Origin: Raja brachyura
Lineage: Eukaryota
NCBI GenBank assembly: GCA_963514005.1
Contig: OY740782.1
Coordinates: forward strand, 64,666,001-64,730,000
DNA: 64,000 bases
Direction: 5' to 3'
The position numbers and the translations under genes were made by a program. The notes beneath the pieces are model-generated. The model had not been told where the DNA came from. It saw only the letters and a list, made by a program, of their open reading frames with translations, and ran no database searches. Of the stretch, positions 1 to 64,000 are shown one piece after another. Numbering within the stretch: position 1 is the stretch's first letter; every line of letters starts with the position of its first letter.

Positions 1-1208
1 CCAACATCCATTACAAACCAACTGATTCCCACAGCTACCTGGACTACTCTTCCTCCCACCCTGCTTCCTGTAAGGACTCCATCCCCTATTCCCAATTCCT
101 CTGTCTACGCCGCATCTGCTCCCAGGATGAGGTGTTTCACACCAGGTCATCACAAATGTCCTCGTTCTTCCAAGAATGGGGATTCCCCTCCCGCACTATA
201 GATGAGGCTCGCACCAGGGTCTCCTCCATACCCTGCAACACTGCCCTCTCTCCCCATTCCCCCACTCCCAACAAGGGCAGAGTCCCCCTGGTCCTCACCT
301 TTCACCCCACCAGCCGGCGCATACAACAGATAGTCCTCCATCAGTTTTGCCACTTCCAACGTGAACCCTCCACTCGCCTCATCTTCACATCCCCCCCCCG
401 TCTGCCTTCCGCAAAGACCGCTCCCTCCGCAACTCCCTTGTCAATTCTTCCCTTCCCTCCCGCTCCACCCCTTCCCCGGGCACTTTCGCTTGCTACACTT
501 GTCCCTTCACCTCCCCCATCCACTCCTTTCAGGGACCCAAGCAGTCCTTCCAAGTCCGACAGAGGTTCACCTGCACCTCCTCCAACCTCATCTACTGCAT
601 CCGTTGCTCTAGATGCCAGTTGATCTATATCGGTGAGACCAAGCGGAGGCTGGGCGATCGTTTCGCCGAACACCTCAGCTTGGTCCGCAATAACCAACCC
701 AACCTCCCAGTGGCTCAGCACTTCAACTCCCCCTCCCATTCCGTATCCGACCTCTCGGTCTTGGGCTTCCTCCACGGCTAGAGTGAGCAGCACCGCAGGT
801 TGGAGGAACAGCACCTTATATTCCGCTTGGGGAGTCTGCATCCTCTGGGTTTAAACATTGAATTTTCTCAATTCTGTTAACCCTGGCTGCCTCCTCCACT
901 TCTCACCTCTCCCTCAGCCCTCGGGCCCTGGCATTCCTTCTCTCTCTATCTCTCCCCCAGCCAAGTCGCACTAGCTTCTCATTTTCACACTACAAACAGC
1001 TTACAATGGCCTGTTTCCTTTATCTTCGATACTTTTTTGCATATCTTTCATTCATTGTTCTTTATCTCTCCGCATCACCGTCTATATCTCTCGTTTCCCT
1101 GATCCCTGACCAGTCTGAAGAAGGGTCTCGACCCGAAACGTCGCCTATCTCCTTCGCCCCTTAGATGTTGCTGCACCCGCTGAGTTTCTCCAGCTTTTTG
1201 TGTAACCC
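1..1208 (+). mobile_element. Penelope-like element (Neptune-type), 3' portion: RT C-terminus, GIY-YIG endonuclease, pseudo-LTR; runs off the left edge
   Basis: Translates to HYKPTDSHSYLDYSSSHPASCKDSIPYSQFL and SNLIYCIRCSRCQLIYIGETKRRLGDRFAEHL (GIY-YIG with CxxC); frameshifted; ends in a pLTR with hammerhead motif; very similar to 46475-47380. Confidence 0.93.
1115..1142 (+). ncRNA. Minimal hammerhead-ribozyme motif in the Penelope pseudo-LTR
   Basis: CTGAAGA-A-GGGTC-TC-GACCC-GAAA-CGTC: CUGANGA box, 5-bp stem II, GAAA, palindromic ACGT stem III and UH site; stem I pairing is weak. Confidence 0.7.
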
Positions 1209-1738
1209 TTATCGGGATACACATAGCTTGGCTTGGGAACAGCTCCATCCAAGACCTCGAGAAATTGCAGAGAATTGCGGATGCAGCCCAGACCATCACA
1301 CAAACCCTCCCTTCCATTGACTCCATTTATACCTCAGCTGGCCTCAGCAAGGCCAGCAGCCTTGTTGAGGCAGCCTGTGGATGTCACACCCCTGGCCACT
1401 CCCTCTTCTCCCCTTTCCCTTCAGGCAAAGGTATAAAAGTGTGAAAACGCACAGCTCCAGATTCAGAGACAGTTTCTTCCCTGCTGTTATTACACAACTG
1501 AAGCATCCTACCACAACAAGAGAGCAGTCCTGAACTTCTATCTACCTCATTGGTGTACCTTGGACTATCTTTAATCGGACTTTGCTGGCTTTACCTTGCA
1601 CTAATCGTTAATCCCTTATCATGTATCTATACGCTCAATTGCAATCATGTGTTGCCGTTCCACTCACTGGTTAGCACGCAACAAAAATGTTTCACTGTAC
1701 CTCAGTACACGTGACATTATATTTAACTGAAACTGAAC
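1209..1738 (+). mobile_element. Rex1/Babar-type LINE 3' fragment
   Basis: Degenerate AWLGNSSIQD-EKLQRI...HPGHSLFSP..SG...RFRDSFFP C-terminal motif, then 3' UTR ending in aactga repeats. Confidence 0.75.
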
Positions 1739-1814
1739 CTCCTGTGTTATAAGGTGGGCAAACAGGCCTACACAGCTGGGTGTGAGGGGACCTGTGCTCT
1801 CTGAATATTAATAG

Positions 1815-3097
1815 AGAAGGTAGACAAAAATGCTGGAGAAACTCAGCGGGTGAGGCAGCATCTATGGAGCGAAGGAATAGGTGGCGTTTCGTGTCGAGAC
1901 CCTTCTTCAGACTGATGTGGAGGTGGGGGGGGGGGGCGGAAAGAAGAAAGGAAGAGGCAGAGACAGTGGGCTGTGGGAGAGCTGGGAAGGGGAGGGGATG
2001 GAGGGAGAAAGCAAGGACTACCTGAAATTGGAGAAGTCATGTTCATACTGCTGGAGTGCAAACTACCCAAGCGAAATATGAGGCATTGCTCCTCCAATTT
2101 GCAGTGGGACTCATTCTGGCCATGGAGGAGGCCCAGGACAGAAAAGTCGGAAACAGAATGGGAGGAAGAGTTGAAGTGCTGAGCCACTGGGAGATCGGGT
2201 CCATTAATGCGAACTGTGCGAAGGTGTTGGGCGAAGCGATCATCAAGCCTGCGCTTGGTCTCACCGATGTAGAGCAGTTGATACCTAGAGCAGTGGCTGC
2301 AATAGATGAGGTTGGAGGAGACCTGGAAAGACTGCTTAGGTTCTTGGATGGAGTCCAGGGGGGAGGTAAAGCGACAAGTGTAGCATTTTCTTCGGTTGCA
2401 AGGGAAAGTACCAGGGGAGGGGCTGGTTTAGGTGAGAAGGGACAAATTGACCAGGGATTTGCGGAGAGAGTGGTCTATGTGGAAAGCTGAAAGGGGAGGA
2501 GATGGGAAGATGTGGCCAGTGGTGGTATCCCGTTGGAAGTGTCGAAAATGTCGGAGGATTATCTGTTGTATGTGTTGGCTGGTAGGGTGGAAGATGAGGA
2601 CAAGGGGGACTCGGTCCTTGTTACAAGTGGGGGGATGGGGAGTGAGAGTGGAGCTACGGGATAGAAGAGACCCTGGTGAGAGCCTCATCTATAGTCGAAG
2701 AGGGGACTAAAGAATGAGGACATTTCCGATGCCCTGGTCTGGAACACCTCATCCTAGGTGCAGATGCAGCGCAGATGGAGGAATTGGGAGTAGGGGATAG
2801 AGTCCTTACAGGAAGCACGGTGGGAAAAAGTGTAGTCCAGATAGCCATGGGAGTCAGTAGTTTTATAGTAGATTAGTAGTCGGTTAGTAGTCTGTTACCT
2901 GCGATGGAGATAATGAGGTCTAGAAACGGTAGGGAGATGTCGGAAATGGTTCAGGTGAATTTGAGTGCCAGATGGAAGTTAGTGGTGAAATGGGTGAAGT
3001 CAGTGAGTTCTGCATGGGTGCAGGAGGTGGCACCAATGCAGTCGTCAATGTAGCGGAGGTAGAGTTCAGGGATGGGGCCATGGTACGCCTCAAACAA
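1815..3097 (-). mobile_element. Penelope-like element fragment (second subfamily), RT to pLTR
   Basis: Minus strand gives GPIPELYLRYIDDCIGATSC..FTTNFH, RVPLVLIFHPTS, a GIY-YIG region and a pLTR with hammerhead motif (~1885-1912). Confidence 0.9.
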
Positions 3098-3484
3098 AGA
3101 GGAGTAGTTATTTAATGATAGTGGTGTTTTGAACATCACTATAGCTTGTCAAAGTAGATAGACTTATTATAATCTTTTTATATATTTGGTTAAAGCAGGC
3201 ACAGATGCCTTTTGATCATGATTTCAAACTTTGGTAACTATCATTAGTTATCAGACTTCTTCTCATTACCACAGAAGTAATCAAGTCCCATTCCAGGTAT
3301 TTAAGGACCAAATCTAAGCTGACATTCTGAAGCTCTGCGCTGTCAGAGATGGCATATTTCTTAATGCAAACTATAGCAAGGCCCTGCCTGCTCTCTCAAG
3401 TACAGAACAGGAGAGTTATCTGTGACAAGATGTCCAAACTTTATTCCTCAGCCAATATTTCAAAAGCAGATTATTTGGCTATTA

Positions 3485-3598
3485 GAAAGGACCCGACCCG
3501 AAACGTTACCCATCCTTTTTCTCCAGAGATGCTGCCTGACCCGCTGAGTTTCTCCAGCTCTTTGGGTCTATCTTTGGTATCAACCAGCTTTCTACACA
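3485..3598 (+). mobile_element. Solo Penelope pLTR fragment
   Basis: cccgaaacgttaccc...gatgctgcctgacccgctgagtttctccagc, shared with the other pLTRs. Confidence 0.75.
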
Positions 3599-3727
3599 CA
3601 TTGCTTAATGCTTAATGCTTGTTGGAGTTTCTTACCATATTTCTTATATTATAATGAGGACTGTACTTGTTTTTCTTCTTTCGTGTGGCGTGCACAGCCT
3701 AAATTTGTTGGACAAGTTATATTTGAT

Positions 3728-4783
3728 GGTTACACAAAAAGCTGGAGAAATGCAGCGGGTGCAGCAGCATCTAAGGAGTGAAGGATATAGGCGACGTTTC
3801 GGGTCGAGACCCTTCTTCAGACTGGTCAGGGATCAGGGAAACGAGAGATATAGATGGTGATGTGGAGAGATAAAGAACAATGAATGAAAGATATGCAAAA
3901 AAGTATCCATGATAAAGGAAACAGGCCATTGTAAGCTGTTTGTAGTGTGAAAATGAGAAGCTAGTGTGACTTGGGTGGGGGCGAGATAGAGAGAGAAGGA
4001 ATGCCAGGGCCCGAGGGCTGAGGGAGAGGTGGGAAGGGGAGGAGGCAGCCTGGGTTAACAGAATTGTGAAAATTCAATGTTTAAGTCCAGAGGATGCAGA
4101 CACCCCAAGCGGAATATGAGGTGCTGTTCCTCCAACTTGCGGTGTTGCTCACTCTAGCCGTGGAGGAGGCCCAGGACCGAGAGGACGGATACAGAATGGG
4201 AGGGGGAGTTGAAGTGCTGAGCCACCGGGAGGTCGGGTTGGTTATTGCGGACCGAGCGGAGATGTTCGGCGAAACGATCGCCCAGCCTCCGCTTGGTCTC
4301 ACCGATTATAGATCAGCTGGCATCTGGAGTAACGGATGCAGTAGATGAGGTTGGAGGAGGTGCAGGTGAACCTCTGTCGGACTTGGAAGGACTGCTTGGG
4401 TCCCTGAAAGGAGTGGATGGGGGAGGTGAAGGGACAAGTGTAGCATCTCTTGTGGTTGCAAGGGAAAGTGCCCGGGGAAGGGGTGGAGCGGGAGGGAAGG
4501 GAAGAATTGACAAGGGAGTTGCGGAGGGAGCGGTCTTTGCGGAAGGCAGACAGGGGGGGAGATGGGAAGATGTGGCGAGTGGAGGGGTCACGTTGGAGGT
4601 GGCAAAACTGGCGGAGGACTATCTATTGTATACGCCGGCTGGTGGGGTAAAAGGTGAGGACCAGGGGGACTCTGCCCTTGTTGTGAGTGGGGGAATGGGG
4701 AGAGAGGGCAGTGTAGCGGGGTATGGAGGAGACCCTGGTGCGAGCCTCATCTATAGAGCAGGAGGGGAATCCCCGTTCTCTGA
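3728..4783 (-). mobile_element. Penelope-like element 3' fragment, inverted near-copy of ~170-1208
   Basis: Reverse complement aligns along its length with the first element, including GIY-YIG and pLTR; ends at the same tgtgtaacc point. Confidence 0.92.
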
Positions 4784-4897
4784 ATATGTGATTCTATTCC
4801 ATTCTGTAGTTTTTTTTGCACAATCCGCAAGCATTGCCACTTTTCATTTCACTGCACAGCTCGTATGTGTATGTGACGAATAAACTTGACTTGACTT
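4784..4897 (+). mobile_element. Rex1-type LINE/SINE 3' tail
   Basis: tttcactgcac...gtgacgaataaa followed by (cttga)n. Confidence 0.6.
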
Positions 4898-5113
4898 GGC
4901 CCCTGGTTCTGGTCTCCCCCAACATCGGCAACATTTTTCCTGCAACTTGCCTGTCCAATCCCTTAAGAATTTTATATGTTTCTCTAAGATCTTCTCTCAT
5001 CCTTCTAAATTCCAGTGAATATAAGCCCATTCCATCCAATCTTGCATCATATGTCAGTCTCGCCATCCTGGGAATTAACCTGGTGAATCTACGTAGCACT
5101 CCCACAATAGCAA
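4897..5113 (-). mobile_element. CR1 LINE ORF2 3' fragment
   Basis: RRFTRLIPRMARLTYDARLDGMGLYSLEFRRMREDLRETYKILKG...TRTRG. Confidence 0.9.
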
Positions 5114-6227
5114 TGGTTTGTGCTTTCTACACATGTATCTTGTGACACCATTTTCTCCATGGATGCCTGTGTTTGGTTGAGTGATTAATTGGTTGCATAA
5201 CTTTAAAACTATCTTAGTGACTTTACTGTAAAATATCCTTTTTTCACTTTATCCACCTTTGCAAGAGAGCACAGCTTACAGAACCTTATTTAGTGCCTAT
5301 CTGTCTATTTCCCGATTAGTTACCATGCCTGATTGAATTTCTAGGCTTCGTAGTGTAAATGTTTCCTTGAACGAGGAAAGGGTTTGGATAATGTGGAGAG
5401 GGTGCGTAAACTGTTTTTTTTTTGTAAATTCTTTTTTGTCACCTCTTTATCTAGTATATTTGTTAAAAATTGGAAATATTTATTTGCATAATGAAATGGC
5501 ATGGCATTTTTTTCCTGTGTTGTTGTCTAAGATTTAAAAAAGCATTACAACTCTCTGGAGATTCGAGTAAAAATTAACACCAGAAACATTAGAATATTTC
5601 TTTATAGACTCTGACAAATATAATAGTAAATATCAAAGGAACTGTGGAAGCTCATAATACTCAACAGGACAGGCCATATCTATGGGAAGAGAAGCAGAAC
5701 GTTGCGTAAGTGCCAAAATCCTAAATGGACTACCTGGGGTGTTGTCAGACAAAACTTAATGCAAACCCACTCCGATTACATCTTTGATTCTTGTGAGGGG
5801 CATGTGTTGAAGGATTGATGGAGTAGTGATGGTGTACATGGAACTTTTGGCTGTTATCAGTCATGCAAGTTTTAACAGTCATTCTTTGGCTTGGTGCATG
5901 TGCCAATGGTAAAATGTTTGATGTGGATGCTTTTTCGCTGAAGTTCATTGTGGTTGTGACTGAATAGTTTAGTTTAGTTTATTGTCATGTACCGAAAAAC
6001 AGTGAAAATATTTTTTGGTGCGTGATATCCCTTTGTTTTGTAAGTTATTTTGTAAGTCTAACTACATATTAGCAAGACGAGGTGTCTTTTAAATTACTCT
6101 GAATCACAGTATGAAGCATAATGAGTTCACATTCAACATGATTGAGACAGTACATTATGCAGGGAATAATTACACACATAGAAACATGGAAATACAGATA
6201 CTAGTCTCAACAATATACAATGTCTCA

Positions 6228-7442
6228 ACGATTAGCGCCCTGTAGCACTCACTCCCATAATGATGAAGTGCTTCGACAGGCTGGTCAGGGACCATATTAC
6301 CTCCAGACTCCACAGAGGCCGCTATATCCTCCGTACTCCATCTGAGCCTGGAACATCTAGAGGAGAAGAGCACTCATGTGCGAATGCTGTTCGTGGATTT
6401 TAGTTCAGCATTCAACACGATTATCCCCCAGCACCTGATAAGCAAACTGGTTCCATTGGGCCTCAGCACCCCCATGTGTAACTGGCTACTGGACATCCTC
6501 ACTGACAGACCCCAGTTTGTGAGAGTTGGAAATAACACCTCTAACACCATCTCTCTGAGCACCGGCTCCCCTCAGGGCTGTGTCCTGAGTCCACTGCTGT
6601 TTACCCTGATGACTCACGACTGTTGTGCCAGGTTTAGTACAAACCACATCATGAAGTACGCAGATGACACAACAGTGGTGGGCCTCATCCGGGATGACAA
6701 TGAGCTGGCTTACAGGGAGGAGGTGAAACAACTGGTGGATTGGTGCAATACCGAACAACCTGATCCTGAATGTCGAAAAAACAAAGGAGGTCATCGTCGA
6801 CTTCTGGAAAAACCGGCACAGTCGCACACTACTTCACATCAATGACAGCGATGTGGAGGTGGTCAGTAGCACTAAGTTCCTGGGGGTGCAGATCACTAAC
6901 AGTCTGACCTGGTCAAATAACATCTCATCAACAGTTAAGAGAGCACAGCAGCGGTTGCATTTTCTGCGCCGGATGAGAAGAGCTCACCTCCCCCATCCCA
7001 TCCTCACCACTTTCTACAGGGGCACCATAGAGAGTATTTTGAACAGCTGTATCTCTGTCTGGTTTGGGGACTGTAAAGCCTCCGACTGGAAGTCCATGTA
7101 GAGAGTGGTGAGGACAGCGGAAAAAATCATCGGGACTTCTCTCCCCTCAATCGGGGATATTGCGACCAAGGACAGCAGTATTATAAAAGATATAATACAG
7201 TATTATAAAGATATAACATCTGCATCACGGACTGTTCACTTTGCTGCCCTCGGGCAATTGTAGCATAAGGATCAGAACATCAAGGTTCTGCAACAGCTTC
7301 TTTCCACAAGCCTTCAGACTCCTGAATGCCATGTAATGGGCTGCCACCATTGTCTATTTATCCTTTTATCCATTTTTATCCATTTTTATCCATTTTATCC
7401 TTCTGTTAATTATCGTGTTGCAACGGGAGCCGAATGCAACAG
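6228..7442 (+). mobile_element. Rex1/Babar-type LINE, 5'-truncated and frameshifted; 3' UTR interrupted by DIRS
   Basis: RT motifs [33 protein letters not shown], then KFLG..VKRAQQRLHFLRR and FCNSFFPQA; UTR resumes at 12712. Confidence 0.92.
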
Positions 7443-7665
7443 AATAGTAAGATTGAACGAGAACTTACCAGTTCGAAGGTTGATCTTTATTTTATGAGGA
7501 GTCGAAGTGAGGGATTTCGTGAAGAGCCCGCCGGCGCGCATGCTCGACATACTTCAAAGTAGCGGCGTGGAGTCACAGAAACCAACAAAAGAAATGACTT
7601 CGCATAGTAAGATTGAAGTGACTAAGATTACCAGATGAAGGTGATTGAGGGTTGGGCGAGGAGGG

Positions 7666-7778
7666 CACGAAATCCCTCACTTCGACTCCTCATAAAATAA
7701 AGATCAACCTTCGAACTGGTAAGTTCTCGTTCAATCTTACTATTTCATTTCGGAGTCACGTGAGTGACTTCGTGAAGA
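7666..7778. repeat. DIRS internal complementary region (ICR)
   Basis: 7666-7744 is the exact reverse complement of 7443-7521 (79 bp); 7742-7778 is the reverse complement of 12675-12711 with one mismatch. Confidence 0.96.
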
Positions 7779-7920
7779 CTTCAAAGCTTCTGTGATTACA
7801 CGCCCTGGACCACGTCCATGCTGACACACCACTACCAGGGATGGATGGGAGGAACAAACTTGCTCAACAGTTCATACTGCAAAACAAGAGCAGAGTTATT
7901 AATAACAAATCAAAAACCCC

Positions 7921-8920
7921 TCATGCGGGGACATCTCCACGTTCTTGACCTGCATTCAGCACGGCTTCTGCGAACTGTAGAGGAGCAGCAACAGGCTTGT
8001 TATAAAAACGCTGGAACACAGCTTCATTAGCCCATCCTGCTGTGGCGAGAATTTGGTCCATGGGCACCTCCATGACCCTCGCCGCTGACGTCGATGCAGC
8101 CCTGGTGGAATGAGACTTGAACACATTAGTGTCGATACCTGACTTACCCAAGACGACTCGAAGCCACCTGGATATCGTCTGGACTGACACTCGATGATGA
8201 GGTCTCTTATGAGTGACAAGCAGGTATCTCTCCATTCCTCTGATGCGTGCCATCACCTTGACATAGTGGCGGATATGTGAGGCTAACATAGCCTAGCATC
8301 TGCGGGATATGCCGGGAACTTCAGCTGCAGCCCTGTGCACCCAGGTCTATGCTGCTTTAGTAGCTCGTCAATGAAAAAGACTACTTCTGTGGGGGTAGAC
8401 GTCATTCTGTCGACACGAAGTTTGTGTAGTGTCTGTACCCTCTGAGCTGAAGTCAGCGCTAGTAACATCACCAGCTTCATGGTGAGTTGGTCCAGTTGGA
8501 GCCCTTCCATGGGTGACCACGTCCTGAGCAGGGTTAATACGTCCCTGACATCCCAGGTGATATTATAGCGTGGTGTAGGCGGATTCATATTGAATATACC
8601 CCGCATGAGTCTGGACACTAGCCTGTTGGATCCTACCTCCAAACTGAGGTAGAATGATAGCGCACTTCTGGCGCTGTTGATGGCACTGTAACTTAAGTGT
8701 TCATCATGGTGCAACCCCGCGAGGAATTCCAGGACGTCGGTTATTGTCACGTCATCGTACGTGATGCGAGAGCGGCTGCAGTAGGCTTCCCACTTCTTAA
8801 TATGCGAGCGGTATCTTCGCCTTGTGGACTCTCGACACGACGCCCCGATGGTATCCATGGTCCGAGCCGAGAGGCCGTATTGGACTAACGGCCTGTTCAG
8901 AACCTGCAAGCCAACAAATT
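7921..8920 (-). pseudogene. DIRS tyrosine recombinase, frameshifted near 8285
   Basis: SYSAINSARSALS, LLALTSAQRVQTL (catalytic R), FKSHSTRAAS (HxxR), AGW...FQRFY (catalytic Y). Confidence 0.93.
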
Positions 8921-10790
8921 TAAATAGCCATGGCAGGGATGTGGCTCCCCTGAGACAGGGTGAGTAACCAATTGTGGGCAACCCTTCAAAAGGACCCAAG
9001 GTTCGTTGAGCATGTCAAAGACCACCGGATACCAAGGCTGTGTGGGCCAGTCGGGTATAATAAGGATGCCCTTGGCAGCATCTGCCTGAATCTTTCGCAA
9101 TACCCGACTGATGAGGCAAAACGGGGGATGGCATAGAAAAACCACTTCCCCCAGTCCAGCGAGAATACATCTAGCGCTATAGCCCCAGGATCTGGTTCCC
9201 ATGAAACGTAGGTTGGTACCTGATGGTTCAACCGTGACGCAAAGAGGTCAATGTCCGGTTTACCAAATTTGGCTGTGACTTTAGAAAAAATCTCAGGATG
9301 CAACATCCATTCAATATTGTCATTAAATTTGCGTAACCTGGTGTCCGCCACAGTATTAAGCTCACCTGGCAAATAGGTAGCTGAAATCCAAATGTCTCTT
9401 TGAACACACCAGAGCCAAATTGAGTTAGCCAATTTGTCACACGAAACTGACCTGGTACCACCCATATGGTTTAAATATGCTACTGCTGCGGTGTTGTCTA
9501 TTTGGAGACGGACATGTGCTCCAACAACCTTGGAACAATACGCACGAAGTCCGTGGAATGCTGCCAGCAACTCCAAATAGTTAATCCCTTGAGTTAACAA
9601 CATCGTTGATTCAAGGGTGTCCCATCTGCCACCACAACTAGAGCAATTATTTGTGGCTCCCCAACCATTGGAGCTTGCATCAGTTTGCAAATATACCACC
9701 GGATTAGCCTCCCTAACAGGCTTGAATGAGCTGCTAATGTGACACACCCACCATTGCAACTCATTTATCGCTTCGTGCGGCAGCTGCATGGACCGATCAT
9801 AATGACCAGCGTTCTGTTTTAACGCAGCAATTTTAGCTCTTTGCAAATTCTGATAATGCAAAGGTCCATATCGCGCTGCCGGAAACAAAGCTACCAGCTT
9901 CCCAATTACTAAGTGCCGAATCGATGGTATATTGGTGCGGATTAAATCTTGACACACCTGGGTAACCTCCTCAATCTTGTTAATTGGAATGGTAACCCTC
10001 ATGCTTATAGAGTTCACCGTGAACCCTAGGTAATTAATCACCTGGGCAGGGTAGAACTTTGATTTCTCTGGATGGACAATAAACCCCAATTGTTGAAATA
10101 TATCGACAGCAACTGCAACACCCTGTTCAGCCAATTCCAGGGTGTGGCCCACAATTAAGATATCATCTAAATAGGCCATAACTATATGGTGTCATTGTCT
10201 CAAATAAGCCATAATTGGCTTCACTAATTTAGTGAACAATCTAGGGCTGTGGTGAGCCCATTAGGCAAAGCCGTGTACTGCCAGAGTTGCCCCATCCAGA
10301 TGAATTTCAAAAACCTTCTGTCACATTTCTGGATGGATACGGAATAATATGCGTCTTTTAAATCGATGCATGCCATAAAGCAACCATGAGAAATCAATGA
10401 TTTGGCTGTTTCAAACGTATCCATTTTAAAATGAGTATATGTTACAAAAGAATTCAAACGGGTTAGATCAATAATGACACGACAACCTCCATCCTTCTTA
10501 GGTCTGGTGAATATGTTCGAAACAAATTCAACTGGCTCATGCACCACTCTCTCAATCACTCCTTTGTGCTCAAGACTTAACAGTTCCTTATAGCCAGCTG
10601 CCTGTTCTGCAGCAGATAATTTAAACGTTCGAGCGGGCATGTGCTGGGATGGAGGAATGTCGCCATTAATAAACTCAATTTTATGCCCCTGAATATTCTG
10701 CAACACATACTCGTCACCAGTAAAATTACCCCATGCACCCAAAAACAACCGAAGGCGACCACCAACATGTGAAGTTAAACAAAGAGAGAA
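8897..10790 (-). pseudogene. DIRS pol: reverse transcriptase, RNase H and Dam-like methyltransferase domain (disrupted)
   Basis: VGGRL, KKDGGCRVIIDL, IDLKDAYYSV, LPNGL, AYLDD; TDASSNGWG, INYLELLA, DNTAAVAY; DIDLFASRLN..YA-PPF..PDWPTQPWYP; frameshifts near 10243 and 9125 and a stop near 10192. Confidence 0.94.
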
Positions 10791-10824
10791 CCAGACCCCC
10801 TCACCCCCGTGGTTACCGGCGGTC

Positions 10825-12550
10825 CTAGACACGCGTGGGTGGACGTGGAGGTGCTGGGTTGGCTTGAGGGCGCGGCGTCTTCGTTTTCCACCAGGGTCTC
10901 TGCCGACGCTGTCCTAAAAAAGACCCCTGGTGCTGGGTCTGATGTTGCTGTCGTTGTGGAGCTTGAGGGTGGGTCCTCATCAAGGTACTAGCAGACCCTC
11001 GTGATCGAATGTATGGAGACTTTGAGCCTGACGGTGTGGGGGCACTCTGAGAGCGCATGATCCCCACCGTTTTGGCTGGTTCGTCAAGCTCTTTGACTCT
11101 CTTCGAGAGGTCCTCCCCAAAGAACTGACGGGGCGGGGGCGGCGGCGGTGGTTTGTACAATCCTGCAGACTTCGGAATGAGCGCTGGGCGGATGCTGGTT
11201 TTGCGAAACCCGTTGATTTCGCGCTGGGTCGCGCACAGGAGGGCCAGAGCATCTTCCTGGTCCAAATTCAGTTCGTCCCCGTCCACCGACCGCGCAAAGG
11301 CGGTAATACCGGCCGTGAGGAGCTTCAGGATCCGCTGCAATTTTACCTCTTGTTGACGGATAGCCGCACTGATGTTGCCCCATATCGGCGTATTGACCAC
11401 AGGCACGTTGAGGGAGTTGCAATTGGATGGAGCCTTGTGACGGCTCATTGCCTGAATGAGGACTTCTTCCTGTAGTTGCTGGTTGTTAAGAAAGTCCACA
11501 GTGGCTGCCAGCTTTGCATTTAAAGGAAGTCCAGATGAATGTGGGGCCGCAATTTGGTCGCCACATCCGGAAGATCCTCCGCTGGCACCTCCAACGGAGG
11601 TGATATGGAATCCACCAAAACCTCCTCCTCCTGCTGCTCCAGGCTGATGGTAGAGGCTGGTGACGACGCCCTGTGCCTGTTGCTGCCCTGCTGTAGTTGA
11701 CGTTGAAGCAGGAGCTCCAGCAGCCGCTCCATACGGTCAATACGCCCTTCACCCTGAACACTCAGGTGGTCGGAGTCCTCCGGCTCTGAAAAGAAACCGG
11801 GCTCCTATCATCGGCCCGCACCTCATCGAGGCCCTGCCGGTGCCGGTAGTTGTCGCTAACAGCCGCCGAGGCGAAACTGCGCGATTCCCGCGCGGGCGTG
11901 TTCAACCGCCTCCGTTTAGCGGGAGCTGAAGCCGCTGCCACTAAGGGCACTTGCGGCGTGGTGTCGGCACCAGCCGAAGCATGGCTGCCTGAAGCCCGCG
12001 CAGGCTTGCCGGCTGCCCACATCGTGGACTTTGCCGGCGCATGGTCTCGCCCACCCATCCATGGGGGGCTCGGCGACCGCGACGAGACCCGACTCAACCG
12101 ACCCGTCCCGGCGTCGAGAGTCGGGGTGTGCCGGCTGGACCTCACAGCCGCCCCGGGTCTCGCCCTGGAACCTGACCGCTCCTCCGTGTCAGGCAATGCC
12201 TTAGCCCTGGCAGGGTTTGGCTTCGGGGCTGCTGCCCTTCCCCTACTCGGAGGGCTGAGTGGAACTGGCCGTGCAGCCGCACGCACCCAGCTCGAGGTCG
12301 CCAGCGAGCCCGCTGACGACCTGACTGCCATGGCAGGGTCCCCCTGCTCTGGCGGCACACCACACTCCTTCTCGTCGAACTCCTCCGAGCTGTGGTGTGC
12401 TGGCGGATCTGGACCTGTAAACACAGGGCTTACCCACATCTCCGCCTGAGTCCCGGCCTGCGTTGCAGGTACTGCCGATGGTAAAGGCCCCGGAACTGTT
12501 GACCGGCGAACTCGTCCTGACGTCCTCCGGCCCTTGGAACTCCCATCCAT
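10825..12550 (-). pseudogene. DIRS gag-like ORF1 (frameshifted)
   Basis: ATG in strong Kozak context at 12550 (MDGSSKGRR..); low-complexity N-terminal half; C-terminal PSNC..LNVPVVN..IW..KLQRI..LALL..RK..I.P.L..FG block, located upstream of pol. Confidence 0.8.
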
Positions 12551-12711
12551 GTCCTTGCTGCAAGACAAAACCCACAACAAGGACCACCAACTAAAGGTAG
12601 GATACTTACCTCCGTGGCCCCTTCTGAAGGGCTGGCGCGGTACGACGATATGTCGAGCATGCGCGCCGGCGGGCTCTTCACGAAGTCACTCATGTGACTC
12701 CGAAATGAAAT

Positions 12712-12785
12712 TTCATTTGAAACTGCATATATCAATGTATTTCTAAATGCCAATAAAGTTTGTTTGACTTGTTTGACTTGACTTG
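12712..12785 (+). mobile_element. Remainder of the Rex1/Babar 3' UTR and tail
   Basis: ttcatttgaaactg...aataaa then (ttgac)n; joins 7442 to give gcaacagAATttcattt. Confidence 0.8.
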
Positions 12786-12799
12786 GTTTATAAAAATAT

Positions 12800-12876
12800 A
12801 TACAAAGTGCTGGAGTAACTCAGCGGGTTAGGCAACGTCTCCAGATATAATGGATAGGTGATGATTCGGGTTGGAA
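12800..12876 (-). mobile_element. Penelope pLTR fragment
   Basis: tgctggagtaactcagcggg..ggca...ggataggtga. Confidence 0.65.
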
Positions 12877-13740
12877 CTAACAGTTTTGCTTTTTTTTTTG
12901 CTGATGTTTTATTTCTAAAAGTGGAGTATAAACTGAAGGTGTGGAACCTTCAACGGGATGTAGCTCAACGGCAGTAACAGGAAGGCAATTGGTGAAATAG
13001 GTATCCATGCAAGAGATGGGAGCAACCTCAGACAAGACAGAAAGCACTAGGCTCAGTACTGTGCTAAAGACAAACTCCTCATCCTGCCACCAGAAAGAAA
13101 ATCCAGGCATTTTAATAAAAGGAACTAAATGCAAGGTTGAAAAATAAATATTTTAATAAAGTAAAAACCCAACATAAGAAGAACATTTGTGATTGTGAGA
13201 TATATATGTAAGCAATTCTTTGCAAGCAGCAGGGGTGCAACCACTATAGAATTAAAGAATATAATGGCAATTGTGCGAAAAGTAATCTTTCTATTAATGG
13301 TAGGCTGAACATTTTGTAATGAGGTGTTTTGAATTATTAAATCATCACATCTGAAGCCTCATTATCTTTCAGGAGGAAAACTCCCACTTATTTGAACAAT
13401 ATCCAATGTAATAAATAATGAACAACCAACCTTCACATAATTATGTATTAGGAGGAAAATTCACCACAACAAATTGGTGTTCTCATAATCAAATATTCAT
13501 AATCAGTAAAGTGCAGTCAACCACCAAGTGATTTGACAGTTGAACAACGGTATGCAGATTGACTTTACATTTACACATGTTCAGAGAGTGCTCCCCAAGT
13601 TATTGTTAACATTCACTAAGGCATTTGAGAGGATGAGCCTTACACTTGACATCAGTATAGTAAATGTTGCTACCATCTATCGACCACTGCATTACACCAC
13701 ATTCCAGCATTAAAAATTCACAGTGAGATCTGAGAAAACT

Positions 13741-14280
13741 TGTGTAGGAAGGAACTGCAGATGCTGGTTTAAACCGAAGATAGACACAAAATGCTGGTGT
13801 AAATCATCGGGCCAGGCAGCATCTCTGGAGAGAAAGAAAGAGTGAAGTTTTGAGTCGGGACCCTTTTTCAGACTGAAAGTCACGGGAAAGGGGAACGAGA
13901 GATATAGAACAAACAAATTAAAGATATGCAAAAAGTAACAATGATAAAGGATTACACAAAAAGCTGGAGAAACTCAGCGGGTGCAGCAGCATCTAAGGAG
14001 CGAAGGAGATAGGCGACGTTTCTGAAGTCTGAAGAAGGGTCTCGACCCGAAACGTCGCCTATCTCCTTCGCTCCTTAGATGCTGCTGCACCCGCTGAGTT
14101 TCTCCAGCTTTTTGTGTAACCCTCGATTCTCCAGCATCTGCAGTTCCTTCTTTAACAATGATAAAGGAAGCAGGTCATTGTTAGCCGTAGCTAGGTGAGA
14201 AATAAATACATGGGTGAGTGAGGGATGGAGAGAGAGGGAATGCAGGGGTTACTTGAAGTTAGAATCAATATTCATACCCC
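13741..14280 (-). mobile_element. Older Penelope 3' end/pLTR hosting a nested fold-back mini-element
   Basis: Similar to 3728-4080; split by the insertion at 13952-14152. Confidence 0.8.
13952..14152 (+). mobile_element. Penelope-derived fold-back mini-element
   Basis: Perfect 71-bp inverted arms (13952-14022 / 14049-14119); hammerhead core in the loop; ~33-nt tail; duplication taacaatgataaagga at 13936-13951 and 14153-14168. Confidence 0.92.
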
Positions 14281-15104
14281 TGGGAAACATGGACTGCTTC
14301 CCAGATCTCTGGAGCCACTTTTTCATTTGTCATCTTATAAAAACTCGGAGTCATCAATATCCCACAGCCCTATCCTAATTTCCATTGTCATGTTTACCCA
14401 TCATCCCTGCCCTTGCTACACTGGCATTTAGTCTAACAACACATCAATAATAACATTTTTACCCTCAGTTTGTAATCCATCAGTAGCCTCACCTCACGTT
14501 GTATCTGTAATCACTGCAGCCCCACAAGGCTAGGAGATTTAATTATGTTGTCGACATCAAAGTGCACAGAAGAACCATTTTAATGCAAAACCAACAATGT
14601 GCATTGGTGTTCACATAAATAAAACATAGGCTATGTTCAATAAAGAGCAGTTTCCGGTGCCCATCATGCGATTCTTCAGTAGTTTAGCTGCAGTATGCAG
14701 ACTATGTTTACATTTATGCATATTCAGGGGCTTCTTGAACATCGCTGATCATCATTTCGTTACCCACAGAAAGACACCAAGGCCCTGGTATACGATGTAA
14801 CTGTCATCCATGAGTTCCTCCAATAAACAATGCCGCCTGAAAATCCCAAATATCATCGACATTCCCTTTATTCTTTTCACCCTTTGACTTTCTCTGCAAA
14901 TTGAGATGTGTTTGATTTCTAATTGTTCCTGATTCTGATGAGAAGCAATTGACAGAATATTAGCCCTGGTTTTGCTCTTCATGAATGCTATCTGACCTGT
15001 TCTGTGTTTGCAGTCGTTTAAGACTTCGAACATATACAGTTTCCTATTAGATTTAGGTCGACTCAACTAGACTCAGGTGGGTGTAAGTTGATTGAACAAA
15101 CTGG

Positions 15105-15235
15105 TTCAGGACTGAGGATCCCGACTAGAATCATCACCTATCCATGTTTCTCAGAGATGCTGCTGACCCACTGAGTTACTCCAGCACTTTGTGGTTTCTT
15201 TTTGTAAACCAACATCTGCAGTTCCTTATGACACA
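15105..15235 (+). mobile_element. Penelope pLTR fragment with tail
   Basis: agagatgctgctgacccactgagttactccagcac...aacatctgcagttcctt. Confidence 0.7.
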
Positions 15236-17087
15236 CAAAATCAATTATGTGTCATAATCTGACATAAATTGATTTTAAATTGGTAACTTTACTATGCAAT
15301 TGGTTAAGGAAGCAATGATGCAAAAACCTCCTTGGAATGAACAAGGCTGAGAGGAGATCAGACGAAGATCTAGAAGATCCTCATGTTGTAAATGTATGAT
15401 ACACATATGACATATGCACAAATGCAGAGTTCAGCTGGAGAGTGCAATTTTTCAAGATACATGTATTTTACATGAATTCCAGATGTCCTACTGATTCATT
15501 GCATTCCCAACACCACATGCAATGTGAATAAGAAGCAATTCATGCATTAAAATGTTGACATGTTTACACTGGGTAAATAGAGGGAAGCTGTTCTCATTTG
15601 ATGATCCTTCAAGGATTGAGAACTGTGTGCAAGATGCATTGGAGTGGTGGGAGGAATGTTTTCAAAAGGTACTTATGATGCAAAGCACAGGGAAAGTTAG
15701 GGATTGGGACCTGCAAACATGTCCTTCCATTCCATAAAACATTGAGGCAATTGGAAGAAATTATTTTCACAATTTAGGTTCAAATTCAGAGATTGGAACA
15801 AAGAGACAAGAAACTTATTTTTCCTCCCTCAGTGCCTTCCACAACATTGGATTTAGGATTTTGTGGTCAAGAATTTAAAAAAAGAATTGTTTCATTCCAC
15901 ATTCTTCTCATCCTTCACCTTAATGAGCACAAACATTTATGGAACAGGAAACTGCAAGCTGTGGTGACATCATTGGGGCACTTGCTGTGAGGACTTACTG
16001 AGTCTGGCAATGTGCGAGAGAGCTGAATTAACCATCAGTAGAGACATAGTGATTAACTCAGACGGCTCAGCTTGTTATTTCAGATGTCAACTAATTCTAG
16101 TCATTCAAATTAAGGCTCAGTAACTTTTCACAGCCAGCCCCCTGATAATAAAACCAGCATGCACCGTTTAAATACAGAAATATGTGGAGGGAAAGAAAAC
16201 ATTGAATCAATTAAAGAAGGATAAAATAAAGGCAAAATGTTGTTCTTATTTGTTAAAGAATTGGTATAAACCAATTCTAGATTGGATTGAATTGATTGAT
16301 AGAAACCAAGCATCTTATGATTTCAACTCACGTGGGGATGCAGATTTTACTGGCAAGATGTGTATCTCATTCTTAGCCATATTTACCCTTAATGGGTGGG
16401 ACCCCTCTGACTGAACTGCAGGTATCTCCATAATATGGTTGGTCAAGAGACAAGATTTTAATCAAGCAACAATGAAAGAACATTTCCACATCTGGATGGC
16501 ATGTGATTAGAAAGAGAGGGCTTTTCAATTTTCTGAAATCAATGTCAGCATTTCATTCACGTTACTTATGTCACAGATGCTATCCATTTGCCAGTTAGCT
16601 CGATGTCACAAATTGTTCTTTCACTAAACTTTAACACCGATGCTTCATTCAGATTCCCAGACCAAATTCCCTGTTGATAAGGAAAAAGTGAACAATTTGT
16701 GAATCTTCTAACCCTAGGTATATTTGAAGCACACAATAATAATAATGTTATCATTAAAAATATTTGCATGACTTTTACTTTGAAACCCAGATGGTTCTGA
16801 ATGGTATCTATTTTCGTATATGTTCTTCCACTTTTTTCCCTCGACTTTCCATTGCTAAAGCGAAGAGGGTAGGACCCACTCTCAGGGAAACATTATTCAC
16901 CCTCTGAACTCAGTGTGCAAATAGTGAATGGCTGAATGGCTCTCCTGCTGACATAACATCTGTTTCCAAGAGAACACCTGGAAATAGTAGCGACTCTCAT
17001 TCAGTTTGAACTTATAAATCAGGATATGTACGTTTACTCAGTCCTACGGAGAAGGGAAGCTCCTGCAAAGTGCCGTGGAGCCAAGAA

Positions 17088-17470
17088 CTGCTGAGAGAAT
17101 GGAGGAGCTGGGCTTGTACACTCTGGAGTTTAGAAGGATCAGAAGGGATCTCATTGAAACATATAAGAGTGCTAAAGGCTTGGACACACTAGAGGCAGGA
17201 AACATGTTCCTGATGTTGGGGGAGTCCAGAACCAGGGGCCACAGTTTAAGAATAAGGAGTAAGCCATTTAGAACAGAGACGAGGAAACACTTTTTCTCAC
17301 AGAGAGTGGTCAGTCTGTGCAATTCTCTGCATCAGAGGGCAGTGAAGGCAGATTCTCTGGATGCTTTCAAGAGAGAGCTAGATAGGGCTCTTAAAAATAG
17401 CGGAGTTAGGGGATATGGGGAGAAGGCAAGAACGGGGTACTGATTGGGGATGATCAGCCATGATCACATT
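17088..17470 (+). mobile_element. CR1 LINE 3' fragment
   Basis: ERMEELGLYTLEFRRIRRDLIETYK...TRGHSLRI...FFSQRVVSL..SL...FKRELD; 3' UTR gatgatcagccatgatc. Confidence 0.92.
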
Positions 17471-18299
17471 GTCAATGAAGCCTTTAATGCTTCATTGACA
17501 ATGGAATCAGGGGATGTCTGAACCACACACACATTGTTGTAATTACTCAACAGGTGACATTTGACTAGTTTATGGAAACTGGAAAAAAGGCCTCTAGCTG
17601 AGACAGAGGACTGCAGTTTAATCTCAGGAACAAGCTGCTTTGGATACTACTGGAGCTTTCCTCTAATCTTTTTTGGCACTACCTTCAGCAAATGATTGCA
17701 TCTGTCTTATTAAACACCCTCCGACATCTGTTGATGCATATCTGGTCATCCTAACATTACAACATTAGCTATGCCTGTGGCATAAGTATGAATGCATGCA
17801 TGATCCACTTCTGAGCTGAACAATCTGAATCTCTGTCAATGACGTTTTATCTGGCCTGAATCTATTTTAGCAAATTCAGCACATAACCCATGCTGCCATT
17901 TAATCTGTGGAAAGAATAAAGACTTGCATATATATCTCTTCACATTCATGGAATTTCCAAAAACTATACCTACCAATGAGGATTGTCATATTTATAATAT
18001 ATAATTTGTAGTTAAACATCCAACGTTAGTTCAGGGAAAGAGGATCCTCTATTGTTTAATGCTATTTACAGCCTCTGAGATATTTAGTGTTCAAATTGTC
18101 TTTTTGGACATCTTCAATTTGAATATTTTCACTAATGCCTCGGTCTTCACCTTTCCCCTCCTTTCACCCTGCATGTTTATATAATCCTCTATCACTGAAG
18201 ATCATCCTTAACACTGAAGATGATCTTTCCCTAAATGTTCATTCACTTGCCCTTTAACCATGTTTTTCATGTAATAGCAAATAACTGTAGATGGTGCTT

Positions 18300-18790
18300 T
18301 ATAAAAAAAGACCCGAGACAGTGCTGGAGTAACTTTTTATTACAAATCCCTCACCACCTCCCTTTTTTCCATCTGTGGCATTTGTCCAACCATCTGCCTA
18401 TCAAAACCTCCCCTCATCTGCATTCATCTATTACCCGTGTATGAAGAAACCACTGATGATGCTTTACACTGAAGATAGACACTAAATGCTAGAGTAATTC
18501 AGCAGGTCAGGCAGTATCTTTGGAGAAAAGGAGATGTTTTCCGCCGGACTGCTAGTCTGAAGAGGGGTTCTGACCCGAAATATGTTCCATCTATTACCTC
18601 AGGCTTTATCATGCCCCTCCTCTCATCCAGCTACCTTGCCCCCTCACCCCCCCCCCCCCCCCCCCCCACCCCCAACACCACCCTCCACAATCAGTCTGGA
18701 GAAGGGACACAAACCTGAAATGGCACCTGTCCATGTTCTCCGGAGATGCTGCCTGACCCGTTGAGTTACTCCAGCACATTGAGACCTTTT
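18300..18790 (+). mobile_element. Degenerate nested Penelope pLTR/3' UTR pieces
   Basis: Two hammerhead-like remnants (~18557 ctgaagaggggttctgacccgaaa; ~18696) and pLTR boxes in both orientations. Confidence 0.65.
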
Positions 18791-18799
18791 ATTCATGGT

Positions 18800-19135
18800 T
18801 TAGTGTCAAATGTTGTTGACTTCACTGGCAAAGGCAGGATTTATTGTTTACCTCTAATTGCCCCTGAATGGAGAAATTAAGAGTCAGCCATATTGGTATG
18901 TCTAGAGCTACATATAAGAACTGGAGATTTCCTTCCCAGAAAGGCTTTTGTGAACCAGGTGGGTTTTCACATCAAAGCATTTACTTTCATACAACTATCT
19001 TCTTTGTAAACTGTGGATTTGGCTAATGATCTGAATTTAAATTCATCCACTACTATTAATAGATTCCAGCAGATGTCCCTGGACCAATGATCCAGAGCTC
19101 TGGTTGATCTTCCTGTACAACTACTGATCTATTAC
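18800..19135 (-). mobile_element. Old SINE-like repeat, related to 56280-56575
   Basis: Reverse complement shares blocks (ggaaggaaat, atatggctgactcttaat, ggggcaattag..aataaa) with 56280-56575. Confidence 0.5.
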
Positions 19136-19449
19136 TTACTTTTGAATACCCTCTATTTTGCCAGAACAGTGCTGGCCTGGAGGGATGCATTCCAGTGCTG
19201 AATGACTGCAGGACATTTCTTATTTGATGATGCCTGGATACAAAAAAAAGTCTATAGTGACAGCAGAAGCAGGGGTACAGCTGGAGAGCTTAGTCGAGGT
19301 AAAAGAGGCAATATCTACTCTGATTTATGAGCTACCAGTCCCATGGAAGAGTGAGTGCAAGCTGTGTTTTTATCTTGCCACTCAATACATGCATCAGGAA
19401 CTGGCCTAGCAAATTGTAAGTCCCTGTTCCGACACCATAGACTCTACAG

Positions 19450-19755
19450 GGATGACACAGTGGCACAGTGCCAAGGACCCAGGTTCAATCCTAATCTTGA
19501 TGCTTTCTATGTGGATTTTACATGTTCCCATTATAATCGTGAGTTTCCTCAGGTGCTCCAGTTTCCTTTAGCATTAAAAAAGATGTACTGGTTTGTGGAT
19601 TAATTGGCCACTGTAAATTACAGCTCGTGTGCAGTTAAGTGGGGAAAGTTGATTAAATGTTAAACTAATGCAGGATTAGTGCAAAATAGATGGTTTATGA
19701 TTGGTGTGTGACTCAGTGGGTCAAAGGGACTGTTTCCGTGCTGTTTCTCTCTGAC
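19450..19755 (+). mobile_element. V-SINE/HE1-type SINE (diverged)
   Basis: tRNA-like head (tggcacagtg, ggttcaatcc), V-domain caggtgctccagtttcc, CR1-like tail aagggactgtttccgtgctgt. Confidence 0.75.
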
Positions 19756-19924
19756 TGAGAAAATAATCTATTAGAAATTACAACCAGAAGCATCACGATG
19801 CCTCACAAAGATGCTCCCCGTGACATTACACCATCAGGTGGGTGGAGCCAATGATTACCCATCTATAATGTTAGCTGGGCCATAAGTCTTGGTTTGAAAA
19901 CGTGGTAACCCTACTATGCTATGG

Positions 19925-20225
19925 CGCGGCACTGCGGCGCAGTGGTAGAGTTTCTGCCTTACAGCCCCAGAGACCCGGGCTCAATCTTGATTACGGATGC
20001 TGTGTGTATGTAGTTTGTACATTTTCCCCATGACCTGTATGGGCTTTCTCCGGGTGCTCTGATTTCTTCCCACACTCCAAAGGGTTATTTGGCTTGGTAA
20101 AATTGTAAAATTGCCTCTAGCGTGTATAGAATAGTGTAGATGTGCGGGGATCGCTGGTTGACACAGACTCAGTGGGCCGAAGGGCCTGTTTCCGTGCTGT
20201 ATCTCTAAATTAAAATAAACTAAAT
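19925..20225 (+). mobile_element. V-SINE/HE1-type SINE
   Basis: A/B-box-like head, ctccgggtgctctgatttcttcccacactccaaag core, gggccgaagggcctgtttccgtgctgtatctctaaa tail. Confidence 0.85.
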
Positions 20226-20829
20226 TATACTAGTGTGCTCCTGTGACTCACCCGGTGATGTATTTTACTTGGACTGATATGGGCCAGGAGCAGCAGGCAA
20301 GTGGGACTAGCTCAGTTGGGCAACTTGGTTTGCGTGGATGAATTGGGTCAAAGAGCCTGTTTCTGTGCTATGTAGCTCTATGATTCTAAGACGTGGAAAT
20401 TTATCATTGGAAATTTGCGTCTAGGTCTATTTTTGTAATTGAGATTTTTTATTAAGCTCTCTTGTTTTATAGAGACAGTGTACTGTAAATAAACAATTTG
20501 CAACCATAAAATGCTTATAGAGAATAACCACACAGGGCATCGTTCAACTTGCCTTTGTATATTTTAGATCATAAGTGTTCCATTCAGTCAAATTGGTGCA
20601 AGTGCAAGATGACATTTGCACTTTGTGACTGGTCACTACATATTGCCCCTAGTGGATGTAGATGATTAGTCAAATCTGAGGGAAGAATTAAAAATATACA
20701 GTAGGATGTGTAAATGAATGCCTGGTGGTCAGTGGGGACTCACTTGTCCAAGTGACCTATTTCCTCTTTATGATTCTAAAATCATGATCTGAAACTTTCT
20801 CATTGTTTCTTCAACATCGCTTAATCGAG

Positions 20830-21220
20830 TCAAAGAGTCAGAGAATGATACAGTGTGGAAACAGGCCCTTCAGCCCAACCTGCCCACACCAGCCAACATG
20901 TTCCAGGTACATTAGTCCCACCTGCCTGTGTTTGGTCCATATCCTTCCAAACCTAACATATCCATGAACTTGTCTAACTGTTTCTTAAATGCTCGGATAG
21001 TCCCTGCCACAACTACCTCCTCTGGCAGCTTGTTCCATACACCCACCGCCATTTGTATGAAAAAGTTAACCCTCAGGTTCCTATTATATCGTTTCCCCTT
21101 CACTTTAAACCTTTGTCCTCTGGTCCTTGATTCACTTACTCTGAGCAAGAGAACCTGTGCATCTACACAATCTATTCCACTCATGACTTTATACACCTCA
21201 ATGAGATCACCCCTCATCCT
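20830..21220 (-). mobile_element. CR1 LINE 3' end
   Basis: LRMRGDLIEVYKVM...SRTRG..FKVKG...NFF....VGVWNKLP...FKKQLD, plus 3' UTR. Confidence 0.88.
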
Positions 21221-22200
21221 CAAAGGTGAGGACCAGGGAAACTCTATACTTGTTTTGTCTAGAGAGGGGAACAAGGGCGGAACTACGAGACACAGAGGAG
21301 ACGAGGGCACAGAATCCATCTGTAACAGCAGGTTGAAATACACATTTACTAAAAATAGTGGACATATTAGAATGGAAATTCTCATCTTGGGAACAATTGC
21401 AACAGAGATGGAGGAATTGAGAGTAGAGAATGGTGTCTTTGCAAGAGACAGGGTGGGACGAAATGTCATCCAGATAACTGTAGAGTTGGTAGGTTTATAG
21501 TAGACGTCCATTGATAGTCTGTCACCTGTAATGGAGATAGAGATATCAAGAATTGGGAGATAGATGTCAGAGATAGTCCAGGTGAATTTGAGGGTAAGGT
21601 GGAAATTAATGGTGCAGTTACTGAAATCCATGAGTTCTGCACGGTTGCAGGAGGCAGCCCTGATGCATTCATTGATGTATTGGAGAAAGACTCGGGGAAT
21701 AGGGCCAGTGTACACACGAAACAAGGACAGTTCAACGTAAGCAATAAAAAGGCAGGCATTGCTGGATTAATCCCATGCGAGATTAATTTGTAGAAGGACT
21801 GGACATCCATGGTGATGATGAAGCAATGGGGGCCTGGAAATTGAAACTTATTAAAGAGTTGATAAGCATGTGAGGTGTCTCAGACATAAGTGTGAAGGGA
21901 CGAGACAAAGGGGGATAGAATAGAATCGAGGTTTGTGGAGATTAGTGCAGTGGGGCAGGAGCAGGCAGGGACGATGGGTCTGCCAGGGCATTCCTGTTTG
22001 TGGATCTTAGAGAGGAGGTAGAAACGGGTCGAGCGAGGCTGGAGAATGAAAAGGTTGGAGGCTGTGGAGGTTAGATCGGCAGAGGTGATCAGTCTGGGAG
22101 ATAATGGCCTGGTGTTCATCTGTGGGGTGTTGATCAAGGGGGATGTATGAGGATGTATGAGGTCTGAGCGCAGGTGCCTGGCCTCAGCACTCAGCAGTGA
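21221..22200 (-). mobile_element. Degenerate Penelope-like RT fragment
   Basis: RFYLLSKIHK..CPGRPIV..CSCPT, TMDVQS, GPIP...QYINECI, NFH..LKFTWTIS, DVYYKPT. Confidence 0.85.
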
Positions 22201-22317
22201 GGTGTCTCTTAAGAAAAACATGGATGATTCTTGGTGAGCAATATGATTAGCCATGAAATGAATACACACTCACTGTTTCTCCCCTGGCAGCTGCTTCCGC
22301 CCGTGCTAGGAGAAAGA

Positions 22318-22540
22318 ACATAGAACAACACAGCACAGCAACCCTTTGGTCCACAATGTCCATGCTGCACATAAAGTCAAGTTAAACTCCTCTGTCTGCA
22401 CGTGATCCATATCCCTCCATTCCCTGCATATTCATGTGTCTGTCTAAAAGCCTTTTAAATGCCACTATGTTATCTGCCTTCACCACTACCCCTGGCAGCT
22501 GTTCGGGCTGTTAAAAAAAACGTCCGCTACACATCTCTTT
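22318..22540 (-). mobile_element. Old CR1 3' end
   Basis: tccatatccctccattcc..tgtctaaaagccttttaaatg..ctgccttcaccactacccctggcagc, typical reverse CR1 terminus. Confidence 0.7.
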
Positions 22541-23699
22541 TAGCATCTGTTTACATATTTCTGTTTATTTTTTATTCACCAAATATGACAACTTGCATTG
22601 AAATATAGGCTCTTTAACCTGGCAAAAAATATCGTAAGGCTTTCAGAGAAGCTTTAACAAACAACATATGAGGAAGTGCTACATGTTTGGGCAGATGATC
22701 AATATATTGGTCAAATAGGCAGGAGCATACTAAAGTAAAGAGACGTTAGTGAGATGGGAGGCATGGGCAGATGGGGAGGCAAGAACACTGGTGTTATTTC
22801 TCGAAGTTTATAACATCCTTCCCATTATTGCTTGAATATTTAGTGACTATTTCGGGTACGGACCCGCGCAGTAAAGCGGATGTGCTTGTTTAAATTGTAA
22901 TTAGCTGAAGAGACCGAGTTCCATGACATGGAAAATGTAAATATTTGGAAAGGTTATCATCCTAGAAATTGTAACTGAATAAACGGCTTGACAACGCTGC
23001 TTGACAATCCTGTGTTATACTTGGAGAACACAGACACAGGTTAAGCATGCCTTTACTGCTCCAGGCAAGAGCAACTTTTCCAGACAAGATCGCCCCCCCA
23101 TCCCCAAGTCAGATCCCAAAATTACCGCCGCAGATTAGTTCGGTCAGTCAACAATAATGACTACCCCAAGTCTTGAGGGACTGAGTGACTGGAAGAGTTG
23201 CCGACGTACTGATAAAGTGGTCATACTAATAAACAGAGACATTTTGAATGACATAATTGCCATTATGAATCCGTTCATACAAATGACACCCGGCCAAAGC
23301 AAAGAAACAAACAAACGCAAAAGCATTCCAAGTGATTTAATTATAAGATCGCGGAAGTGTAACAAGCGGGATACATTATTGAAGGCAGTGAATTCTTACT
23401 TGTGAAACTTGCCCCAACCCGCTCAAAACCGTGTTAATGAATAATAACCCTCATGTACTACATAATAAATATTAATTTAAACTGGGAATTCGCTCAAACG
23501 CATCTGCCGTGCCCGGGAATTGGTGCAGCAATCCATTTATTCGGAGTTTGAAATCACTTGAAACCACTGCAGATTTAACAGGGTTAAATTATTTGCTTTA
23601 CTGGAGCTTGCAAGGGGAAAGTGAAGCCGACACCCAGTTTGTCTTCCCCTTTTTGATCTGGAGCGATGTGTTGAATTCAACGCTCGCATGTCTCACGAT

Positions 23700-24154
23700 A
23701 TCCCTGGTCGGTGGTGAGGTCTAGCGAAAGGTGCAGCGCGGACACCGCGGGGTGGCAGATGCACAGTCACCGCATTCACCAGCCCGTGGAAGCGGGCAAC
23801 TCCCCGGGGCGAGATGGTGCGAATCTTGGCACCAATTGGCTAATTCAATTTAGTTCCACTGCATTCGCCCTGTCGGAATATTCATGAGGCGGAGAGTGAG
23901 TACCACTGGTGCTGAGAGAGAAGCGTGCAATGAGGAAGAGAGCGGGGAGGCTGCAAGACTTTCGACAAGCAAAAGCCATGTAGAAAAAGTTTCTCGCCTG
24001 CATATTCTGAGCCATCGCTCGCCAACAAAAGCTTGCATTTTCTCCGAAGAGCTTTCGACGCAACTTTTCTGAAGACTGCTTATTTATTAAACTGCAGGGG
24101 GGCAGCGAGGAAGGTTTCGAGGTGTGAAAATTGACGGGTTGACAGGACTGAGAG
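23700..24154 (+). promoter_or_regulatory. Candidate host promoter and non-coding first exon
   Basis: Repeat-free, CpG-enriched stretch; palindromic CCAATTGG at 23832-23839; purine-rich UTR-like tract; donor GAG|GTAATG at 24154/24155 followed by T-rich sequence. Confidence 0.45.
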
Positions 24155-25209
24155 GTAATGTGGCATTTTATTACATTATTTAGGTGGTGACATCTTTCAT
24201 TGTTGTTGTAGACAAAGCAAACATTTTTTTTGCATATTTAACTGGAGTAGCAATCGGTCGTCAGTGAAGAAGGACATTCATGAGGTGTGGGTAGTAATTG
24301 TATTAACGTCCGGTCCGTTACAACGTTTGTATTACTTTCTGCAGATAGCAGTCTTCCTTCCTGCTCTTAGTATGGATGTCACGTAACACAGCCCTCTTTA
24401 CTTGTTGCCCGCCTGTTCTAAAGGAAACTTCAATTATGATTAATATATGTTGTCTTCGACTGCAAAATATTAATCCAGACAAATGTAAGTGCCGTTTATA
24501 TTGCAAGGACACTGACTCTTAAAAAAAAACGTTCCGGAGGAAATCTTCCTGCTACAGAAAGGGCTTTGGAGGCTGAAATTGTGCAGAATAAGGTCGGAGG
24601 AAGGGGCCTGATTACTAGCAATGGTGCACAGTGAGCCAGGCAGCTGACAGCAACAGAAGCCAAAAGGCCACTTTTTATTCTTGTTTTTCCTTTCCTTTGA
24701 GAATGGCAGTCCCTGCCAACGACTGTGTTTCTCGACTGGATAAAGATTTCACTGTGGAAACGTGTGACTAGAATTAATTGCAGGACCGGGATAGGAAAAT
24801 AAAGCCCCAGCACATAAGCGCTGTAGGGCTTTTGTTCCATCTGAAGTTGCTACATTTTTTAAGCAAGTGACTCTCGGAATTTAAAAAAAATGCTCATATT
24901 GTCTAGGCAGGGAGCAACGGTCATTTCAATTAGGTAGATGATCGTCAGTTTAAAATTCTGTTCAACTCCTTTGAGTTTGTGCTGGCTGTTCAAAGCGATC
25001 AATCTTAAGCGTTAACTTGATTTCTTCAGGAATCGGGAGCAGTTTGAAGTTTCAGGAGCAGAGTTAGCTCTAAGCCATTTACGAAACGGACCAAATCCGT
25101 GCTATTTGGACATTGTGGCTTTGACATGTGATGCTTTATTGTTTTTAACCAGTGCATATGGGCAAAAATCAAGAATTTCACCGGTCACGATACAGTTGTA
25201 CAGTTTAGA

Positions 25210-25430
25210 AGCAAGGAACTCAGTGGGTAAGGCATCATCCCTGGAGAACATGGATAGGTGACGTTTGAGATCGAGACCTAAAGAAGGGGGACGAAAGACA
25301 CAAAATGCTGGAGTAACTCAGCGGGACAGGCGGCATATGTGGGGAAGGGTTTGGACTCGAAATGTCACCGATCCATGTTCTCCAGGGATGCTGCCTTACC
25401 TGTGGAGTGTTCCCAGCACCGTGTGTCCTT
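25210..25430. mobile_element. Degenerate Penelope pLTR pieces in both orientations
   Basis: ccctggagaacatggataggtgac ... gtcaccgatccatgttctccaggg inverted pair; tgctggagtaactcagcggg. Confidence 0.7.
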
Positions 25431-25734
25431 CATGGTTGTATAGTATGGTCACTTTTGCTCAGGTACATTTTTTTCACAAGTGTGACGAGACATTTTGTGC
25501 CAGATCAGGCCTGGGTCAGTTCATTGGGTTGATGTACTGGTCAAACAAGTGGGCATTACTCTAGATCTGCTTTTGGCATTTAATTATCTTTGTGTATTAT
25601 TGAGAAAGGAAAAAAATTGAGGAGAAGTGTTACAATATGTGTCTTTTCTATTTTACTGTAATATTAACATGAACTAAGATTGAGGCAGTTATGTCAAATC
25701 AAATCACCCCTGAACTGAATTACTAAATTACCTT

Positions 25735-25876
25735 AGAAAAAAGGATACCTGACGTTTTGGGTCGCAAACATCACCTACTCCTTTTCTCCAGAGATGCTGC
25801 ATGATCCATTGAGTTAAGCCAGATTTTTATGTTTATCTTTGGTGTAAACCAGCATCTGCAGTTCTTTTCTACACAT
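25735..25876 (+). mobile_element. Collapsed Penelope fold-back mini-element
   Basis: pLTR and tail (aaaccagcatctgcagttc); actaaattac repeated on both flanks. Confidence 0.65.
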
Positions 25877-27334
25877 ACTAAATTACTTAATTACTCAAAT
25901 GTTACTCAATTACTTAATTACTCAAATGATCAAATGTTGTCTCTGTGTGTGCTGTATATTACACGGTGCAGATCTTTTTGTATATTTTGTACACACTATA
26001 TGTGTGCAGATTTGTGTGTGTAAGGGCTTGTAATTAAATATACAAAAATATGGCTTTTATCTATGTATATAACTGTTCTATGTATATAACTATGCACATT
26101 CGTGGAGTTTAGACCCTAGCTCGTATCCTATATCTTGTCTCTGTGCCTGTATTCTCATGCTATTTAAATTCATATAATGAAATCATTTGAATTGTTTTGA
26201 TGATAGCTAATGTGTATTATTTTCTTTGATAGAAGAAATATTGCCAGTTGGTTATCATGTTTTTATTATTTTTTCAGCTTGCTCCTACAAGCCCTATACT
26301 TGCTCATGTGTAGACATGCATGCAAAGCCAGTATAGTCAATTATTCTCTCCTGCTCATCTGTTCCTTTCCACGGAATGCATCATTGCCCAGTGAAGGCAT
26401 CAGGCTATTTGCCCATTAGACCATCACCAATCCCATTCTTTAACCAACCAACTGGAGTATTTGAGAGACCCAAATACATTGGACATTTAGGGATGGCTGA
26501 ACACTACAATTGAACACTACAGGCCTATTCAGCAAGTGCCAGAGTCCCTCCACTTTGGGTTATTTCATTTCTCCACAGACTGGCAACATATATCTGAAGT
26601 GGGCAATTTTCCCATTCTCACATTTTGGATGGGCCTCCATTGGTTTCCTGCCTCTATGGCAGATTGATGGATCAGTCAATTTTTTAATCTTCACCCTCCT
26701 AAAAAAATCTGAAATATCCCCTGTAGGTCAGATGGTGTAAATTGATGCTGTTTGCCAGTATCGGGGATTTATTTTTAAGAAGTACTTATCAATCTGTTAA
26801 GCCGTGACTAGTTCCGAAAAAGCTCAACCACTAAAGCTTAGATATTCAGTCTTTAAAATTGTGGACTGTGAATGTATTGGACGCTATCGTAAATATGCTT
26901 GAAAAAAATCTTTTTTTGGTATTTCTGGTAAAATGATGAGAATTTAGAAACATGTTTTTATGTTCATAATTCACCTTAAACTAATGCTGTCTTGTGCTAG
27001 ATACACCCACTGATGGACAAAAGATTTTTCCTATCCATCCTTTCAATCTCCCTCGTAACCATAAACATACGTGCTTTCATGCCAGAGTGAGGGTTCACCC
27101 TTGTTGCTCCAGAACATAGAGGATTAGTTGGATCATGATGCCCAATGTTTGTTTCTCAACCTATCCTTTCAAAAGGTGTTTCATCCAGTGAGCAGAGACC
27201 AGAACCCACGCATTTGTGAGCACAACAACAAATTCCATTTGTGTGCCAACTTCAATGCAGTAGAAACAACCCAATTTATTGCATGGGAAAGTTTTGATTC
27301 AATACAAATTAATGTAGGAGACATAAGGAAGTAG

Positions 27335-27690
27335 TATAAGAGAGTGACCTGTTAGAGATCTATAAAATTACGAAGGGGTGGGGGGGGGGTGATAGGATGC
27401 GTAGGAAAAATCTTTTATCCCATGGTGGGTATATCTAGAACAAGAGAGCATTAGTTTAGAGTGAGAGGTGGGAGATTTAGAAGGGACCTGAGGGGAATTA
27501 TTTTCACATAGAAGTGGCTTGGAGTTTGGAATGCACTGCCTGAAGAGGTGGTGGAGGCAGATTCTCTCATGACATTTATAAAGCATCTAGACTAGTCCTT
27601 GACTTGCCAAGACATGGGCAACTATGGATAAATACAGATAAATGAAATTAGTATAGGTAGAGACAACAGACAGCATAGGCATTGTGGGCT
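27335..27690 (+). mobile_element. Old CR1 3' fragment
   Basis: gacctgttagagatctataaaatt..tctagaacaagagagcat..ttttcac..tggaatgcactgcctgaagaggtggtggaggcag. Confidence 0.8.
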
Positions 27691-27965
27691 AAATTTCAAG
27701 AACAGCTACTTCCAAGAAACCTTCTGATTCTTGAACACAATGCCATACTAATCTCAGCAACTATGATCATTCATGAACTGAGTCTTTGCTTGAACTATGG
27801 ACTATTTTTTGCACTATTATGGTTACCAATTATTACGATTATTAATTAATTGTAACGTTGATTATTATATATCCGCCCTTGTTTGTTACTGCATTTATAC
27901 GCCTATTAAGCTGCAGCAAGTAAGAATATCATTGTTCCCTTGTTGGTACATATAGCAATTAAACA
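27691..27965 (+). mobile_element. Rex1-type 3' end
   Basis: ttcaagaacagctacttcc (FKNSYF) ... gctgcagcaagtaagaatatcattgttcc..aattaaac. Confidence 0.6.
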
Positions 27966-29054
27966 TATATGATTTGTCTCTTGCCTCTGTTGAGTAAGAC
28001 AAATGAGGAATACAGTTATCTCAGACAACAGTCAGAGAAGATTAGAGAGAAGGGGTGAGGCAAGGCAATGGATTGATTTGAAAGCAAGGTTAAGAATTTT
28101 CAAAGTTAGGCTTTGTAAACAGGGACCCAATGTCGATTCTTGAGCACAGGAAGGAGGAATAAATATGTTAGTACTTGAGCTACAGAATTTTTGAATGCTT
28201 AAAGATTTATTTGCAACTAGTTACGATGACAGGCAATAGAAAGCATACTTTTTTCCTTGCTGTGAATAAATACCTTAATTTTCTGTCAACCTTCTTTTAA
28301 ATCGGGAACAGAGAAGCATTGAAGAATTTGTATGGCAGTAAATGAAGGCATTTCAGATGCTAATTGGTTCCGTTGTCTCTGATTGTCAATGAAGATTGTA
28401 GTGAATGTGAATGCACATTGGGGATTAATCAATGTTTAAGTTAGTATTCTGACAGAAAGTCTGTTGCCCCAAAATAGTCCAAAGCTCATTCCAAAAGACA
28501 TTACCTCTGAGTTTTCCTTCAGTCCAAGAGTCTTGATTCACTCCTTATCCAGACAGCATGGTCAAAATCAATAATTCATTATTTTGGGCAAATCAAAGCA
28601 GAAAGGAAACCTGTACTCTCCACCTGTATAATAGTGGTTTGATGTGTACTACTCTGGCTTGGTGGATCATCCAGAATGTGCAGTTTTGAATATTTCTTTT
28701 GATCTTTCCAACTATGCACAGTTTCAAAAATGGACAGGAAAGAGCTTTACTGGAAAGTCCCCTTGTTAGCAACCTGAAATGTGTTTTGAATATTTCATGG
28801 GATTCATGACAAATCCTTCTTTTCTTTTTTAAAAATAATATTTTTCACTTCTAAAATAAAATGACCATTCTAGCTAGGTTAGACTAACACTTGGGATCAT
28901 TTGGGTCTCTGTTGCCCATTTGCAGACTGGCTCATGACCAGAATTGTAAGTCTGTAGATCAATGGGCAGGAGTGTGGGGAAGACAATGTCTCATAAAGAA
29001 CTGGCTGCTAAAGGGTTAAATGAAGATGGGCACACCAAAAACATCACAGTCTTG

Positions 29055-29500
29055 GAAAGGGTGCCGTGGAGATTTACCAGTATGCCATAGGGTTGAAATG
29101 TTTTAGTTGCATCTAGCTAAGAAAGCTGGGATTCTCTTTTTTGAGCAGAGAGAAGGTTAAGAGGAAATTTAGTAGATGTGATGAAATGATAAGGAGTGTT
29201 AATGGAGTGGATTGAGTATACCTTTCATTGGCAGGGGTTTAGTAACTTGAAGACACAGATTTGGAATATGAGCGGGTTTTGATAGGGCAAAATTATTTCA
29301 CCCAACAGACTGTTACGATCCAGAACCTGTTGCCCAAAACAGTGGTAGAAGCAGAATTTGTACTGACTTTCGAAGAGAAATTGGATCTATTGTTGATTCA
29401 GGAAATAATTGGAGGAGAATGATGCAAGGACAGAGGTATGGGAGTAATTTTTTCATAGAGCTGGTACGGGCAGTGTAAGCCAAGTGACCTGTGCTGTTTG
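29055..29500 (+). mobile_element. Highly diverged CR1 3' fragment
   Basis: ggaaagggtgc..gagatttaccag..gaaggttaagaggaaatttagtaga..gagaaattggat. Confidence 0.6.
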
Positions 29501-29864
29501 AAATTGTATTTGCTGAAAACTGTCTGGCAGAGCATTTCATGCATGGATGTTGTTTCATGTATTTTGTGTTGGTAGATCAGTTTCCCACCTGGGATAAATA
29601 AAGTTCTATCGTATCGTATCATATTGTGAGCCAGGCAGCATAAGGTCCTTATGCAGAAGGTGCACCAACAGAACGAGGTCTTATTCAGTACTGAATGTAA
29701 TTTTGAGCAAAACTGTGGTTGTAAATTGCACACAGGGAAGTTGTCCAGATCTTTCACACCTGGCTAGCAAATAGGAAATCGGTTTTCTGATGAAGTTAAG
29801 TCTGAATTGTGACAATGCTTTCCGATCCAGGATGGACACGATTGGATAATTCCCCTGTCACTGC

Positions 29865-30212
29865 AGCACAGTGGCACGGCTGGTAGATACGTTGCCTCAC
29901 AGAGCCAGAGACCCAGGTTCAATCTGACCTCTGGTGCTATCTAAATGGAGTTTGCACATTCTTCCCGTGACTTTGTGGGTTTCCTTCAGGTTGTCCGGTT
30001 TCCTCCCACATCCCCAAAATGCATGGATTTATAGCTTAATCGGCCTATGTAAATTGCTTCTAATGAATGAATGGTGAAAGAATGAATGTGAAAGTGAGAT
30101 AACATGGAGTTAGTGTGAGCAGGTTCTACAATGATCAGCGTCGAATTGGTGGGATAAAAGGCTTGTTTCCATGCTGTATCTTTCAATCAATGTATCAATC
30201 AATCAATCAATC
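29865..30212 (+). mobile_element. V-SINE/HE1-type SINE with (tcaa)n tail
   Basis: Head gcacagtggcac..ccaggttcaatc, core ccggtttcctcccacatcccc, tail gtttccatgctgtatct. Confidence 0.85.
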
Positions 30213-30226
30213 AAGCCTGATGACTA

Positions 30227-30387
30227 GTATGTAGGCAGGAACTGCAAATGCTGGTTTAAATCGAAGATGGATACTAAGTGCTGGAGTAACTCAGCGGGAC
30301 AGGCAGCATCACTGGACGTTACACATTCCATCTCTCCAGAGATGCTGCCTGTCCCGCTGAGTTACTCCAGCACTTTGTGTCTATCCT
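30227..30387 (-). mobile_element. Older Penelope fold-back mini-element
   Basis: Arms agtgctggagtaactcagcgggacaggcagcatc / gatgctgcctgtcccgctgagttactccagcact; decayed 14-bp duplication 30213-30226 / 30388-30401. Confidence 0.8.
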
Positions 30388-30954
30388 AAGCTTGTTGACT
30401 ACTTTGTTTGTTGTCCTATTCAATCACATAATCTGAGCACTGCTGGCAGGGGCAGTATTTATTGCTTGATCCTAATTCTCCTTAAGAAAATGATGGTGAC
30501 ACAAATTTCTGAAGTCTTGCAGTCCATTTGGTGCGAGTTCTTGTACAATGTGAATGAGGTACCAATCACTGATTGATGTGCATAATTTAAGCATGACTAT
30601 CTTCCATTCAATGCATGTTTCTGGAGAAAACGTTCTGCTTTTATTCAGAACCAAATGGTAATATGTGTTTTAGAAGCCTAAATTGTGTCAAAGATGGATC
30701 CTGGCTTATCTGTCATGCTTTTAGACTCTTTGCAAAACACACCTCCTTGACCAAATTTCCAAATCACTCCTTTGACTTGAGATCAATGCTTCTGTGATTA
30801 TACTTCCACAAATCACCTTGGAAACAGCATATGTGATCAATTGAGGTATCTTACTGCAAATTGTTTCTGTTATTGTTGACACACCAGGCTTTCTGATGAA
30901 TATAGTGGGCACATAAAAGCAAACAGGTACTTGGACTTGAACTTACATGCCACT

Positions 30955-31809
30955 AGGGGCGCTGCACTGACAGCAGCCTCTGCCTGCAGCCCGTTTGTTT
31001 TTCCTCTTTTTTTATTATTTTTAGTCGTTTAAAGTCTGTTTTTTGGGGAATCTTTAACTTTTTTATGTGGGGGAGGGGGGCAGGGTAAGGGGGAAACTGT
31101 TTCCGAGTTGCTTCCTGGCGGGGACGCGACTATTTCGCCGAGTCGCGTCCTCGCCCCCCACCTCGCGGCCTACCTCCTGGATCGGAGCGGCCTTTCCTGC
31201 CGGGAACCGGGAATCGGACCAGAGCTGCAATAGCGGCGGCGGCGCTGGAGTCGTCACGGAGCGGGCGATGCCTTCCTGGGTCGCCGTTGGAGCTCCGGAG
31301 CATTGGGCTGCTGCTCCAACATCGTGGAGCTCTGGTTTGGGGAGCTCCCAACGTGGGCGGCACTGAACTCTATGGAGTCCTGGGGCCCTTTGCCGAGGGC
31401 CTCCAGCGTTGCATCTCCAACCGGCGCGCCCTGCGGACTTTGGGAGCCGCGGACTCCGGTAGGAGGGGGCCGACTCAGGGTCCAGGCCACTGAGGCCGTC
31501 CCCCAGCCCCGATGTTGGACTTACATCACCCCGGGGAGCGTGCCTGAACATCGGGCCGCCCGGAGCGGCGACAGCGGAGGGCTGGGGGAGGCCCCGGCCA
31601 TGGGTGAACATTGGGGAACATTGGGAAGAGACTGACTTTGGTGCCTTCCCTCACGGTGGGAAATTTTGATCCTGCTGTGCGGGGATGTTTTATGTTGAAT
31701 TTCTGTCTACTCTGTGTTGTGTTCTTTATTTTTGGCTGTATGGTGACTTCATTTCACTGTGCCAATTGGCACATGTGACAAATAAAATCTATCTGTATCT
31801 GTATCTGTA
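30955..31809 (+). mobile_element. GC/CpG-rich non-autonomous retroposon with Rex1-like 3' tail
   Basis: Sharp GC island ending in tttcactgtgccaattggcacatgtgacaaataaa + (gtatct)n, the same tail type as local Rex1 LINEs; no recognisable protein. Confidence 0.65.
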
Positions 31810-33355
31810 ACTAGCGGATTGTCCTTTCTCAGAAATAAAGGCAACTATGAGTGAATAAGTTAAATCCCCGATCTGTGAAACACATCTGTGTTTCTTCAAC
31901 TCCAAAATAAGTACAATCCTGTTTCCTGATTTGTGTCCATCAGAGGGCATAATGATTAGTGGGATAATGCTTAGGGTGGATGGGTAAAAAGGTGAAATAT
32001 TATGTGATTTACATCGTGCTCAGAGAGGCATGCATCAAACATTGCCTCGTTGATGCATACCACTAGTTAGTTCAATTGACTTTCCCAAGAAAACCACCCC
32101 TGTTGAGACAGAGCCCACGTAGTTGATGGAAGCGTCTTTAATCACGGCTTTAATGACGCAGAATTATTCTGTTAAAGTGAGGTTGCTACGATGGTAACAT
32201 AAGTTTGTTGCTATACGTCCAATAAAAGGCAAAATGGTCTCTTTGTTGCATGCTACACTTACCAGTAATTCTTTGCCAAGCCAGCTGAGAGGGCATGTGC
32301 AACTTACTATAGACTGGATGGTCTCAATCTATAATGAAAACTCTTTACCATTCAACCCAGCTTTTATTAAACAAGTACATTTGATTACATACTTGATCAT
32401 GCTTGTGGAATAGTCACATGAACACATGGGTCAAAGAAAATTTCATGCATTGTTTCATTCTGAACTTTTTATCAAGTAAGCACAATGAAAATGATGTATT
32501 TGCAGAAAACTATTGCATTTTGCCTGAAGCTAATAACTATTCTCTTGGCCCATTTCTTACTCAGAAACTAACTTCTTGCATTTAATTTTAGTTTTTATTT
32601 TGAAACACAGTGTTCCATTCAATAACTTTAACAAACCTACTTATAATGGTTGAACATAGGAAAAAGAAGGGTTAACAAATGTGCCAGATCATTGCAATTG
32701 TAGTAATGAAGGTTCCTGCTGATCAGTACTCCTGCTAAATTCTTTTTTTATAGACAGAGTTTGGTTAAGGTAAGGCAACATGGGCAAGTAAACCAGGGAC
32801 CAGACTAATAATCTAGACAATTTTAATCCTATCATAGTGTAAACGACCCAGCCATTCTCACAAACATTGTACAACAGAATTGTATTAAAGATCACTAACA
32901 GTACACTTCAGCATGTTGTTATAGCTGTGTAGCTACAAATAGACTAATAGCATGAGCTGGGTTACGATAATATAAACCGTGTAGTAAGCGTAGCTTCTAA
33001 TAATAAAGCGCTACAATTGGTAGTGCGGAGTAACCAATCTACACATAGTAACTGGACATTTAAATTCAGTCGATTATATATATTTAGGATGAAAGGCAGG
33101 CCATGGTAATGTTGACCAGGAAGCTATTAGATTGCGGTAAGAAATAATGTTGTTAATTATATTAGTTTAGCAATAATATTGACAAGGTGTCATAAGGCAG
33201 CTAATTTAAAGAAGAAGGAACTTTTCTTCAGTGAAAGTGAAAGTGAAAGCAATTGCCTTTTGAAGCGGATGAACAAACACTGTTCCCTTCATGGGCAATT
33301 AAGGATGGCCTTCATTCACTCAATATATTTTTTTAAATCCCAAGAACAGCTACCC

Positions 33356-33513
33356 AAGATAGACACAAAAAGCTGGAGTAATTCAGCAAGACAGGCAGCA
33401 TCTCCTGAACATCACCCATTCCTTCTCTCCAGAGATGCTGCTTGCCCTGCTGAGTTACTCTAGTTTTTTGTGTCTATCTTCCATTTCAACCAGCATCTGC
33501 AGTTCCTTCTTAC
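33356..33513 (+). mobile_element. Older Penelope fold-back mini-element
   Basis: Arms aagatagacacaaaa..ggcagcatctc / gagatgctgc..ttttgtgtctatctt; tail; acaRctaccca on both flanks. Confidence 0.78.
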
Positions 33514-33624
33514 ACAACTACCCAGCAAAGGATATACTTGCAATGGATAGTGCAATAAAGAGAAGCAGTGTATGATATATGAGGAGGGATATAGCCAATG
33601 CTCAGATGAGTCTCAGATCAATTT

Positions 33625-33830
33625 GAAGGAGGGTTCCCCCACCTGAAACATCACCTGTCCAATCCCTCTTCAGATGCTGCCTGATTAACTGAACTCCTCG
33701 AAGTCAAAGTCTGAAGAAGGTTTTGGCCCGAAACGTTGCCTATCTCCTTTGCTCCTTAGATGCTGCTGCACCTGCTGAGTTTCTCCAGCCTTTTGTCTAC
33801 CCTCCTCTAAGATTTTGTTTTTTTGTTTGA
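33625..33830 (+). mobile_element. Nested Penelope pLTR fragments
   Basis: ctgaagaaggttttggcccgaaacgttgcc copy (~33710-33800) inside an older pLTR. Confidence 0.7.
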
Positions 33831-35027
33831 AATACTTGTGTCTCTGGCCTATACTCTTTGAAAGATGATCCAATTGAAACATACAATTGTTGTCGGCTTT
33901 GGACTGGGAAGATGCTGGATGATGTTGTCCCAGGCTGCATTGTCGGGAATCAGGGTTTACTGCCTTAAAATAAAGGGTCAGCCATTCAGGACAATTTCTG
34001 GAATCTTTGGAATATTTCACCCAGGAGAACTACAGTTGCTCAGTCGCTGAGAATATTATAAAACACAGATTGATAGATTGGAAATGAGAGGAAGCAAGAC
34101 TTATGGGATTTGTTCAGGACAGTGGTGCTGTGGTAAAAGAGCAGATAATGGTGGGTTTGGCACAAGATGCTGAATGGTTTACTTCTGCTTTCATGGGTCA
34201 GGTTTATGCATTATGTTGATACAAAAGCTTACAAAAGAAGATAAGTTTTATAGTATAAATTACTTTGATAGCTTTGATGTTGACAATGCTAAACAATCAA
34301 TGTCACCTTGGCTGCATTTTCAATTGGGAATGCAATTGAAATATGCAATAGGACATAAAATAAAGAAGGACAGAAAATAACTTTTGAAAAATATGAATTT
34401 AAATTAAAAAAATATTCTGCTTCACACTGTGATAATCATATGAATATTGCCTTCACAGCTGAAGAGAGCATTGGAATGTTTGCTTTGATAAAATGACAAT
34501 ACAAAACTAAGTAAATTACAAGTTAATGATAGAAATTCATACAGTCAAATGCAGGCTAATCTGTTTTATATTTCATCTGAGAACCAGTTCAAAGGGGAAA
34601 GTTGTATTACTAAAGGTGTTTCATCCACACACATCAAACGTGCAGCTATCTGTTTGTTGAAAGGCTAACTAATTCTTGGGTTTATGAATATATGACTTTT
34701 AGTCCACTCATCGTAAGCGCCATTTCCAGCCACATGCCAAAAATAATTAAATAACTAAATCACCTTTTTTATGTTGACTAGTAAAAAGGTGATTAACTCT
34801 GGTAATTAAATGATTGCCTTTTGATTGATGGAAATTCAGATAGTGATTTATGTCTCACTGATAAAAGCCATGTTTTGCATTAAAATAATTTACCATTCGA
34901 TGTCATATTATTTATAGTGCAGTGTGCAATTAATTGGTTCTAATTGGCATTGTGTGAGAAAGAGAGGTGCTCTCACTCCACAATAAAACATTTTAATACT
35001 TGTTCTCTCTATTTATCGCTGCTTTAG

Positions 35028-35055
35028 AGGGGCAAGTAGGAAAGACGCATCAAAG
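35028..35055 (+). other. Candidate 28-nt micro-exon of a host gene
   Basis: Pyrimidine tract ttgttctctctatttatcgctgctttAG | exon | AAG/GTGAGG donor, in unique sequence. Confidence 0.3.
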
Positions 35056-35885
35056 GTGAGGAAGGATGTGGAATTCTCCAATCATTTTAAGATTAGATGT
35101 AAGAAAATATGGCGTAGGAAAATTCTCAAATCTTTAAGCTCCCAAATGCCCAGTTTGATTAAATTATAACATTTAAAAAATAATCTTCACAGAACAGAGC
35201 AGCATTTATGACCTATCGACAGTAGCCCGTGTGAAGTCTGCCACCAACCACTTTTTGAACCCTAGTTCTCTGAGTGGTAAATGGTTTGTATTTTAAGATA
35301 TTGAAACAGATCAGTTCTGAAATAGTTAAGATCCAGCCCTACTGTTGCGAGTCCAGAGTCACACACATAACAGATGAGGCAATGCAGCAAACCTCTTTTC
35401 CTCAAGATCACCAATTGGTAAATCTTGGTAAAACTAATTGGTACTTTGATGGGCACCTTAACTGGCACTAGCCTTTTATTCAAAATGTATTGTCAAATTG
35501 TAATTTGAACTCGCATCTCTCATTCATTATCAGTCTAAACTGCATATCCAATCCCTGGATATATAAAGATAAGAAGTAGGATACAGTTATTAATTTCCCT
35601 TTCTCCTTGCTCCACTCCTCACATTACTGTGATACTTAATTTGTCACCGGAGTTGTTCCTTAGCAAGATTCAACCATCTGGGGCACAGTTACGATTTTCT
35701 CCATTCCTAAAATAAATCATCCTACATTTTGATTACAAAGATACTTGTGGAAGAAATGTATTTTTCAAGCAACCTCATATATTCGACAAACATATAATCA
35801 ATCTCACCATATTTAAAGTCTGTTCGATAATAGCGATCTCATAAATTTCATTACAAAAGCTAAGTTATATTTACAATGATCCTTC

Positions 35886-35992
35886 ATGGATGACATCCAT
35901 GGCATTAACTTTGACCAAAATGAAGCCACAGCTACCAAAAGGAAAAACATTGCTGAAGCAGAGAATGTAATAATCTATCATGAACGAACTAG
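35886..35992 (+). CDS. Candidate first coding exon (MDDIHGINFDQNEATATKRKNIAEAENVIIYHERT, phase 2); product not recognised
   Basis: ATGG start, open for 35 codons to donor TAG|GTAATG; unique sequence; no homology recognised. Confidence 0.27.
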
Positions 35993-36404
35993 GTAATGTA
36001 AATCATTGAGTAGACTTGATGCTAGCATCACCTGTCTAATCATATATAATCTTATTAGATATGAAATGTTGATATTATATCCCATGCATTTCACTCGGTA
36101 CACATGACAATAATAAACTTAATGCAACTAAACTAAATTAAATAGTGCAGAAACTCCTGGAAACTCAGGTCTTTGGAAAGCTTAATTTATATGTTTTCCT
36201 GCACTTCTCCATTGATTTCTTCTCACTGAAAAAAACCAGACAGCTCACCATCATAAATATTACAATTGTGTTTATTCTGAACAAGAGCTTGAGAAATATT
36301 GAGTATAATCAATAAATTCATACATTCACAATAATTGGCAGATCCATTATTTTACCTGTTATACGTGAAAAGTATGATGATGACTGTGTGCACCATGCAG
36401 GTAG

Positions 36405-36782
36405 GTAGCATGGAGGACTCTCTCGAACTTCTACAGGTGCACAGTAGAGAGCATGCTGACCAGTTGCATCATGGCTTGGTTTGACAACTAAGGAGTGTCC
36501 AGGAGCGGAAAATAATGCAGAAAGTTGTGACCACTGCCCAGTCCATCATCGGCTCTGACCTCCCCATCATTGAAGGGACCTATCGCAGTCGCTGCCTCAA
36601 AAAGGCTGCCAACATCATCAAGGAACCACACCATCCTGGCCACGCACTCATCTCTCCGCTGCCATCAGGTAGAAGGTACAGGAGCCTGAAATCTGGTATA
36701 TCCAGGTTCAGGAACACCTACTTCCCCACAGCCATCAGGCTATTAAACACGACATCAAACAAACTCTGAACTATAACAGCCT
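36405..36782 (+). mobile_element. Rex1/Babar-type LINE 3' fragment interrupted by DIRS; UTR continues at 39221-39360
   Basis: NFYRCTVESML, QKVVTTAQSIIG, RCLKKAANII..HPGH..LPSGRRYRSL..RFRNTYFPTAIRLLN. Confidence 0.9.
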
Positions 36783-39220
36783 ATTTTACTTCGGAGTCAC
36801 ATGAGTGACTACGTGAGGACCCCGCCAGCACGCATGCGCGACATATCATCTACCGCATTGCGCATCGACAGGCTGTGGAAGCGCTGTTCCACCAGCGGTA
36901 AGTTTGAAACCTGAAGTTTTTTCAACTTAACTCCCGGTCTGTTTTTCTCCTAGAGTTCCTGCTGGAGATATCGCGGATTCCCCTACAGCGGGGAAATCCC
37001 AGCTGTGAGAATTGCGGGGATGCCCAGCTGTGAGGGAAACCCCACCACAGACTTCGCAGGGAATTCCGTCTCCAGGGACCGTGAGGAAATCCCGGCTATG
37101 GTAAACCGGGACAACAAGAGGAATCAAGCCGCGGGGTGAACCCGGCTCGGGGAAACCCGGCTGCGGGGACCTCGGAGAAGCCAAACGCGGGTTGAACCCA
37201 GCTCGTGGGGGGGGGAAAAACCTGGCCGCGGGGACCGCGGGGAAGGCAAGCAGTGGGATGAACCCGGCTCGGGGAACCCGGCAGCGGGGACCACGGGGAA
37301 GACATGGCTGCGGACCGCAGAAGTGCGGATGGCCGGCGGCATTTTTCAGACTCCAGAGACCCAGAGAGGTTCCGCGGTGGTTCCCCAGAAAGGGGGTATA
37401 ACCAAGAGTAAGATGGATAGGAACCGCGGTGGCTCCCCAGAAAGGACAACGGAGTCTGAAAGGCCTGGGCAGGCCAGGAGGATCCCCTCCGACATGGGAA
37501 CGTCCTTGGACGTTTACCCATGTGCAGCATGAATAGCGTCAGAGAGGGCTCATCCCACTAATGCTCCATCCTGATATGGTCCATGGAATGGCATATCAGG
37601 AGAAATATACTGCCGACGGATAAGCCCAGAGACCCGGCAGGGTCCAGGCTGCGAATATACCGCCAGCGGATAAGCCCGTAGACTCGGCAGGGTTCGGGCT
37701 GGAAGGTCCCGCTTCAGGCATTTTCGTAGTGCCTGACTGGCCTATACAGCCATGATTCCCGTTGATGTTGGGAATGATGATATAACCTTATATGGTTATT
37801 TCCAGGCACAAAATTGCTGGTTAGCCATGACTGGGAAAACCACCCTCTGCATTCATAAATCAATTAATTGACTTGCAGACTGGGAAGACCGTTCCTGCGG
37901 CTAGGATTGTTAAACCAAACTATGGACGTGCTCACTGCAATTGCAGGGACACACCAAATAAGCAGTACTTCCCTCATAAGACATGGGAAGTATTTTGTTA
38001 TTACATATGTTGACACGGATAACGGACATCTTGAAGTTCAGTTCTATCTGGGGTTTGACAATCATTAATAGAGTGCCATTTACTGTGCCGCACATGCCTT
38101 CACAGCATATTGGCTGCGAGGAGCAGAATCCACTCTGTCGGGTCTCACCTTCTGATATCTAGATTATGAAGGGTATCTTCAACTCGACATTCCCCAGGCC
38201 AGGTACGCAGAGATATGGGATGTTAACATTGGAAAATCCCTGTCCTTGGCTCACTAACCAAATGGTTATGCTCATGGCGCTGATTCAGCACAACAGGTCC
38301 AGTTTTTGCATAGCTGTGACTGGACAATATGATTATTCTGCAGATAAATTACATTTATGTTATGACTTAATTAGCAGAATACACCAGGGACATTAGGTCT
38401 CAAACTAGAATTGTTGGCATATCCCATGGACCTTCGGTTGTGTGTGGCCACACATCTACACCAGTATGTAAGGTCACTAGAGCCTTAGAGACTCTGAACT
38501 AGCTATGATTGTTAGTCACATGAAGCCTCATAAGAAAATATCACTACAGACCACCTCCAGGTGGTTAATATGGGTTCTGGGATACAGGAGTGAACATTGA
38601 CATACAAGTTTCACTCCACCCAGGCTGCAACTATCTCAGCAGTAGGGGATGGACGTTTCGCGGGATCATATCCTGGCGGCTGCAGGATGGTCCAACGAAC
38701 GATCTTCCAAACATTTTAGAAATACCCTTTGCCAGACCGGGGGGTAATGGCCAACTCTATTTTAGGTCTGTGTTATAGTTCCTCCCGGTTGAGGGAGGTT
38801 ACTGTTATCATTATTTGTCCATTAATAGCATCAACATGTCTATACCTACGTCATGTCTGAATGCATTATTAAAATTCACTCTTCACTGATGCAGTGTGTG
38901 ATGCATGGACTCATCTCTACGGCATGAAATCACAAAGCTTTGAAATCTTCACGTAGTCACTCACGTGATCTTTATTTTATGAGGAGTTACGTTGAGGCAT
39001 TACGTGCCCTCCGCTCCCAACCCCCAAGGTCAACTGGTATTTTTGTTCTCTTATCTTACTATATATTTAGCCAACTTCGGTTATCTGTGATTTCACACCG
39101 CTGCTTTGAAGAATGTCGCGCATGCGTGCTGGCGGGGTCTTCACGTAATCCCTCAACGTAAGGCCTCATAAAATAAATATCAAACTTCAAACTGGTAAGG
39201 TCTCATTTATTCTTACTATT
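36783..39220 (+). mobile_element. Internally deleted, decayed DIRS element
   Basis: ITR core ~36809-36844 / 39113-39147 homologous to the first DIRS; partial ICR 38947-39006; remnants SGIFVVPDWPIQP, RPFLRLGL, MKGIFNS, MVMLMAL, HST; ATT at both ends. Confidence 0.9.
37125..37320 (+). repeat. GC-rich imperfect tandem repeat (~60-bp period) inside the DIRS derivative
   Basis: Three copies of gggNtgaacccRgctcg..ggaa.cc.gg..gcgggga.c; a second ~50-bp duplication at ~37603-37701. Confidence 0.75.
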
Positions 39221-39364
39221 GCACTTTATCTGTTTATTTATGTGTAAATGTATATGGTCTATGCTATATAGACACACTGAACTGTTCTGTATTTATGCTT
39301 ACGATATTCTGTTGTGTTGAAGCAAAGCAAGAATTTTATTGTCCTATCTTGGACACAAGACTAT

Positions 39365-39525
39365 GTGTCCCACACTAAATGATGTACAGGTTTGTCCGTT
39401 AATTGGCTTTGGCAAGTTGTAAAATTGATCCTAGTGTGTGTCGGTAAGTGTACGGGGTGGTTGTGGTCAGCATGGACTCAGTGAGCCAAAGGGCCTGTTT
39501 CCACACTGTTTCTCTAAAATCTAAA
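39365..39525 (+). mobile_element. V-SINE 3' half
   Basis: tcccacac..aaatgatgtacaggtttg..aaagggcctgtttccacactg. Confidence 0.7.
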
Positions 39526-39687
39526 GTAACATCTAATATAGCCTTATTTTATTCAAGTCTCTCCATTTATTCTCCAGTTCTGGCAACATCCTTGTCGATC
39601 TCCTTGGTAGGCTTTCTAATGCTATTACATCCTTCCATACTGCGAATAATGAGAGATTTATAAACCATGTTGATGAGAGGAGGGAGT

Positions 39688-39800
39688 TTAAGAAGGAGCT
39701 GCAAATGCTGGAAAATCGAAGGTAGACAAAAATGCTGTAGAAACTCAGGGGGTGAGACAGCATCTATGGAGCAAAGGAAATAGGCAACGTTTCGGGTCAA
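39688..39800 (-). mobile_element. Penelope pLTR with tail
   Basis: aagaaggagctgcaaatgctgg..gtagacaaaaatgctg..cagcatctatggagc..aacgtttcggg. Confidence 0.78.
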
Positions 39801-40487
39801 GACTCATTTAATCCAAGTATTTTAAACTGATGTGATTTCTAGATTACCAAATAAACTTGCCCATTACACAAACAATATTCTGCATGTGAGTACCTTCTGC
39901 ATACAAAGAGGATTGAGATGAGCAGAAGTTTTTTATATCTTCAGGGATACGAATCCTTCGTAGGGCAATAGATAGGCAGTCATTAAGTATATTCAAGGTT
40001 TGGAGTTTTAGGTCCAAAGGAATAATAGTTGAGGCGATGCAGCCACAAAGTGGAAGTTAGCTAACGGATCAGCCTTGTTTTTATTGAATAGCAGATGAGG
40101 CTCTGCCTCGCAGCCTAAAAATGCTTCTGTATCCTAAGTTTTAAGTTTTAAAAGGTACGCTGAAGATAATCACCCAAGGAACATTTTTTTTTCCCAGTAT
40201 CATGTTAGGAGTTTGTAAATTGTCCTTGGAATCTTCTCCAATGTTATTTCATTGCCTGTAGAGTAAATTTTGAATGGGCATAAATTAAAAGAGAAACAAA
40301 AACACAAATATCCTATTCAAATATCCACAAATTTCTGTATGGCTTGAGGGGCATTTCGAAAAGCAAGACCTCCAATTTTTCAATGCCACTCAAACAATGA
40401 AGTGAACCAATGTAAATATTTTATCACAACAGATAGGGTTTGCAACTCAGAGTTCTATGATTTGGATTGTGACAATATTTTAATTTA

Positions 40488-40988
40488 ATTTAGAGATATA
40501 GTTTAGCAACAGGCTCTTCTGCCCACCGAGTCCACACTGACCAATGACCATCCAGACACTAGGCCTTGCGCACACAGTAGGGATAATTTACAGAACCTAA
40601 TTAACCTACATATCTGGGGTTACACAAGAAGCTGGAGAAACTCAGCGGGTGCAGCAGCATCTAAGGAGCGAAGGAGATAGGCGACGTTTCGGGTCTCGAC
40701 CCGAAACGTCGCCTATCTCCTTCGCTCCTTAGATGCTGCTGCACCCGCTGAGTTTCTCCAGCTTCTTGTGTAACCCTCGATTCTCCAGCATCTGCAGTTC
40801 CTTCTTTAATAACCTACATATCTGCATGTCTTGGGAATGTGGGAGGAAACCGGAACACCCGGAGAAAACCTATGCGCTCACAGGGAGAACGCGAAAGCTC
40901 CGCACAGACAACACCCGAGGTCAGTATCAAACTCGGGTCTCTGGTGCTGTAAGTTAGCAACTCTACAGCTGCACGACTGTGCTGCCCC
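40488..40988 (-). mobile_element. V-SINE interrupted by a Penelope palindrome
   Basis: tgtgggaggaaaccggaacacccggagaaaacc core; head at the right, tail at the left. Confidence 0.85.
40617..40809 (+). mobile_element. Penelope-derived fold-back mini-element with a 160-bp palindrome
   Basis: 79-bp perfect arms around a 2-nt spacer (40696-40697); tail; 15-bp duplication taacctacatatctg at 40602-40616 / 40810-40824. Confidence 0.93.
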
Positions 40989-41132
40989 ATATTTTATTTC
41001 ACTTTATCAGGATCTTCAGAGAACAATGGAGGAGATCATTAACTGTTCAACCCCCTGAGTAGGTGTCATTGTGCTATTACAATGAATTCAGTCGGTCTCA
41101 GTGGGATTGCTGTTTCTGGGTCAGAAGACTGA

Positions 41133-41988
41133 TGCGCCTGTCTCACTTAGGCAATTGCAGGAGACTATGCAGTCACCACATGCTCGCCACATATTTGCGG
41201 GCGGTTTGCCGAGGAATGATCGTGGAGTTCCCACATCCTGTGAACTAGTGGTGGGCTCATTATAGTTGCCACAAAATTTTCAACATGTTGAAAAATTAGC
41301 GCCGACTAGAATGAAGCTGCCATGGAGGGTAGCAAGATTTCTCGTGCCGAGGGTGGGTCACCAGGAGGTCAAAGGGTCTCTTAGGTTCCCGTAGGTTGTA
41401 GCCGGTGCTGACCAGTGAATTTCATTGGCTCATTGGGAAAGAAAAACGTAAGCAAAAAACCAAAGATAACCGACCGGTAATGTTGAATGTCCGCTGAGCT
41501 TCACAGCCGTGTATCTCTGGCTTCTTAAAAGTTGTCTCCACTCCTTCTCCCCCATTCTTACCCCTTTCTCTCCCCTGTCCCCCCTCCCCCTCTTTTAAAG
41601 ACTTAACGTACACTGTGCTATAGCCGTCTTAATTACAACGCCAACCTTCCAGTTTATCGCGGTGTGTGTCTGTATCACATTGGCTTTGCACGTGAATTTT
41701 ACTCAGACAACGCTCCCCCGCTTGCCCTGTCCCCCGCCTGCATAATGNNNNNNNNNNNNNNNNNNNNNNNNNNNNNNNNNNNNNNNNNNNNNNNNNNNNN
41801 NNNNNNNNNNNNNNNNNNNNNNNNNNNNNNNNNNNNNNNNNNNNNNNNNNNNNNNNNNNNNNNNNNNNNNNNNNNNNNNNNNNNNNNNNNNNNNNNNNNN
41901 NNNNNNNNNNNTTCCAGTTGCCGGTTTTACAGGCGACTGCCGGCAACTTGACAGTCGCCTGAAAAATCGCCTAAGTGGGACAGGCCCA
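41133..41988. mobile_element. Non-autonomous DNA transposon (PIF/Harbinger-like MITE)
   Basis: ~24-bp TIRs tgcgcctgtctcacttaggcaatt / aatcgcctaagtgggacaggccca (3 mismatches); flanks TGA / TTA, compatible with a decayed TWA duplication. Confidence 0.72.
41748..41911. other. Assembly gap (164 N)
   Basis: Run of n. Confidence 1.
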
Positions 41989-42857
41989 TTAGGGTTCAAG
42001 TCTCATTTACAATTTTTACAATAATGCCATATTTCTCTTATGACAATGACCTCGAAGACAATTTTGTTGACTGTAAATGATGCTGGACTAGTGAAAGGTT
42101 CAATATTAATGCAAGTTTGTCATTTTTTAATTTCAATTACTTTTCCATAATTTAACTTTAAGTTCAAATTGAGAAGATCAGTGAGTTACAAGGTGTCAGT
42201 CACCTACAGAGGACATTCCAAACTATCATGAGGGATTTTGAGCTTGACTTGAATCGGTTATGAAAACTAATTGTAAGTCAGATACAAAATCACATATACA
42301 ATCTTGTTATTAACCTATTTAACACATCATTTTCTGTGATGCATTCATGCAGAGAAGGCAGTGGTTATATATAAGCAGTGGGCATGCACAATTTTGCCAT
42401 TGAAATTGTATGGTACAATATCATTACATAGCCCACACAAATCACTTAAGAACAGTATCATTTGTAATAAGGAAAATATTTGCTTGCTTGTTATATTAAT
42501 AACACGGAGGGGGGTTTAATTGACCAAATGTACATTGATGTGGTGGATCATCATAAGAAAGTAACATAACTAAAATCTGCTATAACTTTGAAGCTTCTAA
42601 TTCTTCCATTAAGAATTAAGCTATTTTATTGTCACATACAGAATGTGAATCTTATTGTGCTCACTGCGATATTGCAATAAAACAAGGCAAACTATATGTA
42701 ATTGTCAATCAAACACCCTATTTCAAAGAAGAGCAGGGTTACAAAGAAGTGTCATGCATTGGTTCATAATTTAATAACGTTCAACCCTACAGATTTTGGG
42801 CAACTAAGTACCTGATGAGGTGTACCTTTTGCTGGGCATTCTTAGAACCATAAAGCT

Positions 42858-43267
42858 CCCTGAGCAAGTCCTAGCCTTGGACAGGGAATCCTGTTCAAGT
42901 GCCCTCCATTATTTATTTAGCAAATCCATCCTCTAGACACTACTGAATACACCCCGCACTGAGCCCATCAGTCCCATTCCACCTCAGTTGAGGCCCTCAT
43001 CTGGCCTGGTCCCTGTGGCTGAGGTCCCAATCTGGTTCTCTCTGAGCAGTTGTCTCCCACCTTTTCCCTCAACTGCAGTCCCGGACCTTTGCTTAAAGCA
43101 CCACAATTTGTAATGGATGGAGGATTGCACTGAGACCTATTCAGTGCTGCCTCATGCAATGAGTCGTGGGCATTACTGAAGTTAACAAACCACAACAGTC
43201 ACTAGTGTACCTAGTGAACTTTAGGCTTTTTTTCCCAGCCCCAATGAATTTCAAAACCACACCATTT

Positions 43268-43271
<4 letters not shown>
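42858..43271. repeat. ~413-bp unclassified repeat, copy 1
   Basis: Colinear, high-identity direct match to 50661-51073. Confidence 0.9.

Positions 43272-43300
<29 letters not shown>
43271..43300. repeat. (AG)15 microsatellite
   Basis: Direct reading. Confidence 0.95.
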
Positions 43301-43304
<4 letters not shown>

Positions 43305-43808
43305 CAACGCACATACACGTTTCACAAACTAACAAAAATATGCATAAATAAACTTTTGATAAACTAACAAAAATAAACATACTTAAATTTTTTAAATACA
43401 TATAACATCCCTAAAACGTGGGTGAATGAGGGACTGTACCTGTATGCCAGGAAGCCCGTGCTCGACCGCCGGAGCCCTTAATGACCGTCGTATATCCTTT
43501 TAAATCTTTCCCATCCACCAATACACCAAAAATTCAAATGGTAATTGTACCCGAATCAGACAGTTTTAATAAATTCTCCCGTAAATTTTATTCAAAGGAG
43601 CGCCGCGTCAGTAATACTTGAAGGTACTCAAAACACAAATATATTTACTGAGGAATGCATATCGATGTATTGGTGACATTTTGTATAACAGATTAACATC
43701 ACGAGATGTCGCTAACACAAAAATGACTCAAAAATGTATTTACACATAAGTAACCTATTTATCACTATTTCTCTCGGAACCCCTAGTGACCTCTTGCAGA
43801 ACCCTAAT

Positions 43809-44058
43809 AGAACATAGAAACATAGAAACATAGAAAATAGGTGCAGGAGTAGGCCATTCGGCCCTTCGAGCCTGCACCGCCATTCAATGTGATCATGGCT
43901 GATCATCCAACTCAGTATCCCGTACCTGCCTTCTCTCCATACCCCCTGATCCCTTTAGCCACAAGTGCCACATCTAACGCCCTCTTAAATATAGCCAATG
44001 AACTGGCCTCAACTACCTTCTGTGGCAGAGAATTCCAGAGACTCACCACTCTCACCAC
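43809..44058 (-). mobile_element. CR1 3' terminus, inverted relative to the adjacent long CR1
   Basis: (catagaaa)n tail and reverse complement of ~49085-49328. Confidence 0.92.
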
Positions 44059-44097
44059 TAATGTTGCTGGAACCCCGGTTGAGAATCGCAGGTCAAG

Positions 44098-47000
44098 AGA
44101 GTCATGATATTAGAAATGCATGCAACAAAGGTAAAACAGTTATAATGGGTGACTTCAATCTACATATAGATTGGGTGAATCAAATTGGCAGGGGTGCTGA
44201 GGAAGAGGATTTCTTGGAATGTATGCGGGATAGTTTTGTAAACCAACATGTAGAGGAACCAACGAGAGAGCAGGCTATTATAGACTGGGTACTGAGTAAT
44301 GAGGAAGGTTTAGTTAGCAGTCTTGTTGTGCGTGGCCCCTTGGGCAAGAGTGACCATAATATGGTTGAGTTCTTCATTAGGATGGAGAGTGACATTGTTA
44401 ATTCAGAAACAAGGGTTCTGAACTTAAAGAAAGGTAACTTTCAGGGTATGAGACGTGAATTGGCCAAGATAGACTGGCAAGTGATTCTTAAAGGGTTGAC
44501 GGTGGATATGCAATGGAAGGCATTTAAAGACTGCATGGATGAACTACAACAATTGTTCATCCCAGTTTGGCAAAAGAATAAATCAGGGAAGGTAGTGCAT
44601 CTGTGGATAACAAGGGAAATCAGGGATAGTATCAAAGCAAAAGATGAAGCGTACAAATTTGCCAGAAAAAGCAGCCTACCAGAGGGCTGGGAGAAATTCA
44701 GAGTCCAGCAGAGGAGGACAAAGGGCTTAATTAGGAAAGGGAAAATAGATTATGAAAGAAAACTGTCAGGGAACATAAAAACGGACTGCAAATGTTTTTA
44801 TAGATATGTGAAGAGAAAAAGGTTAGTTAAAACAAATGTAGGTCCCTTGCGGTCAGAAATTGTGAATTGATCATGGGGAACAAGGACATGGCAGACCAAT
44901 TGAATAACTAAATAATTGAATAATTGAATAACTCCCACCACTCGGGTTTTGACGGCACTGGGTCCTAGTGCCCGTCTCCCCAACCCAGGTAACCTCAGTG
45001 GCTATTCCACTGGGTCTTCCCCATCCCCCTCCTACTATGTAACCCCTGCTCTTCCCCACCCACACCACAGCCCCCATACCCCCCCACCCCCTGACCACCC
45101 TCCACCCCCCCAGCACACAACGCTTCATCCTCAATCCACTCACCTGCCTTCCTCCGGCCACAGCCCCCATCCTTGCCGCGTGTTCACAATCCCCCCCGGA
45201 CCTCCCCCTCTCCGACACCGAAAGGTCGGTCCTCAGCAGAGGTCTTACCTTTGTTCCCCTCCGTCCCCACCTTAATGAGTTCCACGCCCACCACGACTTG
45301 GAGCTCTTCTACCGTCGCCTCCGCCTCACAGTGTTCTTCCACGTGAAGAAGTCCTCGCCCCCCACTGATGATCCCTTTTCCTGTCTCCAATGAACCCCCT
45401 CCTCGTGGACCCCCCTCTCTTGGCTCTCCGGCTTTAGAACTCTTTATCCAGAACTGCCGTCCGGACATCAACCGCCTCGACTTCTCCACTCCCCTGTCTC
45501 ACTCCAATCTCTCCCCCCCCCGAACGTACTGCCATCGACTCACTCTGTAACAACCCAGACTGGGTTATCAAACCTGCCGACAAGGGAGGTGCCGAGGTAG
45601 ATAGGCGCGTCGATCTCTACAAAGCAGAGGCCACGCGCCAACTCTCGGACACCTCCTCCTACTTACCCCTGGACCATGACCCCACTGACGAGCACCAGGC
45701 CACCATCTCAAGCACCATAACCGACTTCATCAACTCTGGTTCCCTGCACCCCCGAGCCTCCAACCTCATCGTTTCCCAGCCCCGCACAGCCCGATTTTAC
45801 CTTCTCCCCAAAATCCACAAACCTGACTGCCCCGACAGACCTATTGTCTCTGCCTGTTCGTGCCCCACTGAACACATTTCCACATACCTTGACTCTATCC
45901 TATGCCCCTTGGTTAAATCCCTCCCCACCTATGTTCAAGACACCTCAGACACCCTCCGTCGGCTCCGCGCATTCTATTCTCCAGGCCCCCATCCTCTCAT
46001 CTTCACCATGGACGTCCAGTCACTCTACACCTCCATCCCCCACCAGGATGGTCTCAAAACCCTACGGTTCTTCCTCGACCAGAGGAGCAACCCATACCCA
46101 TCCACTGACACCCTCCTCTGCCTAGCGGAGCTGGTCCTTACCCTCAATAACTTCTCTTTTGACTCCTCCCATTTCCTCCAAACACAAGGCATAGCTATGG
46201 GCACATGTATGGGCCCAAGCTACGCTTGCCTCTTTGTCGGGTACGTCGAACATTCCTTGTTCTCGGCGTACCAGGGCCCCATCCCCGACCTCTACCTCCG
46301 TTACATCGATGACTGCTTTGGTGTCACCTCCTGCACCCACACACAACTGACTGACTTCATCCACTACACCACCAACTTCCATCCAGCACTCAAATACACT
46401 TGGACCATTTCCGACACTTCCCAACCATTCTTTGACCTCACCATCTCTATTGCAGGTGATGCACTCCTGACCGACATCCACTAAAAACCCACTGATTCCC
46501 ACAGCTACCTGGACTACTCTTCCTCCCACCCTGCTTCCTGTAAGGACTCCATCCCCTATTCCCAATTCCTCCGTTTATGCCGCTTCTGCTCCCAGGATGA
46601 GGTGTTCCACACCAGGTCATCACCAATGTCCTCATTCTTCAGAGAACGTGGATTCCCCTCCTCCACTATAGATGAGACTCGCACCAGGGTCTCCTCCATA
46701 CACCGCAACACTGCCCTCTCTCCCCATTCCCCCACTCGCAACAAGGGCAGAGTCCCCATGGTCCTCACCTTTCACCCCACCAGCTGGCACATACAACACG
46801 TAGTCCTCCGCCAGTTTCGCCACCTCCAACGTGACCCTACCACTCGCCACATCTTCCCATCTCCCCCCCATCTGCCTTCCGCAAAGACCGCTCCCTCCGC
46901 AACTCCCTTGTCAATTCTTCCCTTCCCTCCCGCTCCACTCCTTTCCCGGGCACTTTCCCTTGCAACTGCAAGAGATGCTACACTTGTCCCTTTACCTCCC

Positions 47001-49328
47001 CCCTCCACTCCTTTCAGGGACCCAAGCAGTCCTTCCAGGTCCGACAGAGGTTCACCTGCACCTCCTCCAACCTCATCTACTGCATCTGCTGCTCTAGATG
47101 CCAGCTGATATATATCGGTGAGACCAAGCGAAGGCTTGGCGTTTCGCCGAACTCCTCCGCTCGGTCCGCAATAACAAACCCGACCTCCCGGTCACTCAGC
47201 ACTTCAACTCCCCCTATCATTCCATATCCGACCTCTCTGTCCTGGGCCGCCTCCATGGCCAGAGTGAACAACACCGCAAGTTGGAGAAACAGCACCTCAT
47301 ATTCTGCTTGGGGAGTCTGCATCCTCTGGGCTTCAACATTGAATTTTCTCAATTCTGTTCACCCTTGCTGACTCCTCCCCTTCCCTCCTCTCCCCCAGCC
47401 CTCGGGCTCCTCCGCCTCCTTCTTCCTTTCTTCTCCCCGCTCCCCCCCACCTCCCATCAGTCTGAAGAAGGGTTTTGGCCCGAAACGTTGCCTATTTCCT
47501 TCGCTCCTTAGAGGCTGCTGCACCCGCTGAGTTTCTCCAGCCTTTTGTTTATCCTCGATTTTCCAGCATCTGCAGTTCCCTCTATCAATTGAATAACTAC
47601 TTTGGTTCTGTCTTCACTAAGGATGACATAAATAATCTGCCGGAAATAGCAGGGGTCAAATGAGATGGAGGAACTGAGTGAAATCCAGGTTAGCCAGGAA
47701 GTGGTGTTAAGTAAATTGAATAGATTAAAGGCCGATAAATCCCCAGGGGGATTCATCCCATAGGTTGCATCCCAGAGTACTTACGGAAGTAGCCCCAGAA
47801 ATAGTGGATGCATTAGTGATAATTTTTCAAAACTCTTTAGATTCTGGAGTAGTTCCTGAGGATTGGAGGGTAGCTAATGTAACCCCACTTTTTAAAAAGG
47901 GAGGGAGAGAGAAAACGGGGAATTATAGACCAGTTAGTCTAACATCGGTAGTGGGGAAAATGCTAGAGTCAGTTATTAAAGATGGGATAGCAGCACTTTT
48001 GGAAAGTGGTGAAATCATTGGACAAAGTCAGCATGGATTTATGAAAGGTAAATCATGTCTGACGAATCTTATAGAATTTTTCGAGGATGTAACTGGTAGA
48101 GTGGATATGGGAGAACCTGTGGATGTGTTGTATCGGGACTTTCAGAAGGCTTTCGACAAGGTCCCACATAAGAGATTAGCATTCAAACTTAAAGCACATG
48201 GTATTGGGGGTTCAGTATTGATGTGGATAGAGAACTGGCTGGCAGACAGGAAGCAAAGAGTAGAATGGGTCATTTTCAGAATGGCAGGCAGTGACTAGTG
48301 GGGTACCGCAAGGCTCAGTGCTGGGACCCCAGCTATTTACAATATATATTAATGATCTGGATGAGGGAATTGAATGCAACATCTCCAAGTTTGCAGATGA
48401 CACGAAGCTGGGGGGCAGTGTTAGCTGTGAGGAGGATGCTAGGAGGCTGCAAGGTGACTTGGATAGGTTGGAGGAGTGGGCAAATGCATGGCAGATGCAG
48501 TATAATGTGGATAAATGTGAGGTTATCCACTTTGGTGGCAAAAACAGGAGAGTAGACTATTATCTGAACGGTGGCTGATTAGGAAAGGGGGAAATGCAAC
48601 GAGACCTGGGTGTCATGGTACACCAGTCATTGAAAGTAGGCATGCAGGTGCAGCAGGCTGTGAAGAAAGCGAATGGTATGTTGGCATTCATAGCAAAAGG
48701 ATTTGAGTACAAGAGCAGGGAGGTTCTACTGCAGTTGTACAGGGTCTTGGTGAGGCCACACCTGGAGTATTGCGTACAGTTTTGGTCTCCTAATCTGAGG
48801 AAACACATTCTTGCCTTAGAGGGAGTACAGAGAAGGTTCACCAGACTGATTCCTGGGATGGCAGGACTTCCATATGAAGAATGACTGGATAGACTCGGCT
48901 TGTACTCGCTGGAATTTAGGAGATTGAGGGGGGATCTTATGGAGGCTTATAAAATTCTTAAGGGGTTGGACAGGCAAGATGCAGGAAGCTTGTTCCCGAT
49001 GTTGGGGAACTCCAGAACAAGGGGTCACGGTTTAAGGATAAGGGGGAAGCCTTTTAGGACCAAGATGAGAAGATCATTTTTCACACAGAGAGTGGTGAGT
49101 CTGTGGAATTCTCTGCCACAGAAAGTAGTTGAGGCCAGTTCATTGGCTATATTTAAGAGGGAGTTAGATGTGGCCCTTGTAGCTAAAGGGATCAGGGGGT
49201 ATGGAGAGAAGGCAGGTACAGGATATTGATTTGGATGATCAGCCATGATCATATTGAATGGCAGTGCAGGCTCAAAGGGCCGAATGGCCTACTCTTGCAC
49301 CTATTTTCTATGATTCTATGATTCTATG
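44098..49328 (+). mobile_element. CR1 LINE ORF2 (APE C-terminus + RT), 5'-truncated, disrupted, split by a Penelope insertion
   Basis: VIMGDFN, LGKSDH (APE); NYRPVSLTS, QHGFMKGKSCLTNL, DFQKAFDKVPH, SGVPQGSVLGP, KFADD; 3' hairpin and (gattctat)n tail. Confidence 0.96.
44934..47585 (+). mobile_element. Near-complete Neptune-type Penelope-like element (decayed ORF)
   Basis: RVFTIPP, VLSRGLTF, IKPADKGG, YLLPKIHKP, MDVQSLYTSIP, QGIAMG, LRYIDD, CNCKRCYTC linker, LIYCICCSRCQLIYIGET; hammerhead motif at ~47462-47489; 14-bp duplication caattgaataacta at 44897-44910 / 47586-47599. Confidence 0.96.
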
Positions 49329-49369
49329 CACCAGTAACCATGAAATGCTTAATTGCATCGTAAAGATCA

Positions 49370-50075
49370 ACACAAGAAGTAAATGTACAATAATAAATAA
49401 AACAATAAATTTTCAAGAATACTAGGTAACCAAACCATAATTGTGCAAACCAGTACCTAGAGCAACCTATACAAAGTCTAAAGTTCAGTCAGAAGAAGGG
49501 TCTCAACCCAAAATGTCACCTATCACCACCAATAGGTGCCTGAGTTGGTGCCTGAGATGGTGCCTGAGTTACTCCAGCAATTTGTGTCTTTTTTCATAAA
49601 TCAACATCTGTAGTTCTTTGTGTGTCCAAAGTAGATCGTTGCTCAGGTAGGGCTTGCGATTAGGATTACGTAGGGTGGTTTTGGAGACTAATGGTTGAAA
49701 GGAAGTAGCTGTTCTTGAATCAGGAGGTCACAGCTCTTAACCTGCTTCAGGATGGTAGCAGCAAGATGAGAGCATGGCCAAGCTGTTGTGGGTCTTTGAT
49801 GACATTAGCTGCCTTCATGAGGCAGAACTTCCTGTAGATTCCTTCAATAGTGGGATCAGTACCTGTGATGGAGCAGGCAAAATCCACCACTTTCTGCAAC
49901 CTCCATCATTCTTGGACATTCAATTTACCAAAACAAGCCTTGATGCAACCAGTCAGTGTGCTCTCTATCATACACATCATTAAGTATTTCTGACATGCCG
50001 ATTTTCGTCAACTTTCTGAGGAGGTAGAGCCGTCAATAAGCTTTCTTTATGATTGCATCATTGTGCTGGGACCAG
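49370..50075 (-). mobile_element. Old Rex1/Babar 3' fragment with a small pLTR inserted (~49485-49625)
   Basis: Reverse strand: LYLLRKL, ESTLTGCI, LQKVVD, KDPQQLGHAL, RFKNSYF. Confidence 0.72.
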
Positions 50076-50660
50076 GATCATTTTTGATTGTGAGTCTTTT
50101 ACATGTGAGAAAGCATCAGCCATGGTAGCACACAAGTCTACTCATCTAGACCCGATTACATACTGTAACTGGAACTGAACACATGGAGGCGAGGACCAAA
50201 TAGGGACATATGCTTTAGTCTAGTGAGAAACATCTCAACATCTCCCTTGTTCTGTGTCATGATTTCACCAAAAGCATTAACTGGGCTAATTATTAATGGA
50301 AATCTAATTCATTTAAGTCAATTGAATGTTTTAAAAGATTAAATTGTGCACTCCTACTAGCACTGTAAACCACACCAAAATGTAAAATGCAAATACTGTC
50401 CTTCAATGTAATGAAACAACTCAGATATTCATGAATATACCATTGTTCCTTCAGTGCCATTTATATCAGAATCAATTGGTTCCCGGGCAAGGTGCGATTG
50501 CGACAATTTTCAGACTAAAACACATTGCTTCAGAAATTTATCCAGGTTGTTCAGGTGGCAGAACGTGATTGAATCAGTAACGTAATCCTGTACCAGATAT
50601 GCAGAGACTGATGTCAGTCATTGTGAGGGACCTCTTCAGATGCTTATTTGGGAAAGTAAT

Positions 50661-51073
50661 TCCTGAGCAAATCCTAGCCTTGGACGGGGAACCCTGTTCA
50701 AGTGCCCTCCATTATTTATATAGCAAATCCATCCTCTAGATACTACTGAATACACCCTGCACTGAGCCCATCAATCTCATTCCACCTCAGTTGAGGCCCT
50801 CATCTGACCTGGAACCTGTGCCTGAGGTCCCAATCTGGTTCTCTCTGAGCAGTTGTCTCCCGCCCCTTCCCTCAACTCCATCCCCGGACCTTTGCTTAAA
50901 GCTCCACAATGTGTAATGGATGCGGAGTGCACTGAGACCTATTAAGTGCTGCCTCATGCAATGGGTTGTGGACATTACTGAAGTTAACAAGCCACAACAG
51001 TCACTAGTGTACCCAGTGAACTTTAGGCAAACTTCTCCCAACCCCAATTAATTTTTAAACCACACCATTTTAC
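50661..51073. repeat. ~413-bp unclassified repeat, copy 2
   Basis: Direct match to 42858-43271. Confidence 0.9.
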
Positions 51074-52894
51074 AAAGAACTGTGGGGAAGAGATATCAAT
51101 CGCAAAGTTGCACTGGGAAGATTAAGGTACATCGTTCATTAGGTTCCATGCCCACCCCTTTTGTTTTCTATCGTCATCCATTTTACTTTTAATCTCCCCT
51201 TTCTTCAGCCTTCTCACAGCTTTATTAGAAGGTTATTGTTTGGGTTACTGTGCAGGAAAAGTTAATAGAAATCCAGGTACATTGATAACATAAATTGGGC
51301 CACGTGGGGCAGTTGCAGAAGTAAATTGAGAAGATACGACCAGTTAGTACAAGTTAACAAACTAGGAACCAAGAGACAATGGGTAAACAATATTCAAAAT
51401 GGGATAGAAATTCAAGGAGCAAAATTGAAATACTTAAATAAGTTATGCAAAACAAATCTAGAATTGCGATTTGATTTTCCCTCTTCCACCTGAGGTGCAC
51501 TTTCAAACGGAAAAGAAGCCTGCATTGTATTAATGTTCCAAGCATCTTTTGCAACAGGTTAAACTAGGTCTCACTGCTTTGAGACAGATCTGATTCAGAT
51601 ATGTCTTGAGATATTATGTTTCAAAACAAAATATCAATCTAGTTTCAGTCTACACATTCTTCACAAAGATTTTGTGCACTTCACGGGGTTGGGTGAGTTT
51701 GCTGATTTTGCGGGTAATGTATTTGTTGTTGTCATGAGTCTCCATCTCATACTTATCAGTAGAGATCAGATCCCACGGATCTGCTTGATAAACGGTAATT
51801 TTGAACTAATTCAACAGCAGACTGATTGTGTGTTACAGTAACCTACTGTGTGATGGAGTGAGACAATTCAAGGTGTTGATGATAGATGCAGGTTGGAAAA
51901 TTTGGAATTCAGCACTGTGGCCTTATCTCCAACCAACATTCCCTTCAAATGTTTCTTTCCCTACTCAGTATGCAATTTGCAAACAACACACAACTCCCAG
52001 AACTTTTTATCCGATCTCCCTCCCAGCAATAGCCCTTTTTGCATTATCATGCCTTCATCAAAATATAAATGTTTCTACCCTCACTTATTTTTTAAGTCCA
52101 GCTATATTAGTCAAGAATTAAAATAGGATGTCCATAGTATTGCCAAGGGTTTCAACGTTTTCAGTTAATTTAAACTGATTCAGTGTTTGTGCTGTAAGCA
52201 AGAAATAAGTCATATTGATCTTTTATTTAAAGTAAAATACTGTTTGCTTTAACAACGTGCATGCACCTTGGGCAAAAGCCAATTCTAATTGATCATTTTA
52301 AAAATAAATGTTGATTGACCTCAAATAAATCAATTCAAAATTAACTCATCGTAAAGAGTGCATTGAATTTCAAAATCAAAATTGGTTTTTAAAAAGAGAA
52401 GTGGAATTCATTGTTTGTAATAATACTTGTGCAGTGATTGTGTTACATCCCCTCTCTAACATAAATTGCTTGGTTGCAGCAAAGGCTTTGCCCCATTAGG
52501 TTTTACTAGAAAAATTGTAGGAAGCCTTGTAATAATATCACTAATGATATTTTTGAAGCTTCTGGTCATGAATTTTAAATAGCTTTATTCCAATCATTTC
52601 TCAAATTCTGGATAGGTTTAAGAGTCCTTCCTTGGAACCCATTTTGATTCTCTGATTGACAGGAGGTTTCTTTATGCTTGTCATTAATGCCAAATTAATA
52701 ACACTGAGCCATGGGAGCACTTGCCAGTTCATTATTTCTTTTGCAATTGGCTACTTGAATAAAGGTTAGATTTGTACTTTGAGATTGTGTTGCAGTTGAC
52801 GCCACATAAATAGATATTATGCCACTGCTAAGAATTGCAAAGCACCAGAATATTTGATGTTACCATGGACAGATTTGGGTAGCCGAGATTAATG

Positions 52895-53195
52895 GTGCGG
52901 CAAGGTGACACAGCGCTAGAGTTGCTGCCTCACAGTGCTTCTAGCTCTGGAGATCTGGGTGCTGTCTGTACGGAGTTTGTACGTTCTCCCCTGGCCTGTG
53001 TGGGTTTTCTCTGAGATATTCAGTTTCCTCCCACACGCCAACAACATACAGATATGTAGGATAATTGGCTTGGTGTATGTGTAAATTGTCCCTAGTATGG
53101 TAGGATAGTGCTAACGTGTGGGGATTGCTGGTCGGCGCAGATTCGGTGGGCCAAATCGCTTGTTTCCATGCTGTATCTCTAAACTAAACTAAATT
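52895..53195 (+). mobile_element. V-SINE/HE1-type SINE
   Basis: tacggagtttgtacgttctccc..cagtttcctcccacac..tgtttccatgctgtatctctaaactaaactaaa. Confidence 0.85.
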
Positions 53196-54119
53196 ATAGA
53201 ACAGGATATAGAACAGGAAAATTCTCACACCTACTTGTGTCATCAGTGGTCTCAGACTCAGGTTCCGACCTGAAACATTGTCCATCCATTTGCTTCCACA
53301 CATGCTGCCTGACCCGTTGAGTTCCTTTGTTTTTTGCACCAGTAATATCCACCAGGTTTGAGCTGCATTGGAGGAGCATTCCGAAGCTCCTCCAACATAT
53401 CAAGAGTGCTTCATTTACTCCCAACTGTTGGCTTGCTCGTGTTTGTGTGGGAACACCAGCACATAACGTCACCATGTTTATTTGCATTGCAGCAAGCATC
53501 TGGAAAACAAATTCAACATAATTGGTGAAAGTGAGCTGAACCTTTTACGCGTTTCCAAAAAAATGGTGCAAATGGATGGCGCTCAACATTAATGTCAAAA
53601 CATTCCTCATAATGATATAATGGCCACTGTGATGTGGATTATTTTCCTTTTAAACTTTTCTGGATGTCTTGTCAGCTCAAAAGTAAACCTAGCATGCAGC
53701 AGTTATCAAGATGTCAACCCGGCTGAGTACTTAAGAAAAAAATCTCACTGACAGCATACTGGAATAGAAAGAGACATTTTTAATTACCATTTTATATATT
53801 AACATATAAATTGAAATATTTTATATATTGAAATATTTATCTGAGGGAATAACATGTATAAAAATAGTTTCTCAAGGTCAAATAGTTTGCTAGGAAATAA
53901 TTATGGCTTAGTACACCATTAAAATTTGACTTTGATCTCATGCACAAAGGCATGATTTTCACACTATTTTACAGCAAGGCTCAAATTTAGATCATTTCCA
54001 AGTGGTTCCCTTTGGAAGATGCTGTAGAAAGAGCCACTTGCAGAGAACATTGATTCACTGACAATAACTTCAGGTTTACTACATTAAACTGGTCACGTAC
54101 AGAAATTCCAAAGTTCGAT

Positions 54120-54782
54120 GGAGTGAGTTATGAAGCATGGAAACAGGCAATTTTGCATAGAGATCCATGTGGATCACCAAACACCCATTAACAATAACCC
54201 AATAATAATCCTAATTTATTTCCCCTTTATTTCCATTGCGGGAAAGGGAAACATTTCTGTTGGTACCAGGAGGGAGCTGGAGATGCCAGACATGAGGAAT
54301 AAGGGCTGGTAAGAGGGTGTACCGGGGTTATGCCTCAAGTACCTTCAAGGTTGGCTGCTGGAGGCTCCCCCAAGATGCAAAAATGGCCGGACTAGGAGAG
54401 GGACGTCGGTTCAGGGGAACTGCTCCAGTATATCGAGCATGTGGGCAGACCGGACTTTGAATAATTGCGGCAAAAATTGTGGCACCTGCATGCATAATAT
54501 ATGCAGGAAGAATTTAATTGTGTCGTTGCTTATGTGACAAATAAAGCAGCATTTACTCAAGGTTCTATCACCTACTGGCACATTAAGGAAAATCTACAAT
54601 GGCCAATTAATTGATTATCTTACATGACAGAGAGAAGCAGGAGGAAATTGGAGCACCCAAAGAAAACCCACACAACCACAAGCAAAATGAGCAAACTCTG
54701 CACAGTAGCACTGGAGGTTAATAGTGAACCTGGGCTGCTGGAGCTATATGGCAGCAGCATTACTAGAGGCACTACCGTGCCA
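54120..54782 (-). mobile_element. Old V-SINE interrupted by a plus-strand Rex1-tailed repeat (~54245-54552)
   Basis: ggaggaaattggagcaccc..gaaaacccac core and head at the right; catggaaacaggc tail at the left; insert ends gtgacaaataaa. Confidence 0.55.
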
Positions 54783-55299
54783 CTTATGTTGCCAGTATGA
54801 AGTAAGCACCAATGTCTGTCCACCATTCTTACTGCAATATCTGGGTTAACATCTTCAGAAGGATGCTGTATGGCTTGATTTATCCAAAGATATAAAGCAA
54901 ACACTCTTCAATCTTCATCCTGTTGAGATTTATTGTATCACTCGCAAGCTTCCCTGGAGTTTCTTTGATACTTTCAAATTTAACTGGAGCTGCAGTGGAC
55001 TCACAGAGCATCCGTAATCCAGGTGGTCACACCTAAATTGCAGGCAGCAAGCAGTTGGACCACCAAGAAAAGCAGAGAGGGTGGCAGAGAGTTCAGGATT
55101 CCCCTATGGTCATTACCCCCAATAATACCATTTTGGATACTGTTGGGAGCATGATCTTTCATAGGAGAGCAGCAGCAGCAGCCAGATCTGTGGCACCACA
55201 GCTGCCTCACAATCCATCTGCCCACCCATACCTTTGCCCAACTCCTCCCCACCCGTGGAGAAGCTGCGATACCCATGTTGAACTTATCAACCAAAGCAT

Positions 55300-55571
55300 C
55301 TGTAGAGTTGCTGCCAGAGACCTGGGTTCAATCCTGACTACGGGTGCTGTCTGTACGGGGTTTGTATGTTCTCCACGTGACATGCATGGGTTTTTTTTTC
55401 CGGGAGCTCCGGTTTCCTCCCACTCTCCAAAGATGTACAGGTAATTGGCTTGGTAAAATTACAAATTGTTGCTAGTGTGTAAAGGTTGGTGTTAGATTGG
55501 TGGAATTGCTGGTCTTGGTGGGCAGAAGGGCCTGATTCCATGCTGTATCTCTAAATTAAACTTAACTAAAC
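55300..55571 (+). mobile_element. V-SINE/HE1-type SINE
   Basis: gacctgggttcaatcctgactacgggtgctgtctgtacg..ctccggtttcctcccactctccaaag. Confidence 0.85.
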
Positions 55572-55999
55572 CACTTCAGAACACATAAACCCACCATGGA
55601 AGCATGACATCCTCAATCCCACGGGTCTGTTTAAAAAAAAGTGGATTAATATTCAAGGTGCATTCTTATTAGTGACTATTTTCATTTGATTTTTTACTAA
55701 TCTCACATTTCAAAGAACATTTTTCTTTTGTAATTGGTTAGAATTCAAATTAATCATCAGTAACTCATCTTCCTCAATAAAAATAATAATTAGACATCCT
55801 GAATTAGATCTAAAGAGAGCACTTTATTACCAAATATCACGTGTTGGAATTGCAGGCACATCTCTCCATACAGAACAAAAACCTGCAGGTTTGGAAGTGC
55901 TGTCATTAATATGTGATTTTAAAAAAGCCATCAGTCAGTCGCATTCTGAGGAATATTTGTGCTATGAATCTTGTGCAAATCCACCACCAAATAAGGTAT

Positions 56000-56212
56000 A
56001 AGAAAAAACTGCAGATGCTGGAAAAATCAAAGGTAGATAAAAATGCTGGAGATACTCAGCAGGTGAGGCAGCATCTATGGAGCGAAGGAATAGGTGACGT
56101 TTCAGGTTGAGACCCTTCTTCAGTCTGAAGAAAGCCCTTGACTCGAAACGTCACATATTCCTTCGCTCCATAGATGCTGCCTCACCCGCTGAGTTTCTCC
56201 AGCATTTTTGTA
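56000..56212 (-). mobile_element. Penelope-derived fold-back mini-element
   Basis: Inverted arms turning at cttcttcagtctgaagaa; tail at the left; 15-bp duplication caccaaataaggtat at 55985-55999 / 56213-56227. Confidence 0.9.
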
Positions 56213-56279
56213 CACCAAATAAGGTATGTTCTCAAGTTTGATAAACTCCCTCCATGTGAGTCGGTTAATATGTCATGGT

Positions 56280-56575
56280 AACGCTGAGATTGTTACTGGG
56301 TAATTACCAGGCTTGGTCAAGTGATCCAAGTATAAGATGTGGCAGCTGCGGAATTTATTTTAAATTGAAAACATGTTATCAATGAAGATAACCATGAAGC
56401 TGCCAAATTGTTACAATAATCTAATTCATTGATATCTAAAGGGAAGAAATTGACCCACACTCACCTGGTTCATCCTGTGTAACTCCTGACCTACAGCAAC
56501 GTGGTTGGCCCTTAATTGCCCCCCTTAAAACCATTCAGTTCAGAGTGTTTAAGAATGGACAATAATTGCTGCCAA
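56280..56575 (+). mobile_element. Old SINE-like repeat
   Basis: Related in reverse to 18800-19135; gataaccatgaagctg..gggaagaaat..cagcaacgtggttggcccttaattgcccc. Confidence 0.5.
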
Positions 56576-57529
56576 GCCTAAAGAATTGATTGAATGAGGG
56601 AACCAAAAGTACTTCGTCATTTATATATAAGCCTACCTTGTGGACCAACCCTGTCCCAATAAATCCATGCTTGGCACTATGTCATTTTTTGAGTGGTAAC
56701 TCTCCTTGACATGCTGTGGGATACTTTACTGTATTAGAGGTGCCATATGAATGCAAGCTGCTCTTTCAATTTAGTTGCATGTACCAGTTGAAGCTATCAC
56801 CACTTTAGCCCGTTTAATAATAATCATTTACCTCAGCAAGCATTTACAAAATCAGCAAACAAGCAATGTTCCCTTTTAAATATGTTCTGGTGGATTATCG
56901 CTTTTAGTTAGATTTTTACAGAGCATTTATAGTCTTATATTCAAAGGAATAATTTTTAACTAAATAACTCCATAATGAAAAACTGCCACATTCATGTAAC
57001 ACTGAGTGTAAAAATGGTAAATGGTGATTCCTGTGTGGGCTTTGCAGGCTGAATACTTCACAATTTGACCTTGGCTACATAAGATGGTATATAGTGAATG
57101 ACAAAGGGTCTACCAAATATATCGGTAGTGCTGCCCTATATTCCAGGTTGCTGGATCCAACCCAACTTCTTTTGTGGTGTCCATTCCAGCCTAGTGGTCA
57201 AAATAATGTACCAGATCATCGGGTTTACGAAGCTGAGAATAATATGCCAGGTGTCTGGGATGAGGAGAATATTAGGATAACCTTCCTTTCTCATGTTCAC
57301 ATCTAAACCATATCTAAACTATTATTATCCTATCTCCATTGCCCTAGAAACACCTACTGGCCCCAAATAGAGTATTCACTGACAAGTACGTTCAGATCTA
57401 CCAGGAGTATCAGAACATACATAATGCCAGGTTAAACTAAACTCCTCTGCCTGCATGTGATCCATTTTCCTCCATTCCTTGGAGGAACAGGATCACATTT
57501 AATTATTACTAAAGTGGCTGAAGTGATGA

Positions 57530-58440
57530 TACAAAGCTGGGTGGCAGTGTGAACTGTGAGGAGGATGCTATGAGAATGCTGGGTGACTTGGACAGGTTGG
57601 GTGAGTGAGCAGATGCATGGCAGATGCAGTTTAACGTGGATAATTGTGAGGTTATCCAGTTTGGTAGCAAAAACAGGAAGGCAGATTATTATCTAAATGG
57701 TGTCAAGTAGGGAAAAGGGGAAGTACAATGGGATCTGGGGGTCCTTGTTCATCAGTCAATTAAAGTAAGCATGCTTGTACAGCAGGCAGTGAAGCAAGTG
57801 AATAGCATGTTGGCCTTCACAACGAGAGGATGAGTATAGGAGCAAGGAGGTCCTTCTGCAGTTGTATCGGGCCCATAGTGAGACCACACCTGGAGAATTG
57901 TGTGCAGTTTTGGTACTCTAATTTGAGGAAGGACATTCTTGCTATTGAGGGAGTGCAGCGTAAATTTACAAGGTTAATTCCCTGGATGGCAGGACTGTCA
58001 TATGCTGAGAGAATGGAGTGGCTGGGCTTGTATACTCTGGAGTTTAGAAAGATGAGAGGAGATCTTATTGAAACATTTAAGATTATTAAGGTTTTGGACA
58101 CGCTAGAGGCAGGAAACATGTTCCCAATGTTGGGGGAGTCCAAAACCAGGGGCCACAGTTTAAGAATAAGGGGTAAGCCAATTAGAAAGGAGATGAGGAA
58201 ACACTTTTTCACACAGAGAGTTGTGAGTCTGTGGAATTCTCTGCCTCAGAGGGTGGTGGAGGCCAGTTCTCTGGATACTTTCAAGAGAGATCTAGATAGG
58301 GCTCTTAAAGATAGCGGAGTCAGGTCATATAGGGAGAAGCCAGGAACGAGGTACTGATTGGGGATGAGCAGCCATGAATGGCAGTGCTGGCTCGAAGAGC
58401 TGAATGACCTACTCCTACACCTATTGTCTATTGTCTATTG
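57530..58440 (+). mobile_element. CR1 LINE 3' ~0.9 kb, nested in an older minus-strand CR1 end (57410-57480, 58441-58615)
   Basis: DTKLGGSV, VRPHLENCVQFW, EGVQRKFTRLIP, TRGHSLRI, FFTQRVVSLWNSLP; (ctattgt)n tail. Confidence 0.93.
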
Positions 58441-59814
58441 CATATCCATGTACCTATATAAAAGCCTCTTAAATGTCACAATCATATCTGCCATCACCAC
58501 CACAACTGCCAGGGTGTTCTCTGTGTAACAAAAACTAGCCCTGCACATCTTTAAATTTAGCCCATCTCACTAAACCTATGCTCTCTAGTCTTTGACATTT
58601 CCACCCTGGGAAAAGGCGTCTGGAGAAGGGTCTCGACCTAAAGCGTCACCCTTTCCTTCTCCCCTGTCCTGCTACTTTAAACCAGCATTTTGTGGAGTAA
58701 AGCATTTCTATCTTCAAAGAATTTCTGTGCTCTCAATTACAAGAATATGAATCCAATCTTCAACTCCAGTCTGAATTCCCGATGCCTCTTGAACAGCTGT
58801 GACCAATAGTAGCATTAATGGAAAACAATTAAAAATTAAAATCCTCTGCAACACGTCAATTAATTACCTCTTTCAAGGGATGTGGGGGAGCTGGAAGTCT
58901 GAGCAGCACTTGACCAAGTCTTCTACTGCCGCCGGACAGATTGCACGGAGGCACAGTCCCGTAGATTCTCTGCTTCCGCCGCAGGTGCGATGGGAATCTG
59001 AGCCGGGAGCAAACCCAGCAGTCAAATTAATACAATTTCCCACTCGCAGATCGAATTGTTCTGCCCATCAGGATTCTTGTATTTCACCGAATTCTCAAGA
59101 GATTTACAACAAGCTTCTCTGAAGAACTAAGTGAAATGCAAGAATACTTCCCCTCACGTTAGCCAAAAATAGGTACAAGACAATCTGCATCTTCTCTCAC
59201 TTTAGCCAAAAATTGACTTATTTCCCTTAAATTATAAACATGCATTCTTGCAACATATAATATGATTTAAATGAAAAAGAAATCATGATAGGAAGCTGCC
59301 AGCCAGCCTAGATATTCGTATTCATTATGCTGTGTTTATTTGCGTGCTTAAATAATGAAGCAAAGTCAATATTTCTGCTTTATACAGCATCACAGTCACT
59401 GATGCCTTAGGACATCATCACATTCAATCATTAAGGCTAATGTGATCTGTTGTGCTGTGCCTAAATAGCTTTTGTGCAGAATCTCCGACTCAAATCTCCC
59501 CCTGAGTTCCCTGTTCTTCAATTATATGGTGTTTGTCTGACCAAGGAAGAAAATACATCATCATTAATCTTTGCAGTACAGACCATTTCTCTGTACCCGC
59601 CTAAAGAATTGCATTTTGTATTCCTTATTTGAAAAAATCTTGTACCATGCCCTCTTTGGAAATTAATTATTTGTATCAAAAAAGATGAGCGAACTTAAGC
59701 ACTGAGGATAGTGAAAAAGAAGTTAGATATCCATCTCCTGGTGGCCTACAGTTGCAGTGATCTTAATTCAGTCCTGATCCCTGGAGCTGGAGTTTGCATA
59801 TTCTCTTGCTGACC

Positions 59815-60470
59815 AGATTGTCTGGTCATATGGATTATCACAAAGCCTTTGATATGGTGCTGCACGTGAGGCTGCTGAAGAAGATGGCAGCCCATGGTAT
59901 TAGGGGGAACATACTAGCATGGATAGAAAGTTGGCTAGATGGCAGAACACAAAGAGTGAGAATAAACTTTTTCTGATTGGCTGCCAGTGAGTTAGCGGTG
60001 TTCCGCAGGGGTTTGAATGAGGGAATTCAAGGCTTTTTGGCCAAGTTTGCAGATAATATACGAAGATAGGTGGATGGGAAGGTGGTGTAGAGGAAGCAGG
60101 GACTCTGCAGATGGACTCAGACAGGGTGGGAGAGTGGACAAAGAAGTTTCAGATGGAATACAGCACAGCAAAGTGTGCAGTCATGCATTTTGGGAATAGG
60201 AGTAAAGGTAAAGGTGTATTTTCTAAGTGGGAAGAGGATTCAGAAATTGGAGGTGCAAAGGGAGTTACAAATACAATCTTAGCATTTACTACAAGATGAC
60301 TTACATATAAAAACAAGGATGTAATGCTGTGGTTTTATAATGCACTGGTCAGACCACATTTGGAGTATTGTGAGCAATTTTGTGCCCCATATCTATGGAA
60401 GGATGTGTTGGTGTTGGCGAGGATCCAGAGGAGGTTTACAAGAATGATCCCAGGGAGATTCGGTTAACAT
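59815..60470 (+). mobile_element. Old CR1 RT fragment
   Basis: MDYHKAFDMVLH.RLLKKM.AHGIRGNILAWIESWL; KFAD; LVRPHLEYCEQF. Confidence 0.85.
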
Positions 60471-60714
60471 ATCTCCTCCAAAGTTGCATGCAATAATCCA
60501 GGTGTGGTTTCACCAAGGCTTACGTAACTACAGTCAGACATCTTTCCTCTTGTTTACTGCTCTCCACGTTACCTGCTGCACAGACCGGTAGGCCAGTTTG
60601 GACCTATCACCTTTTAAAAAATATTTGGTATTCTTGTTTTTCTACTGACATGGGTAACTCGTGTTTATTTCCATTCCCGAGCACAATTTCAGGTTTTTCT
60701 TCTTTTGCTTTCAG

Positions 60715-61046
60715 TGTGATCTGCAAGCTTTCAGTGACAATCTTGATCTTGGCACCAGAGAGGCAACACACTGTCTGGGTGTCACATCAATGGCCAAATC
60801 AGTCTGTCGGAACCCCTTCTCTCTATTTTTGTCTCACTCTGCTTCCTCTCCTCGTGCAGCTGTACTCCTGGCTCGGGCTGCACTCCACCGAGGTACCTTC
60901 AAGCATTTCCCAAAGGAATCTGTTAAAGTGTGAGATTTGCTCAAGGGACCTGCTCTATCAGCCTGCTCCTTCTAGTACAACAGCTGAGGACTGTGCTGAC
61001 TGATAGGAATTGGGTGGCTGACAGGCAGACTAGAAGGAACAGGCAG
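60715..61046 (+). other. Candidate internal (probably non-coding) exon
   Basis: Strong acceptor tttttcttcttttgctttcAG at 60714 and donor CAG|GTAATA at 61046/61047, in unique sequence. Confidence 0.25.
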
Positions 61047-61277
61047 GTAATACCAAGTCAAGTCAGGTTTATTGTCACATGTACAACTATGGTGAGGTAC
61101 AGGTACAATGAAAATCTTACTTGAAGCATCTTCACAGGCACCTAAACTCAGCACAGAAAAACATGAAATCCAATCCCTCTGTCTGCACAATCCTCGGCTG
61201 TCCCTGAACAAGCAATCCACAAGATCCTCTGCCTCACAAATTCATCACAGCCACTGCACAATCACCAATAGTTAAGA

Positions 61278-61500
61278 GTGTTAAAGAAGGAACTGCAGAT
61301 GCTGGAGAATCGAGGGTTACACAAAAAGCTGGAGAAACTCAGCGGGTGCAGCAGCATCTAAGGAGTGAAGGAGATAGGCGACATTTCGGGTCGAGACCCT
61401 TCTCCAGTCTGAAGAAGGGTCTCGACCCGAAACGTCGCCTATCTCCTTCACTCCTTAGATGCTGCTGCACCCGCTGAGTTTCTCCAGCTTTTTGTGTAAC
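61278..61500 (-). mobile_element. Penelope-derived fold-back mini-element
   Basis: 92-bp arms (2 mismatches) centred on 61408; tail at the left; 15-bp duplication caccaatagttaaga at 61263-61277 / 61501-61515. Confidence 0.93.
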
Positions 61501-61762
61501 CACCAATAGTTAAGATCCAGGCTCCACTAACTGGCGTTACTTCCTACCACACAAGCAAACAAAGCTCACTGATTTTGATATCTAACAATGCTGTTTTGCT
61601 CTCTTTGTCTCCTAAAATAAGAAATCTCACGTTTTCCCACATTACACTCCATCTGCCACATTTTAAGGTCGGAGATAGAAAGTTTTTTTAATACAAATCT
61701 AGGAAAATGGAATTGAGATAAAAGATCAGCCATTACTTCAATCAATGTTGGAGCAAATTCCT

Positions 61763-62062
61763 GGTGGCACAGTGGCACAGCAGTAGAGTTGCTGCCTCAC
61801 AGTGTCAGACACCTAGGTTCAAGCCTGACCATGGTCGCTGTCTGTATGGAGTCTGTTTGTTCTCCCCATGATGGCCTGTGTTTTCCCTGGGTGCTCCGGA
61901 TTCTTCTCAGATGTACAGTTTGTAGGTTAATTGGCTTCGGTGAAGATTGTAAATTGTTGCTAGTGTGTAGGACAGTGCTAAGGTATGGGGATCGTTGGTC
62001 GATGCGGACTATGTTGTTCTGAAGGGCATGCTTCCACGCTGTTTCTCCAAACTAAACTAAAT
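61763..62062 (+). mobile_element. V-SINE/HE1-type SINE
   Basis: ggcacagtggcacagcagtagagttgctgcctcacag head; gggtgctccgg core; (ctaaa)n tail. Confidence 0.83.
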
Positions 62063-63039
62063 TCAAGTGCCAAATGGCCTGCTCCTTCTACAGTCTCTTT
62101 TGTTCTTATTACTCCTTTGTCGGTGAGATTTAATTGAAACTGTTATTATTCTACCAGCCCAACTCTTCTCTTGTTCATAGCAAAAGGCAATCTACAAGGA
62201 AACATCTATCCCTTTAGATCTGTAACAGAAAATCCTGGGTTTTCCATGAATGTTAAATAACATCACAGTTTAACAGTTACTTTTTTAATGTGGTGTTTCA
62301 TATTAAATATTGCACGAGCAGTTCATTAGGAAATCTCGTCCACTTTGTTGGTTGGAACAAGTTTTGCCATACAACAGAAACAAACAAAAAAAACAGGAAA
62401 CACAACAATTCAAACAGAATCTGCAGTTAATATTTTAGGATAAAAGCATTTGATCCAGAAGGGTCTTTTCCCTCAAATGCGGCCTGACCTGCTGACTATT
62501 TGATTTTGTTCCACAGTTCAGTAACTGCGATTTTTTATCTTAACATTCTCTGTGGTAGTTTAAATTAAGATTTTACCCAGTACTTTTTTAATTACAACGA
62601 ACCAAAAAATGGTAGCAAGATGTTGACGATATAAAAACTGTAATATGAAAAAATCACAACAGGGTTAATTGAATTTTATCTGTAGAAAATAATTTTAACA
62701 CATTTGGATATCTTTCATATTTTTAGTAGGTTGAATTTTTTAATACATTTCCCAATGCATTTCAGTTCATTCCTATCATTAGATTTCAACCACTAACAAT
62801 GGTTATCTTGATGGATGAACCAGACCATTTACATTTGTACTGTCTATTTAGCTTCTAAGAGAAACTTAAATTCTATCTCGGGGTCTTCCAATGTTAGAAA
62901 CTGATGTTATAAAGATTGTGGAACTTTGATTGGAAGATAGGAGGTAACTGTAATATTCCCAAGCGGTCAAGCAGAATTGCCTCAACTACATATCCTTCCC
63001 GGAAAGCTCAATGCATGTTTTGCATCAAAGGTCAGTGGA

Positions 63040-63445
63040 ATTATGTCAGCCACCCCAACAGGCTCGGATGCATCTGTACCTATTGTCATGGTCGCAGATA
63101 TGACATTGATCTTCCTGAGAGTGAACCTGCAGAAAGCAACTGACCCAAGTTGAGTTCTCGACCTTGTCCTCGGAGCCTGTGTGAACAAATAGGCGGGAGT
63201 ATTTCCAGACATCTTTAACACTCGCTATTCCAAGCTGAGGTTCCCACTTGCTGTAAGAAAAGACCACTATCATCCTAGTGTCAAAGAAAAGCAAGGTTGC
63301 GTGCCTCAATGACTATGGCCCAGTGACTTCATGAAGTCCATCATGAAGGGTTTTGAGAGGCTGGTCATGGCACACTCCAGCCTCCCAGATAGCCTTGATC
63401 CACTGCAATTAACCTAACACCACAACAGGTCCATGACAGATGCTA
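63040..63445 (+). mobile_element. Rex1/Babar RT N-terminal fragment
   Basis: AGVFPDIFN, VPTC.KKTTII.V.KK.KV.CLNDY.PV, IMK.FERLV, LDPLQ. Confidence 0.8.
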
Positions 63446-63672
63446 TGGAGGGGGGTAGAGATGGGGAGAAACTGGAAGCAAGAAAAAAGCAGGAGTACCT
63501 CAAACCTGTGCCTCGCCAACAATTGGCCTCTAAGGGAACCTAATTGCCAGAGATCATCTTCTGCCTACTACAATTTGTTCTTGTTTATTTCTCCCTTTCA
63601 GTATCTCTCAACCCCCCACCTTCCTAGCACTATAATCAATCTGAAGAAGAGTCCTGACGAGAAACATTACCT

Positions 63673-63899
63673 TGTGGCGGCACCTGGTGGCAACCCAAGG
63701 GCACAATAAACCATAGAGGGCGGTGTCTTGGTGTGGGAGGCGCCAGTCACGGGGTCGGTATCTGAGTTGGTATTTAAGGCCGGGCAATGCCCGTGACCTT
63801 TGAGGAGTAGGGAGTTGTATTGGAGAGAATAAACACGTCTAGTGCACGCAACTCGTGTCCGATTAGTTTTTGGCTGGACTCCTTCGAGTCCCCACCACA
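63673..63899 (+). mobile_element. 5' LTR (227 bp) of an LTR retrotransposon, probably Gypsy-like; internal region runs off the window
   Basis: TGTGG...CCACA terminal inverted repeat, TATTTAA at ~63771, AATAAA at ~63828, then C + TGGTG (PBS-like) at 63901. Confidence 0.78.
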
Positions 63900-64000
63900 C
63901 TGGTGATCAGGATTTCCATGTGGACGTGATCGAACCGCTGGCGAGGCACGGTGAAGTCTTGAACGGGTGCCCGGACGTGTCCATGCACCTTTTATGTCTG

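Follow-up and report, generated by a model that had tools for sequence, protein, structure and literature searches.

Palindromic end copies of a Penelope-like element in Raja brachyura as probable products of two annealed cDNAs

How does a retroelement come to leave its end in a genome twice, head to head, with a tail on one side only? The question is raised by a palindrome of Raja brachyura, located in the 64,000-nt stretch of DNA that we analysed (contig OY740782.1, positions 64,666,001 to 64,730,000; hereafter the window, whose own numbering is used). Its two arms of 79 bp, 40617-40695 and 40698-40776, pair without a single mismatch and are separated by TC. A 33-nt tail (40777-40809) follows the right arm only, and identical 15-bp target-site duplications enclose the insertion (40602-40616 and 40810-40824, forward strand). 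Arms, one-sided tail and duplication had all been claimed in an earlier note on this DNA and were found as described. The predicted RNA fold of the palindrome reaches -173 kcal/mol (z -26.6), and none of 200 shuffles was as good.

We use element coordinates in which +1 is the C of the hammerhead core CTGAAGA and the predicted cleavage site follows +28. On this scale the right arm with its tail spans +9 to +127 and the left arm +16 to +94, the two overlapping in a 5-nt word of stem II. The tailed arm (40691-40776, forward strand, +9 to +94) comprises stem II, GAAA and the palindromic stem III; its cleavage site is predicted to follow 40710, its putative start codon is at +51, and the core is missing. 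Its tail (+95 to +127, forward strand) lies between two inferred start sites of reverse transcription. The tail-less arm (40617-40695, reverse strand) runs from +94, where the 3' ends of young arms peak, to +16 and would represent a cDNA whose synthesis began at the inner start site with the top strand as primer. At the junction (40691-40702) the arms share the 5-nt stem-II microhomology, and the 2-nt centre is kept from the tailed arm. Since CUGAAGA is absent from both strands, the focal copy does not contain a complete hammerhead, and because the arms meet in the stem-II word neither strand retains the catalytic core. The palindrome is the ribozyme-bearing end of a Penelope-like element of about 4 kb, present as a single insertion, and an ordinary product of this abundant element, one of many thousands of stump insertions. 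The focal copy and at least seven others (L004, L005, L011, L012, L022, L166 and L331) are inserted at an identical position of an abundant short repeat, which points to a preferred target sequence.

The parent element could be followed because the arm runs on into element body at 630 places and forms tandem, pLTR-forming units of 3.93-4.05 kb at three loci (L261, L262, L263). In its ORF the reverse transcriptase matches PF00078 at E 5.8e-5, below the curated cut-off and in one frameshifted piece, and DKG and QGVAMG motifs are visible. For the GIY-YIG endonuclease, Pfam returned no match in this ORF at E 0.01; top Atlas matches of the GIY-YIG-like region score 0.96-0.97, with PF01541 in 13-22% of members, and a YIG motif is visible. 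Both regions are frameshifted throughout in the translated copy. Reverse transcriptase, C-terminal GIY-YIG-like endonuclease, tandem pLTRs and an optional 30-40-bp tail are the features of an endonuclease-bearing Penelope-like element, and the parent shows all four. A cysteine motif precedes the endonuclease, and a Zn-finger-like linker between the two domains is a feature of the Neptune/Nematis clade (PMC8557442; papers are cited here and below from their accessible parts). The putative start codon lies inside the arm, and a donor-like site near +161 and an acceptor-like site near +282 would join two open frames in phase as a putative intron; no spliced read was found in assembled RNA contigs. 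By inspection, full copies match the minimal type I hammerhead of Penelope-like elements, of the D. virilis kind (PMC4209133): they share the CUGAAGA core, an unpaired base before stem II, the G10.1-C11.1 pair, a palindromic ACGU helix III and a short, 2-bp helix I with an acceptor-like 5' end. Unlike such ribozymes the focal copy has no core, and genomic ends avoid the predicted cleavage site. Rfam searched over the window at E up to 1 gave no hammerhead, its ten matches being generic hairpins below gathering score. A hairpin that pairs +49..+56 of the arm with +104..+111 of the tail, kept in young and old subfamilies, spans the inner start site and is a candidate binding signal.

The element is very abundant. 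The 42-nt arm end of the young subfamily together with the tail occurs 15,793 times, and 100 evenly spaced 10-kb stretches (1 Mb) contain 272 arms of at least 40 nt and 39 head-to-head pairs, which by extrapolation corresponds to about 10^5 such pairs in 2.7 Gb. One stub (L049:1220-1390) has its 5' end abutting telomere-type hexamer repeats.

The window itself holds several further copies. A long 5'-truncated parent copy (1-1209, forward strand) carries the 3' part of the ORF with the endonuclease region, the 3' UTR, the full hammerhead motif and a tail-less end. Two sister fold-backs belong to the young subfamily: one at 13948-14158 (forward strand), with a tail-less arm to +21, a tailed arm to -2 and a short insert, and one at 61278-61501 (reverse strand), with its axis in CAG-W-CTG at the 5' boundary of the motif and G42A on both arms. 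The earlier note had counted four young copies turning at different nucleotides. This does not hold, since the copy at 56000-56216 (reverse strand) belongs to an older subfamily, has arms that are only 86% complementary, and has the same one-base axis as 61278, in CAG-W-CTG at the motif's 5' edge, with one substitution in 61278. Older-subfamily fold-backs with shorter arms at 30237-30385, 33356-33511 and 25214-25400 turn 3' of the ribozyme. Another inverted-repeat family, at 7443-7744 (79-bp perfect arms, 144 nt apart) and 38966-39182 (41-bp arms, 135 nt apart), is unrelated to the Penelope arm and possibly derives from a DNA transposon.

Young arms were collected from the window, the spaced 1-Mb sample, the first 30 tail-pattern loci, bystanders in other loci, 40 regions at later listed matches in the first 7 Mb of contig C1, and 30 of 109 loci carrying the focal variant described below; most of the sample lies in the initial 7 Mb of a single contig. 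For end statistics 214 of 312 young arms were kept, leaving out those picked by focal likeness or body sequence. The 3' ends of these young arms form two peaks, at +94 and at +127 to +131, which match the two in vitro start sites of reverse transcription that bracket the tail in a related system (PMC11167929). At the 5' side, 95 of the 148 arms that reach +1 stop between -4 and +1 (0.107 per nt), the density elsewhere being 0.003-0.007 per nt at +10 to +55 and 0.001-0.009 upstream; the other 53 read through. Arms without an inverted partner behave in the same way, 46 of 93 ending at -4 to +1 (0.082 per nt). Non-fold-back arms almost never end in stem II, in stem III or at the cleavage site, where their density is 0.001-0.002 ends per nt (7 of 116 at +10 to +40). 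This class still contains one old-type copy and a few fold-backs that escaped detection, and the sample as a whole retains a few nested duplicates. Among fold-back arms the interval +10 to +28 is moderately enriched in ends (15 of 84), as trimming to microhomology would produce. The same end position is found in older subfamilies, whose upstream sequence differs, and loose ends occur at matching places in contigs from two other organisms.

Genome-wide counts, obtained with search patterns of different lengths that are not strictly comparable, gave 4,511 ends at -2 (non-C base before), 2,126 at +3 and 8,669 exact read-through copies. Ribozyme cleavage was considered as the source of the 5' end and rejected, as only 306 ends, substitutions included, lie at +29 with a purine before. 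Exact copies of the focal stem-II junction number 130, compared with 1,042 of the CAG-W-CTG boundary junction. Since ends pile up at -4 to +1 in all classes, the turn is set by a boundary common to all cDNAs. It is not a property of the fold-back or of the ribozyme interior; turns in stem II are a minor class, and stem II is a 5-nt annealing site in a minority of copies. The earlier note had proposed that turn points are non-uniform, which the check bore out, and that they always lie within the ribozyme, where reverse transcription would stall or switch template. Both arm ends do fall between -7 and +28 in 31 of 45 young pairs, but in the other 14 an arm ends beyond +28 or before -10. A stall in the ribozyme is not supported: the pile-up lies beyond the entire motif for an enzyme arriving from the 3' side, it is strong in copies without any inverted arm too, and ends at the cleavage site are rare. 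The junction counts speak against turning in stem II as the rule.

The ends themselves bear on what the boundary represents. CCAGTCT lies 53 nt before the putative start codon and matches the initiator consensus YYANWYY. Untemplated inserts occur at 11 of 17 duplication-resolved ends at -3 to -1, compared with 4 of 17 at 0 to +4. Tandem copies jump from the boundary to unspliced body sequence, and several ends extend to -5 or -6 along unspliced sequence. A G precedes 52 of 100 listed ends at -2 (by eye) and 45 of 100 at the +3 control (G:A ratio, p 0.65), itself a pyrimidine-purine step and so perhaps a poor control; because the value is equally high there, a cap-derived G was not counted as support. 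Among the junction inserts at -3 to -1, only 5 of 11 end in G. We lean towards the boundary being the end of the template and likely a transcription start at the initiator-like CCAGTCT. Its sequence, a pyrimidine tract plus CAG, could also be read as a 3' splice acceptor, and in D. virilis an intron ends at this ribozyme position, the start site lying further upstream (PMC4209133, PMC2377424). Splicing to host exons was rejected as the source of the boundary, with no captured upstream exon in 72 short non-fold-back arms, and so was back-splicing, for which the loci of 363 arms yielded no junction.

An alternative that keeps two priming events would have the boundary block reverse transcription on a longer RNA, through the folded ribozyme, a bound protein or a splice-acceptor complex. 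This is the closest surviving form of the idea in the earlier note. It is consistent with the boundary coinciding with the 5' strand of helix I and the acceptor-like tract plus CAG (PMC4209133), with the roughly one third of arms and 8,669 exact copies that read through, as a leaky block would allow, and with the similar G counts at -2 and +3; a predicted sense fold pairs +1 to +11 with the tail, no better than shuffles (z -0.55). However, an enzyme moving 3' to 5' would meet the stems first, and non-fold-back arms almost never end at +10 to +40. Untemplated inserts at -3 to -1 and tandem jumps downstream are moreover typical of run-off. We consider a block unlikely. A group of short tandems (L211, L212, L214, L217, L218, L222-L226, L228-L230) has an upstream unit that continues into the body, mostly to about +200 to +270, inside the putative intron, and a next unit that begins near -3 or further upstream; these may reflect jumps onto a short RNA, shielded by protein, at its 3' end.

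The arrangement of the arms is strict. An inverted arm that stops near +94 lies next to 47 of the 113 tailed arms, and a tailed inverted arm lies next to none. After two nested duplicates were dropped, all 45 young pairs, found from the tailed arm by a sampling blind to pairs without a tail, consist of one tailed and one tail-less arm. Non-fold-back arms are of both kinds (89 tail-less, 82 tailed), so that pairing with exactly one tail departs from independent choice (p 2e-8). Of the 39 head-to-head pairs in the spaced 1 Mb, 31 have one tail motif, seven none and one two; four of the seven retain, as judged by eye, a degraded tail at one end, and three belong to a single ancient composite repeat. 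At L226 and L228 a tailed inverted arm stands beside a tandem, and the far end of the insertion is tail-less. Target duplications measure 10-19 bp, and junctions vary widely, with microhomology or short inserts. Solo copies have either end type and normal duplications. One locus shows the opposite of the usual geometry, with two long arms tail to tail and about 20 bp between them (L144; G000:C1, about 1532435-1532713), and three fold-backs have 109-155 nt of unrelated sequence between their arms (L140, L173, L182).

Inverted ends of this kind have been explained by self-priming (PMC3846280), in which a single cDNA, or an antisense RNA, folds over at a short palindrome and serves as its own template; the endonuclease would then trim one end to leave the tail. 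The junctions do coincide with self-complementary words (CAG-N-CTG or stem II), and variants are shared between the arms of a locus, but both are predicted by copying as well as by double priming; the D. virilis endonuclease is also cited as needing tail sequence for cleavage (in PMC11167929). The arm lengths separate the two. The tail-less arm extends at least 8 nt further 5' in 15 of 45 pairs, or 13 without the artefacts L180 and window 61278, and the tailed arm does so in seven. In those 13 pairs the arm without a tail, which would have to be the copy, extends past its supposed template at the centre, and copying does not allow this. Of 20 stem-II junctions examined out of 130, 11 keep the centre of the tailed arm and nine that of the tail-less arm; for 20 CAG-W-CTG junctions out of 1,042, with two duplicate pairs counted, the figures are 12 and eight. 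From the overreach and the mixed origin of the centres it follows that neither arm is a copy of the other. A tailed strand that folded back would retain its own loop in every case and could not be outgrown by its copy, and a folded-back tail-less strand would give no tail. Self-copying could be rescued only through symmetric, doubly tailed free DNA that is randomly trimmed, which solo copies do not need, and we regard it as improbable. Two cDNAs that anneal with a leftover mismatch explain arm lengths, centres and the single tail.

Arms of one pair nevertheless resemble each other. In 103 young pairs we counted 35 shared derived variants against a permutation mean of 5.2 (maximum 12 in 2,000 shuffles), in agreement with the earlier expectation, checked here, that left and right arms group by locus. 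No arm position differs by side. G42A is on both arms in 15 pairs and on one in six, T44C on both in four and on one in one. The focal arms carry one such variant, G at 40628 as the mirror of T83C, read as C at 40765 of the tailed arm; as had been noted, it is on both focal arms and missing from the copies at 1208, 3728, 13952 and 61316. It had been called private, which is incorrect: 109 tailed arms genome-wide have it, including those of the long ORF-bearing copies L249, L253 and L255. Among 101 pairs of a variant-enriched set it is on both arms in six, on the tailed arm only in eight and on the tail-less arm only in three, and it is a marker of a minor source lineage. Arm length class is likewise shared, with three pairs both long, 40 both short and two discordant (p 0.001, from only three long pairs). 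Shared variants and length class are as expected for a single RNA, and the variants would fit two RNAs from one active locus equally well. A +94 partner is present for four of 31 long tailed arms and 41 of 78 short ones, a scarcity that double priming alone does not explain.

Perfect palindromes may be repaired or mis-polished. Identity of the arms might accordingly be secondary, through gene conversion in cruciforms or assembly polishing, and 32 of the 103 young pairs are indeed perfect over +17 to +89. Against this, one-arm differences are common (144 of 7,130 positions), the shared variants are recurrent lineage markers that also occur in long and solo copies and are not unique to a locus, and the layout recurs in older, decayed subfamilies; we judge a secondary origin very improbable. 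Least credible of all is a MITE- or SINE-like family spread from one or a few palindromic masters, to which the exact recurrence of some junctions (130 and 1,042 copies) and palindromes passively amplified in other repeats or duplications (L161, L232, L238, L242, L244, L256, L346/347, L348/349, L066, L086, L094) might point: it is already contradicted for the bulk of copies by the same junctions occurring with G42A, C46T, T81C, T83C or older-subfamily arms, by widely varying junctions without any side-specific position, by the same ends in solo and long ORF-bearing copies, and by one-sided tails and 10-19 bp duplications in place of terminal inverted repeats at both ends and a fixed short duplication. 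The earlier note was thus right that the copies are separately generated integration products and not a MITE family with a single master. Two sets were nevertheless spread within other sequence: L066, L086 and L094 are one ancient head-to-head junction with shared flanks, found three times in 1 Mb as a palindrome inside another repeat, which would be a true master-copy family, and L161, L232, L238, L242, L244 and L256 are one young fold-back with a distinctive junction inside a larger multicopy sequence on several contigs.

The reading that we prefer, and hold to be probable, is that the palindrome arms are two separate cDNAs of a single insertion, annealed mid-way. The element protein would nick both target strands about 15 bp apart, and each 3' end would act as primer for reverse transcription from one of the two internal sites; the template would probably be a single RNA, neither cleaved nor spliced. 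Because the start sites are only 95-130 nt from the RNA 5' end, both cDNAs would run off the template there, likely at a transcription start at CCAGTCT. Their 3' ends would then pair at self-complementary sequence, mostly the boundary CAG-N-CTG and less often stem II, as presumably in the focal copy, and repair would fill in and retain one or the other strand at the central mismatch. Capture of a single cDNA would yield a solo stub. On this view the hairpins would arise as by-products of initiation inside the RNA, close to its 5' end, with no replicating mini-element involved. Several of these steps have a biochemical parallel: an anole Penelope-like protein, predicted to be dimeric, nicks and extends both strands in vitro with uncleaved RNA and starts reverse transcription at two sites bracketing the tail (PMC11167929). 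In that system the two strands are alike in start site (PMC11167929), so that the strict pairing of two start sites is not yet reproduced.

Much of the layout is already known. Insertions of Pen2a in Adineta vaga have an inverted 5'-truncated pLTR, a one-sided 30-40-bp tail and a target duplication (PMC3846280, PMC8557442). Focal-type insertions share with them head-to-head arms, a one-sided tail (here 33 nt), the target duplication and a junction palindrome, as well as a pLTR with the first ORF codons and partial tandems. They differ in consisting of two arm ends only, without an ORF, and in their very high copy number, and their arm geometry contradicts the self-priming reading of PMC3846280, as far as the accessible part sets it out. 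The anole element, Poseidon of Anolis carolinensis, shares the two start sites bracketing the tail shortly downstream of the hammerhead, and its in vitro reaction shares nicking and extension of both target strands and the uncleaved RNA template with double priming; inverted products and a 5' boundary are not described in the accessible part of that study (PMC11167929). In contrast to Poseidon, the element studied here has a cysteine motif before the endonuclease, and its putative start codon lies 3' of the ribozyme, not in stem II.

Two further systems invite comparison. In LINE-1 twin priming both target strands prime on RNA and the cDNAs join by microhomology, the second primer starting upstream of the stop of the first cDNA, which gives an inversion without duplication. 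Here, in contrast, the start sites are fixed 33 nt apart and both cDNAs would copy the same segment. Four long copies (L143, L169, L194, L255) have an inverted upstream ORF segment with little duplication, a LINE-1-like form. Animal non-LTR retrozymes are head-to-tail tandems thought to replicate via cleaved circles (bioRxiv 10.64898/2026.07.22.740005). Like them, the copies described here are short, non-coding, hammerhead-bearing derivatives of the pLTRs of Penelope-like elements; unlike them, they are head to head or solo, do not end at the cleavage site, include the focal copy with its missing core, and show no back-splice junction in the same 363-arm loci. The origin of the inverted repeat and tail is described as undefined in the accessible part of PMC8557442, and our literature search, which covered few subscription journals, found no paper proposing double priming for these inverted ends. 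While the layout is already published, the population data favour double priming over self-priming.

In its strictest form, which we put forward tentatively as slightly less probable than even, double priming would be obligate and asymmetric: one dimer and one RNA with a capped 5' end, +94 used on one strand and +128 on the other, the inverted pLTR with its tail arising by annealing and the tandem pLTR by run-off and a jump to unspliced RNA further downstream. If true, this would replace the published self-priming model and make the roughly 10^5 hairpins by-products. Through its very high copy number, the element has left in the genome a record of integration products by which the models can be told apart. 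For the existing in vitro system (PMC11167929) the record predicts that each start site is used once per insertion, on a single RNA, with run-off at a mappable 5' end. For the organism itself, 39 head-to-head pairs per Mb could give rise to double-stranded RNA and cruciforms in large amounts.
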